From the NCBI GenBank assembly GCA_964016885.1, contig OZ024760.1, positions 7,254,001 to 7,318,000 on the forward strand: DNA of 64,000 bases, read 5' to 3'. The notes below the pieces were generated by a model. That model saw only the letters and a list, made by a program, of their open reading frames with translations. It was not told the origin of the DNA and did not search any database. A program made the translations under genes and the position numbers. The stretch comes from Eledone cirrhosa. Its lineage: Eukaryota. Positions 1 through 64,000 of the stretch are shown one piece after another (the first letter of the stretch is position 1; every line of letters starts with the position of its first letter).

Positions 1-280
1 TACATATATATATATGTACGTACCTTAAATACAAGACATTATATATACATGTGTGTGTATGTAGACACCTTAAATATGAGACACTATATACAATATATAT
101 TGTAAACGTGGTTGGTGTTAGGAAGGGCATCCAGCTGTAAAATACCTGGCCGAATTTATAGTCCTCGTCAGAGCAGGTACAACATGGCCACCCATGGCCA
201 GACCTGACCCGTGTAACCCATGCAAGCATGAAAAAAATTGACGCTAAACGGAAATGATGACTGAATGATGATATATGTGT

Positions 281-714
281 ATCATCATCATCATCATTTT
301 ACGTCCTCTTTTCCCTGCTTACAAGGGTGGGACGGACACTGATTCTGGCTTGATTTCTACAGCTGGATGCCCTTCCTAACACCAACCTCATTTACAGTGT
401 GGGCTGGGTGCTTTTTTTTTCCGTGGCACCTACACGTCCACTTTACAGTGAGTGCTGGGTGATTTTTTTTTCCGTGGCACCTACACGTCCACTTTACAGT
501 GCGGGCTGGGTGATTTTTTGCCGTGGTACCTCCACAACCACTTTGCAGTGGAATGATAGGGACCCCAGTCCTATCATCTCATTTCTACAGCTGAGTAAAC
601 TGGAGCAATGTGAAATAAAGTGTCTTGCTCAAGGAAACAACACATCATCTGGTCTGAGAATTGAACTCACAACCTTTCGATTGCAAGGCTCTAACCCCTA
701 AGCCATGTGCCTCC
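281..714 (-). mobile_element. tRNA-derived SINE, family A
   Basis: A/B-box-like head, CCTTGAGCAAGACACTT central block, tail ending in (GAT)n; multiple copies in window. Confidence 0.85.
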
Positions 715-1216
715 AATCTATTAATATAATAGCCGTGTAGAGATGACTGAGGAAGGGGTGTGTTTGTATCACTTGTGTGAGTGAGCATGAAGGGACCACC
801 CAACCAAACAACAAACAAACATCTCTTTTGTATATTATGTGTAAATATTACAATTAGCCGTCATTTTTGATGGCACGGGGTCAGCTAGTTTATATATATA
901 TCATCATCGTTTAACATCCATCTTCCACACTAGCATGGGTTGGACGGGTTTGTCCCAATTGAGGCAAGATTGGTCGGGTCACTGTGTCTCGCTCATACAG
1001 AACTGTTTCTGACAGGTTTTCTAAGGTTGGATGCCCTTCCTAACACCAACCACATTTACAGTGTGGACTGGGAGCCTTTTTACCGTGTCTCCTACACAAC
1101 CGCTTTACATGTCGACTGGGTGCTTTTTTACCGTGTCTCCTACACAACCACTTTACATGTGGACTGGGTGCTTTTTGTTGTGTGTGTATATAATATATAT
1201 ATATATGTGCACATAC

Positions 1217-1297
1217 CTTAAATGTAAACTTTGAAGAACTCATTACTTCAATGATATTGAACGCAGCCCAACTAATGTCATAGCCAAGCATTTGAAG
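1217..1297 (-). CDS. AP3D1: AP-3 complex subunit delta, coding exon 3 (gene continues beyond left edge)
   Basis: 81-nt AG/GT-bounded exon translating LQMLGYDISWAAFNIIEVMSSSKFTFK, near-identical to animal AP3D1; phase 0 fits exon 2. Confidence 0.95.
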
Positions 1298-1339
1298 CTG
1301 AAAAACAGAGATACACAAATTATTGATATTGCTATTGTT

Positions 1340-2320
1340 CAACACCACTACCACAACCTACACCACAACCAACACTACCACCAACACTACCACCAACACC
1401 ACCAACACCACAACAACCAACACCACCAACACCTCAACCAACACCAACACTACCACCAACACCACCAACACCTCAACCAACACCACTACCCCAACATCAC
1501 CACAACCAACACCACTACCACCACAACCAACACCACTACAACCAACACCACTACCACTACAACCATCACCACCACTACCACTACCTCAACCACCACAACC
1601 AACACCACTACCAACACCACAACCAACACCACTACCACCACTACCATCAACACAACCAACACCTCAACCACCACTACCAACACCTCAACCACCGCTACCA
1701 ACACCACTACCACCAACACCACTACCACCAACACCACCACCACCCCAACATCACCACAACCAACACAACTACCCCAACACCACCACAACCAACACCACTA
1801 CCACCACAACCAACACCACTACAACCAACACCACTACCACCACTACCAACACCTCAACCACCTCTATCACCACAACCAACACCACTACCAACACCACTAC
1901 CACCACAACCAACACCAGTACCACCACAACCAACACCAGTACCACCACAACCAACACCACTACCACCACAACCAACACCAGTACCACCACTACCATCAAC
2001 ACAACCACCACTACCAACACCTCAACCACCACCACAACCAACACCACTACCACCACAACCAACACCAGTACCACCACTACCATCAACACAACCACCACTA
2101 CCAACACCTCAACCACCACAACCAACACCACTACCACTACAACCAACACCACCACCACCACCACAACCACCACGACCAACACCTCATCCACCACTACCAA
2201 CACCTCAACCACTACAACCAACACCACTACCACCACAACCACCACTACCAACACCTCATCCACCACTACCAACACCACCACAACCAACACCACCACCACC
2301 ACGACTACCACCACCACAAC
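1340..2320. repeat. ACC/AAC low-complexity tract in AP3D1 intron 2
   Basis: Direct inspection. Confidence 0.95.
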
Positions 2321-2421
2321 TGCAGATCTAGCAGCATGGAACAGTAGAGGAAAGGGCTGTGTCTGATGCTCTACCCATTCTGTCAATACACAATCCCCAG
2401 AAATAAACCAACAATACTTAC

Positions 2422-2517
2422 ATAAGTTAATTTGTTCACAGCATTAGACTTGACAGCCATGTTATCTTGTCGAAGTTCTTGTTTTATTTCGTCCAGGCAT
2501 TCTGCTATATATTTGGC
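2422..2517 (-). CDS. AP3D1: AP-3 complex subunit delta, coding exon 2
   Basis: 96-nt exon (ttacag|...|gtaagt) translating AKYIAECLDEIKQELRQDNMAVKSNAVNKLTY. Confidence 0.95.
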
Positions 2518-4053
2518 CTGTAAAAACAAACAAAAGGTGTTTTAAAACAACCATATTATCAACAAATGTATCAATTATATTAGAGGGTCGGACAACATGC
2601 TTTGCAGCATAGAGTTATGACCCCTTTACGTTCTGAGTTGAAATCGTGCCATGGTTAGCTTTGCCTTTCATCCTTAGAGGGAGGATAAAATAAAGCACCA
2701 GTAATGTATTGGGGTTGATTTAATCGACTTTCTCCTCTCCCCCAAAATTCCTGGCCCTCTGCCTAAAGTAGAAATCATTATTATTGCCGAGGTTAACTTT
2801 GCCTTTCATCCTTACGGGGATCGATAAAATAAAGTACCAGTAATGCACTGGGTATTTGCTGGCCTTGTGCCTAAAGTAGAAACAATTATTATATGAGGGT
2901 GGGTTGAAAAGTTAGTTGGCTAGCTATGCAGGAGTGATGCTAGAGCTGTGAAAACTTGCATACATTAAAATGACTGAAAGTACAACACCCCCACTGGACA
3001 GGACGCCAGCCCATCGCAGGGTTAAAGTCTGTCTCGAGCCCAAAGGCCCACTAGGCTTGAGCATATCCTGGTTTCTGTAGTGTTAAGTGACTGAGAGTAC
3101 AATCCCTCTCCCCCAGGACAGGATACCAGCCCATCACAGGGTTAAAGCCAGTCTTGAACCCAAACGCTTATCAGGCTGGTGTTTGCCCCGGTTTCTGTAG
3201 CATTAAGTGACAGAGAGTACAAGACCTCCCCGTGAACAAGACACCAGTCCATCGCAGGGTTACAGTCCCCAGCTATTGCTGATACTCATTTTCAGCTGAA
3301 TATACTAGAGCAACGTGAAATGAAGACCTTTGCTCCAAGAACAACAAACAACCCAAACCCAAGGTCACAGGAAATGAAGTGTTTTGCTCAAGAGCACAAC
3401 ACACACCCCAATCCAATCCAGGGGATCAAACCCACAGCTTTATTATCCCAAGTCCAACACCCTAACCTCTAGGCCATGCTCCTCCACTATATAACAAAGT
3501 TCTACCTACCCACCAACCTACATTCTTAACCACGGTCACCAAGATTTCTTCCAATATCTAGTAGCTGTCACATTAACAACATCTACCGACATTTAATCCC
3601 GAGTCCCACACCCAAACCACTATGCCACGCTAATTCACTCGTTAAGAATGACAGGGGGGAGGGGAATAGAATATTACAAACTAGTAAGTTAAGCAATTTA
3701 AATAATTGAAAAATTAAAATAAATTAGAGTTTTTTTTAGAATAATTTAAACAAGGTTATTCAATTGAAAACACAGGAAATATATTTTGAAAAAGGTGAAA
3801 ATAAGGATGTGGGAGAGGAATGTCTAGAAATAGGGTAGAAAATGATATATATATATATACAAAGAGAGAGAGAGAGAGATTGGCAAGATCTTGTGCGTTC
3901 AGTAAAACTTTTCAAAAGGCTTGCTGAATATACAAGCTGAAATCACTTATAGCCAGTCAGGATTTAACCTCTCTCTATACCCACTCTGCATCTCCTCATG
4001 CATTGAGTACTCCCATGATTAGTGGTCTCCTTGGTTTCAGCAGCACAGACAGA

Positions 4054-4090
<37 letters not shown>

Positions 4091-4091
<1 letters not shown>

Positions 4092-4723
4092 ACACAGTAA
4101 AGAGAGACAAACACAGATATATGACTATCTACATTCAAATCACAAGAGACAGAAACTGCTGGGGGTGAAGAAAATGCACTGTTCATTTTACTGATGTTTG
4201 TGCATTGCCCTATGTACTGTACATGCACTTTTTTGATGAGTTGTGGTGCACCTGGGCACTGTACACAATATTTCATTATTGTTATTGTATCATGACTCAT
4301 ACACTGTTCATTTTCCTGACATTTGTACATTACATTATTCTATGTACTATACATGCACCTTTGATGAGTTGTAGTGCACCTGAGCACTGTACACAATAAT
4401 TTCATTATTATTATTATTATTAAAATACTGACTAAAAATAGTACGGTTTACAGAACTCAAAAGGGTAAATCAGGATATACAAACCTACTATGATAACTAT
4501 CAAGCATCCAGACAGCTTTCGGGTAGAACTGTTTCGCAATTCAGTGAAGAGATATCCCAAAAGCTGTCTGGATGTTTGTTAGTTATCATAGTAGATTTGT
4601 ATATCTCCTTTTGGGTTCTGTAAACCGTACTATTTTTACTCAGTATTTTTTTTTGCCCTGGCGGTTTCTGTCCCTTGTGATTTGAACGTATATATCTGTA
4701 TTCGTCTCTCTTTACTGTGTTAT
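4091..4723. mobile_element. Older diverged fold-back element with internal insertion
   Basis: 4091-4166 pairs with ~4656-4723 and ~4423-4523 with ~4556-4648; (TA)n on the left. Confidence 0.6.
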
Positions 4724-4942
4724 AAGGCTCGGAAAATTTGTTTTTCCTTGAGCTAATTTGATTATAAAGGGACTAGAAGAGGAAGACCAAGGTTAACGTA
4801 TGTTGATGCCCTAAGGACAGACACTGGTCTGTTGGAGACGCAGGACATGGCAGCGATAATGAGGGACAAAGACCGCTGGAGAGAACTCGTCCATGGATCT
4901 CGGGAATTTTACCCGCCTTAGATAGATAGATAGATATATATT

Positions 4943-4977
<35 letters not shown>

Positions 4978-5268
4978 ATATATGGCTGTGAATTGGCAGA
5001 GTTGTTAGAACGTCTGATAAAATGTTTTATGGTATTCCTTCCGGCTTTCTACTCTTTAAGTTCAAATTCTGCTGAGATGAACAAAAAAAGTACCAGTCTA
5101 GTACTGGGGTGGATTCTTCCTCTATATCTCTTTCTCATTTCCTCTCTCTTACTTTCTATCTTTCTCTGGAAAAAATCTGGTTTACTCAGGCCTGGAGAGG
5201 GGGGGGGGGGCTCCGCCAGGCTTAAAATGCCCAAGAAACGCCCCTATGACTATCAGGAGTTATGGGAC

Positions 5269-5305
<37 letters not shown>

Positions 5306-5467
5306 GTATACAAGTAAGAACCAGTATATAAATGAATTAACAGCAGGAAAATACAGAAGTTGTGACTTGTAAGGAATTGTGACAAAATCTGTTTGTATAA
5401 TATTGTAGTATAAATGATTATATATACACACACACACATAAATAATTATATATAATTCATTGTTGTC

Positions 5468-5498
<31 letters not shown>

Positions 5499-5947
5499 TG
5501 TCATTATATAAATAATTATCCAACTGAAAAATTTCAAAATTCTAAACATCAGTTGACTAAAATCTATTATATAGATAGAGATAGACATTACTCAACTTGT
5601 CAAAGTACCACCCACATTCCAATAGGTTTATTGTAGAACTCATGACATCAGGGATCCCTAAACCACCTATTTACAAGAAATGAGTCCCATCAGATGGATT
5701 GGCTTGTTCAGCACACCACCTTCGCTATCATCCAAGGTAAGGCATTCGCGTTTCTATTCACCGAAGCCATAAAACGATATATACATATGCATAAATATGC
5801 ACATATGTACATATATACATACATATATATACATATACACACATATATAAGTATACATATATACACACATATATAGCTCATGTTCATAGAACTGAATAAA
5901 CATTCAACCTTTTTATGGTAATATTTCTAATGAAAGACACTACTTAT

Positions 5948-6286
5948 GATCATCATCATTTCATTTTACGTCCACTTTTCCCTGCTTGCAAGGGTGGGAC
6001 GGGAACTGATTCTGGCTTGATTTCTACAGCTGGATGCCCTTCCTAACACCAACCTCATTTACAGTGAGTGCTGGGTGCTTTTTTGCCGTGGCGCCTCCAC
6101 GACCACTTTGCAGTGGAATGATAGGGACCCCAGTCCCTATCATCTCATTTCTACAGCTGAGTAAACTGGAGCAATGTGAAATAAAGTGTCTTGCTCAAGG
6201 AAACAACACATCACCCGGTCTGAGAATTGAACTCACAACCTTTCGATTGCAAGGTCAATGCTCTAACCACTAAGCCATGTGCCTCC
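5948..6286 (-). mobile_element. tRNA-derived SINE, family A, full length
   Basis: Near-identical to copies at 21855, 23177, 30698 and 61481. Confidence 0.9.
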
Positions 6287-6609
6287 ATATGATGTTCAAA
6301 TAATTATAAAAATAATCAAGAATTTGGAATGATTTAGTAATATAACTAACTTACTCATTCAGTTGGGGTTCAGAACATAATATAACAAAGATTCTTACAT
6401 AAAATTATGACGAAAAGTTTTTAGATCAATATAAACACTTTAAAACAGTTTAGTATTATAGTTCCAGGGGATATTTCTGGTGGTTTTGTATTAAAAGGCT
6501 TAAGTTGGTGTTTGGAACATAACAAAAGTTCTTATAGGAAATGATGATGAAAGGTTTTTAGATAAATATAAACACTTTAAAATAGTTTTGTATTATAAAA
6601 CCAGGGTTA

Positions 6610-7160
6610 GATAGATCCCGAGCAAGATGGTTGGATAACATTCATGAGCTCAGCTGGTCTCGCTTGGGGATCCAGTTGGACCAACTGGAGAGAGACAGTT
6701 GCTTCAAACAGGATCCGCTGGAAGGCACAATAGAGGACTTTGCCCATCACAACCCTCCCAAGAATAGGTGGACATAGAAGATGTGATAACATCCATGAGC
6801 TTGGCTGGTCTCACTAGGAGACCCAGCCAGATCAGTTGGAGACTGTTGCTTCTGACAGCAAACCCAGAGGTAGACCTTGAGCAATATGGTTGGATAGCAT
6901 CCATAAGCTTGGATGGTCTCTGTTGGAGATCCAGCCAGATCAGTTGGAGAGAGACAGTTGCTTATGACAGCAAACGCAGATGTAGACCCCAAGCAAGATG
7001 GTTGGATAACATCCATGAGCTCGGCTGTTCTCATTTGGGGATCCAGCTGGATCAATCGGAGAGAGACAGTTGCTTCTGACAGGACCTGCTGGAAGGAGTA
7101 CTTGAGAACTCTGACCCACTACCACAACCTACTCATGAATAAGTGGGTGAACAAAAAGAA
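6610..7160 (+). mobile_element. Tandemly reiterated LINE 3'-end fragments
   Basis: Four copies of a caagatggttggataacatccatgagc block (ARWLDNIHELGWS-like); single copies at 52.47-52.75 kb (+) and 8.58-8.95 kb (-). Confidence 0.65.
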
Positions 7161-9836
7161 GATGGTTTGGTATAAAGAAAGACAATATCTCACATAAAAA
7201 TGTGATTTGCTGCTTATTAGTAGGAAAAATATACAAAAGGAAATTGAAAAATATAATTATAATTAAGACTGTTTGTTACTTAAAATAAACCAGAAATTAG
7301 TAAACACAGGAGATCTAATTTTGTTAAAGGTAAGAATTCAGATGTAAAAACATGAAAATGTGTGGAAAACAAATATTGAATGAATAGAAAAATGAAATAA
7401 GTTTAGTGTAGATAAGTCTTACATCTACAAGAGATATACCAACAGCAGCTCCCTGTAGATTAAATTAGATGAAAATATAAGTAGTAGAAGACATCAACTA
7501 AAATTAATATTTACATGTTAATTAAAGTTAAATCGTTAATTCTCATGTAAGTGTTTGATTATGTGTGTATATGTGTGATGTCTGAACAAGTATCTTGAGC
7601 AGGACACTTTATTTCAGTTGAGACTGGTAGATGGTATCAGCAATGGTATGACCAACTGAAGCATTGTTTTCTTGGTCTGATTTGATGAGCTTCACCCTAA
7701 CCACCACCCCCTGCTTGGTAAGCGAACAAAGTCTGGGAACTTATCAATTGTTAAAGAAAAATATTCATCTAAAATCTTTTTGCCATAATTGTATGACAAA
7801 ACTGTTATGTCTCACCAAACACCAATTTAATAACTTAGTAATGAGAAAGTTAGTTCTGTTAATTACTAATCCCTTCAAATTGTTAATTTATTTGAAACAC
7901 ACAGTGAAAGAAACTTTAGGTAAAGGTGAGATTTGTGATGTGAGTTATGTGAAGAGAAAGATTTCTATAAGAATATTTTAATAATAGGTGAAATGTAGTT
8001 ATAGGTATATACTCCTAATCATTATTATAGGGCTGAGTTCAAATCCCGCCGAGGTTGACTTTGCCTTTCATCCTTACGGGGTCGATAAAATAAAGTACCA
8101 GTGATGCACTGGGATAATTGCTGGCCTTGTGCCAAAAAGTAGAAACAATTATTATAGGGCAGTGGTTGGTTGAATTGGTAGAGCATTGGACACCATGCTC
8201 CGTGGCATACAGTTACTGCCCTTTGCATTCTGAGTTCAAATCCAACCAAGGTTAGCTTTGCCTTTCATCCTCACGGGGTCAATAAAATAAAGTACCAGTA
8301 ACAAGTGTTTAGATGTGAGAGGTCATTAATTTGGGCAGTATCGGTAGAGGGTTGGACACCATGCTTTGCAGCATAGAGTTATGGACCTTTATGATCTGAG
8401 TTCAAATCCCGCTGAGGTTAACTTTGCCTTTCATCCTTAAGGGGGTCGATAAAATAAAACACCAGTGATGCACTGGGGTAATTGCTGGCCTTGTACCAAA
8501 AGTAGAAACAATTATTTTGTAAGCTTATCAAAATATTCAATGTTTCTCCTACAATTTTCTCATTACTTATTGAACACACTTCTTCGCCCACTTATACCCG
8601 AGAGGGCCATGGGGAGATGAGTCCTCAAACACTCCAGTGGGGCCTGTCAGAAGCAGCTGTCTCCAAATGATCTGGCTAGATTCCCAAGCATGACCAGCCA
8701 AGCTCATGAATGTTATCCAACCATCTTACCCCTGGGTTTCCGACCTGTTGGTTTTGCCCGTAAAATCTGTCCAGCGGTTCTTTCCTGAGACATTCTAAAC
8801 ACATGCTCCTAGTATCGGAGCTGCGATCTCTCAATTTGGAGAAGTAGCGGCTCTACCTGGAGTAACTCTCTGATCTCCGAGCTACACACTTTATCCAATA
8901 ATGTTACTCCAAAGACCCTTCGGAGGAATCCCATTTCAGCTGCTCTTGTATAACCAAATATAATTAGAAGCAGCAGTTGGGTCTTATATTAAATTTGGGA
9001 TGTGAAAGGAATAGGATGTTGGAATGAATAAATGGTGACACTAGGAATAATAGTAAAGTACAGTCTGAATCTCTTAAATCTGGCGGTCTTTGGACTAGAC
9101 CATTTCCCGAACACTGGTGGGATCAGAGAGAAGCTGGAAAACAGAAATCAACCCATAAGTACGGCCTCTATGTAAACATAAGCCTTGCCATTTCATTCTA
9201 GATATATAATAATTGTTTCTACTTTAGGCACAAGGCCAGCAATTACCCAGTACTTTATTTTATCGACCCCGTAAGGATGAAAGGTAAAGTCAACCTCGGC
9301 GGGATTTGAACTCAGATCATAAAGGGACCTAACTATGCTGGAAAGCATGGCGTCCGACCCTCTACCGATACTGCCAATCCACCGCCATTCACCATTCTAG
9401 ATATATAATAATGATTTCTACTATAGGTACAAGGACATCAATTTAGGTAGAAGGGAAAAGTCGATTAAATCACCCCCAGTGCATTATTGGTACTTTATTT
9501 TACTGACCCAGTAAGGTAGATATGTAATAATGTCTTATCAAAACTAGAATAGGGCTGAACCCTTTTGATAGCAGCCCACCCGAAACCACGCTGGTTTTAT
9601 GATATACAACTGCTTATTTTAAAATGCTCAGATTTATATTAAAACTTTCTATCATAATTCTATTTAAGAAATGTTTTGCTGAAAATGAGTACCAGCAGCA
9701 ACAACTGGGGTTTTAACCCTGCGGTGGACTGACATCCTGTCCAGGAGGGAGTCCTGTAATCTCAGTCAGTTAATGCCAAGGAAACCACGATAAGAACAGG
9801 CTTGATAAGCCTTTGGGCTCGAGACAGAGTTTAGAC

Positions 9837-9926
9837 CAGAGGTTTTCAAAGTACCGCCCTTGTGGGTCGTTCAGAAGGTCCAGGGGGCGGTAGAGATGAT
9901 ATAATAGTATATTAAATATCAAATGA

Positions 9927-9957
<31 letters not shown>

Positions 9958-10111
9958 GTAAAATAAAAGATATATAATATTTATTTATACACAGTATATA
10001 TTATTTACAATTTGCGTGTAGGCAGGTCTCTCGGGGAAATAGGGTTGGGAGAGGGGGGGTATTAGGTGGCCGTGAAAGGGGGCGATGGCCCCAAAGGTTT
10101 GAGAACCTCTG
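9837..10111. mobile_element. hAT-type MITE
   Basis: TIRs CAGAGGTTTTCAAA / TTTGAGAACCTCTG; 8-bp TSD gtttagac / ctttagac; related copies near 13254 and 40005-40584. Confidence 0.8.
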
Positions 10112-11539
10112 CTTTAGACTTTAGAATGTTTCAAATATCAGTTTACTAATCAGAATGTCGGTTATCTCGTTAAATTCTTCAAATTTAAAAAAAATCATTT
10201 AATATTTACAGACGACATATTGCTACTTAACTGGTCAGAAGATCATCTTTGACATTGGAAAGGTTTGCTGCCAAGAGATCTAGCTGCTATTTTTAGCATG
10301 TATGGCGATCGCATAGAGATAAGAATCGTTTGTTTGAAGAAACAATGTTGATTTTGGACGTATTTAAACTACCACCACCTCCACAGCCACCGCCATCACT
10401 CCCATCACCAATAACAACATTAGAGCCACTACAGCCATCACTACCACCACCACTAACATTAAAACCACTGCTACAACCATCACAACCATTGCCATCACTA
10501 CCATCACTGAGTTTGTCATGAAATATCCATATCTTAAACGTACTGACCCCATTTTATCTTCTTCGATAAAATATCGAAGTCGTTTATTTATTTGTTCTTT
10601 ACCTACCGTTTTATGTAAATACGAAAACCAAACTAACGTCATTTTATTGCTTATCGATCAAGCTGATCCATGATCGAAAACATTGTAGCCATAACTGACC
10701 TGTCTTTTATTAATTTATATACAGTATATCTCTATCTAAAACTAATTAATTATCCAATACCCGCCCCCTTTTTTTTAAAGACCCTTTTTTTAAAGGGTGT
10801 GATTTGTACGACATTTGGCTGCTATTTCTAACACACCTAACCACCGTCCGTTGGCTCGCAACGCCTTCTTTATAGGTGATTGACATTAAACAAGGTAGAT
10901 AACAACGACATATGCCAGGTGCCTCAACAAAATCCGAAAATATTTCAAATAAAATAACATTTTTTATTATTATTCCTTCCTTTTTTTTTTTTTGGATATC
11001 TAAAACATAACACACACATACCAGTAATTGTACCATACAGTTGAAGAATTGTGATTTCGAATTAAAATTATTTTATTTTATATAATACGGGGAGTTTATC
11101 AACCATATTGGTTAGAAAGAAAATTTGTCTTCTGATAATAAATATTAACGTTGCGATTGATATGTGTGTATATATTATAGGATTTTATACGAATGAAACA
11201 GTTCTGGTCCTGTAGAAATCATTTCTATATATAATAAAGATGTCTATACTCAAGCAATGTATTGAGTACCTTTTTAAACTGTGGTTTCATCCCTACACAA
11301 CTCAGGGACACACACACACCCACATACATATATATATATATAGAGAGAGAGAATTGGATTCACAATCGTGAGGTTGTGAGTTCGATTCCCAGGCCGTGCG
11401 ATGCGTTGTGTCCTTGAGCAAGACATTTTATTTCACGTTGCTCCTTCTGCCTGGAGTTGCGACCGATAGATAGTATTAGCAATTGGAAAGACCAATGGAA
11501 ACATTGTTTCCTCGGTTCGATTAGACGAAAGTCGATCGA

Positions 11540-11598
<59 letters not shown>

Positions 11599-11890
11599 CA
11601 GGATGGATTCGGTTTGAAACTGGTTAGACCATTATTCAACAGAGTACTCGATACTTGGGTTAGTAGAGTATGGTTTTGTTATTATAAAGAATCGAGACCC
11701 GACGGCTGAGCTCTTGCCGTTTCAACAGCTACTCGTAAAATGTTCCTCTTCGGAAAATCACCGTTAATTATATATACATAAACCAAATGAATAAATATAT
11801 GTATATATAGAGAAGGAGACATCGTACGCACATATGTGATAAGCAGGCGAAACTCCAAAGTAACAAGACTCACTATTTAGCCTTAATAAA

Positions 11891-11949
<59 letters not shown>

Positions 11950-11952
<3 letters not shown>

Positions 11953-12136
11953 CGAAGGAAATGTGGTAAGGAACCAGGTGGACCATAACGCACCAAAGTA
12001 CTCAATACTTAGGGTAGTAGAGTGGGTAATAGGAACGAGTAGGACCCCGACGGCTGAGCTCAAGCCGTTTCGACGGCTAATTCGTCGAATTAGCCGTCGA
12101 AACGGCTTGAGCTCAGCCGTCGGGGTCCTACTCGTT

Positions 12137-12141
<5 letters not shown>
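11950..12141 (-). mobile_element. Short copy of the 28.6-kb fold-back family
   Basis: Same tail; perfect 56-bp arms 12029-12084 and 12086-12141 around one T; (TA)n flanks. Confidence 0.75.
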
Positions 12142-12177
<36 letters not shown>

Positions 12178-13559
12178 ACACACACAAGCACACACACACA
12201 GTAATACAGGAAACCAAATTAAATCACGTCCATGTAAGAGGAAGTACTACAATAATTTTTTAATGGCAAAAATCTGTGATTGCAGTCACCTCGCACGATC
12301 AAACGGGATTTAAGTCTTCATCACACCTCCAGTCTTTCTTGCTTTCTAGTGTATCTAGTACTACATTATTAAATGTGCTTTGTTTAATAATAATAATAAT
12401 AAAAATGATTTCTTTATAACAAAGGTTTCTGATTTAGGCACAAGGCCAACAATTTTGAACGAAGGCGGGGGAGGGAGGTGGAGGGCGATTAAACGACCCC
12501 AGGGCGATCTGAAATCAGAATGTAAAGGGACATAATAATGGTTTCTGATTTAGTTACAAGATCAGCAATTTATGGAGAGAGGCAAAAATTGATTAAATCT
12601 ACCCCCACCCAGTGCATTACTGGTACTTTATTTTATCGACCCAGTAAGGATGAAAGGCAAAGTTAACCTCGGCGGGATTTGAAATCAGAATGGCAAGGGC
12701 CGTAACTCTATGCGTCAAATCATGGCGTCCGATCCTCTACTGATACTGCCAATCCAGTGCACTTAATTGTTTCTACTTTTGGCACAAGGCCAGCAATTAA
12801 CCAGTATATTACTGGTACTGTAAAGAGAAATAATTGTTTCTACTTTTGGCACAATGCCAGCAAATACCCAGTGTATTACTGGTACTGTAAAGAGAAATAA
12901 TTGCTTCTACTTTTGGCACAATGCCAGCAATTACGCAGTACATTACTGGTACTTTATTTTATCGACCCCGTAAGGATGAAAGGCAAATCCCTCGGCGGGA
13001 TTTGAACTCAGAATGACAAGGGCCGTAACTCTATACGCCAAAGCAGGGCGTCCGACCCACTACCGATACTGCCAATCCAAACAAAAAAGCAACTGTAGGG
13101 CGTGGTTTGGTGAAGTTATTGGCTGCTATTTCTAGCGAATCGAGCTACCGCGTTAAAAAACTTCCGCTTAGTCCGTAGTTACATGTTAAATTAAACCCCT
13201 TGGTCAGAAGAATTACAACCGTGACCACCACGATATTCAGATATCGTTTATGGCAGGGGTTCTCAAACTTTTTGGGCCACCTCCCCACTCACTGCCACGT
13301 AATACCATCAGCGCCCCCCACCCTATTTCCAGAGAGACCTGCCTACATAGAAATTGTAAATAATATATAATAAATAAAATCAATAATTTATATGATATAT
13401 TCTAAGTATAAATAAATATTATATAGTATTTTACTATATTTATATATAATATGTATCATTTGATATTTAATATACTATTATATCATCTCTACTGCCCCCC
13501 TTGGGCCCCGGTGCCATCTGGACCTCATGCTCAACAGTTTCTTTCAAACACATTCTTTT

Positions 13560-13980
13560 TCAGACTGTTGTTAGGCTCAAAGCACTGCATGCTTTCTGAA
13601 AAGAATCCATGAGATGTTCCATGTCACTCTCGGAATGAGCGACAAGATCCCAGTCATCAGCATACAGAAATTCGCGTATCAGCGATGTCAATATCTTCGA
13701 TTTGGCAGCAAACCTTCTGTCTGACATTGAACATTTTACCTGTTGTTCGATATTTAATGTGAGCAACTTTCAAAAGCCATCAAGGAAACCATTAGAAAAG
13801 TACAACGCAAACAGAGTCGGCGCTGGAATGTCTCTTTGCTTAACACCATTTTCAACCACAATGGGATCAGAGAGCTTACCACCCACATTAACACTTGCCT
13901 TTATTCCATCATGGAAACCTCTCAACACAGACAAATTTATCAGCACACTCGAGCTTCCTGAGAATCTTCCACGGGGCAAT
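13560..13980 (-). mobile_element. RTE-clade LINE RT fragment
   Basis: NGVKQRDIPAPTLF and REFLYADD motifs. Confidence 0.85.
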
Positions 13981-14719
13981 TCTATCTATCTATATATATA
14001 TAACGGAGGAAATGTGGCAAGGAACCAGGTGGACCATAACGCACCAAAGTACTCTAGTCCAGAATTAGCCGTCGGGGTCCTACTCGTTCCTATATATATA
14101 TATATATTCGAAGATACATACATATATATACACACACACACATGTATATACTGTATATAAACACACCCATACATTCCCGGGTTGTGTCGGAGGATAACCA
14201 CAGTTAAAAAAAGCTACTCAATACATTGGTAGAGTATCGGCATCTTTATATAGAGAAATGATTTCTACAGGAATAAAACTGTTTCACTCGTACGAAATCA
14301 TCATTATGTGTGAGACTTCTCTGTAGCAATTTCGTTATTCTCGATTAAAATTTTATTAGAAGTCAGTACTAACAAACCAGAGCCAAACCCCCGAGTTTTC
14401 AGCTAGCTAGGGGACACACTCACCCAGCCTACATTTCAATCTGTCGGCCCTCACTAGAGGAAGAACCCCCCCCCCCCCCCTCACTTCCCCCGGTTGTATT
14501 CTAGTTAGTGTTATAAATTATACAGCCCTGCTACTAACATTATGAACCTAGTAAATTTAGTGATCAATAACAACGAAATAGGGCCCCTAGTGTTGTTCTG
14601 TAATCTGGAAATAGTATAGTTATAACTTAGAAATTGCTGATACCTTAACAACCGGCTTTTCCCCCCTACCCTCTCTCTCGCTATCTTTTTCACAACATAC
14701 ACAACAGCTGTTATCAATA

Positions 14720-14753
<34 letters not shown>

Positions 14754-15156
14754 CAAAATATAATCAATTTTGAACTGATCTCCAAATAAAAAACATGTAT
14801 GTTGTTCTTATATATACATTAAATTGTGATAGGAATGGGGGAAGAGGCGTAGATGATTGCAAATATTCAACTCAATTTAAACAGATGATTATATAATTAC
14901 TTAACTGTTGACATATCTCATTTTCAATACACACATGTGTATGTATGTGTGTGTGTATATATATATATTCTGAATTTGTTTAGCAAGATTCTTTATCTGA
15001 AAACGTGTGTTGAAACCGATATTGTTATACTTTGGGAGGGTCATGTTGCCAATAAGAAACACACGCACCAGTTGCTTTCACTTCAATTTATTATAATAAA
15101 TTTATAAATTTCCGGTTGGTTGGTTCGTTCCACAACCAGATGGTTGTTTATATATT

Positions 15157-15199
15157 GTCAAAGTTCTTTCGTCACACATTCTGCGACCTCTTCAGTGAC
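15157..15199 (-). ncRNA. Minimal hammerhead-like motif (mirror copy, same strand as AP3D1)
   Basis: Reverse complement of 15316-15358 with one A>G change in stem II (G.U wobble). Confidence 0.55.
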
Positions 15200-15315
15200 T
15201 GGGGATTCTTTTCTTTGTTTTTGTGCCTCTCCTTTGTTCTGTCCTACGCCATCAGAAACAAGATGGCGTAGGACAGAACAAAGGAGAGGCACAAAAACAA
15301 AGAAAAGAATCCCCA

Positions 15316-15358
15316 GTCACTGAAGAGGTCACAGAATGTGTGACGAAAGAACTTTGAC
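15316..15358 (+). ncRNA. Minimal hammerhead-like motif
   Basis: GTCA-CTGAAGA-G-GTCACA gaatg TGTGAC-GAAA-GAAC-TT-TGAC; one extra nt before stem II; CUU triplet. Confidence 0.55.
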
Positions 15359-15508
15359 AATATATAAACAACCATCTGGTTGTGGAACCAACCAACCAAC
15401 CAACCGGAAATTTATAAATTCCTAAATTTATAAATTTATTATAATAAATTGAAGTGAAAGCAACTGGTGCGTGTGTTTCTTATTGGCAACATGACCCTCC
15501 CAAAGTAT

Positions 15509-15573
<65 letters not shown>

Positions 15574-15667
15574 TGGATTCACGATGTATTATTGGGAGGT
15601 GGCCACAGTTAAAAAATGTACTCAATGCGTTAGTAGAGTGTAGGTATATTCATTTTACTACAGAAAT

Positions 15668-15720
15668 GACTTCTACAGGACTAGATCCGTTTCATTCGTA
15701 AGAATATCACCAGGAAAGTC
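15668..15720 (-). ncRNA. Degenerate hammerhead motif (GUA-site family)
   Basis: GACTTTC-CTGGTGA-t-ATTC ttac GAAT-GAAA-CGGatctagtCCTG-TA-GAAGTC; core position 6 mutated. Confidence 0.5.
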
Positions 15721-16905
15721 TTTTATAATTTCTTACAGGTATGCTAAAAACTAACGTATACACACACACCGATATATACATACACACACACACATATATA
15801 TACACACACACACACATATATATACACACACACACACATATATATATACACACACACACATATATATACACACACACACATATATATACACACACACACA
15901 TATATATACACACACACACACATATATATACACACACACACACATATACATACACACACATATACATATATATATACATACACATATTTATATACATACA
16001 CAAACATATATATAAACAGTGTGTGCGTGTGTTTAATATACCCAAACATATCGTGTATATACATTTTCATATATAGTTGTATTATGAACGAAGCTATGTT
16101 AAAGGTATATATAATCTAATCTATAATATATGATATATTTTTCACATTCCCGATATACGCCGGTTTAGTGTGTGTGTGTGTCTGTGTGTGTCTGTGTGTG
16201 TCTGTGTGTGTGTGTATACAGACATAGCTTTATGCTTTTTCTACCTTTTCATCAGTCCGGGCCAGCTGCTGGGTCGATAAAAATTATCTAGGAGTGAGGG
16301 AAGCCATAGGGGTTTTCGATACGATCGATTATAGCCCCTACCCATTCCCTAATCGTGTGGTTTTTGTGCTGAGAAATCAACATTATTACGGAGTGGATTG
16401 GCAGTATCGATAAAGGGTCGGATGCCAAGCATAGAGTTACGGCCCTTTTCATTCTGAGTTCAAATCCCGCCGAGGTTACCTTTGCCTTTTATCCTTACGG
16501 GGTCGATAAAATAAAGTACCAGTAATACACTGGGTATGTACTGGCCTTGTGCCAAAAGTAGAAACAATTATTACGGGGTGGTAGTATAGATTGAGGGTCA
16601 GACGCCATGCTTCGCAGCATAGAATTACGGCTCTTTTCAAGGCCCGAGTTCAAATCCCGCCCAGGTTAACTTTGCCTTTCATCCTTACGGAGTCGATAAA
16701 ATAAAAGTACCAGTAATGCACTGGGTAATTTGCAAGCCTTGTGCCAAAAGTAGAAACAATTATAATTATTAGTACAACAAATAATTGATTTTAACGCGTG
16801 TAAATATATATACATGCGGTTTTAACAAAGTATCTGAGAGGTGTTTGAACGAAAACAGGACTAATACAGAGGAATAATATACACGATTTAATAACCAGTA
16901 TTATA

Positions 16906-17113
16906 CCGTATATACTCGAATATAAGGCGACGAATATGTGATAAAAAATAAATTTTAAAAAAAAATCGATGGTAAAAATGGGGTCGACTTATAGTCGGGG
17001 TCAATATTATGACGATTTTCACCAACTTCAAATTCTACGTAAATAAGGTTTGTATTTTTGTCCATTTCTCAGACATAAAATAGTGGGGTCGACTTATATT
17101 CGAGTATATACGG
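16906..17113. mobile_element. Tc1/mariner-pogo-type MITE
   Basis: TIR CCGTATATACTCGAATATAAG at both ends, TA flanks. Confidence 0.85.
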
Positions 17114-18388
17114 TAATTTAAATATAAAAGTGACTTGCTAGAAATAGCAGCCAAATATCCCTCAAACCATCTGCAATCACAATCGGGGAAGGAGACATAT
17201 ACACGTTAGAAATACGTAGTTCTTCCTCCTCGATAGATAAATTCATAAAACAAAAATAATCTACACGATGGTCATGGCTCTGGATCACCTTTCTATGAAA
17301 GGTGTTGGTCAATCAGGATTGACCTGTGGTTAAACAACAACAACAACAGGCAACCATTTATTCATTCTTGGTTGACCATTATTCAAGTATATCGTATGTA
17401 GTTGCTTTATCAGCCATAATAATGGTTGTTTCTGATTTAGACACAAGGCTAGCAATGTTGGGGGATGGGAAAGGCGATTAAATCAACCCCAATGCATTAC
17501 TGGTACTTTATCCATAAGGATGAAAGACAAAGCTAACCTCGGAGGGATTTGAACAGAGAATGTAAAGGGCCATAATAATGGTTTCTGATTTAATTACATG
17601 ATTTAATAAATCATGGAGAGATGGCAAAGTCGATTAAATCTATCCCAGTACTTGACTGGTACTTCATTTTATCAACGCTAGTATTTAACTGGTACTTTAT
17701 CTTAACTCTCAGAACTTGATTGGTACTTTATTACATCGACTCCCTCGGTACTTGAATGGTACTTTATTATATATATCCCCAATTACTTAACTGGCGCTTT
17801 ATATCAACCCCAGTACATTACTGGTAGTTTACATCGACCCCCAGTACTTCACCTGTACTTTATTTTACCGATATTCAGTACTTCACTGGTTCTTTATTTT
17901 ACCGATCTCCAGTACTTGACTGCTACTTTATTTTACCGACCCCTGGAATGATGAGAGGCTAAGTTGACATCGGAAAGTATTTGACCCCAGGGCCCAAAGT
18001 ATTTCGTCCAATGTTCCAATTATTACAGCTTAAAATTAAATAAAAAATGACAAATAATTCAAAACGGAACATTTAGTTGCTTTGCAGCCATCATAACACG
18101 TAAAACTTCCTCTTTTTCAATTGAAGTCAAATTACTTAAAATAAAACAGGGCGAGACCCATCCAACAAGTTAAACGATCGTAATTATACTATTATTATAT
18201 ATATATATAAATAAATCACGGATGTTACTTAATTAAAATAGTGTCGTATATATACACACATATATATATATATATACACATACATACACATAAATACATA
18301 CACACACACATATACATAAATACATACATACACACATATACATACATACATACATACACACACACATACAAATACATACATAAACACT

Positions 18389-18419
<31 letters not shown>

Positions 18420-18492
18420 AGTCAAAATCTGAGTTGATATTGTATCTCAATATTTTATCTTTTTATCGAGGTATCTAATTAGATATAAATAA

Positions 18493-18536
<44 letters not shown>

Positions 18537-18780
18537 ATGATGATGATGATGATGATGATTTCTTACGAATGAAACAGTTCTAGCCCTGTAGAAGTCATTT
18601 CTATAATAAAATTAATATATCTATATTCTACTAACGTATTGAGTACATTTTTTTAAAGCTGTGTTCACCTCCCGATATACATCTATATATATATATATAT
18701 AGATAGATATATATATATACAGAGAGGGATAGCGGTGAAAAGTAAACGAATAAACAACACACGGAAACAACACAGTACAA

Positions 18781-18824
<44 letters not shown>

Positions 18825-18833
18825 TGTTCTTAC

Positions 18834-18929
18834 CTCATTCTCCTTGTGATTACGAATTCCACGTACAAGGTCCTGTAAATTTTTATCCAAAACTCTTTCC
18901 AGAGTTCCTTTCACCTTTTTTAACGCCAT
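18834..18929 (-). CDS. AP3D1: AP-3 complex subunit delta, coding exon 1
   Basis: ATG at 18929; MALKKVKGTLERVLDKNLQDLVRGIRNHKENE followed by gtaag donor; typical AP3D1 N-terminus; intron 1 about 16.3 kb. Confidence 0.95.
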
Positions 18930-19070
18930 CACTTATTATATATATATGTGTGTATATATATATATAAATTTACCTATTTTTTTTTTATCTAATATAAAAT
19001 ATAATATATTTAGAGGTCCAAACGTGAGAAAGAGTACTCAATACATGTAGTAGGGTTTATATATACATAC

Positions 19071-19134
<64 letters not shown>

Positions 19135-19936
19135 ATAATCAGTGAAAGGTGGTGGTGGTTTTTCCTCTAAGCGATCATATACACAAATGTATATATTTGA
19201 GTCAATGTTGTCCTAATTAAAAGGGGGTGTTTCTTGTATCCACCGTATTTTCATACATATTGCTTGTTATGCATGTATGATAGACAGATATATATGGACA
19301 TGTATGTAGATATAGATATATACATAATAGTTTTCGTCACTTTTCTTTTTTCTTCTGTTTAAACACACGGCCCCTCTCTCTACTACAATGTATGTATTTT
19401 TCGTTTATCTTTTTCTCCTCCGTCCTCTCCTCCCGAAGTGTCAGTAAAACCGATTCAAACTCCGATTTTAAGTGAAATAAAAAGGAAGTGAAGCAAAGTG
19501 GAGTGTTGTGTTGTAATATAGTGTAGTGTAGTGTAGTATATTATTATGAATAACACAGTGAAACGAGGAGGAGGGTGTTCCGTTCCGGTGGAGTGTTATG
19601 TATTGTTGGCAGCGGTGATGATGATGATGATGATGGCGGTTCAATGGAGAGCTTAAGAGTTAAATGATGAAGAATAAAAGAAGGCCAGTGATGAGTTAGT
19701 TATATATGTGTGCCTGTCGCTCTCTGCTGGTCTGTCTGTCTGACATGAATCTAGCTACAAAACTACACTGCTCACTGACAAACTCCAACAGCACAGACAT
19801 TTCAACATGGCTTCGGTACAATTACCACGTGACCTGGTGACGTGTAACACACATATAAAGCCAATTACTAGAGATATTCGTATATGAAAGCTGGTCTCTC
19901 TAAGTGTATGTATATATAATATATAAAGGTATATAC

Positions 19937-19975
<39 letters not shown>

Positions 19976-20054
19976 TATGTATATATATCATATATATATA
20001 TATATATATCATATGTATATATATATATATTATATATACATATATATATACAAC

Positions 20055-20237
20055 TGTTTCTACTTTAGGCACCAGGCCAGCAAAATACTCAGTGCATTAC
20101 TGGTACTTTATTTTATCGACCCCGTAAGGATGAAAGGCAAAGTCAACCTCGGCGGGATTTGAACTCAGATCGTAAAGGGACGTAACTATGCTGGAAAGCA
20201 TGGCGTCCGACCCTCTACCGATTCTGCCAATCCGCCA
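20055..20237 (-). mobile_element. tRNA-derived SINE, family B (Nin/Deu-like central domain)
   Basis: Head ggcggattggcagaatcggtagag...gagttcaaatccc, then GCCTTTCATCCTTACGGGGTCGATAAAATAAAGTACCAG; many copies in window. Confidence 0.8.
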
Positions 20238-20725
20238 ACAACTTACAATCATATTATCTATTTTTGAAGTTCTAGTTAACTTTATTCAGTTACCTACCTA
20301 GCTATGTGTGGTTACACACTTGTAAAAATGATCCCCTGTGATTGTTTCATACGTTTAATTATATGTTAATCAATTTCTAGTTGTTATAAAATGCTCGGAC
20401 CTATTCATTAGAATCTTGGAGCTTATTTTATGGGTGATATGGCGCATGCCTTTCTGGCATGACACCCATAATTTTGATTTAGATCAAATTCACTTTGATT
20501 TATCTTAATTTTGGAGATATATATATATATATATAATATATAAGAACAAAAGATGGTTAAAGGAGTTCCATGTATTTTATTATGCGCATTTCAAAAACAA
20601 ATATCATCATGCAATAATATGTGTTTTCATCTTATATATTATGTATACTCCAGTCCCACAAACTGTAGAGTGCTTCTTATCCGATATCTGCATTGCTTTA
20701 TTGTACTACAATAAAACTCACCTCC

Positions 20726-20771
<46 letters not shown>

Positions 20772-21689
20772 TATTATATATACATATATATATTATATAT
20801 ATATTATATGTATAACTTGTAAAGACCATTGTTCAGATACTTGGGAAAGTAGAATGTAGCATTGTAGAGGGTTAGTGCCTGACGGCTGAGCTCTTGCCAT
20901 TTCATCATCATCATCATCATCATCATTTCATGTCCAATTTCTGTGCTGGCTTGGATTAGGTGGGTTGTCATGGTTTCAGAATACATGGATTGGAGAGCAA
21001 CATCTTGCTTCTAAGTTCCTTTTTTGACATAGTTTCAACATCTGGATGACTTTTCTAATGTCAACCACTAACTCTGACAGTTGGCAGTTAAGCAGTATAT
21101 GGTACTGATGAAAGTTAATAACACAGAAAAATTAGTGTTTGCCATTCTGTTTATATGCCAACACAAGAGCAAGAATGAGGGGGGGGGGCTGTTTGCATAA
21201 TTGCAAACAAATTGAATATTATTATTAACTTAGGGCAGTGGAATGGCAGTGTCGGTAGAGAGTCAGACACCATGCTTTGACGCATATAGTTACGGCCCTT
21301 GCCATTCTGAGTTCAAATCCCGCCGAGGTTAACTTTGCCTTTCATCCTCACGGGGTCGATAAAATAAAGTACCAGTAATGTACTGGGTAATTGCTGGTCT
21401 TGTGCCTAAAATAGAAACAATTATTAACATTCGAAAAACCCAGATTTACATTTCTTGCATTCAGCCATGTAGAGTGATAAAACTATTTGTTAGTTATATA
21501 TATATATCATCATCATCATCATCATCATCATCATTGTCGTTTTAACGTCTGCTTTCTCTGCTCGCAATATATCTGCTTGGTGCTGTGAACAGGATTTAAC
21601 ATATCTATATATCTCTATATATATTCGCTATATGTCTCTCCACCACTCCCCTACACACCTTTTGAACTCTGTTCCCACACACTTCTCAC

Positions 21690-21720
21690 CTGAAGAAGGG
21701 CTTATGCCCGAAACGTCGTC
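21690..21720 (+). ncRNA. Penelope-type minimal hammerhead-like motif
   Basis: CTGAAGA-A-GGGC ttat GCCC-GAAA-CG-TC; stem I poorly preserved. Confidence 0.5.
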
Positions 21721-21854
21721 CCCCACCTACCCCCCCCCCCCCCCCACTCTCCTGAGCGTGAATTTAATAAACATTTATTGTACTGCCTCTCTGTTCTGTC
21801 CCTGTTCAAATTTTTCATTATATATATATATATAGATATATATATATATATAAT

Positions 21855-22196
21855 GGAGGCACATGGCTTAGTGGTTAGAGCATTGGTCTTGCAATCGAAA
21901 GGTTGTGAGTTCAATTCTCAGACCAGGTGATGTGTTGTTTCCTTGAGCAAGACACTTTATTTCACATTGCTCCAGTTTACTCAGCTGTAGAAATGAGATG
22001 ATAGGGACTGGGGTCCATATCATACCACTGCAAAGTGGTCGTGGAGGTGCCACGACAAAAAAGCACCCAGCACTCACTGTAAATGAGGTTGGTGTTAGGA
22101 AGGGCATCCAACTGTAGAAATCAAGCCAGCATCAGTTCCCGTCCCACCCTTGCAAGCAGGGAAAAGCGGACGTAAAATGAATGATGATGATGATGA

Positions 22197-22200
<4 letters not shown>
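21855..22200 (+). mobile_element. tRNA-derived SINE, family A, full length
   Basis: ggaggcacatggcttagtggttagagc (A box)...gagttcaattc (B box)...(GAT)n tail. Confidence 0.9.
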
Positions 22201-22247
<47 letters not shown>

Positions 22248-22529
22248 GAGGCATGTACCCTAGTGGTAAGGGTGTTGGACTTATGATTATAATGTCGTGG
22301 GTTCGATTCCTGGGTTGAATGTTGTGTTCTTGAGCAAAGCACTTTATTTTCACGTTGCTCCAGTATACTCAGCTGAAAATAAGTACCATCGATAGCTGGG
22401 GGTTTAACCCTGTGATGGACTGGTGTCCTGTCCAGGGGGGAGTCTTTTACTCTCAGTCGCTTCACGCCATGAAACCGGGATAAGCATCGGTCAAATGAGC
22501 CTTCTGGCTTACGACAGACTTTAGACTTT

Positions 22530-22564
<35 letters not shown>

Positions 22565-23176
22565 AGTCTGCAGAGCTGAGACCAAAGAGGTCCCTAATCA
22601 TGGGAGTACTCAATGCAGAGTGGGTATAGAGAGAGGTATAATCCTGATCACGGCACCATGGTCAGGATTTTACCTCTCTCTCTCTCTTCATATATATATA
22701 TATATTTATTTATATTTCCACTCAGCAGCTATTGGTTAACCTGGCGCTGTCTACAAGACACTCATTTAAATAAGTATCTTGCAGTGAGATCAAACACTGT
22801 ACCACAAGCTGACAGAGTCAGCCTCCTAACCCCACAGCTATGCCTTGTATGTAACCATGACAACCTGCTCAACCCATACCAGCTGATAATATCTGACTTG
22901 ATTCCATATCTCCAGTACTTAAACTTATCTGTAGAGTGTGGAAGTCGCATGACTTTACTGAAATGGAAGGAAACTCTTGCCAATAATCATTTCTTATTTC
23001 ACTTTTGTAAAAGTCTCATATATTTGCTATGTTAGTTATGATAATATATAAACCCCTGGCATTCGTGGTTCCGACATTTGTGGTCCTGGTTATTCACAGA
23101 ATTTTCCTTAGAATCTAATTAATTGTTCGTGGAAACCACCGCATATTTGCAGAATCGTAAATATCTTCCGCAATAT

Positions 23177-23523
23177 GGAGGCACATGGCTTAGTGGTTAG
23201 AGCATTGGCCTTGCAATCGAAAGGTTGTGAGTTCAATTCTCAGACCGGGCGATGTGTTGTTTCCTTGAGCAAGGCACTTTATTTCACATTGCTCCAGTTT
23301 ACTCAGCTGTAGAAATGAGATGATAGGGACTGGGGTCCCTATCATTCCACTGCAAAGTGGTCGTGGAGGTGCCACGGCAAAAAAGCACCCAGCACTCACT
23401 GTAAATGAGGTTGGTGTTAGGAAGGGCATCCAGCTGTAGAAATCAAGCCAGAATCAGTTCCCATCCCACCCTTGCAAGCAGGGAAAAGCGGATGTAAAAT
23501 GAAATGTTGATGATGATGATGAT
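23177..23523 (+). mobile_element. tRNA-derived SINE, family A, full length
   Basis: Same structure as the 21855 copy. Confidence 0.9.
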
Positions 23524-24720
23524 TTCTTTAAATGGCTTTTTTCGTGGCAATATATATTTATTTAACGCTAAATCATTAATATCAAAATACCACATTTGCC
23601 TGCCTATTGGACGCTCCTTTGCATAAGACGCTCCCTCTTTTTAATTATATTTTACATTATATTTTGATGCTTATAGGCATTTAGTGAAGGCGTGTGGCTG
23701 AGTGGTTAGAGAATTGGATTCGCAATCGTAAGGTTGTGAGTTCGATTCCTGGACCAGACGATGCGTTATGTCCTTGAGCAAGACACTTTATTTCACGTTG
23801 CTCCTTCTACCTGGAGTTGTGACCGATAGATAGTATTAGCAATTGGAAAGACCAACGGAAACATTGTTCCCTCGGTCCGATTTGACGAAAGTCGATCGTT
23901 CCTAATAGGCATTTTTATAAACCACATCCGATATTCACGGTTTTTCACTCTTCGCGAGTACTCTAGGAACGTAATCACTGTGAATATCAGGGGACAACTG
24001 TACGTGAATGACTGAGAGAGAGAACATATTGATGCTGGTCATTAAAAAAGGTACCAAAATTGGAGATACAATATATTGTAAAAGATCTACGAATTATAAC
24101 AAAACCTTTCAGTGCATGAAGGTTATGAAAAAGATTCAACAACAGAACCCCCTAGCTGCTTTACAGCTTCCCTTGCTTCACATTTTTTTTATTTTTATAT
24201 TCACTTATCTCTGTATATCTTGTTTTTTGTTTCTTAACTGTAAAAAGTACTAGATACTTCCCCTATTCTGTCATGGCTTACGAACTCTATTCAGACATTT
24301 AAATAAATAAATAAAATATAATATATTCTTTATCAACTTCTTAATTTTTTTCTTATATCGTTTCACTAAGTTCCTTTAGGGGAATGATTTAATATTGGAA
24401 TTCTAAGACTCACCAACGACGAAAAAAAAAATCCCGGAATCCATAAACACAATTAAAAGAGTCACCCCCCTTTGATTGTATATAGGATTACCTCCCTTTA
24501 AAAAATAAAGTTCCCGTTCGTCTCTTCCTCATTATATCAGCTGTATTTGACATGTTAAAAATTAATTCTACACTGAGAGTGTTATCAACTGATAGACTGC
24601 AATAATGTCGAATGCACTTAATTTTTTAAATCCTGAATTGTTAGGCCATATATACCAAAATTATATATATATTAGGATTGCTGCGTCGTCACAGACGATT
24701 GCCGTCTGTTATTGATTCAT

Positions 24721-24910
24721 AGGGCGGTGGATTGGCAGTATTGGTAGAGGGTCGGACGCCATGCTTTCCAGCATAGTTACGTCCCTTTACGATCTGAGTT
24801 CAAATCCCGCCGAGGTTGACTTTGCCTTTCATCCTCACGGGGTCGATAAAATAAAGTACCAGTAATGCACTGGGTAATTGCTGGCCTTGTGCCTAAAGTA
24901 GAAACAGTTA
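24721..24910 (+). mobile_element. SINE family B, full length
   Basis: Same as above; further copies or clusters near 2.6-2.9, 8.0-8.5, 9.2-9.5, 12.4-13.1, 16.4-16.8, 21.2-21.4, 35.6-36.2, 38.2-38.4, 42.6-43.2, 46.6 and 57.0 kb. Confidence 0.85.
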
Positions 24911-25059
24911 TTGATTCTTCATTATCATCCCATCTGCGTCCAAGACTTCGTAGATGACTTTGTAGACCAGCTGTAGATCTGCATGGTTTATGACACAGGG
25001 GATAGAAGAGAGCTGTGCTTTCCACAAGATTGGTGGGGTCATTTTGTGAGATTCAATCT

Positions 25060-26510
25060 TGTGTATTTTTAGTCCAGAACCAGTTCTACACACTTTGTTG
25101 CATATCACGCACGTTTTGTTTCACCAGGTCTTAGTTGGGGTCCTGCTTTCTTTCATGCAGATGATACGTCCTGCCCAGCACATTTGAGAAGATGTTACTA
25201 GAGACTCAATGCTTGGACATTCTGCTTTGATAAAGACATGGATGTCCGGAGTTCTGTCTTGCCACTTAATGTTGAATATGTGCCTTAAACATTTCTGCTG
25301 AAAACGCTCAAGCAATTTTATATGTTTACGGAATAGCTTCCAGGTTTCAGCGGAGTATAAAAGAGCAGACAGAACATATGATATATACACATACACCTTG
25401 GTATTGTTGGTAATGTTGCCATTTGCCCAAACTCTCTTTTCAATTTTCTGAAACCAATAGAGGTCTTCTGGATGCACAGATGTATTTCAGCATCCAAGGA
25501 CCCATCATTTGACAGTATACTACCCAAGTAGACAATTTTATCTACTACTCCCAGCCTGGTTCCATCAACCATGATATAGGGTTCAGTATATGGTTCTCCA
25601 GGAGCAGGGGGAAACATTAGTTTGCTCTTTTTAAGGCTGATTGTAGGCCCAAATGCTGTACACAAGGATGAGAAACGGTCCATAATGTGTTGCATGTTAG
25701 CTTCTGTGTGTGCTAGGAAGTCAGCATCAACGGAATAAAGAAGGTCTCTGATCAAAGTTGGAAAAGTTTTTGTTTTGGCTTTAAACCTTCCTAAGTTGAA
25801 AACCTTTCCAGTGGTTCTGAACCGTAAGAGAATGCCTCTGTCACAATAATGGGAAGCATGTGTGAGCAAGGCAGCAAAGATGATAGAGAAAAGCGTAGGA
25901 GCAGGAATATCTCCTTGATTTACCCCGTTGTTAATTGGGATTTCCCTAGATAGTTGACCATTGAAGGTAACTTGAGCTTTCAAATTTCTGTGCAGCTGCT
26001 TTAGCATACTCACAAACTTGGGTGGACAACCTACTTTCCCAAGTATTATCTAAAATGCATCTCTGTTAACTGTGTCAAAAGCCTTCGTTAGGTTGAAAAA
26101 GACTTGATATAGAGGGTCACACTGCTCAATGCATTTTTCTTATATTTGTCTTAAGGAGAAAATCATGTCAACTGACCCTTCCTCCTCTAAAACCACTCTG
26201 TCATTCTGGGATAGCTGTAGCTCCAGTCTGTTGAGCAAAAGTCTTGCGAGAACCTTGCCGACAGCTTCCAACAAAGTGATGACATGGTAGTTTCCACATA
26301 TCGATTTTTCACCTTTGCCTTTGTATAATGATAACAAAATACCATTGATCCAGTCTTGCAGAACCGAGGTCCCATTCCAGTAATGTGATGAAGTTGTTTA
26401 TTGCTTCTGTTACATTATCACTACCGATTTTCAGCAGTTCAACTGGGATACATCTGGACATGGTGCCTTGCCAGAATTAACCTGCTTGACTGCCAGCTTT
26501 ATCTCATCAG
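25060..26510 (-). mobile_element. RTE-clade LINE reverse transcriptase fragment, frameshifted
   Basis: Translations YKGKGEKSICGNYH..TLL..VGKVLARLLLNRL, NGVNQGDIPAPTLF, DLLYSVDAD, YLGSILS, LLYSAETW, WQDR. Confidence 0.9.
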
Positions 26511-26970
26511 CACACAACACACAAAAACAAAATGGTGATGGACTGAACAAAGGAGATGCACAAAATAAGAAAACAGTTACCGAGGAGGTCACAGGATGTG
26601 TGACAAAAGAGCTTTGACAATATATAAACATCTATCTGGTTAGTAAACCAACCAACTAGAAATTTATAATAAATTAAAGTGAAAACCAAGGGGTGCATGC
26701 GTTTTTATTGGCAGCATATATATATAGAGATAGATATATATGCATATATATGTGTGTGTGTGTTTGTGTGTGAAAAAAATATGAAAAAGAGAAAAAAAGG
26801 CAAAAAAAAGTGAAAACAAAGTGAGTGAGACACAGAGAAAGAAAGAATGAGAGTGTATGAGTGAGAGAGAGATAGAGTGTGAGAACAAGTGTGAAAGAGA
26901 CAGAGTGAGTGTGAGAGAGTGAGAAAGACAGAGTAAGAAAGAAGGAATGAGAAACCAGTTGAAACTAGTT

Positions 26971-27364
26971 TTAAATCAGATTGCAACCTCTTTGTGAGTT
27001 GGTGTTAGAATCATCTATCGATACATAGGAATAGCGATCTTCCGGGCAAATAGAATACTGTTCTTTCTCTATCCTTTCCTCAGCAGGCATCAGAGAATGC
27101 ATCCAAGTTCCATTTAATGCATGTTCATTGGCCACTTGGCAGAACAATTGCCCCTGATTATTCTTGTTGTATAATTCCTTTATGAGGTGGCTGCAAAGTT
27201 CCATTTCGCCTCCAATCTTTACGGGGCCATCTTGAAGAGAGTCCAGCCTGTAGTAGATACCATCGGAGTTCACAATGGCAAGCCAATGACCCCCTATACC
27301 CAACTTGCCTTGCGTAAACAGAATGAAGCCTTCTATGTTCTTCAAAACCAGTCTTCTTAAGTTT
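26971..27364 (-). CDS. Josephin-domain deubiquitinase (JOSD1/2-like), coding exon 3 with stop
   Basis: NLRRLVLKNIEGFIL...GHWLAIVNSDGIYYRLDS...; catalytic His (HW) and Asp (LDS) motifs; cag acceptor, phase 2 matches exon 2. Confidence 0.88.
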
Positions 27365-27437
27365 CTGATAATGGTAGTCATGATGGATGGTAAAAAGTAG
27401 AAGAAGAAGAAAAAGAATGAGAAAAAAAGAATAGATG

Positions 27438-27478
<41 letters not shown>

Positions 27479-27680
27479 TATAGAGAGAGTGAGAGAGAGA
27501 GAGAAAAAGGAGAGAAGGAGAGGGAGAGAGAGAGTGAAAATGAAAGAGTATGAGAATAAGGGAAAGAAAAAGGTAGCTAAAACGAGGGTGAGAGAGGAGA
27601 GGGAGGCAATGAGGGAGAAAGGGAGGTAGAGTATGAGACAGAAAGATAGAAGACAAAATGTCTTGGAGAAAAAAACTTAC

Positions 27681-27794
27681 TTTCTTTTATCAAAGCGTAG
27701 TAGTTGGTAGCCTTTTGTGTCAACTGCTCCTTGTAGAACAGCACATTCATAATTGCCCGTTTGGAAACGACTTAGAAACCCTTTCTCTCTTAAA
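27681..27794 (-). CDS. Josephin-domain deubiquitinase, coding exon 2
   Basis: 114-nt exon (cccag|...|gtaagt): LREKGFLSRFQTGNYECAVLQGAVDTKGYQLLRFDKRK, matching the Josephin GNYD...KGY...DKR segment; not in the ORF track. Confidence 0.88.
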
Positions 27795-27885
27795 CTGGGA
27801 CCAGAAAAAGTACCAGAAAAATGGAAGCATTGTTAATCCAGCTATCAACTTCATTATAAATAATCTATGAGTACTGGTGTATATA

Positions 27886-28435
27886 CGAGGGGGATTCAAA
27901 AAGTTTGTGGAAAAAGTACACAGCTAAAAATCATATGCAGAGATTTTGATCTCAATGCACCTGTATGTTCTTGTATTGATGTGTTATAATATGTTCTAAC
28001 ATGGACCCTTAAATGTATGTTGTAACATAGTGCCGTCAGTCGGAAGTCAGCACCCGCTTAAACAACATGGCCTCTATTAAAACATCTAATTCATGGTGAA
28101 GCTAGGGTAGAAGAAGGGCAGCCAAATCATTGGCACTCTGGAGCAAGTTTATGGGGACAATGCCCCAAAGAAATCAACAACCTACAAATGGATAAGTTGT
28201 TTTAGAAGTGGAAGAGATGAGGTTGAAGATGATCCCCAGTCGAAGATGTAAAGAAAAGCTGCTTTGACATGGTTTAAATCACATGGCCCTCAGTTTTACA
28301 CAGATAGACTTAAAGGCTGGTATCAATGCTAGTAGAAGTGTATTGACCTAGATGTAGCATATGTCGAAAAATAGACATAACTTAAAGCGTTTTTTCCAAT
28401 CGTCCTTTTTCCATGAACTTTTTGAAGCACTCTCA
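27886..28435 (+). mobile_element. Internally deleted mariner transposon in Josephin intron 1
   Basis: TA-flanked imperfect TIRs (cgagggggattcaaaaagtttgtggaaaaa / tttttccatgaactttttgaagcactctca); remnant LEQVYGDNAPKKSTTYKWISCFRSGRDEVEDDP. Confidence 0.85.
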
Positions 28436-28577
28436 TATGTTTATGTGTGTGTGTTAGTGTTTATATGTGTGTTGGCATGTATGTGTGTTTCTGTGTGTGT
28501 GCAGCGTCAGTGAAAAATCTGAAATGCATAGACACATGTACACACATACACACACATATATATATATTTATATACAC

Positions 28578-28631
<54 letters not shown>

Positions 28632-28722
28632 CGAAGGAAATGTGGTAAGGAACCAGGTGGACCATAACGCACCAAAGTACTCAATACTTGGGGTAGTAGA
28701 GTGGGTAATAGGAACCAGTAAG

Positions 28723-28816
28723 ACCCCGACGGCTGAGCTCAAGCCGTTTCGACGGCTAATTCTGGACTAAATGAAAATTTATCCTGGTATTTAAATAGCC
28801 GATCTTCTCAAGGGGT
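28723..28816 (-). ncRNA. Type I hammerhead-like motif with U3/A8 core variant (mirror copy)
   Basis: Reverse complement of 29010-29103 in the left arm of the palindrome. Confidence 0.6.
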
Positions 28817-29009
28817 AATTCCATATATGGTCAAAGTGATAGTCAAAAATCAGTAGTAATTCTGTGATTGCAAATTAGTAGGGGAGATGGTGGCTAAACC
28901 TGCCAGTAGGAGAAAGCCACCATCAGGTTTAGCCACCATCTCCCCTACTAATTTGCAATCACAGAATTACTACTGATTTTTGACTATCACTTTGACCATA
29001 TATGGAATT

Positions 29010-29103
29010 ACCCCTTGAGAAGATCGGCTATTTAAATACCAGGATAAATTTTCATTTAGTCCAGAATTAGCCGTCGAAACGGCTTGAGCTCAGCCGTCGG
29101 GGT
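29010..29103 (+). ncRNA. Type I hammerhead-like motif with U3/A8 core variant
   Basis: ACCCC-TTGAGAA-GA(t)CGGCTA...TAGCCGTC-GAAA-CGGCT tgagctc AGCCG-TC-GGGGT; three stems close around a variant core. Confidence 0.6.
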
Positions 29104-29113
29104 CTTACTGGTT

Positions 29114-29174
<61 letters not shown>

Positions 29175-29972
29175 TTATATATACATATATAGAGTGGCGG
29201 ACTGGCCAGGTTATCAGCTTGCCTGATGGCAAATGGGGCCCACAAGGGTCTACGGTAGTGTACTAAGGACCAATGTAAAAATGTTGCTTTCAAAGAAAAC
29301 ATCAAAAGTCCTAGCAAAACAGTAAAAAATATAAAACAAACAACAAATTAAGCAAAGCAGTTAGTCAAACAATTCCCAAAGAAATTAATAGAAATCAAAA
29401 TATATTATAATTCAGACAGCCAGGACGAATGCATACAAACATACATACACACAAAAAATATTTGATTTGACCTACACAGACAGGGGTTATTCGCAGTTCC
29501 CAAAGTGCACCTGAAAATGCTAGTGACGCTGGGTGCCCATGCTGGATTTTCAATAGCTACCTTTGCTAGGTGTGTTTATAGCAGATCAATTTTTTGTGTG
29601 GAACTATCAATATATATATATATATAAAACAAAGAGGGTGTGGTAAGATACCAGGTGGACCATAACACACCAGAGTACTCAATACTTAGGGTAGTAGAGT
29701 GGGTAATATGAAAAGAGTTCAGATCTAGCTGTTGAAACGGCCGGAGCTCAACCATCGGGGTCCTGACTCTTTTCATTTTACCCACTCCTATATATATATA
29801 TATATACATATACTGAAGTAAAAGTTTAGTGGAAATATGAAAGAGTAAGAGCACTCAGTCCATAGGACGAGTTTAGGTTTTTATTTTTCTCATGACAGGC
29901 TGAACGAATTGGGGCCAAGAACCCAATAAAACTTGAATACCTCTTCATGTCACTGATGTAATTATCTATCTA

Positions 29973-30025
<53 letters not shown>

Positions 30026-30697
30026 TAGCTGCAGTACCCGGTAATACCCGGGAAAGGTGGGGTTATTCGCAGTTCCCAAAGTGCGCCCGAAAATGCTAGT
30101 GACCCTGGGTGCCCATACTGGATTTTCAATAGCTACCTTTGCTAGGCGTGTTTATGGCAGATCAATTTTTTGTATGGAACTATCAATAGCTGTTTAAGTC
30201 ATAAGTCCTTCTTCCATCCAACTTTCTTCATTCAGAGTGAGTAAGCTGGGGAAGTTTGAGCTCCAAGAGTATCAAACTTATTCAACAAACTTTTGTATAA
30301 GAATAGCAAACTTACTGCCTTAGCGCTCAAGAACAAACACAGAACAATTGAGGAAGTCATCGCAATTATTGAAGAAATTATAACCGAGTGAACATATTCA
30401 GGTACTGTTCAAGCACCCTGTATATCACCATTTGTAAAGCCCTTCGAATGATTGAAGCAATTCAATAAAACCATCCCGTTTTCCCCTATAGTAGACATAG
30501 CCCGAGAGAACACACCATGATAAATCTGTAACATTCACTGTTGCAAAGTGTCAATAATGGGGGAGAAGTTACATCCTCTTAATTTGTGTTAATCTTCCTA
30601 CGATCCAACACCTCAAAATATCGACAAAATAAATTCTACTCTCAAAGACGGCATGTTACAATTAACATGCCGGGAGTATGAATATTCGTCAACATAC

Positions 30698-31074
30698 AGG
30701 CACATGGTTTAGTGGTTAGAGCATTGGCCTTGCAATCGAAAGGTTGTGAGTTCAATTCTCAGACCGGGTGATGTGTTGTTTCCTTGAGCAAGGCACTTTA
30801 TTTCACATTGCTCCAGTTTACTCAGCTGTAGAAATGAGATGATAGGGACCCCAGTCCCTATCATTCCACTGCAAAGTGGTCGTGGAGTTGCCAAAAAAGC
30901 ACCCAGCACTCACTGTAAATGAGGTTGGTGTTAGGAAGGGCATCCAGCTGTAGAAATCAAGCCAGAATCAGTTCCCGTATGAGCAAGACAAGGTCAGCTG
31001 ACTGGACACTGCCCACAACAGGACAACCCGTCTAACCCATGCTAGCGTGGAAAAACGGACGTAAAACGGTGATG

Positions 31075-31076
<2 letters not shown>
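30698..31076 (+). mobile_element. tRNA-derived SINE, family A, longer LINE-like tail
   Basis: Same head; tail matches the 3' ends of the RTE fragments at 35.3-35.47 and 51.8-51.96 kb. Confidence 0.85.
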
Positions 31077-31136
<60 letters not shown>

Positions 31137-31522
31137 TATATATATATTATGTGTGAAAGACCAAATCTCAATACTGCTATTTTATGGATGTGTATAGAAG
31201 GTAAGAAATTCTTAATACATTCTACAATCCGTATTTTTACTTTACAATTTCACACTCAATTCCATACACTGAAATAGAGAGGATCTTTTGAAAATTTTAT
31301 TTATTCGTTATAAATATTAAATGATAGTTTGTAGTTGTGGGTGGGCCCCTTTGCCCCCCCCCCCCCATGACCAATATTTTTAGATCCAGTCCGCCACTGC
31401 ATATATATATATATATACGCGCACACACTGACATAAATATATACCTACACACGCGCAAACATGCATACACACGTACAAACATGCAGACACACTCACAAAC
31501 ATACACGCACACACACACATAC

Positions 31523-31574
<52 letters not shown>

Positions 31575-32071
31575 ACATACACGCAAACATGGTGGCTGCC
31601 AACTCGTTTTCGAGTATGGTCACTACTTTATATCCATGTAGGAGAACTCCTACCGATGCCCCGAACAAGTGTGACTTTTTAGTCCAGCCAGCGACTTGAA
31701 AACTCTGGTACAAACACTACACCTGTGACAATTATTGACACATAGTGCTGGGCCCATGGTACCATGTGACGACAAGTGCAGAGAGATCTCCAGATATAAA
31801 GCAATGCCTGTGCCGTGAAGCTTTTATAGTGAGCAAAGGCACTGCACAAAGCCAGTCCCACTCTCTTAACCAAGATGATATTTACCAAAAAGAAGAACAT
31901 ACATACATACATACATACACACAGACACACAAACATAGACACACATAAACATAGACACACACACATATATGTAGCTACACACACACACACAAACATACAG
32001 GACTGACTTAAGTAGATGTCTACTTAAGTCAGTCCACAGATATTACAGGGTTACTATATACACCTAGTTAC

Positions 32072-32214
32072 CTCATGGCTATTTGATTCATATTGGTTTC
32101 ATTAAAGGCGTACGGATCTTGGAATAGGTTGTTAAGACAATGGAGTCCACAGAGTGCACCCCTTTGTTTCTCGTGGTAAATCCCCCGTGGTACAGATGAC
32201 CTCTTTGAAGCCAT
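32072..32214 (-). CDS. Josephin-domain deubiquitinase, coding exon 1
   Basis: MASKRSSVPRGIYHEKQRGALCGLHCLNNLFQDPYAFNETNMNQIAM then AG|gtaac; IYHEKQ..LC..H.LNN catalytic-Cys motif; 143+114+394 = 651 nt in frame. Confidence 0.92.
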
Positions 32215-32225
32215 GACGCTGCTCC

Positions 32226-33280
32226 ACTTTGCTTTGATTTTCTCTCACCTGTTGCGATCTTTTTCTCTTTGCTATTATTTTCTCTCACCTGTTGAGGTCT
32301 TCTTTTTTTTGCTTTGATTTTCTCTCACCTGTTGCGATCTTTTTCTCTTTGCTATGATTTTCCCTCGCCTGTAGAGGTCTTATCTTTGCTTTGATTTTCT
32401 TTCACCTGTAGAGGTCTTTTTCTCTTTGCTATGATTTTCTCTCACCTGTTGCGGTCTCTTTCTCTTTGCTTTGATTTTCTCTCACCTGTAGAGGTCTTTT
32501 TTTTCTTTGCTTTAATTTTCTCTCACCTGTTGAGGTCTTCTCCTCTTTGCTTTGATTTTCTCACACCTGTTGAGGTCTTCTCTTTGCTTTGATTTTCTCA
32601 CACCTATTGAGGTCTTCTCTCTTTGCTTTGATTTTCTCTCACCTGCTGAATTCTTCTTCTCTTTGCTATAATTTTCTCTCACCTGTTGAAGTCTTCTCTT
32701 TGCTATAATTTTCTCTCACCTGTTGAGGTCTTCTCTTTCCTATGATTTTCTCTCACCTGTTGAAGTCTTCTTCTCTTTGCTATAATTTTCTCTCACTTGT
32801 TGAAGTCTTCTTCTCTTTGCTATAATTTTCTCTCACCTATTAAGGTCTTTCTCTCTTTGCTTTGATTTTCTCTCACCTGTTGAGGTCTTTCTCTCTTTGC
32901 TTTGATTTTCTCTCACCTGTTGAGGTCTTTCTCTCTTTGCTTTGATTTTCTCTCACCTGTTGAGGTCTTTCTCTCTTTGCTTTGATTTTCTCTCACCTGT
33001 TGAGGTCTTTCTCTCTTTGCTTTGATTTTCTCTCACCTGTTGAGGTCTTTCTCTCTTTGCTTTGATTTTCTCTCACCTGTTGAGGTCTTTCTCTCTTTGC
33101 TTTGATTTTCTCTCACCTGTTGAGGTCTTTCTCTCTTTGCTTTGATTTTCTCTCACCTGTTGAGGTCTTTCTCTCTTTGCTTTGATTTTCTCACCTATTG
33201 AGGTCTTTTTCTCTTTGCTTTGATTTTCTCTCACCTGTCGAACTTTTTCTCTCTTTGCTTTGATTTTCTCTCACCTGTAG
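32226..33280. repeat. ~40-bp minisatellite
   Basis: Unit ttgctttgattttctctcacctgttgaggtctttctctct; homogeneous from 32.84 to 33.19 kb. Confidence 0.95.
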
Positions 33281-33906
33281 TGGTTTGTTCGACCTTGCTA
33301 CTATGGCTTTCAATGTTAACGCACACACACAAAGTTCCGATGACACTTGTGGTTCTGTCACCAATTGACGCACTTAATGTTTCTTCTTTTTACTTTGATT
33401 GTATATTCTTGTGTATTATGTTTATAGGATTCCTAGCAATAATTAATTGATTATATGTATGTCTTTCTATCTAATATAAATGTAATCAACACACACACAC
33501 ACACACATATATCTTTATATATTTTTCCCTTTGGTATTGCTTATTGTTCTGTACTACAGCTGAGATACACCCGATCTATATATTTTTCATGGTGTTTCCC
33601 TCAAATATCTTAATGTATTCACTCTGATGGAGAAATTAACCTTTAGAGCACTGGAGGTGTCAAAATGCACCATAGAGTGATTTCCCCTTAATAGATAATG
33701 CAGAGTCAAGGGAAACAACTCATAAAAATTAGCGTACTAACGGTTGATTCATTTCTCACATCATTGAGTTTACAGGGACTGTCTGAGATAATTCAATTGG
33801 TGTTGCCCTGTTGCAGCTACAGCTCCGATGTGATAGTTAAAATACACTATGAATGTAGAGAGCTTTCTCCTGTTTACTCCTGTTTTTTTACCAAAACAAC
33901 TTTTAC

Positions 33907-33955
<49 letters not shown>

Positions 33956-34050
33956 CTCTCTCTCTATATATATTTTATATATGTATACATATCAAAAAGT
34001 TAATTGTTTATAATATTGTTATGCATCTCAATGAAAAGATAATATATCAA

Positions 34051-34095
<45 letters not shown>

Positions 34096-34491
34096 ATATA
34101 CACACACACACACACACACTCACACCCAAAAGAACATGGGAGTTCCCTGGGTTTTGTTTAATGCAGAAATGTTGTGAAAGTCGTCTGGCTTCGTGGTTAG
34201 AGTGTTTGTCTAACAATCACAAGATCAAGTGTTCGATTCCCAGCACAACATTGTGTGTGTGTGTAAACAAAACACATTATTTTGCCTTTCTCCTGACCAC
34301 TCAGATCGAACAAAAAAAAAACAAAAAATTAGTTGTATATATATATATATATATTACATTATATTATACTATATATACATATGCATTTATAGAGTATTTC
34401 GAAAAGTTTCTCGCAGTGAGGTTGACTGTGGAAAACGGTAAATATGTGTGCGTGTATGTGTCTGTCTGTTTGTGTGCATGCGAATCAGTGT

Positions 34492-34544
<53 letters not shown>

Positions 34545-34984
34545 CTCGCTCTCACTCACGCGCTCGCACTCACTCACGCGCTCCTTCTGGTTTAGTCAGA
34601 CATCTTCAAGGCTGCAATCACTGTAAAGATAGAAAAAAGGGAGATAATTCAATACAACATATAACTTTGATAGGTTTCGGCCAGTATTGGCCCAGGACAT
34701 GACTAGTTCTCAACCTATTTTGTGTCATCGCCCTCTTTAACATGGAAACATTTTCCACGACCCACCTATATAGTAAATATTCAAAAGTACACCAGAGATG
34801 TTTGGTAAAAATTTGTTACTGTTTCATGATTTCTATTTAGCCTCCTGTTTTATTATACAGGCTCTTTACATATCTTCTTTGAATATTTTTTTTTCAGGTA
34901 GCATATGTTGAAATACCTTCTTAATACTCAAAATCCTATATCCTCCCCTGAAGGATGAAAGGCTTCACCATGGCGGGATTTGAA

Positions 34985-35472
34985 CCCAGCAGAGCACTAA
35001 AAGTCGATGGAAGCCTTGGAGTGGGGAGACCCAAGAAGACCTGGGATGAGGTGATAAAAGCTGACCTTGCCCAATTGCACCTCTCAAAGGCGATGACAGA
35101 GGACCGAGACCTCTGGCGTTACGCAGTAATACAGAGTACCCGACTTCCCATGGGTACAAACTGAAGCATATAGACAATATGCCCCCACCCCCTCCCACTG
35201 CAAAGTAGTTGTGGAGGTGTCACGACAAAAAAAGCACCCAGTCCACACTGTAAAGTGGTCATGTAGGCACCCCAGTAAAAGCACCCAGCACTCACTGTAA
35301 ATGAGGTTGGTGCTAGGGAGGGCATCCAGCTGTAGAAATCAAACCAAAATCAGTTCCCTTATGAGCAAGATATAGTCACCCGACCTGGCATTGCCCATAC
35401 CAGGACAACCCGTCTAATCCATGCTAGTGTGGAAAAATGGACGTATGATGATGATGATGATGATGATGATGA
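34985..35472 (+). mobile_element. RTE-type LINE 3' end
   Basis: GRPKKTWDEVIKADL...DRDLWR, then the same 3' UTR as the 51.3-kb copy. Confidence 0.82.
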
Positions 35473-36812
35473 GTGCAAATGGCTGTAACTCTATGCTGCA
35501 GAAAGATTTTATCAATATTGCCAATACATCACCCTCAAAAGAAAATTAACAAAATATATTTATATATACTGTATATACTCAAATATAAGCCGACTCCACT
35601 ATTTTACCCACCCCCACTCCCACCTGGTGGAGTGGCAGTACCGGTAGAGGGTCGGACGCCATGATTTGCAGCATAGAGTTATGGCCCTTTACGATCTGAG
35701 TTCAAATCCCGCCGAGGTTAACTTTGCATTTCATCCTTACGGGGTCCATAAAATAAAGCACCAGTTACGGCCTGGGGTCGATTTAATCGATTTTTTCCCT
35801 CCCCCCAAAATTGCTGGCCTTGTGCCTATATAAGAAACTATTATTAATAAAGGGCGGTGGATTGGCAGAATCGGTAGAGGGTCGGACGCCATGCTTTCCA
35901 GCATAGTTACGTCCCTTTACGGTCTGAGTTCAAATCCCGCCGAGGTTGACTTTGCCTTTCATCCTTACGGGGTCGATAAAATAAAGTACCAGTAATGCAC
36001 TGGGTAATTGCTGGCCTTGTGCCTAAAGTAGAAACAATTATTAATAATGGGTTCTGGTTTAGGCACAAGGCCAACAATTTGAAGGGGCGGGGAAAGTCGA
36101 TTAAATCGACTTCAGTGTGGTATTACTGGTACTTTATTTTATCGACCCTTTAAGGATGAAAGGCAAAGCCAACCCAGGTGGGACTTACAGTACAAATACT
36201 TAAGTCTCCCCTTCTCCCCAAACTGTAACGGGGGCTCTGCAATACACTGAATCTATTGCCATCAAAAAGAATGTTAACAATAAAATATATTTATATAATT
36301 ACTTGCATTTGGTTTACCTGTAAGAGAACTGTGATGTATGCAGCTAAATCCCCAGGAAGACCTGGAAACAAAGAAAGGTGAACCAATAATATATATATAT
36401 ATATATTTTATGTAAATTATGTAAACTATATATATATATATGTGTTTGTGTCTATATTGTATCTGTATTATTTTTGACCGTCGGTCAGTCAATGGCAACA
36501 TTGAGGACCGAGTAAGTTAGATCGCAGATATAAAAGACAGCGAGAAGCGAAAACCAACCAAACAGTGAGTGTGATCTGTTATTAATTCTGGCAATATTAC
36601 GCAAATATGACCCTCCCCAAGTATAACAATATATATTTTTCACTATCTTATTAATTTGTATATATGAATGTATGTATAGTATATTTGATAACTTTTGCCG
36701 AGAATAAGTGACATTGTCACTACTTTAAAATTCATAGTGAATGGTCTTCAAAGTGTTTTTATTTAAACATACAGTATATTATCAGATATACTATACATAC
36801 AGACACACACAC

Positions 36813-37109
36813 ATCATCATCATCATCATCATCATCATTTTATGTCCGCTTTTCCCTGCTTGCAAGGGTGGGACGGGAACCGATTCTGGCTTGATTTCTA
36901 CAGCTGGATGCCCTTCCTAACACCAACCTCATTTACAGTGTGGGCTGGGTGCTTTTTTGCCGTGGCACCTCCACGACCACTTTGCAGTGGAATGATATGG
37001 ACCCCAGTCCCTATCATCTCATTTCTACAGCTGAGTAAACTGGAGCAATGTGAAATAAAGTGTCTTGCTCAAGGAAACAACACATCACCTGGTCTGAGAA
37101 TTGAACTCA
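36813..37109 (-). mobile_element. SINE family A, head-truncated
   Basis: Body and tail match family A; ends in the B box. Confidence 0.85.
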
Positions 37110-37319
37110 GTGCCATCAAAAACGACAGCTAATTGTAATACCTATACATAATATAAAAAAGAGATGCTTGTTGGTTGGTTCCTTCACGCTCACTCTCACA
37201 AGCGATACAAACATACAAACACACAGCTGTGACGAATCTTAGAATGCTGGACTTCTATAGATTCTCACCACCACCCCTTCCTCAGTCATCACATTGATGT
37301 GTGTGTATTAGACACCCCT

Positions 37320-37665
37320 TCTTTCCTCGGTCGATGTAATTACCCTTCCTTTCTCAGTCGACATAATCACACCTTCCATCTTCAGTCGACATAATCACAC
37401 CTTCCATCCTCAGTCGACGTAATCACCCCTTCCTTTCTCAGTCGACGTAATCACCCCTTCCTTCCTCAGTCGACATAATCTCCCTTCCTTCCTCAGTCGA
37501 CATAATCACCCCTTCCTTCCTCAGTCGACATAATCACCCCTTCCTTCCTCAGTCGATATAATCACCCCTTCCTTTCTCAGTCGATGTAATCACCCTTCCT
37601 TCCTCAGTCGACATAATCACCCCTTCCTTCCTCAGTCGACATAATCACCCCTTCCTTCCTCAGTC
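37320..37665. repeat. 28-bp minisatellite
   Basis: Unit cagtcgacataatcaccccttccttcct. Confidence 0.9.
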
Positions 37666-40600
37666 ATCTCTAGTGTGTGACAGACAAATACACAAGGCTC
37701 TTATATAAATAGATTTTTGTAAGCTTGCCTCAAGAATTATTAGAGGCAGGCTCCAGTACCCATTGTTACGGTAAATATTGTATGTGTGTGTAATTACCCA
37801 TTTGTGTGTGTGGGTGTGTGTTTACCCATGTGTGTGTGTGTGTGTGATAACCCATTTGTGTGTGTGTGTGTGTGATTATCCATTTGTGTGTGTATGTGTG
37901 TCTAATTACCCACTTGTGTGTGTGTATGTGTGTCTAATTAGCCATTTGTATGTGTGTGATTACCCATTTGTGTGCGTGTGTGTGTGTGATTATCCATTTG
38001 TGTGTGTGTATGTGTGTCTAATTACCCATTTGTGTGTGTGTCTAATTACCCATTCGTATGTGTGTCTAATTACCCATTTGTGTGTGTGACACACACTAGT
38101 TGATAAACACACACACACATAAATGGGTAAACACATAGACACATACATTTATTATACAATATTTACCGTAATAGCTGTTTCTACTTTTGTCACAAGGCCA
38201 GCAATTACCCCAGTGCATTACTGGTACATTATTCTATCGACCCTGTAAGGATGAAAGGCAAAGCTAACCCCGGCGGAATTTGAACTCAGACTGCAAAGGG
38301 CTGTAACTCTATGCTGCAAATAATTGTTTCTACTTTCGGCACAAGGCCAGCAAATTACCAGTACATTACTGGTACTTTATTTTATCGACCCCGTAAGGAT
38401 GAATGGCGATAGACGCTCTACCGATACTGCCAATCCACTACCCTTTAACGTAATATTGGACGCTGGAGCCTGCCACTAATAATTTTCGAGGCAAGCCAAC
38501 AAAAATAGGTTTTACAAAAACATGAAATCGATTGTCTTAAATTTCATATTTAATGAAATCCGTAGTTAAAACTACATATCTTGCTGTCCACCTTTTTACT
38601 TCAGGAGTCTACTACTGTAGCAAGAGTTGCCTCCCTTGTTGTGACGATCACATCACCAATAGAGTCACGCTTTTTAGCTTCCCGTTGGGGTGGCAGAGCC
38701 CCTTTTGTTACTTCCCATCCCAGGACCTATGAAGAGAATAACTTTCAGCTCTCTACCTCTCATTTGCCCTTTCGGCTGCTGGATTTCGGCCAGGCGCGTT
38801 CGCCGAGTCTTTACTCTCTGGCAACCCTAACATGGTCTCTTGCGAGCTAACTTCAAAACGGTAACAAATAACTTTACTTCATATTTCATCCACTCATCGA
38901 CATGTCAACTATACTATTCTACATAACTTCAACTTGTTAATTAAACTTTATATACACAACTGAGACTTTTGTTGTTATATTCATACACACCAGTATTTTG
39001 TTATAAGTCAAAGCTATAGGCATACATTGTTCCTAATTAGAATATAATTTACGATTTTTAATTTTATTTGGGTTTATACACATACACGTGGAATCATCTT
39101 CTAGGCAGTTAATGAAGAAAGCAGTGTCTTTCCTGTGGTATATATTATACATATGCTGGTTTAGTTTGTTAGTACTATAGCAGGACCAACTATACCAAAC
39201 AAGAATTTGGTATAGTTGACAGTACTATAAAAAATAAATAATATAATGGTTACAGAACGAAAACACAATCACATATAATATATAAAGCTGGTAATACACA
39301 CATCTAGGACCACATACGACAAAAGGGAGGCGAAGGGGTGGGCAAACGAATCGCTACCAGAGCAAAAGATAACGATATCACGAGGAGCACTGGGAGAAAA
39401 AAAACTCTAATAATTTTCCTAATTCTTTTAAGATATCACTTTGGACATTTGTAACAATTTGAAGCAGTATTTGTCATGTTTCAGATAATATTTTTACGGA
39501 TAGCATATTTTGTTTCAAAATTCTTTAAATTCATCTTCTTCTTATGTTCCGTTTTTGTTCTGCGTGTGCTAATGGTACTTTATTTTATAGATTCCCCCTT
39601 AAGAATGAATAGAAAAATGTCTTCTACTGTTTTTAAAAAAAGTTTGTTTATTAGAGATAGAAATATTTAACATGAAGGCAAAATAAAAATTATAAAGAAG
39701 AAATGTTTACCTTTTGACTCGATTCTATATCGACGTCACGGTGTCCTCGTGTCAGGTCTTCTTATGACGTTAAAGGACAGAGAAAGAGAGAAAGATACAG
39801 ATAGATCGAGGAAGAATCTACCTCACTACTGGATTTACAAGTTAAGGGCCGAAAGACTTGCTTGAAGTGGTGCGTGAGGGTTCTTCTATGGTGACCTTCT
39901 GCTGTCCAGCTCTCTTGAGAGTTTCTTAAACCATATTTGAACTCAGAACACAGACAGCTAGAACGAATATTGCAAAGCATTTTATCCGTGGTGTCTGCCT
40001 GTCCCCCGAGGTTCTCAAACTTTTGGGGCTACAGCCCCACTCATGGATACGTAATACCCTCAGCGCCCCAGCCCTATTTACAGAGAGACCTGCCTACACG
40101 TAAATGGTAAATAATATATAATAAATAAAATCGTTAATTTATATATAATAAATAATTGTTTCTAGTTTAGGCACAAGGCCAGCAATTTTCCAGTGCATTA
40201 CTGGTACTTTATTTTATCGACCCATAATAAATAATGTATTCCGAAGAGATTGTTTATGTAACATCAGCATCTTTATTGTTAACTTTGCCTTTCATCCTTA
40301 CGGGGGTCGATAAAATAAAGTACCAGTAATACACTGGAATAATTGCTGGCCTTGTGCCAAAGTAGAAACAATTATTATAATAAATAATATATATACTAAG
40401 TATAAATAAATATTATATATTTTTTATTTTACTACATTTATATATGATATGTATCATTTAATATTTATAATATATTATTATATCATCTTTACCGCTTCCC
40501 AACTTCCCCCTTAGCTCCTCCTGGACCTTCACAACGCATCCGAGGGGGGCGGGGGGGGGTAGCGCCTACCTTGAGAACCTCTGGCCTAAAGCATTAAACA

Positions 40601-40930
40601 AAGAAATTGCTAACCCAGTGAATCGAATAGAACTGGGCTTCCAAGCTAGAGTCCATCGCTAGAGAAATAGAAGCCAGATGATTGTAGGTAACTTTGCTTA
40701 TGATCTGGCTTCTATTTCTATGGCAAGGGGGGATTTATAATCCCTTTCGTATATAAGTAGTCCTATATTTAATTTTCTTTTTAATTTCCAGCAAACATGA
40801 AAGAAAACAATATTGGAGGGAGTTTTGCACGAAGCACTCAATAAGAAGATATCAATAAATAGATAAGTTACATCTTAGAGTAATAAACATACGTTAAATA
40901 GCGTGACAAATTGAAAACTGTGGTTAAGGG

Positions 40931-41071
40931 CAGGGCCGTCTTAACAGCATTATAGGCCCCCGGCAAAGCAGAGCACTGGGACCAGCTACCTACACAACCA
41001 CTCACAGGATAAAAATACAAATGGGCCCCCTGGGCAACTGCCCAGCGTGCCCATGTGTTAAGACGGTCCTG
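40931..41071. mobile_element. hAT-type MITE, 141 bp
   Basis: TIRs CAGGGCCGTCTTAAC / GTTAAGACGGTCCTG; perfect 8-bp TSD GTTAAGGG. Confidence 0.88.
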
Positions 41072-41366
41072 GTTAAGGGGACGAAGCCACCACAACAACG
41101 AAAATACAATCAGGATATATATTCTGTTTTCAGTAGGCCAACGGTGATTTTTTTTTTTTTTTAATATAAAACAAGAAATTAACAAAAAACTCTGAAAATA
41201 AAGACGCCAACAGTTTATTTATTTTATTTATTCATATTTATTATTCCAGAAGAAATATTTAACAAACATTCAACTAAATTTCTTTAAGAAACTCTGTAAA
41301 CACAAATCCACCAGGAAGTTGGACAAACTAGTTTACATGATACAGCAGGAACCAATCTATCTAGTG

Positions 41367-42017
41367 CTCTCGGGTCGCAAATAATAGGGGAGGAGGAAGG
41401 GTAGTGGAATAAGCGGGTTGAGTTGGAATAAATTGGGGGTGGAATAAGTGGATGGTGGGGGGTGAAATAAACGGAGGATAGAGGGTTGGAATAAGCGGGG
41501 GTGAGTGGAATAAGTAGATTGTGTGGGGCGAATTGGAATGTGTAGGGTGGGTGAAATAAGCGGGGTTTGGAAAAATCAGTAATTTTTCTAGGTTGTCTAC
41601 ATTGATTTTTTTTAAAAACCAGAATTAGTCATTTAGGTTACATATTGAGGCCCCAACCCATCCTATTTATTTTATAACATGGGATTTCTAGTAATGTACC
41701 TTCTTTTGTCATGTATAATGTTTTTTAATGTATAAAGAAAATTAATTGTCGCAGGAATGCTACTACTTAAAATAAAATTTCGCTGGAAATAGATTAGAAA
41801 AATTTAATAAGTGGGGTGATGGGTAGAATAGGAGCAGGGGTGGCGGGTAGAAAAATCTGAAAAGTTAATAAGCAGGGTGGGGTGGATTAAAGCGAGGATG
41901 GTAAGAGGAATAAGAGGGTGTGGTGGGGTGGAATAAAAGCGAGGTGGTGGGTGGAAAAATCTGAAAAAGCAGGGGTTGAGGGGGTGGGGTGGTGGGGGGT
42001 TATTGGAGACCCGAGGG
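41367..42017. mobile_element. Putative non-autonomous DNA transposon with subterminal GGAATAAGCGG repeats
   Basis: Imperfect TIR ctctcgggtcgcaaataa / ttattggagacccgaggg; repeated motif near both ends. Confidence 0.5.
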
Positions 42018-43569
42018 TAGAAATCATGTTCTTTAATATGTCGTCTGCCTCTTGTTTTTATTTTTAGGTTTCGTTTTCTTAACTTCACAACCATTGAGTC
42101 GAGACATACCACTTGTTGTTGAGAGGAGGGGGGGTTGTAGTAGTTGCTTAGTAAGCTGGAGAGGGGCATAGATGGAGAGCAGTGAGGACCGAGGGTGGAT
42201 GGGGGACGGCTGGGATGAGGGTATGGAGGGAGAGGTGGGAGTGGAGTACAGAGGGGTGGGATATAGCTGGAGATGTGGAGGTGGGGGCATGGATGGGGGA
42301 AGAGTGGAATGAGGGTATGGATGGAGAGGTGAGGGTGTGGCATAGGTGGTGGGGAGGTGAGGGTATAGCATGAATGGGAAAGTGAGAAAGGGTGTACGTA
42401 AGATGGGACAATATTTATAAAGGCGTTCCCCTTTAAGGGTCAATTCTCATTTTAACATCAGCTCTAACTTTAATAAAACATCAATATATATGTGTGTGTG
42501 TATATGGGTCAATAAAATAATGTACCAGTTATGTACTGAGGGTCAATATAATTAAATCCCCACCCCCCAAAAAATTTGCTCGCCTTGTGTCAATGTTAGC
42601 AAGAATTATTTTTATTATTAGTTTATGGGGTCGATAAAATAAAGTACCAGTAATACACTGGGTCGATTTAATCAACTCTCCCCTACCCCAAAATTGTTGG
42701 TCTTGTGCCTAAATCAGAAACCATTATAATTATCCACACTATGATAATTTATCAACATTATTAGTATTATGTGGATTATAATAAAGTACCAGTAATACAC
42801 TGGAATAATTGCTGGCCTTGTGCCAAAAGTAGAAACAATTATTAGTATTATGTGGATTAACAGTAATTGGTAGAGCGTTGAACACCATGCTCTGCGACAG
42901 AGTTATGGCCCTCTATGTTCTGAGTTCAAATCCTACCACGCGGTCAGCTTTACCTTTCATACTTACTGGGTCAATAAAATAAAGTACCAGTAATGCATTG
43001 GGGTCAATTTAATTGGACCCGCTCCTTTCCTTTTAAATTAGTGGCCTTGTGCCTAAATCATAAACCATTTTGCCTTCCATCCTTATGGGGTCGATAAAAT
43101 AAAGTACCAGTAATACACTGGGGTATTTGCTGGCCTTGTGCCAAAAGTAGAAACAATTATTTATATTTTATCATACTTTATCATAATTTATCATAATTTA
43201 TCGCTATTATCATAATTTATCACTATCATAATTTATCAACATTATCATAATTTATCAACATTATCAAATTTATCAACATTATCAAATTTATCAGTGTTAA
43301 TGTGATAATCAATATTAACAAAACTCATAAGTACTATCACTTTTATCAGTATTATTACAATAAGCAGTAGGGCGGTGGGTTGATAAAGCCTGTAGGACAT
43401 TGAAGAAAATGTTAGTGGTGGGTTGATAAAGTCGGTAGAGCACCGAAGAAAATGTTCATTTGCAATATTTGCTTCTACTCTTAAGGTTCTGAGTTCAAAT
43501 CCTGTCAAAGTCAGCTTTGCCTTTCATTGAAGAAGAGATAGAACAAGAGAGATAGATAGATAGACACAC

Positions 43570-46071
<2,502 letters not shown>

Positions 46072-46072
<1 letters not shown>

Positions 46073-46116
46073 TCCTGATGATTTCATACGAATGCAACAG
46101 TTCTAGTCCTGTAGAA
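46072..46116 (+). ncRNA. Degenerate hammerhead motif (GUA-site family)
   Basis: TTC-CTGATGA-tttcatacgaat-GCAA-CAGttctagtcCTG-TA-GAA; GAAA changed to GCAA, while related copies (11.2, 14.3, 18.6 kb) keep GAAA. Confidence 0.5.
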
Positions 46117-46212
46117 GTCATTTCTATGTATAATAAAGATGCCTATAATCTACCAATGTATTGAGTACCTTTTTTAATAGTGGTAACCTCCAACACAACT
46201 TAGGAACCTACA

Positions 46213-46267
<55 letters not shown>

Positions 46268-46355
46268 CATGGAGAGAGAGAGGGTGGGAGATAGAGAGAT
46301 TGAGGGAGGGGTAAGAAGGAATGATTGACAAGGGAATGTGCTGGAAAGCCAACTA

Positions 46356-46477
46356 TTATTTTATCCGTGCCAACAGAGTATGGAACACATCCAGGAATAT
46401 GTCAACATGTTTCTTCCGTAGAATCAAAGTTGGTCGGAAACGTAGGGTGACAGTTCCAGAACCACCCAGGTTGATAC
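46356..46477 (-). CDS. ABAT: 4-aminobutyrate aminotransferase, last coding exon
   Basis: (G)INLGGSGTVTLRFRPTLILRKKHVDIFLDVFHTLLARIK*; ttgcag acceptor; RFRPTL motif. Confidence 0.95.
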
Positions 46478-46518
46478 CTGCAAAGAGGGAACACCACAAC
46501 AACAACAACAACAACATC

Positions 46519-46550
<32 letters not shown>

Positions 46551-46732
46551 CAACAACAAACACAACAACAATAATAATAATAATTGTTTCTACTTTTTTG
46601 GCACAAGGCCAGCAATTATCCCCAGTGCATTACTGGTACTTTATTTTATCGATCCCCGTAAGGATGAAAGGCAAAGTTGACCTCGGCGGGATTTGAACTC
46701 AGAATGGCAAGGGCCGTAAATCTATGCGTTAA

Positions 46733-47344
46733 AGCATGGTGTCCGACCCTCTACCGATACTGCCATGGTGTCCGATCTTCTACCGATACTGCCATGGCGT
46801 CCGATCTTCTACCGATACTGCCATGGTGTCCGACCCTCTACCGATACTGCCATGGTGTCTGACCCACTACCGATACTGGCATGGTGTCCGACCCTCTACC
46901 GATACTGCCATGGTATCTGACCCACTACCGATACTGCCATGGCGTCCGATCTTCTACCGATACTGCCATGGTGTCCGACCCTCTACCGATACTGGCATGG
47001 TGTCCAACCCTCTACTGATACTGCCATGGCGTCCGACCCTCTACCGATACTGCCATGGTGTCCGACCCTCTACCGATACTGCCATGGTATCTGACCCACT
47101 ACCGATACTGGCATGGTGTCCAACCCTCTACCGATACTGCCATGGTATCTGACCCACTACCGATACTGGCATGGTGTCCAACCCTCTACCGATACTGCCA
47201 TGGTATCTGACCCACTACCGATACTGGCATGGTGTCCAACCCTCTACCGATACGGCCATGGTGTCTGACCCTCTACCAATACTGGCATGGTGTCTGACCA
47301 TCTACTGATACTGCCATGGTGTCTGACCCTCTACCGATACTGGC
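46733..47344. repeat. 29-bp minisatellite derived from a family B SINE head
   Basis: Unit ccatggtgtccgaccctctaccgatactg, continuous with the SINE at ~46580-46760. Confidence 0.93.
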
Positions 47345-47776
47345 AACAACAACAATAACTAATTGTTTCTACTCTTAGTACAATAGAAAGAACACTGCAC
47401 ATGCCCAAGACACACAAAACTGTGCTCAATAATGCAGTGATGACATGAAGGTCCAATATAGGCAACATTATACATACTATTGGCTCCCAAAAGATGGAGC
47501 TGGATAGATCTACACATAAATCATCATCATCACCACCACTACCATCATCATCATCATTACCACCACCACCACTACCACTACCATCATTACCATCATCATT
47601 ACCACCACCACCACCATTACCACCACCACTACCATCATCACCACCACCACCACCATTACGATCATCATCATCATCATTACCACCACCACCATCATCACCA
47701 CAACCATCACCACAACCATCACTACCATCACTACCATCACCAACAACCCCATCACCCCCTCCACCACCAAGTTTAC

Positions 47777-47888
47777 CTTTTAATCTTGCATTGTTGATGA
47801 AAGCATCACGGGTGGCCGCATCCCTGAAATCAATGGCAGTGTAAGTTCCGACACCCCTGGCCCGACTTATGATTCCTGGGTACTTCCG
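47777..47888 (-). CDS. ABAT: 4-aminobutyrate aminotransferase exon
   Basis: 112 nt, RKYPGIISRARGVGTYTAIDFRDAATRDAFINNARLK(G), AG/GT bounded. Confidence 0.95.
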
Positions 47889-47957
47889 CTGTGAAAAGAA
47901 GAGAGAAAATTATAAATGGACTTCTACAGACTTCTAGATCAGGTGGAAACAGGTGAT

Positions 47958-49047
47958 AAACACCAACAACAACAACACTGACATCAACAACAACAACACT
48001 GACATCAACAACAACAACACTAACATCACTAACAACAACAACAACAACACTAACATCAACACCACCACCAACAACAACACCAACAACACTGACATCAACA
48101 CCACCACCACCACCAATAACACTAATAACAACACTAACACCAACATCAACGACATCAACACCAACAACAACACCACCACCAACAACAACAACACCACCAA
48201 CAACAACACTAACATCAACACCACCACCAACAACAACACCACCACCAACAACAACACTAACATCAACACCAACAACACCACCACCAACAACAACAACACC
48301 ACCACCAACAACAACACTAACATCAACACCACCACCAACAACAACATCACCACCAACAACAACACTAACATCAACACCAACAACACCACCACCAACAACA
48401 ACACCACCACCAACAACAACACTAACATCAACACCACCACCAACAACAACATCACCACCAACAACAACACTAACATCAACACCAACAACACCACCACCAA
48501 CAACAACACCACCACCAACAACAACACTAACATCAACACCACCACCAACAACATCACCACCAACAACAACACTAACATCAACACCAACAACACCACCAAC
48601 AACAACAACACCACCACCAACAACAACACTAACATCAACACCAACAACACCACCAACAACAACAGTAACATCAACACCACCACCAACAACACCACCACCA
48701 ACAACACCAACACCAACAACACTGACATCAACACCAACAACAACACCACCAACAACAACAACAACAACACCACCACCAACAACACTGACATCAACACCAA
48801 CACCAATAACACTAACAACAACAACAACAACACTGATATCAACACCACCACCAACAACAACCACACCACACCACCACCTCCAACAAACACCAAAACCAGC
48901 ACCCCTCAAACAACCACACCACCACCAACAACAACAACCACACCACATCACACCACACCACACCACCAACAAACACCAAAACCAGCACCCCTCAAACAAC
49001 CACACCACCACCAACAACAACAACCACACCACCACCAACAACAACAA
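47958..49047. repeat. AAC/ACC low-complexity tract in ABAT intron
   Basis: Direct inspection. Confidence 0.95.
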
Positions 49048-49079
49048 AATAGTGACAATATAGAAACACTGATATTTAC

Positions 49080-49226
49080 CTGGGCGTCTTCCAGTGATTT
49101 CAACAGGTATTTACCTGTGTCCTTGACCAAACTCAACAGGTTTTCCTCTTTAATCACTTTAACAACTGCCTCCAGCTGGATCACTTTGCTCGGGTCACCC
49201 ACCCACGTGTTGAAAATACGGCCAGC
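49080..49226 (-). CDS. ABAT: 4-aminobutyrate aminotransferase exon
   Basis: 147 nt, AGRIFNTWVGDPSKVIQLEAVVKVIKEENLLSLVKDTGKYLLKSLEDAQ. Confidence 0.96.
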
Positions 49227-49488
49227 CTACATAAATGATATTGGAGACGGTTATATAGGAATGTGTGTGCCTGTGTATGTATGTGTATGTCTGTATATAT
49301 ATGTGTGTGTATATATATATATATATGTGTGTGTGTGCTTGGTGGTCATCGATGTCTCCAGCTAGTTTGTTTACCAGCATATCATGAAAAATTATACATC
49401 TATGTATTTTGTCTGAGGAAGACATGCTTTGCTTTACATCTTCGAAATATGCATAACGAAATAAATAGAGATATCTTTCATTTATTAC

Positions 49489-49549
<61 letters not shown>

Positions 49550-49678
49550 ACATATACAATTGGACAATTCGTTTAAACCATGCTAGCGTGGAAAAACGAA
49601 GATGATAATGTGTGTGTATGTGTATACACACACACATATATATGGTGAATATATATATATGTGTGCGTATAATGTGTA

Positions 49679-49716
<38 letters not shown>

Positions 49717-50636
49717 GCATATGTGTGTGTACGTATATATATGTATGTGTATAAACACACACATTCATGCGCACACAGTCACGTTGGTCTAAAATTTTCA
49801 AGATCCTTTCTATAACTATCACGGAAAAAGAAAGTCAGGGGCGACAACTCAAACATTGTCTTAATTATGTTGTTTTTAGAGTTGTCGTTCTTGTATTTTT
49901 TATTATTGGAAATGATGGCCATGTTTGATATCGGTGACTAATTCGAAGTTTAAATAAAAAGAAACGGCTGAATAACTCATAAAAGTCATTAAAAAGCGTA
50001 ATTCACAAATTGACATATCTTTTGGGTATATTTTTATTATTGCATCCGTCTTTGAAATGGGTGTTATGGAGTTCTCGGGTGTTGGGGAATCGCAAAAATA
50101 ATCGAGAAGGCCTTGTTCGTTTAAACAGGGAAACAATTTTCATCTTCAAACTGCTAAGCAAACCTATCAACTAGCTGCCCTTAAAATTAATAAAAAATTA
50201 AAAAAATAGAATTTCTATTACAACCGTCTCCGTGGTGGGTGTAATAGTAAAAAATAACCTCATCATCTTATTTAACCCCTTAATGTTCAAACTGACCAAA
50301 ACTGACCAGAATTCTCTACTTCTTTCTGTTGAAACTGGCTGTAACTGGTCACTCAAACTGATGTTAAGGTATTGTTCTCAAAATAAATACTTTCAAAATC
50401 TCATAGATTCGATATTATGTGAGATAATTATGCGAGGTAAAGCCTTTAGCATGAAAATACAATAGTATATATAGAGTAATGTGAATGCTAAAGGGTTAAA
50501 ATATTGTTTTCTATTACACGTCAGCATATCTTTTACTTCTTTCCCACATCCTGAATACTGCAATAAATGTGAGGGTCACTGCATCCGTAGCAGAACGGAA
50601 TATCAGTAAACACTCTCGCCCTCTCTTTATATATAT

Positions 50637-51186
50637 TCTAGCAGAATGGCCCGGCGTTGCTCGGGATTTGCTCTAGCGTTTTTATATATTTGATATATAT
50701 TTATCCTTATCGAGCCTCGTGATATAAATACGTTTGTTTATATTTTGTTATTGTGTATGCAAAAATATCTGAACACGAATATATAATTATATATATATAT
50801 ATCAAAATAACAGATTAAAGTTTAAGCAAAGAATCGCTGCTTTCACCCTTAACGGGATCTTTTGAAATTAAAAAAATCAATCTGTGAAAACGCAGAAGTA
50901 AATATTTCGAAAAACGTTACACACTATATATACATATATACACACACATATAGCGTCATAATGCAGACAGCAGACATACGGACAGATATTATAAGGGCGC
51001 AACGTTATATCTATGTATGGCTAAATCGCCTAATGCGGTCCCTAGGGCATTGGAAATTTGAAATAATTTTTGCTCAAAACACTCGCAGGACCATAAGTAT
51101 TACATGTGTAAAGTTTGAAAACAATCGGTTGGGTGGTTCTCGAGTTTTAGGGAGTCAGACAGACATTCTGTTTTAGATATATAGAT
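50637..51186 (+). mobile_element. Helentron-associated (HINE/DINE-like) non-autonomous element
   Basis: 5' ctagcagaatggcccggcgttgctcggg; 3' block aagtttgaaaacaatcgg...cagacagac...tatatagat; similar 5' end at ~30024. Confidence 0.55.
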
Positions 51187-51194
51187 ACACACAC

Positions 51195-51239
<45 letters not shown>

Positions 51240-51259
51240 CATACACATATATATACAGA

Positions 51260-51962
51260 TTGGAAAGAAATGAAGCATACATGCTCCGATGGATGTGTAA
51301 TAGTAATACACACGAATGGCAAAGCGTAAATGAACTTAGAGAGAAATTAGGCATAAGAAGAATCAGATGCAGTATACTAGAGAGGAGATTGCGTTGGTAT
51401 GGCCATGTGATGCATATGAAGGATGACAGCTGTATAAAATGATGCAGGGTGATCAAAATTGATGGAAGCTATGGAGTAGGAAGACCTGGGACGAGATGAT
51501 AAAAGCTGACCTAGCACAATTGCACCTCTCAAAGACAATTACACAGGATCAAAATCTTTGGTGTTGTGCAGTAAGTAATACAGAACATCCGACTTCCCTT
51601 GCACACAGACTCAAACATACACCCAGTAGACACCTCTTAATTCACTATACTCCCTTCCATATACCCCCACACCACCCTCCCTCTTCTGCCCTCAACACCC
51701 CTACACTGTAAAGTTATGTTGGTATCACAAAAACATCCAGCCCGCACTGTAAAGTGGTTGTGTAGGTGTCATGACTAAAAGCACCCAGCACACAATGTAA
51801 AGTGGTTGGCATTAGGAAGGGCATCCAATCATAGAAACCAAGCCAGAATCAGTCATATATGAGCAAGACACAGTCACCTGACCCAACTTGCCTCTAATGG
51901 GACAAACCTGTCTAACCCATGCTAGTGTAGAAAATAGACGTTAAACGATGATGATGATGATA
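51260..51962 (+). mobile_element. RTE-type LINE 3' end
   Basis: ERNEAYMLRWMC...ELREKLGI...RRLRWYGHVM, then 3' UTR ending in (GAT)n. Confidence 0.85.
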
Positions 51963-52173
51963 GTATATACACACACATACATACATGCATATACATACAT
52001 ATACATATGAATACATACATATATAGTTATGTAACAAACAACATAAGATAATTATTTCATTTACCAGTGGTTTCTTGAAAGCAGATGTTGTATCTGTTTT
52101 CAGTTGTCAGAATGAATAAAAAAACATGGTGTTTTTATTAAATATGGATTTGAAAACCTACATATATATATAT

Positions 52174-52434
52174 AAGGATTAAAATACTGGAGCGTGTTGG
52201 AGTTAAACACCCTCTTCGTATTATAGAAATGACAGTAAAGGTATAGCTCAATGCAGTTAAACAGAGCCCAAAAAATTAAGAGAGTAAAACAAAGAAGCCT
52301 TTAATTGCTTCCGGCTTGTATCTGCCGATATTACTTCTTGTTGTTTTAATTGCCCTGATGAGTCCTTAATAGGACGAAACATTGTCGGCTAATAAAAACT
52401 TTTGATGTATTAAAGGCTTCTTTGTTTTACTCTC

Positions 52435-52440
<6 letters not shown>
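52174..52440. mobile_element. Short fold-back element enclosing a hammerhead
   Basis: ~32-bp inverted repeat (aattaagagagtaaaacaaagaagcctttaat, ~52274-52305 vs 52409-52440), ~100-bp tail, (TA)n flanks. Confidence 0.65.
52352..52389 (+). ncRNA. Minimal type I hammerhead ribozyme
   Basis: GCC-CTGATGA-GTCCT taat AGGAC-GAAA-CATTG-TC-GGC; intact core; stem I extends imperfectly (gttttaattgcc / ggctaataaaaac). Confidence 0.75.
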
Positions 52441-52473
<33 letters not shown>

Positions 52474-52842
52474 AGAGATCACAGCTCTGATACTACGGGC
52501 ATGGGGTTAGAATGTCTCAGTAAAAAAAATCATTGGACAAATTTTACGAACAAAAGCCAACTAGCGGGAAACCAAGAAGTAGATCCCAAGCAAGATGGTT
52601 GGATAACATCCAAGAGCTTGGCTGGTCTCACTTGGGGATTCAGCCAGATCAATTTGAGATGATTGCTTCTGATGTCATCTGCTGGAATGAGTGTTTAAGG
52701 ACTCTTTTCACCACCTTGGACCCTCCCCTGAATAAGTGGACGAAAAAGAACAGCAACTCAACCATTTACTGCCACTCCATAATATTAAAATCCAACATGG
52801 TCGACCCTTAATGTTAAGATATACATCAGTTGTCTTCCTTAC

Positions 52843-53010
52843 CTCGTGTGGCATCTGGTTGCTCTTGAAGTAAAAACCGCCGCTCAACATTTTCTTACTG
52901 AAGCTAACAAGATCTGGAGGTTCCGGAAGGTTAAAATATTCGTGGGCCCACATCTTGCCAGTTGCGCCGCAACCAGTTTGAATTTCGTCGAGCATCAGAC
53001 TGATATGGTT
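52843..53010 (-). CDS. ABAT: 4-aminobutyrate aminotransferase exon (PLP-binding lysine region)
   Basis: 168 nt, NHISLMLDEIQTGCGATGKMWAHEYFNLPEPPDLVSFSKKMLSGGFYFKSNQMPHE; class III aminotransferase DExQTG and SKK motifs. Confidence 0.97.
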
Positions 53011-53500
53011 CTTTAAAATACAGAGGAAATGTGTCAGGGAAATTTCTTCCTTTTTAATTCAGGATTTAATGAATGTTAAATGATGATGGTGATGATGATG
53101 ATAACATTTGATGATAATGGTGACGTTGGTGATGATGATTGTGGTGGCGTTTGATAATGATGTTGGTAATAGTGAGGATCATGGTGGTGGTGGTGGCGTT
53201 TGATGATGATGTTGATAATGATGATGATGATGATGATGATGGTGGTGATTGCGTTTGATGATGACGTTGGTGATGTCGGTGATGATGATGATGATGATGA
53301 TGATGATAATGGTGTGGTTGTGGTAATGATGGTGATGGTGGTAGTGGTTTTGGTTGTGATGATGATGGTGATTGTGATGATAATAATGAGGGTGAGGATT
53401 ATGTTGGTGATGGTGGTGATGGTGGTGGTTGTGATGGTGGTAGTGAGAATGTTGGTGATGGTGATGAGGATGATGATAGAGATGATGATGATGAAAATAC

Positions 53501-53638
53501 CTTTTTGGAAATTTTCTGAAGCTCCTGGAAGAAGTATGGCGTGGCATGGTTGTCACCGCCTTCCCCCTGGATTGGTTCGACACATATTCCGGCTACGGGA
53601 TGGTTCATCTTGGAGTACTTCTCTATCAGTTCCTCCAC
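53501..53638 (-). CDS. ABAT: 4-aminobutyrate aminotransferase exon
   Basis: 138 nt, [46 protein letters not shown]. Confidence 0.97.
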
Positions 53639-53790
53639 CTGTGTGTAAGCGAGACATCTTAAAATTAAGATCTATCTCTAGGCAGGCCCATTAAGATTTT
53701 GTTAAGATGTAAACTTTAGGTTGACATGTCAAGATTTAGTTAAAACTTATCTTATATAAACGATATATAAACTATATCTTAAGTAGAAAT

Positions 53791-54555
53791 GTTAAGATAT
53801 AGTTAAGACTTATCTTTAGGTAGATGTTAAGATATAGTTAAGACTTATCTTTAGGTAGATGTTAAGATATAGTTAAGACTTATCTTTAGGTAGATGTTAA
53901 GATATAGTTAAGACTTATCTTTAGGTAGATGTTAAGATATAGTTAAGACTTATCTTTAGGTAGATGTTAAGATATAGTTAAGACTTATCTTTAGGTAGAT
54001 GTTAAGATATAGTTAAGACTTATCTTTAGGTAGATGTTAAGATATAGTTAAGACTTATCTTTAGGTAGATGTTAAGATATAGTTAAGACTTATCTTTAGG
54101 TAGATGTTAAGATAGAGTTAAGACTTATCTTTAGGTAGATGTTAAGATATAGTTAAGACTTATCTTTAGGTAGAGATGTTAAGATATAGTTAAGACTTAT
54201 CTTTAGGTAGAGATGTCAAGATCTAGTTAAGACTTATCTTTAGGTAGATGTTAAGATATAGTTAAGACTTATCTTTAGGTAGATGTTAAGATATAGTTAA
54301 GACTTATCTTTAGGTAGATGTTAAGATAGAGTTAAGACTTATCTTTAGGTAGATGTTAAGATTTAGTTAAGACTTATCTTTAGGTAGATGTTAAGATATA
54401 GTTAAGACTTATCTTTAGGTAGATGTTAACATATAGTTAAGACTTATCTTTAGGTAGATGTTAAGATAGAGTTAAGACTTATCTTTAGGTAGATGTCAAG
54501 ATTTAGTTAAGACTTATCTTAAGTAGAGATGTTAAGATATAGTTAAGACTTATCT
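53791..54555. repeat. 35-bp minisatellite
   Basis: Unit gttaagatatagttaagacttatctttaggtagat. Confidence 0.95.
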
Positions 54556-55178
54556 ACCACACCACAGTACCACAACCCCACCACACTCCACACTACCACC
54601 ACACCACACTACCATTACTCCACACCACACCACACTATCACCCCACACCACACTATCACCCCACCCCACACCACACTATCACACCACACCACACCATCAC
54701 ACCACACCACACCACACTATCACACCACACCACACCACACCACACTATCACACCACTCCACACTACCACACCACACCATCACACCACACCACACCACACT
54801 ATCACAACACACCACACCACACCACACTATCACACCACACCACACCACGCCACACCACGCCACACCACACCACTCCACACTACACCACACCACACCACAC
54901 CACACCACACTATCACAACACACCACACCACACCACACCACACCACACCACACCACTCCACTCCACACCACACCACACCACACCACACCACACCACACTA
55001 CCACACCACACCACACCACACCACACCACACCACACTATCACACCACACCACACCACACTATCACACCACACCACACCACACCACACCACACCACACCAC
55101 ACCACACCACACCACACCACACCACACCACACCACACCACACCACACCACCCCACTCCGCACTACCACCTCACACTAC
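54556..55178. repeat. (CACAC)n pentanucleotide repeat
   Basis: Direct inspection. Confidence 0.95.
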
Positions 55179-55182
55179 CTAC

Positions 55183-55331
55183 CTCAGCTAAACATCTGTC
55201 TTCTTCGATACGATTCTCCTTCTGGTGCTCTTTCAGGGGGTACTTCAAATAAGGGAACGATGCAATCGGCCATCGAGGTTGGGGGAAGTCCAGCTTGTGA
55301 AACCACTTTGTGTGGGTGAGAGCTAGGGCCC
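55183..55331 (-). CDS. ABAT: 4-aminobutyrate aminotransferase exon
   Basis: 149 nt, (G)ALALTHTKWFHKLDFPQPRWPIASFPYLKYPLKEHQKENRIEEDRCLAE. Confidence 0.95.
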
Positions 55332-55624
55332 CTGTAAAGCAGAGTAGAGAAAAGGGTCGATTAGTATGTATTAGTAGTACAGGAGAGGTTGGGGCAGGGA
55401 GGGGGGGATTGCTAGATGTGTGAAGTGGGCGAATTAGTATATTAGTACATGTGGAGGGGGAGGGGATGTGATTGTGGGTGTGGTATAGGGGAGGGGTGTT
55501 AGTATATTAGTAAATATGTGGTGGGTGGGTGGGGGGTGTAGAGGAGGGGTGTTAGTATATTAGTAAATATGTGGTTGTGGTGGTGGTGGTGGCGAGGAGG
55601 GGTGTTAGTATATAGTAAATATAT

Positions 55625-56752
55625 AGTGGTGGCGAGGAGTAGATGTGGGTGTGGTGTAGGGGTGGTGGTGGCGAGGAGTAGATGTGGGTGTGGTGTAGGG
55701 GTGGTGGTGGCGAGGAGTAGATGTGGGTGTGGTGTAGTGGTGGTGGTGGCGAGGAGTAGATGTGGGTGTGGTGTAGTGGTGGTGGTGGCGAAGAGTAGAT
55801 GTGGGTGTGGTGTAGTGGTGGTGGTGGCGAGGAGTAGATGTGGGTGTGGTGTAGGGGTGGTGGTGGCGAGGAGTAGATGTGGGTGTGGTGTAGGGGTGGT
55901 GGTGGCGAGGAGTAGATGTGGGTGTGGTGTAGTGGTGGTGGTGGCGAGGAGTAGATGTGGGTGTGGTGTAGTGGTGGTGGTGGCGAGGAGTAGATGTGGG
56001 TGTGGTGTAGTGGTGGTGGTGGCGAGGAGTAGATGTGGGTGTGGTGTAGGGGTGGTGGTGGCGAGGAGTAGATGTGGGTGTGGTGTAGTGGTGGTGGTGG
56101 CGAGGAGTAGATGTGGGTGTGGTGTAGTGGTGGTGGTGGCGAGGAGTAGATGTGGGTGTGGTGTAGGGGTGGTGGTGGCGAGGAGTAGATGTGGGTGTGG
56201 TGTAGGGGTGGTGGTGGCGAGGAGTAGATGTGGGTGTGGTGTAGTGGTGGTGGTGGCGAGGAGTAGATGTGGGTGTGGTGTAGTGGTGGTGGTGGCGAAG
56301 AGTAGATGTGGGTGTGGTGTAGTGGTGGTGGTGGCGAGGAGTAGATGTGGGTGTGGTGTAGGGGTGGTGGTGGCGAGGAGTAGATGTGGGTGTGGTGTAG
56401 GGGTGGTGGTGGCGAGGAGTAGATGTGGGTGTGGTGTAGTGGTGGTGGTGGCGAGGAGTAGATGTGGGTGTGGTGTAGTGGTGGTGGTGGCGAGGAGTAG
56501 ATGTGGGTGTGGTGTAGTGGTGGTGGTGGCGAGGAGTAGATGTGGGTGTGGTGTAGGGGTGGTGGTGGCGAGGAGTAGATGTGGGTGTGGTGTAGTGGTG
56601 GTGGTGGCGAGGAGTAGATGTGGGTGTGGTGTAGTGGTGGTGGTGGCGAAGAGTAGATGTGGGTGTGGTGTAGTGGTGGTGGTGGCGAGGAGTAGATGTG
56701 GGTGTGGTGTAGTGGTGGTGGTGGCGAGGAGTAGATGTGGGTGTGGTGTAGG
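55625..56752. repeat. 39-bp G-rich minisatellite
   Basis: Unit gtggtggtggcgaggagtagatgtgggtgtggtgtag(t/g)g. Confidence 0.95.
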
Positions 56753-57928
56753 GGAGGGGTGTTAGAATATTAGTAAATATGTAGTGGTGGTGGTGGTGGT
56801 GGTAAGGAGTAGAGTGGGTGTGGTGTAGGGTAGGGCGAGTTAGTATGTTGATAAATGTGTTGTGGGGGGATGGACCCTGTAAAAGACAGTGGTGGATTAG
56901 TATATTAGTACTTTAGTATACGGTATGATGGTGAATTGGTATGATATTTACTAATTAAAACTAATTAAATGACTGATGTTATTATGTATATAAACATACG
57001 CAGTGGATTGACAGTAATTGGTAGAGCGTTGAACAACATGCTTCACGGCGTAGTGTTACGGCCCTTTGTGTTTTGAGTTAAAATCCCGCTGTGGTTAACT
57101 TTGCTTTTCATCCTTACAAGGTAGATAAATAAAGTACCAGTAATGCACTGGGGTCAATTTAATTGACTTTCCCATCTCCCCTTCAAATAGCTAGCCTTGC
57201 GCCTAAATCAGAAACCATTATCTTATACATAATGATTGGAGAACTGCAAGACTATGTCTTCTTTATTTTTTATTATCACGTTATTAAAATAAGTTTGATT
57301 ACTTTGAATAAATCATGAATGAATATTATATAATTTATCTACTAAATTTCGTAGCTCTTGATTAAACATAAATAATCTTATATATAAATTATATTGCTTA
57401 TTTCAAGATTCACTTCTTTAAAAATGTTTAAATGTCAACACTTCTGTTATATTTCCGTTGCTAATCTCATTTTCTCCTTTTCCATTTTCATAACAGTTCA
57501 CTGTAATGCAGTTTATATATAATATCGTCTTTTTTAAATGTATCATGGATTACTTTACTGATTACAGAAGACAGTGTAACACAGCCTCTTTTTAATTTCT
57601 GTGCATATTGTCAATTTACTTTTCACTCGACGTATCATATCTACATGCATATATACATGCGTATAATATCAATTTGCACACTACACATGGTAGCAGAAAT
57701 CCAAGTGGAGAGTGGTTTTTCTGCTAGTGTATATAAAAATATATTGGAGGGCGAGGCAGTGAATTGGCGGAGTCATGGAGTCGTTAGAGCGTCAGATAGA
57801 ATGGTTTATAGTATTTGTTACAGCTACTTGTGTTCTGAGTTCAAATCCCGATTCTGTCAAGGTCCACTTTACCTTTCATCCTTTACCAAGGCTGTCAATA
57901 AAGAAAGCACCATCCTACTGATGGTGCA

Positions 57929-57980
<52 letters not shown>

Positions 57981-58351
57981 CCCTCTCCCTCTCTCTCTCT
58001 CCTTCCAACTGTCACATCCTGGATGTCCCCGCTGGATGAAAGGAGGGAAATATGAGAGAGTGTCTGCCAGGATCCACATTGCTTTTCATCCTTTCTGAGA
58101 TGGTCCATAAAGAAAGTACCAAGCCAGTGCTAGTTCAGTCCTTTCTCTCTCTCTCTCTCCACCTGTCACATCCTGGGTTCTACTGGGTTCTACTGAGTCA
58201 CCTCACCCTACAAAAAAGAAAAAAGTAAAATAGCCTCTTGTAATGATTGCTCTGCTATATCCTTCTTTCTTTCCCACAGAATGAATACCCTTGCACCCCC
58301 CCACCCCCCCACCCCTATCCGGAATGGAACTGCCATGCTTCTGCTACTTAC

Positions 58352-58478
58352 CCATCGTCCTACCATGGAAGGCATTCCGGAAAGATAGAATGGATAGATC
58401 AGGGGAACCAGGTAGCTGGTTCATAAGACACGACTCAAGTTCTTCTGCCGTTGGTGGCTGACCTTTCCTCTTCTGTCT
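58352..58478 (-). CDS. ABAT: 4-aminobutyrate aminotransferase exon
   Basis: 127 nt, [42 protein letters not shown](G); AFHGRT motif. Confidence 0.95.
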
Positions 58479-59646
58479 CTGAAATCAAATACCAGAACAT
58501 TACATTTGTATTGAGAAACCTTCAAACACAATTATTTACACTAGCTGAGTCGTGCATGAAAATTCCAAGGTATAGTTTATATTTATCCAAAGGAAAACTT
58601 CCATCATATTCCATATATGCTTTCTGTTGAGGCTTGGCTTACTTTCTATTATATGTGTAGCCTCCTTAATTTGTCTGAGTGTTGTATCTGTTCTATGTGT
58701 GGATGTTATCTATTGAGCCCCCATGTTCTAGTTATCTAGTGGGATGAAGGTGTTATTATTTCATTTGTGTTTTATGTTCAGGGTAGGTCTATCTTGTATT
58801 ACATGTGTGGCCTCTGTAATTTGTCTGAGTGTTGTGTTGTATCCATTTTGTGTGTAGATAGGACATTTTCTTCTCTGTTATCTATCAAGCCCCCATGTTC
58901 TAGTTAAGTAGTGGGATGAGAATGTTACTATTCGTGTTTCCTGTTGAGACCAAATCTACTCTCTATTATATGTGTGGCCTCCTTAATTTGTCTGACGGTT
59001 TTGTCAGTTCTGTGTGTTGATAGGATCTTTATTTCTATCTTATCTATCAATTCCCCGTGTTCTAGTTTAGCATGTTGGTAAAACACTGACAAGCTTTTCT
59101 CCTCTTTGATTTCTCATCAGTGTTCCTTCATCCTCTCTCCTATGCTATGGGCTGTCTCACCTATATATGTCATTGCCTTATTTCTGCACTGTCCCTCTGT
59201 ACATCTTATCCTACAGTTTACCTGCAGGCTTACCTTACACACTGAACAGTTTCTGTCTGTACAGGGGCTTTCTTAAAAGAGAGACAGCCCATAGCATGAG
59301 TGGGTTGGAGTAGCGAGTATATATACATCCCTGTTCTTTCTCCAACTCATACCAGCATAGAAATAAAAAACTAGTGACATATGCGCACATACAATCATCA
59401 TCATCATCACTTTACGTCCACTTTTCCCTGCTTGCAAGATAGATATAGATAGATAGATAGATAGATAGATATATTTCTTTATTAGCCACAGGGGCACAAA
59501 AGAAGGGGACAAATACAAAGGGGGAAGTTTACATACAATAAAAACGTGTAAAATGTTATCACAAATGGAATTTAAAAAGTTAGTCGATTTTCCCCAATAG
59601 AGGGAGACAGTTTATATGGGTAACAGATAGATAGATAGAGATATAT

Positions 59647-59677
<31 letters not shown>

Positions 59678-59861
59678 TATAGATATATATAGATAGATAG
59701 ATAGATAGATAGATAGATTTCTTTATTAGCCACAAGGGTGCAACAAGAAAGGGGACAATACAAAGACAGATATAGATATATATATAGAGATAGATAGATA
59801 GAGATATAGATATATTTTTAAATTGAAAATAAATTGAAAGAGGTAATCTAAGGTTCAATAC

Positions 59862-59954
59862 CTGGTAAATCATAAACATGGATTTTAAACAGTTTTCCAC
59901 AGAGCAGGCTCCACAGGCCATTGTTTGGACGTGGGTTAAGTTAGGTGGTGCCAC
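59862..59954 (-). CDS. ABAT: 4-aminobutyrate aminotransferase exon
   Basis: 93 nt, VAPPNLTHVQTMACGACSVENCLKSMFMIYQ; CGxC motif. Confidence 0.96.
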
Positions 59955-60059
59955 CTACAGAAGACAAGGAAAAAAATGTCAGTATTGGTCAGTGGTAGAT
60001 ACATTGCCACTACTATCATCATTATCATCATTTTTGTTATCTCTTAGACTGGCTTTTGA

Positions 60060-60490
60060 TGATGATCAGAGATCAAATTGATTGAAACAGAAATCAAGCT
60101 CACTGAGATAACAATTAAACTGACTCCAGACATCACTTAAAATCAATAAATGATCACAAATCAAATTCACTGAAACAGAGATTAAACTGACTCCAGACAT
60201 CACTTAGAATCGATAGATGATCACAGATCAAACTCACTGAAACAGAGATTAAACTGACTCCAGGCATCACTTAGAATCGATAGATGATCACAGATCAAAC
60301 TCACTGAAACAGAGATTAAACTGACTCCAGACATCACTTAGAATCGATAGATGATCACAGATCAAACTCACTGAAACAGAGATTAAACTGACTCCAGACA
60401 TCACTTAGAATCGATAGTTGATCACAGATCAAACTCACTGAAACAGAGATTAAACTGACTCCAGACATCACACAATCAATAGATGATCAA
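60060..60490. repeat. 67-bp minisatellite
   Basis: Unit attaaactgactccagacatcacttagaatcgatagatgatcacagatcaaactcactgaaacagag. Confidence 0.93.
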
Positions 60491-60530
60491 TTTTAAAAAT
60501 TGAAATCACACTTGAGAAGGGTTTACTTAC

Positions 60531-60611
60531 TGACATCAGTGCATTGTTTAACTTGGTGACCCATTCTTTAGGAGGGAACGAAGAAAGGGCTGGTCTGTTG
60601 ACAAAAAGCGC
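60531..60611 (-). CDS. ABAT: 4-aminobutyrate aminotransferase exon (most 5' exon found in window)
   Basis: 81 nt, ALFVNRPALSSFPPKEWVTKLNNALMS; ttgcag/gtaagt boundaries. Confidence 0.95.
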
Positions 60612-60773
60612 CTGCAATTGAATCAGAAAAAAAGAATAAATACCCAGCATCAAATAATGTAAAGACATTGAGACAGAATTGAATAAGGAGTTGTGAGTAG
60701 ATGTATGTGTTGGACATTGGGGGGGGGGTTTCCAGGGCAGTTCAGGTTTGTTGGGCACCTCATATAACGATAT

Positions 60774-60808
<35 letters not shown>

Positions 60809-61480
60809 ATTTGATAGAGAAATGGCTTCTACATGACTAGAACTGTTTCATTCGAAGGGAATGATCAGTTCTGGTCCTGTTCAAGCCATTTCTATATTAA
60901 ATTTTGTATATACTCTACTAATGTAGTTTTTAACTCCGTTTTTCATTTGAATCCAGCTCCTAATGATTTCTCTCGTTCTGTGTTAAGCTTTTGAAGTTGA
61001 GTGGCTTTAGGCTGCCCTTTCTAGCCATTTTACGATCCACTCATGCCACTATGTGCTGTCTGTCACACAAGGTTTTACTTGTTCTCTCCCTATATACACC
61101 ATGAGTGATATTTAGTTACCTAAATTATCTCTAGGTGTGCTGTTCATATAATCCTTACTCCTGTTGAGATACCCTAGGATTATGTGACGCAGACACTAAT
61201 TTATGGTGAAATAAACTCTCTCTGTAATTTGTCCAGGAGTTTAATAGTTATTGAAATGGTTAGTACATTTTAATTCATTTTTTCCGGTTATTATCTATTT
61301 TCCAATTGTTCATAGATTATATACATTGTACCAAAATGGTTTCCGACCCATGTAATTCAAAACACACTTCTTTGTGTGCCTTTCATCCTTACGGGGTCGA
61401 TAAAATAAAGTACCAGTAATACACTGGGATAATTGCTGGCCTTGTGCCAAAAGTAGAAACAATTATATTATATTACAAAT

Positions 61481-61821
61481 ATCATCATCATCATCATCAT
61501 TTCATTTTACGTCTGCTTTTCCCTGCTTGCAAGGGTGGGACGAGAACTGATTCTGGCTTGATTTCTACAGCTGGATACCCTTCCTAACACCAACCTCATT
61601 TACAGTGAGTGCTGGGTGCTTTTTTGCCGTGGCACCTCCACGACCACTTTACAGTGGAATGATATGGACCCCAGTCCCTATCATCTCATTTCTACAGCTG
61701 AGTAAACTGGAGCAATGTGAAATAAAGTGTCTTGCTCAAGGAAACAACACATCACCTGGTCTGAGAATTGAACTCACAACCTTTCGATTGCAAGGCCAAT
61801 GCTCTAACCACTAAGCCATGT
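61481..61821 (-). mobile_element. SINE family A
   Basis: Near-identical to the 5948-6286 copy. Confidence 0.9.
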
Positions 61822-61824
61822 ATG

Positions 61825-61892
<68 letters not shown>

Positions 61893-62180
61893 CAAATAAC
61901 GAAACGAAATTAAATTTCGTTTTGCTTCTAACTCACTTTTGTATGACTGACGCTTAAACAATTAAGTTAAAAGTGTACATCTACATATGTATACGGAAAT
62001 ATTAGTATGCATATAAATACACACATGTATACATATGTACATGTACTGAGTTTTTCACTGGACACTTTACTGTGAGTGTCCAGCTAGTCTGTATGTAACC
62101 AAACAGACAAACCGGGTTTTAGAGTCATACGGGTTTTCAAGGAAACACATTTCCTCTATTCTCCAGAGAGCCAGACAGGA

Positions 62181-62223
62181 ATATTGGACTAGTTTCGATG
62201 TTATTACATCTCATCAGCAATAT
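62181..62223 (-). ncRNA. Minimal type I hammerhead ribozyme (inverted copy, same strand as ABAT)
   Basis: Exact reverse complement of 63034-63076. Confidence 0.87.
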
Positions 62224-63033
62224 ATACCCATCTTCCGGCTTCTCTAGAGAATCGTAAAAGCACATATCGTTATATGCTTTTTCTATGAAAATTAGTAGTG
62301 GGCAGACTAATTTGCATAGAACGTGAGTCATTGTACGCACCGGTTCAGCGGAAACGATAAAAACAAATAACGAAACGAAATTAAATTTCGTTTCGCTTCT
62401 AACTCACTTTTGTATGACTGACACTTAAACAATTAAGTTAAAAGTGTACATCTACATATGTATACGGAAATATTAGTATGCATATAAATACACACATGTA
62501 TACATATGTACATGTACTGAGTTTTTCCTGGACACTTTACTGTGAGTGTCCAGCTAGTCTGTATGTAACCAAACAGACAAACCGGGTTTTAGAGTCATAC
62601 GGGTTTTCAAGGAAACACATTTCCTCTATTCTCCAATATGTTTCCTTGAAAACCCGTATGACTCTAAAACCCGGTTTGTCTGTTTGGTTACATACAGACT
62701 AGCTGGACACTCACAGTAAAGTGTCCAGTGAAAAACTCAGTACATGTACATATGTATACATGTGTGTATTTATATGCATACTAATATTTCCGTATACATA
62801 TGTAGATGTACACTTTTAACTTAATTGTTTAAGCGTCAGTCATACAAAAGTGAGTTAGAAGCGAAACGAAATTTAATTTCGTTTCGTTATTTGTTTTTAT
62901 CGTTTCCGCTGAACCGGTGCGTACAATGACTCACGTTCTATGCAAATTAGTCTGCCCACTACTAATTTTCATAGAAAAAGCATCTAACGATATGTGCTTT
63001 TACGATTCTCTAGAGAAGCCGGAAGATGGGTAT

Positions 63034-63076
63034 ATATTGCTGATGAGATGTAATAACATCGAAACTAGTCCAATAT
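63034..63076 (+). ncRNA. Minimal type I hammerhead ribozyme
   Basis: ATATTG-CTGATGA-GATGT aata ACATC-GAAA-CTAG-TC-CAATAT: perfect 6-bp stem I, 5-bp stem II, intact core, palindromic ACTAGT stem III, GUC site (cut after 63070). Confidence 0.87.
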
Positions 63077-63291
63077 TCCTGTCTGGCTCTCTGGAGAATA
63101 GAGGAAATGTGTTTCCTTGAAAACCCGTATGACTCTAAAACCCGGTTTGTCTGTTTGGTTACATACAGACTAGCTGGACACTCACAGTAAAGTGTCCAGT
63201 GAAAAACTCAGTACATGTACATATGTATACATGTGTGTATTTATATGCATACTAATATTTCCGTATACATATGTAGATGTACACTTTTAAC

Positions 63292-63384
<93 letters not shown>

Positions 63385-63552
63385 TGAGATATGATAAACC
63401 CAGCCTAATCCAAGCCAGAAATAGTTCCAGCTGCTGTCTTTGTAGAACAATAAATATCTCACTTGCTTCTTTCCAGGAGGAAATGGTAAATTTTCTCCTA
63501 TTGATTCCTGATTTGGTGTATTGGAAGAATTCTATGAGACAAAAGACACAGA

Positions 63553-64000
63553 TGTTGTTGTTGTTGGTGGTGGTGGTGGTGGCGGTGGTGATGATGTTGT
63601 TGTTGTTGTTGTTGGTGGTGATGGCAGTGGTGGTGGTGGTGGTGGTGGTGGTAAAGGTGGTGGTGATGGTGGTGGTAGTGGTGGTGATGGTGGTGGCGGT
63701 GATGATAGTGGTGATGTTGTTGGTGGTGGTAGTGGTGGTGATGGTGGTGGTGGTAGTGGTGTTGTTGGTGGTGATGGTGGTGGTGATGGTGGTGGTAGTG
63801 GTGGTGATGGTGGTGGTGGTAGTGGTGGTGATGGTGGTGGCGGTGATGATAGTGGTGATGTTATTGGTGATGGTGGTGATAGTGGTGGTGATGGTGGTGG
63901 CGGTGATGATAGTGGTGATGTTGGTGATGGTGAGGGTAGTGGTGGTGATGGTGGTGGTAGTAGTGGTGGTGGTGGTGATAGTGGTGGTGTTGTTGGTGAT
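63553..64000. repeat. GGT/GAT trinucleotide low-complexity tract
   Basis: Direct inspection. Confidence 0.95.

What the first reader, a model, noticed from the sequence alone, without database searches (positions are those of the whole stretch)
61887..63297. ~470-bp non-coding monomer with a perfect minimal hammerhead, in tandem and then folded back: candidate retrozyme
Seen: about 1.6 head-to-tail copies of a ~470-bp unit, then an inverted ~660-bp copy, nearly mutation-free and flanked by (TA)n. Each orientation carries ATATTG-CTGATGA-GATGTaataACATC-GAAA-CTAG-TC-CAATAT, an intact type I hammerhead with a palindromic stem III. Known: minimal type I hammerheads that cleave as dimers occur in Penelope-like elements and in metazoan non-LTR retrozymes, which give small circular RNAs. 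Inference: this is a young non-autonomous family copied from a multimeric or circular RNA. The left arm stops about 21 nt short of the next cleavage-site equivalent, and the fold-back junction contains TCCAATAT, the sequence spanning the cut site.
Basis: partly seen in the sequence, partly recalled or inferred. Interest (0 to 1): 0.9.

Follow-up and report, generated by a model that had tools for sequence, protein, structure and literature searches.

The report
Two-armed hammerhead retrozyme with Penelope footprint
This is one young copy of a protein-free 471-base repeat carrying a predicted self-cutting RNA motif, present over 4,000 times in this animal genome, usually as two back-to-back arms that end at two fixed points inside TA repeats, and it was likely pasted in from a single, probably circular, RNA by a Penelope-type retrotransposon enzyme.

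Summary
Observation confirmed: a 1.59-unit arm (-) and a 1.41-unit arm (+) of a 471-bp non-coding unit lie between (TA)n runs, each with an intact type I hammerhead. The core pattern occurs 4,219 times genome-wide (control 0). A homologous 424-bp family dominates a second pattern's 16,809 matches and supplies compensatory changes in stems I and II. In 67 sampled elements, all 50 simple two-armed ones point their 3' ends outward, and 109 of 116 outer ends fall at two fixed sites about 70 nt apart, one of each per element (40 of 42). An autonomous RT+GIY-YIG Penelope-like element in the same genome leaves the same footprint. Units and arms of one insertion share one haplotype, which favours one monomer template, likely a circle. 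No autonomous partner with homologous ends was found; cleavage and circles are untested. Verdict: new member of the known metazoan non-LTR retrozymes, with footprint evidence for Penelope mobilisation. This scan reported the same pattern before on other DNA.

The parts
61821..61888 (.). (TA)n target microsatellite, left side
   Evidence: TRF
61886..62635 (-). Left arm, 1.59 tandem units read on the minus strand; its 3' end (61886) is the 'outer' fixed site, unit position 266
61886..61959 (-). 74-nt 'tail' (unit positions 193-266) present at the end of this arm and not at the end of the other; includes the hairpin just before the outer site
62181..62223 (-). Type I hammerhead, minus-strand copy; predicted cut between 62187 and 62186
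62632..62639 (.). Inversion junction where the 5' ends of the two arms meet (TCCAATAT on +)
62635..63297 (+). Right arm, 1.41 tandem units; its 3' end (63297) is the 'inner' fixed site, unit position 192
62635..63105 (+). One full 471-bp unit, 36% GC, longest ATG ORF inside the arm 64 aa, strongly structured (z = -10.2)
62819..62834 (+). Small hairpin whose loop holds the inner fixed end site (62826-62831) in the internal unit
62862..62900 (+). Hairpin (62862-62886) followed by the outer fixed end site (62900) in the internal unit; the sequence across this site is conserved in the 424-bp sister family
62940..62947 (+). ATGCAAAT octamer about 100 nt upstream of the hammerhead, inside a hairpin; intact in 147 of 150 units; candidate promoter element (inferred)
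63034..63076 (+). Type I hammerhead, plus-strand copy: stem I 6 bp, stem II 4 bp, palindromic ACTAGT stem III, GUC triplet; predicted cut at 63070/63071
63297..63326 (.). (TA)n target microsatellite, right side
   Evidence: TRF

Best explanation
This is one insertion of a non-coding hammerhead retrozyme family that was likely copied from a single 471-nt RNA unit, probably a circle, by the reverse transcriptase and GIY-YIG endonuclease of a Penelope-like element acting in trans. Shown by the sequence: thousands of copies; head-to-head arms with 3' ends outward; two fixed end sites; (TA)n targets; 12-16-bp target duplications at two unique sites; one haplotype per insertion; covarying hammerhead stems. 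Inferred steps: (1) a source locus with two or more hammerheads on one strand is transcribed, perhaps from the octamer region; (2) two hammerheads pair through the palindromic stem III and cut out a 471-nt monomer that is ligated to a circle; (3) a Penelope-like protein, probably a dimer, binds the structured region around unit positions 190-290 and nicks both strands of a (TA)n tract; (4) one DNA end primes at unit position 266 and the other at 192-197, both U/A-rich sites; (5) both enzymes copy round the unit for a variable distance and the two cDNAs are joined, mostly with 0-4 nt overlap; (6) a few insertions later grow into arrays of 15-31 units by local unequal exchange.
For: Footprint: 50 of 50 simple two-armed elements are minus-then-plus; 109 of 116 3' ends lie at 189-198 or 263-266; of 42 elements with both ends at these sites 40 have one of each (p 4e-10); 86 of those 109 ends abut a TA-rich 20-mer. 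The 424-bp sister family (62% identical) ends at the homologous two sites, 12 of 12 two-armed elements in the same orientation. Positive control: an element with a 938-aa RT+GIY-YIG frame ends at two sites 68 nt apart in (TA)n, one of each in two-armed copies. PMC8557442 (passages) describes partial tandems, an inverted 5'-truncated copy, a tail and microsatellite bias as PLE features; PMC11167929 (parts 1-2 of 4) shows two internal RT start sites, cutting of both strands and a predicted dimer. One template: in short loci at positions covered by 3 or more units, 121 variants are in all units, 12 in some, 174 in one; 158 variants are fixed in both arms against 2 arm-specific; arms differ at 21 of 1,850 informative sites against a median 32% between loci, with 42 haplotype groups among 67 elements. 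Long arrays show the opposite (14 partial, 5 fixed), so mosaic daughters expected from linear array transcripts are nearly absent (1 partial of 212 lineage-variant states). Arms run across the cut site without a scar, and 5' ends do not pile up there. RNA-level structure: z -9 to -12 in both families; 6 of 12 hammerhead pairs change on both sides.
Against: No autonomous element with ends homologous to the unit was found among 60 GIY-YIG loci fetched (of 150 scored, 10,597 candidates), other PLE pieces met in flanks, or three further hammerhead-pattern searches. The tail is 69-74 nt, longer than the 30-40 bp in PMC8557442, although autonomous elements here show about 30-90 nt. Cleavage, circles and transcription are untested; in the Li preprint 8 of 9 predicted dimers did not cleave in vitro, and PMC11167929 found hammerhead cleavage dispensable for insertion. 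One haplotype per locus also fits a linear transcript from a homogeneous source array, or gene conversion. 22 of 212 lineage-variant states were single-unit, and one locus (L119) has 4 arm mismatches in 42 sites. The antisense strand folds almost as well (z -8.6), so folding energy alone does not mark the RNA strand. The isolated hammerhead's minimum-energy fold is not the active one.
Confidence: 0.7

Rival explanations
1. Penelope-like mobilisation, but from uncleaved linear multimeric transcripts of a few homogeneous source arrays; the hammerhead is inherited from a PLE end and need not cut.
For: Arrays of 15 and 31 units exist. In PMC11167929 unprocessed RNA was the main insertion substrate and no RNA-seq reads ended at the cut site. 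No RNA circle was seen here.
Against: The long arrays sampled are mosaics (14 partial variants) whereas dispersed insertions are not; 42 haplotype groups among 67 elements would need many separately homogenised sources; the hammerhead is conserved with compensatory changes across families.
Confidence: 0.19
2. A LINE-type enzyme copies the RNA, and the inversion is twin priming of the L1 kind (recalled model, not read here).
For: Twin priming gives the same arm orientation (recalled); LINE reverse-transcriptase frames are common near these loci; target duplications of 12-16 bp would fit.
Against: No poly(A) or simple-repeat tail belongs to the unit; both outer ends are fixed internal sites and the arms overlap in sequence by hundreds of bases; autonomous PLEs of this genome show the same two-site footprint in the same target.
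Confidence: 0.05
3. A satellite-like repeat spread and folded back at the DNA level (local amplification of a solo PLE end, unequal exchange, repair-borne inversions), or a foldback/MITE-type DNA transposon.
For: The Li preprint proposes local amplification of solo PLE ends; long arrays show local duplication patterns.
Against: Dispersed young loci on many chromosomes each have their own random junction but the same two unequal outer ends; the ends are not a terminal inverted repeat pair of equal phase; single-armed copies with random 5' ends exist (16 of 67).
Confidence: 0.05
4. The fold-back is an assembly or chimeric-read artefact.
For: Perfect inverted repeats next to microsatellites are artefact-prone (general knowledge).
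Against: Arms differ by 3 substitutions and 1 gap; fixed unequal ends recur in 40 loci; autonomous PLEs show the same form.
Confidence: 0.01

Closest known systems
Metazoan non-LTR retrozymes (Cervera & de la Pena 2020, PMC7229834; passages and Discussion read)
   Same: Non-coding tandem units of a few hundred bases, GC under 45%, one type I hammerhead per unit, target duplications longer than 4 bp; PLEs proposed there as mobilisers and circles as templates.
   Different: Unit is 471 bp (they give 150-450). Most copies here are two-armed with two fixed ends and a tail in (TA)n; the words 'inverted', 'microsatellite' and 'cephalopod' occur 0 times in that main text. Expression and circles were shown there and not tested here.
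Li, Clavereau & Pollet 2026 preprint, 10.64898/2026.07.22.740005 (parts 1-3 of 5 read; supplements not seen)
   Same: Argues that animal retrozymes are non-autonomous PLE derivatives.
   Different: Evidence there is co-occurrence and pLTR homology, mainly in vertebrates, with local amplification as the model; no insertion-footprint analysis ('tail' 0, 'inverted' only in a reference). Here the footprint is shown and pLTR homology was not found.
Endonuclease-bearing Penelope-like elements (Craig et al. 2021, PMC8557442, passages; Frangieh et al. 2024, PMC11167929, parts 1-2 of 4)
   Same: Partial tandems, inverted 5'-truncated copy, tail at one end from two RT start sites, microsatellite targets, hammerhead with palindromic stem III upstream of the start sites.
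   Different: No ORF; the unit joins the tail region straight to the promoter/hammerhead region; tail about 70 nt rather than 30-40.

Membership tests
Metazoan non-LTR retrozyme | Type I hammerhead in each unit | tested here: met
   Core intact in 171 of 175 units; 6 of 12 pairs with changes on both sides across 13 distinct variants; Rfam HH9 32.9 bits, below gathering
Metazoan non-LTR retrozyme | Tandem units of a few hundred bases, low GC, multi-copy | tested here: met
   471 bp, 36% GC; 4,219 core matches, arrays up to 31 units
Metazoan non-LTR retrozyme | No protein coding | tested here: met
   Longest ATG ORFs 74 aa (across the junction) and 64 aa
Metazoan non-LTR retrozyme | Target-site duplication longer than 4 bp where visible | tested here: met
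   12 bp at L015 and 13-16 bp at L047, the two clear cases at non-microsatellite sites; elsewhere hidden by (TA)n
Metazoan non-LTR retrozyme | Lacks LTRs, primer binding site and polypurine tract | tested here: inconclusive
   No LTR pair around a unique interior in 67 elements; primer binding site and purine tract not searched for
Metazoan non-LTR retrozyme | Self-cleavage in vitro | not testable with these tools
   Needs transcription and cleavage assay
Metazoan non-LTR retrozyme | Expressed as monomeric circular RNA | not testable with these tools
   No RNA run could be laid; only indirect haplotype evidence
Penelope-like element (autonomous) | RT plus GIY-YIG ORF | tested here: not met
   No ORF over 74 aa; so not an autonomous PLE
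PLE-mobilised element | Partial tandem plus inverted 5'-truncated copy | tested here: met
   50 of 67 elements minus-then-plus, none plus-then-minus, one compound
PLE-mobilised element | Two fixed 3' end sites giving a tail at one end | tested here: met
   109 of 116 ends; 40 of 42 mixed pairs; tail 69-74 nt, control PLE 68 nt
PLE-mobilised element | Microsatellite/AT-rich target | tested here: met
   86 of 109 fixed-site ends abut TA-rich 20-mers; same target for PLE families here
PLE-mobilised element | Sequence homology to the pLTR of an autonomous PLE | tested here: inconclusive
   None found in a partial sample; only the palindromic stem III layout is shared

The most novel reading that the evidence does not exclude
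A Penelope-like protein dimer binds one small ribozyme-made RNA circle and copies it by rolling-circle reverse transcription from both nicked strands of a (TA)n target at once, starting at two fixed sites; the genome holds some 20,000 hammerheads of at least three related families spread this way, so circular RNA is a routine template for Penelope-type integration and the hammerhead's job in these elements is to make that circle.
Probability: 0.5. Interest if true: 0.75.

Novelty: new member of a known kind. Interest (0 to 1): 0.5.

Why it matters
Two questions are left open in the papers read: which enzyme moves animal retrozymes, and whether their circles are the templates. This family answers the first by footprint and makes both testable: it names two exact priming sites, a target, a 471-nt template and several candidate autonomous elements with intact frames in the same genome. 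The one-haplotype-per-insertion pattern also bears on how Penelope-like elements form their tandem and inverted structures, which PMC8557442 lists as unresolved.

Tried and rejected
Rfam at gathering threshold: no hammerhead; the microRNA-family matches are all below gathering and follow the long hairpin. Fold-back tied to the cut site: rejected; the excess of 5' ends at unit positions 424-471 in the full set (25 against about 12 per bin) comes from loci chosen for holding a full-length match. Partner search: GIY-YIG scan, 60 loci fetched, end comparison, pattern searches for other hammerheads with the same stem III and follow-up fetches gave sister retrozyme families and decayed PLE ends but no homologous pLTR. 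A short likeness between one PLE family's 3' region and the 424-bp family was not confirmed by BLAST and was dropped. A Pfam accession recalled from memory was not in the library. Sequencing runs: no RNA holder listed. Contigs of four other coded organisms cover part of the unit at 90-99%; their organisms are unnamed and I draw no conclusion on range. No tRNA gene in 61600-63400. Newt satellite-2 octamer promoter: recalled; the search listed no paper that I read on it. Literature searches for a prior report of this footprint in retrozymes: (0 papers with 'retrozyme' and 'twin priming'); PMC13282606 has 0 occurrences of hammerhead, ribozyme or retrozyme. Subscription journals, Repbase and Dfam were not searched.

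Full report
Observation. The window is G000:C21:7254001-7318000 of a 3.0-Gb assembly; my impression that it is an octopus is recalled and comes from no call. The element runs from 61886 to 63297 between (TA)n tracts. Taking 62635-63105 as unit positions 1-471, the left arm reads on the minus strand from position 458 to 266 (1.59 units) and the right arm on the plus strand from 1 to 192 (1.41 units). The arms differ by 3 substitutions and 1 gap over 662 bp. Each arm holds one identical 43-nt type I hammerhead (62181-62223 minus, 63034-63076 plus). Rfam's HH9 model matches it at 32.9 bits, under the gathering score of 52. The longest ATG frames are 74 and 64 aa. With one hammerhead per strand this copy cannot release a cut-to-cut monomer.

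Family size. An exact core pattern matches 4,219 times, control 0; the first 100 listed matches fall into 26 loci, which extrapolates to roughly 1,100-1,900 loci (a rough estimate). Three subfamilies differ at 15-47 positions, and a fourth is about 87% identical. A pattern with a different core base gives 16,809 matches, control 14; the listed ones belong to a 424-bp family that aligns with the window unit at 62% over its length. A third pattern gives 1,662 matches, mostly an older branch of that family.

Hammerhead. Across 13 distinct variants from these families the catalytic core and stem III are invariant, 93.6% of cells pair, and 6 of 12 pairs change on both sides; slid controls pair at 15-43%. 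The changes trace to a few lineage splits, so they count as a few events, not 23. The triplet before the cut is GUC, GUU or GUA in these variants. Stem III is the palindrome ACTAGT with a 2-nt loop; PMC4209133 and PMC6765202 (passages) say such motifs cleave as dimers, often weakly. The isolated motif does not fold into the active form at minimum energy. The whole unit folds far better than shuffles (z -10.2 linear, -9.2 circular; sister family -12.4; antisense -8.6), with the same order of hairpins in both families.

Insertion footprint. I mapped 67 elements from 66 loci, after dropping 11 repeat views of the same places, the second half of one array (L032), one duplicated locus (L093), L120 and L121. 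The loci were chosen by best score or by order along contig 1, not at random. Fifty elements have two arms, all minus-then-plus so that the hammerhead-sense 3' ends face out; 16 have one arm; one is compound. Of 116 outer ends, 55 lie at 189-198, 54 at 263-266 and 7 elsewhere. Of 49 two-armed elements with both ends readable, 40 have one of each site, 2 have two inner sites, none has two outer sites and 7 have one end elsewhere. Inner 5' ends are spread over the unit; in the position-ordered subset 1 of 42 lies near the cut site. Junctions mostly show 0-4 nt overlap. Two insertions at unique sites show 12-bp and 13-16-bp target duplications. The sister family ends at the homologous sites (28 of 35 ends; 12 of 12 two-armed elements in the same orientation), and the sequence across the outer site is conserved between families.

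Control from autonomous elements. The genome has 10,597 GIY-YIG candidates, 150 scored. Four frames tested carry RT and GIY-YIG matches. The family of the 938-aa frame ends at two sites 68 nt apart, in (TA)n, with one of each in two-armed copies; other families show two end sites about 30-90 nt apart in the same target. Several carry hammerhead-like folds with a 6-bp palindromic stem III. This matches the PLE structure in PMC8557442 and the two internal RT start sites, two-strand cutting and predicted dimer in PMC11167929. No PLE end homologous to the unit was found, so the partner is unnamed.

Template. Arms longer than 227-301 nt must cross the cut site, so the template was a circle or an uncleaved multimer. 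Variants tell these apart in part. In short loci, at positions covered by three or more units, 121 variants are in every unit, 174 in one, and only 12 in some; 158 are fixed in both arms (25 not seen fixed at other sampled loci) against 2 arm-specific; lineage variants are fixed in 189 cases, partial in 1 and single in 22. Arms of one locus differ at 21 of 1,850 informative sites, other loci at a median 32%; the own arm was strictly closest in 14 of 44 cases and tied in 21; there are 42 haplotype groups among 67 elements. The long arrays are mosaics instead (14 partial, 5 fixed), yet the 31-unit array keeps both fixed ends and the inversion, so it is an insertion that grew later. A single-unit bottleneck at each insertion is the simplest reading. 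A homogeneous linear source or gene conversion is not excluded.

Comparison and verdict. It meets every testable sequence criterion of the metazoan non-LTR retrozymes of PMC7229834, where PLEs are named as strong candidates for mobilisation, and agrees with the 2026 preprint linking retrozymes to PLE ends (supplements not seen, and they may list relevant families). Neither text, as read, describes the two-armed, two-site footprint, and my searches found no such report. Earlier notes of this scan describe the same pattern in other windows of this and other genomes; I reached the reading before opening them and count them as no support. Class: new member of a known kind. Interest 0.5: the class is known, while the footprint and haplotype pattern make the mobiliser and circle questions directly testable.

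Noticed in passing
G000 genome-wide; e.g. L123:1450-5600, L137, L138: A 424-bp sister retrozyme family (most of 16,809 pattern matches) and an older branch (most of 1,662 matches) share the layout, the two fixed ends and the (TA)n target.
   Followed up: yes
L071, L078, L088, L089 (3' repeats of RT+GIY-YIG elements): Several PLE families with intact or long frames carry hammerhead-like folds whose core is altered (TTGAAAA or TTGATAA in place of CTGAnGA) but keep stems I-II and a palindromic ACCGGT stem III; they spread with an apparently inactive or non-canonical ribozyme.
   Followed up: partly
window 61661-61820 (-), also 21862-22021, 6120-6279, 23184-23343, 30703-30849, 555-707: A young tRNA-headed SINE (Rfam tRNA hit at 21864-21921) starts right at the (TA)n tract that received the element; copies in the window are 94-99% identical.
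   Followed up: partly
L019/L120 (C1:67842143-67844900): A young copy abuts an older 87% subfamily copy, the two joined at the hairpin before the outer site; the older subfamily has a compensatory A-U to U-A change in stem II.
   Followed up: partly
L092 and L093; L138:1293-2478 and 3879-5064: Whole two-armed elements duplicated with the same junction 17.7 kb and 2.6 kb apart: local segmental duplication or assembly duplication.
   Followed up: no
L032-L033 (C1:5738093-5752746), L034: Arrays of about 31 and 15 units that keep both fixed ends and the inversion but show variants shared by subsets of units.
   Followed up: partly
L015:2395 onward: An insertion whose second arm is only about 9 nt long, between 12-bp target duplications.
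   Followed up: partly
window 60093-60489; 32227-33278; 46735-47342; 53789-54555; 55626-56828: Minisatellite arrays with periods 67, 40, 29, 35 and 39 bp.
   Followed up: no
L031:2660-3650: A PLE 3' part of another clade lies in the (TA)n next to a retrozyme fragment; PLE ends, retrozymes and SINEs pile up in the same TA tracts at many loci.
   Followed up: partly
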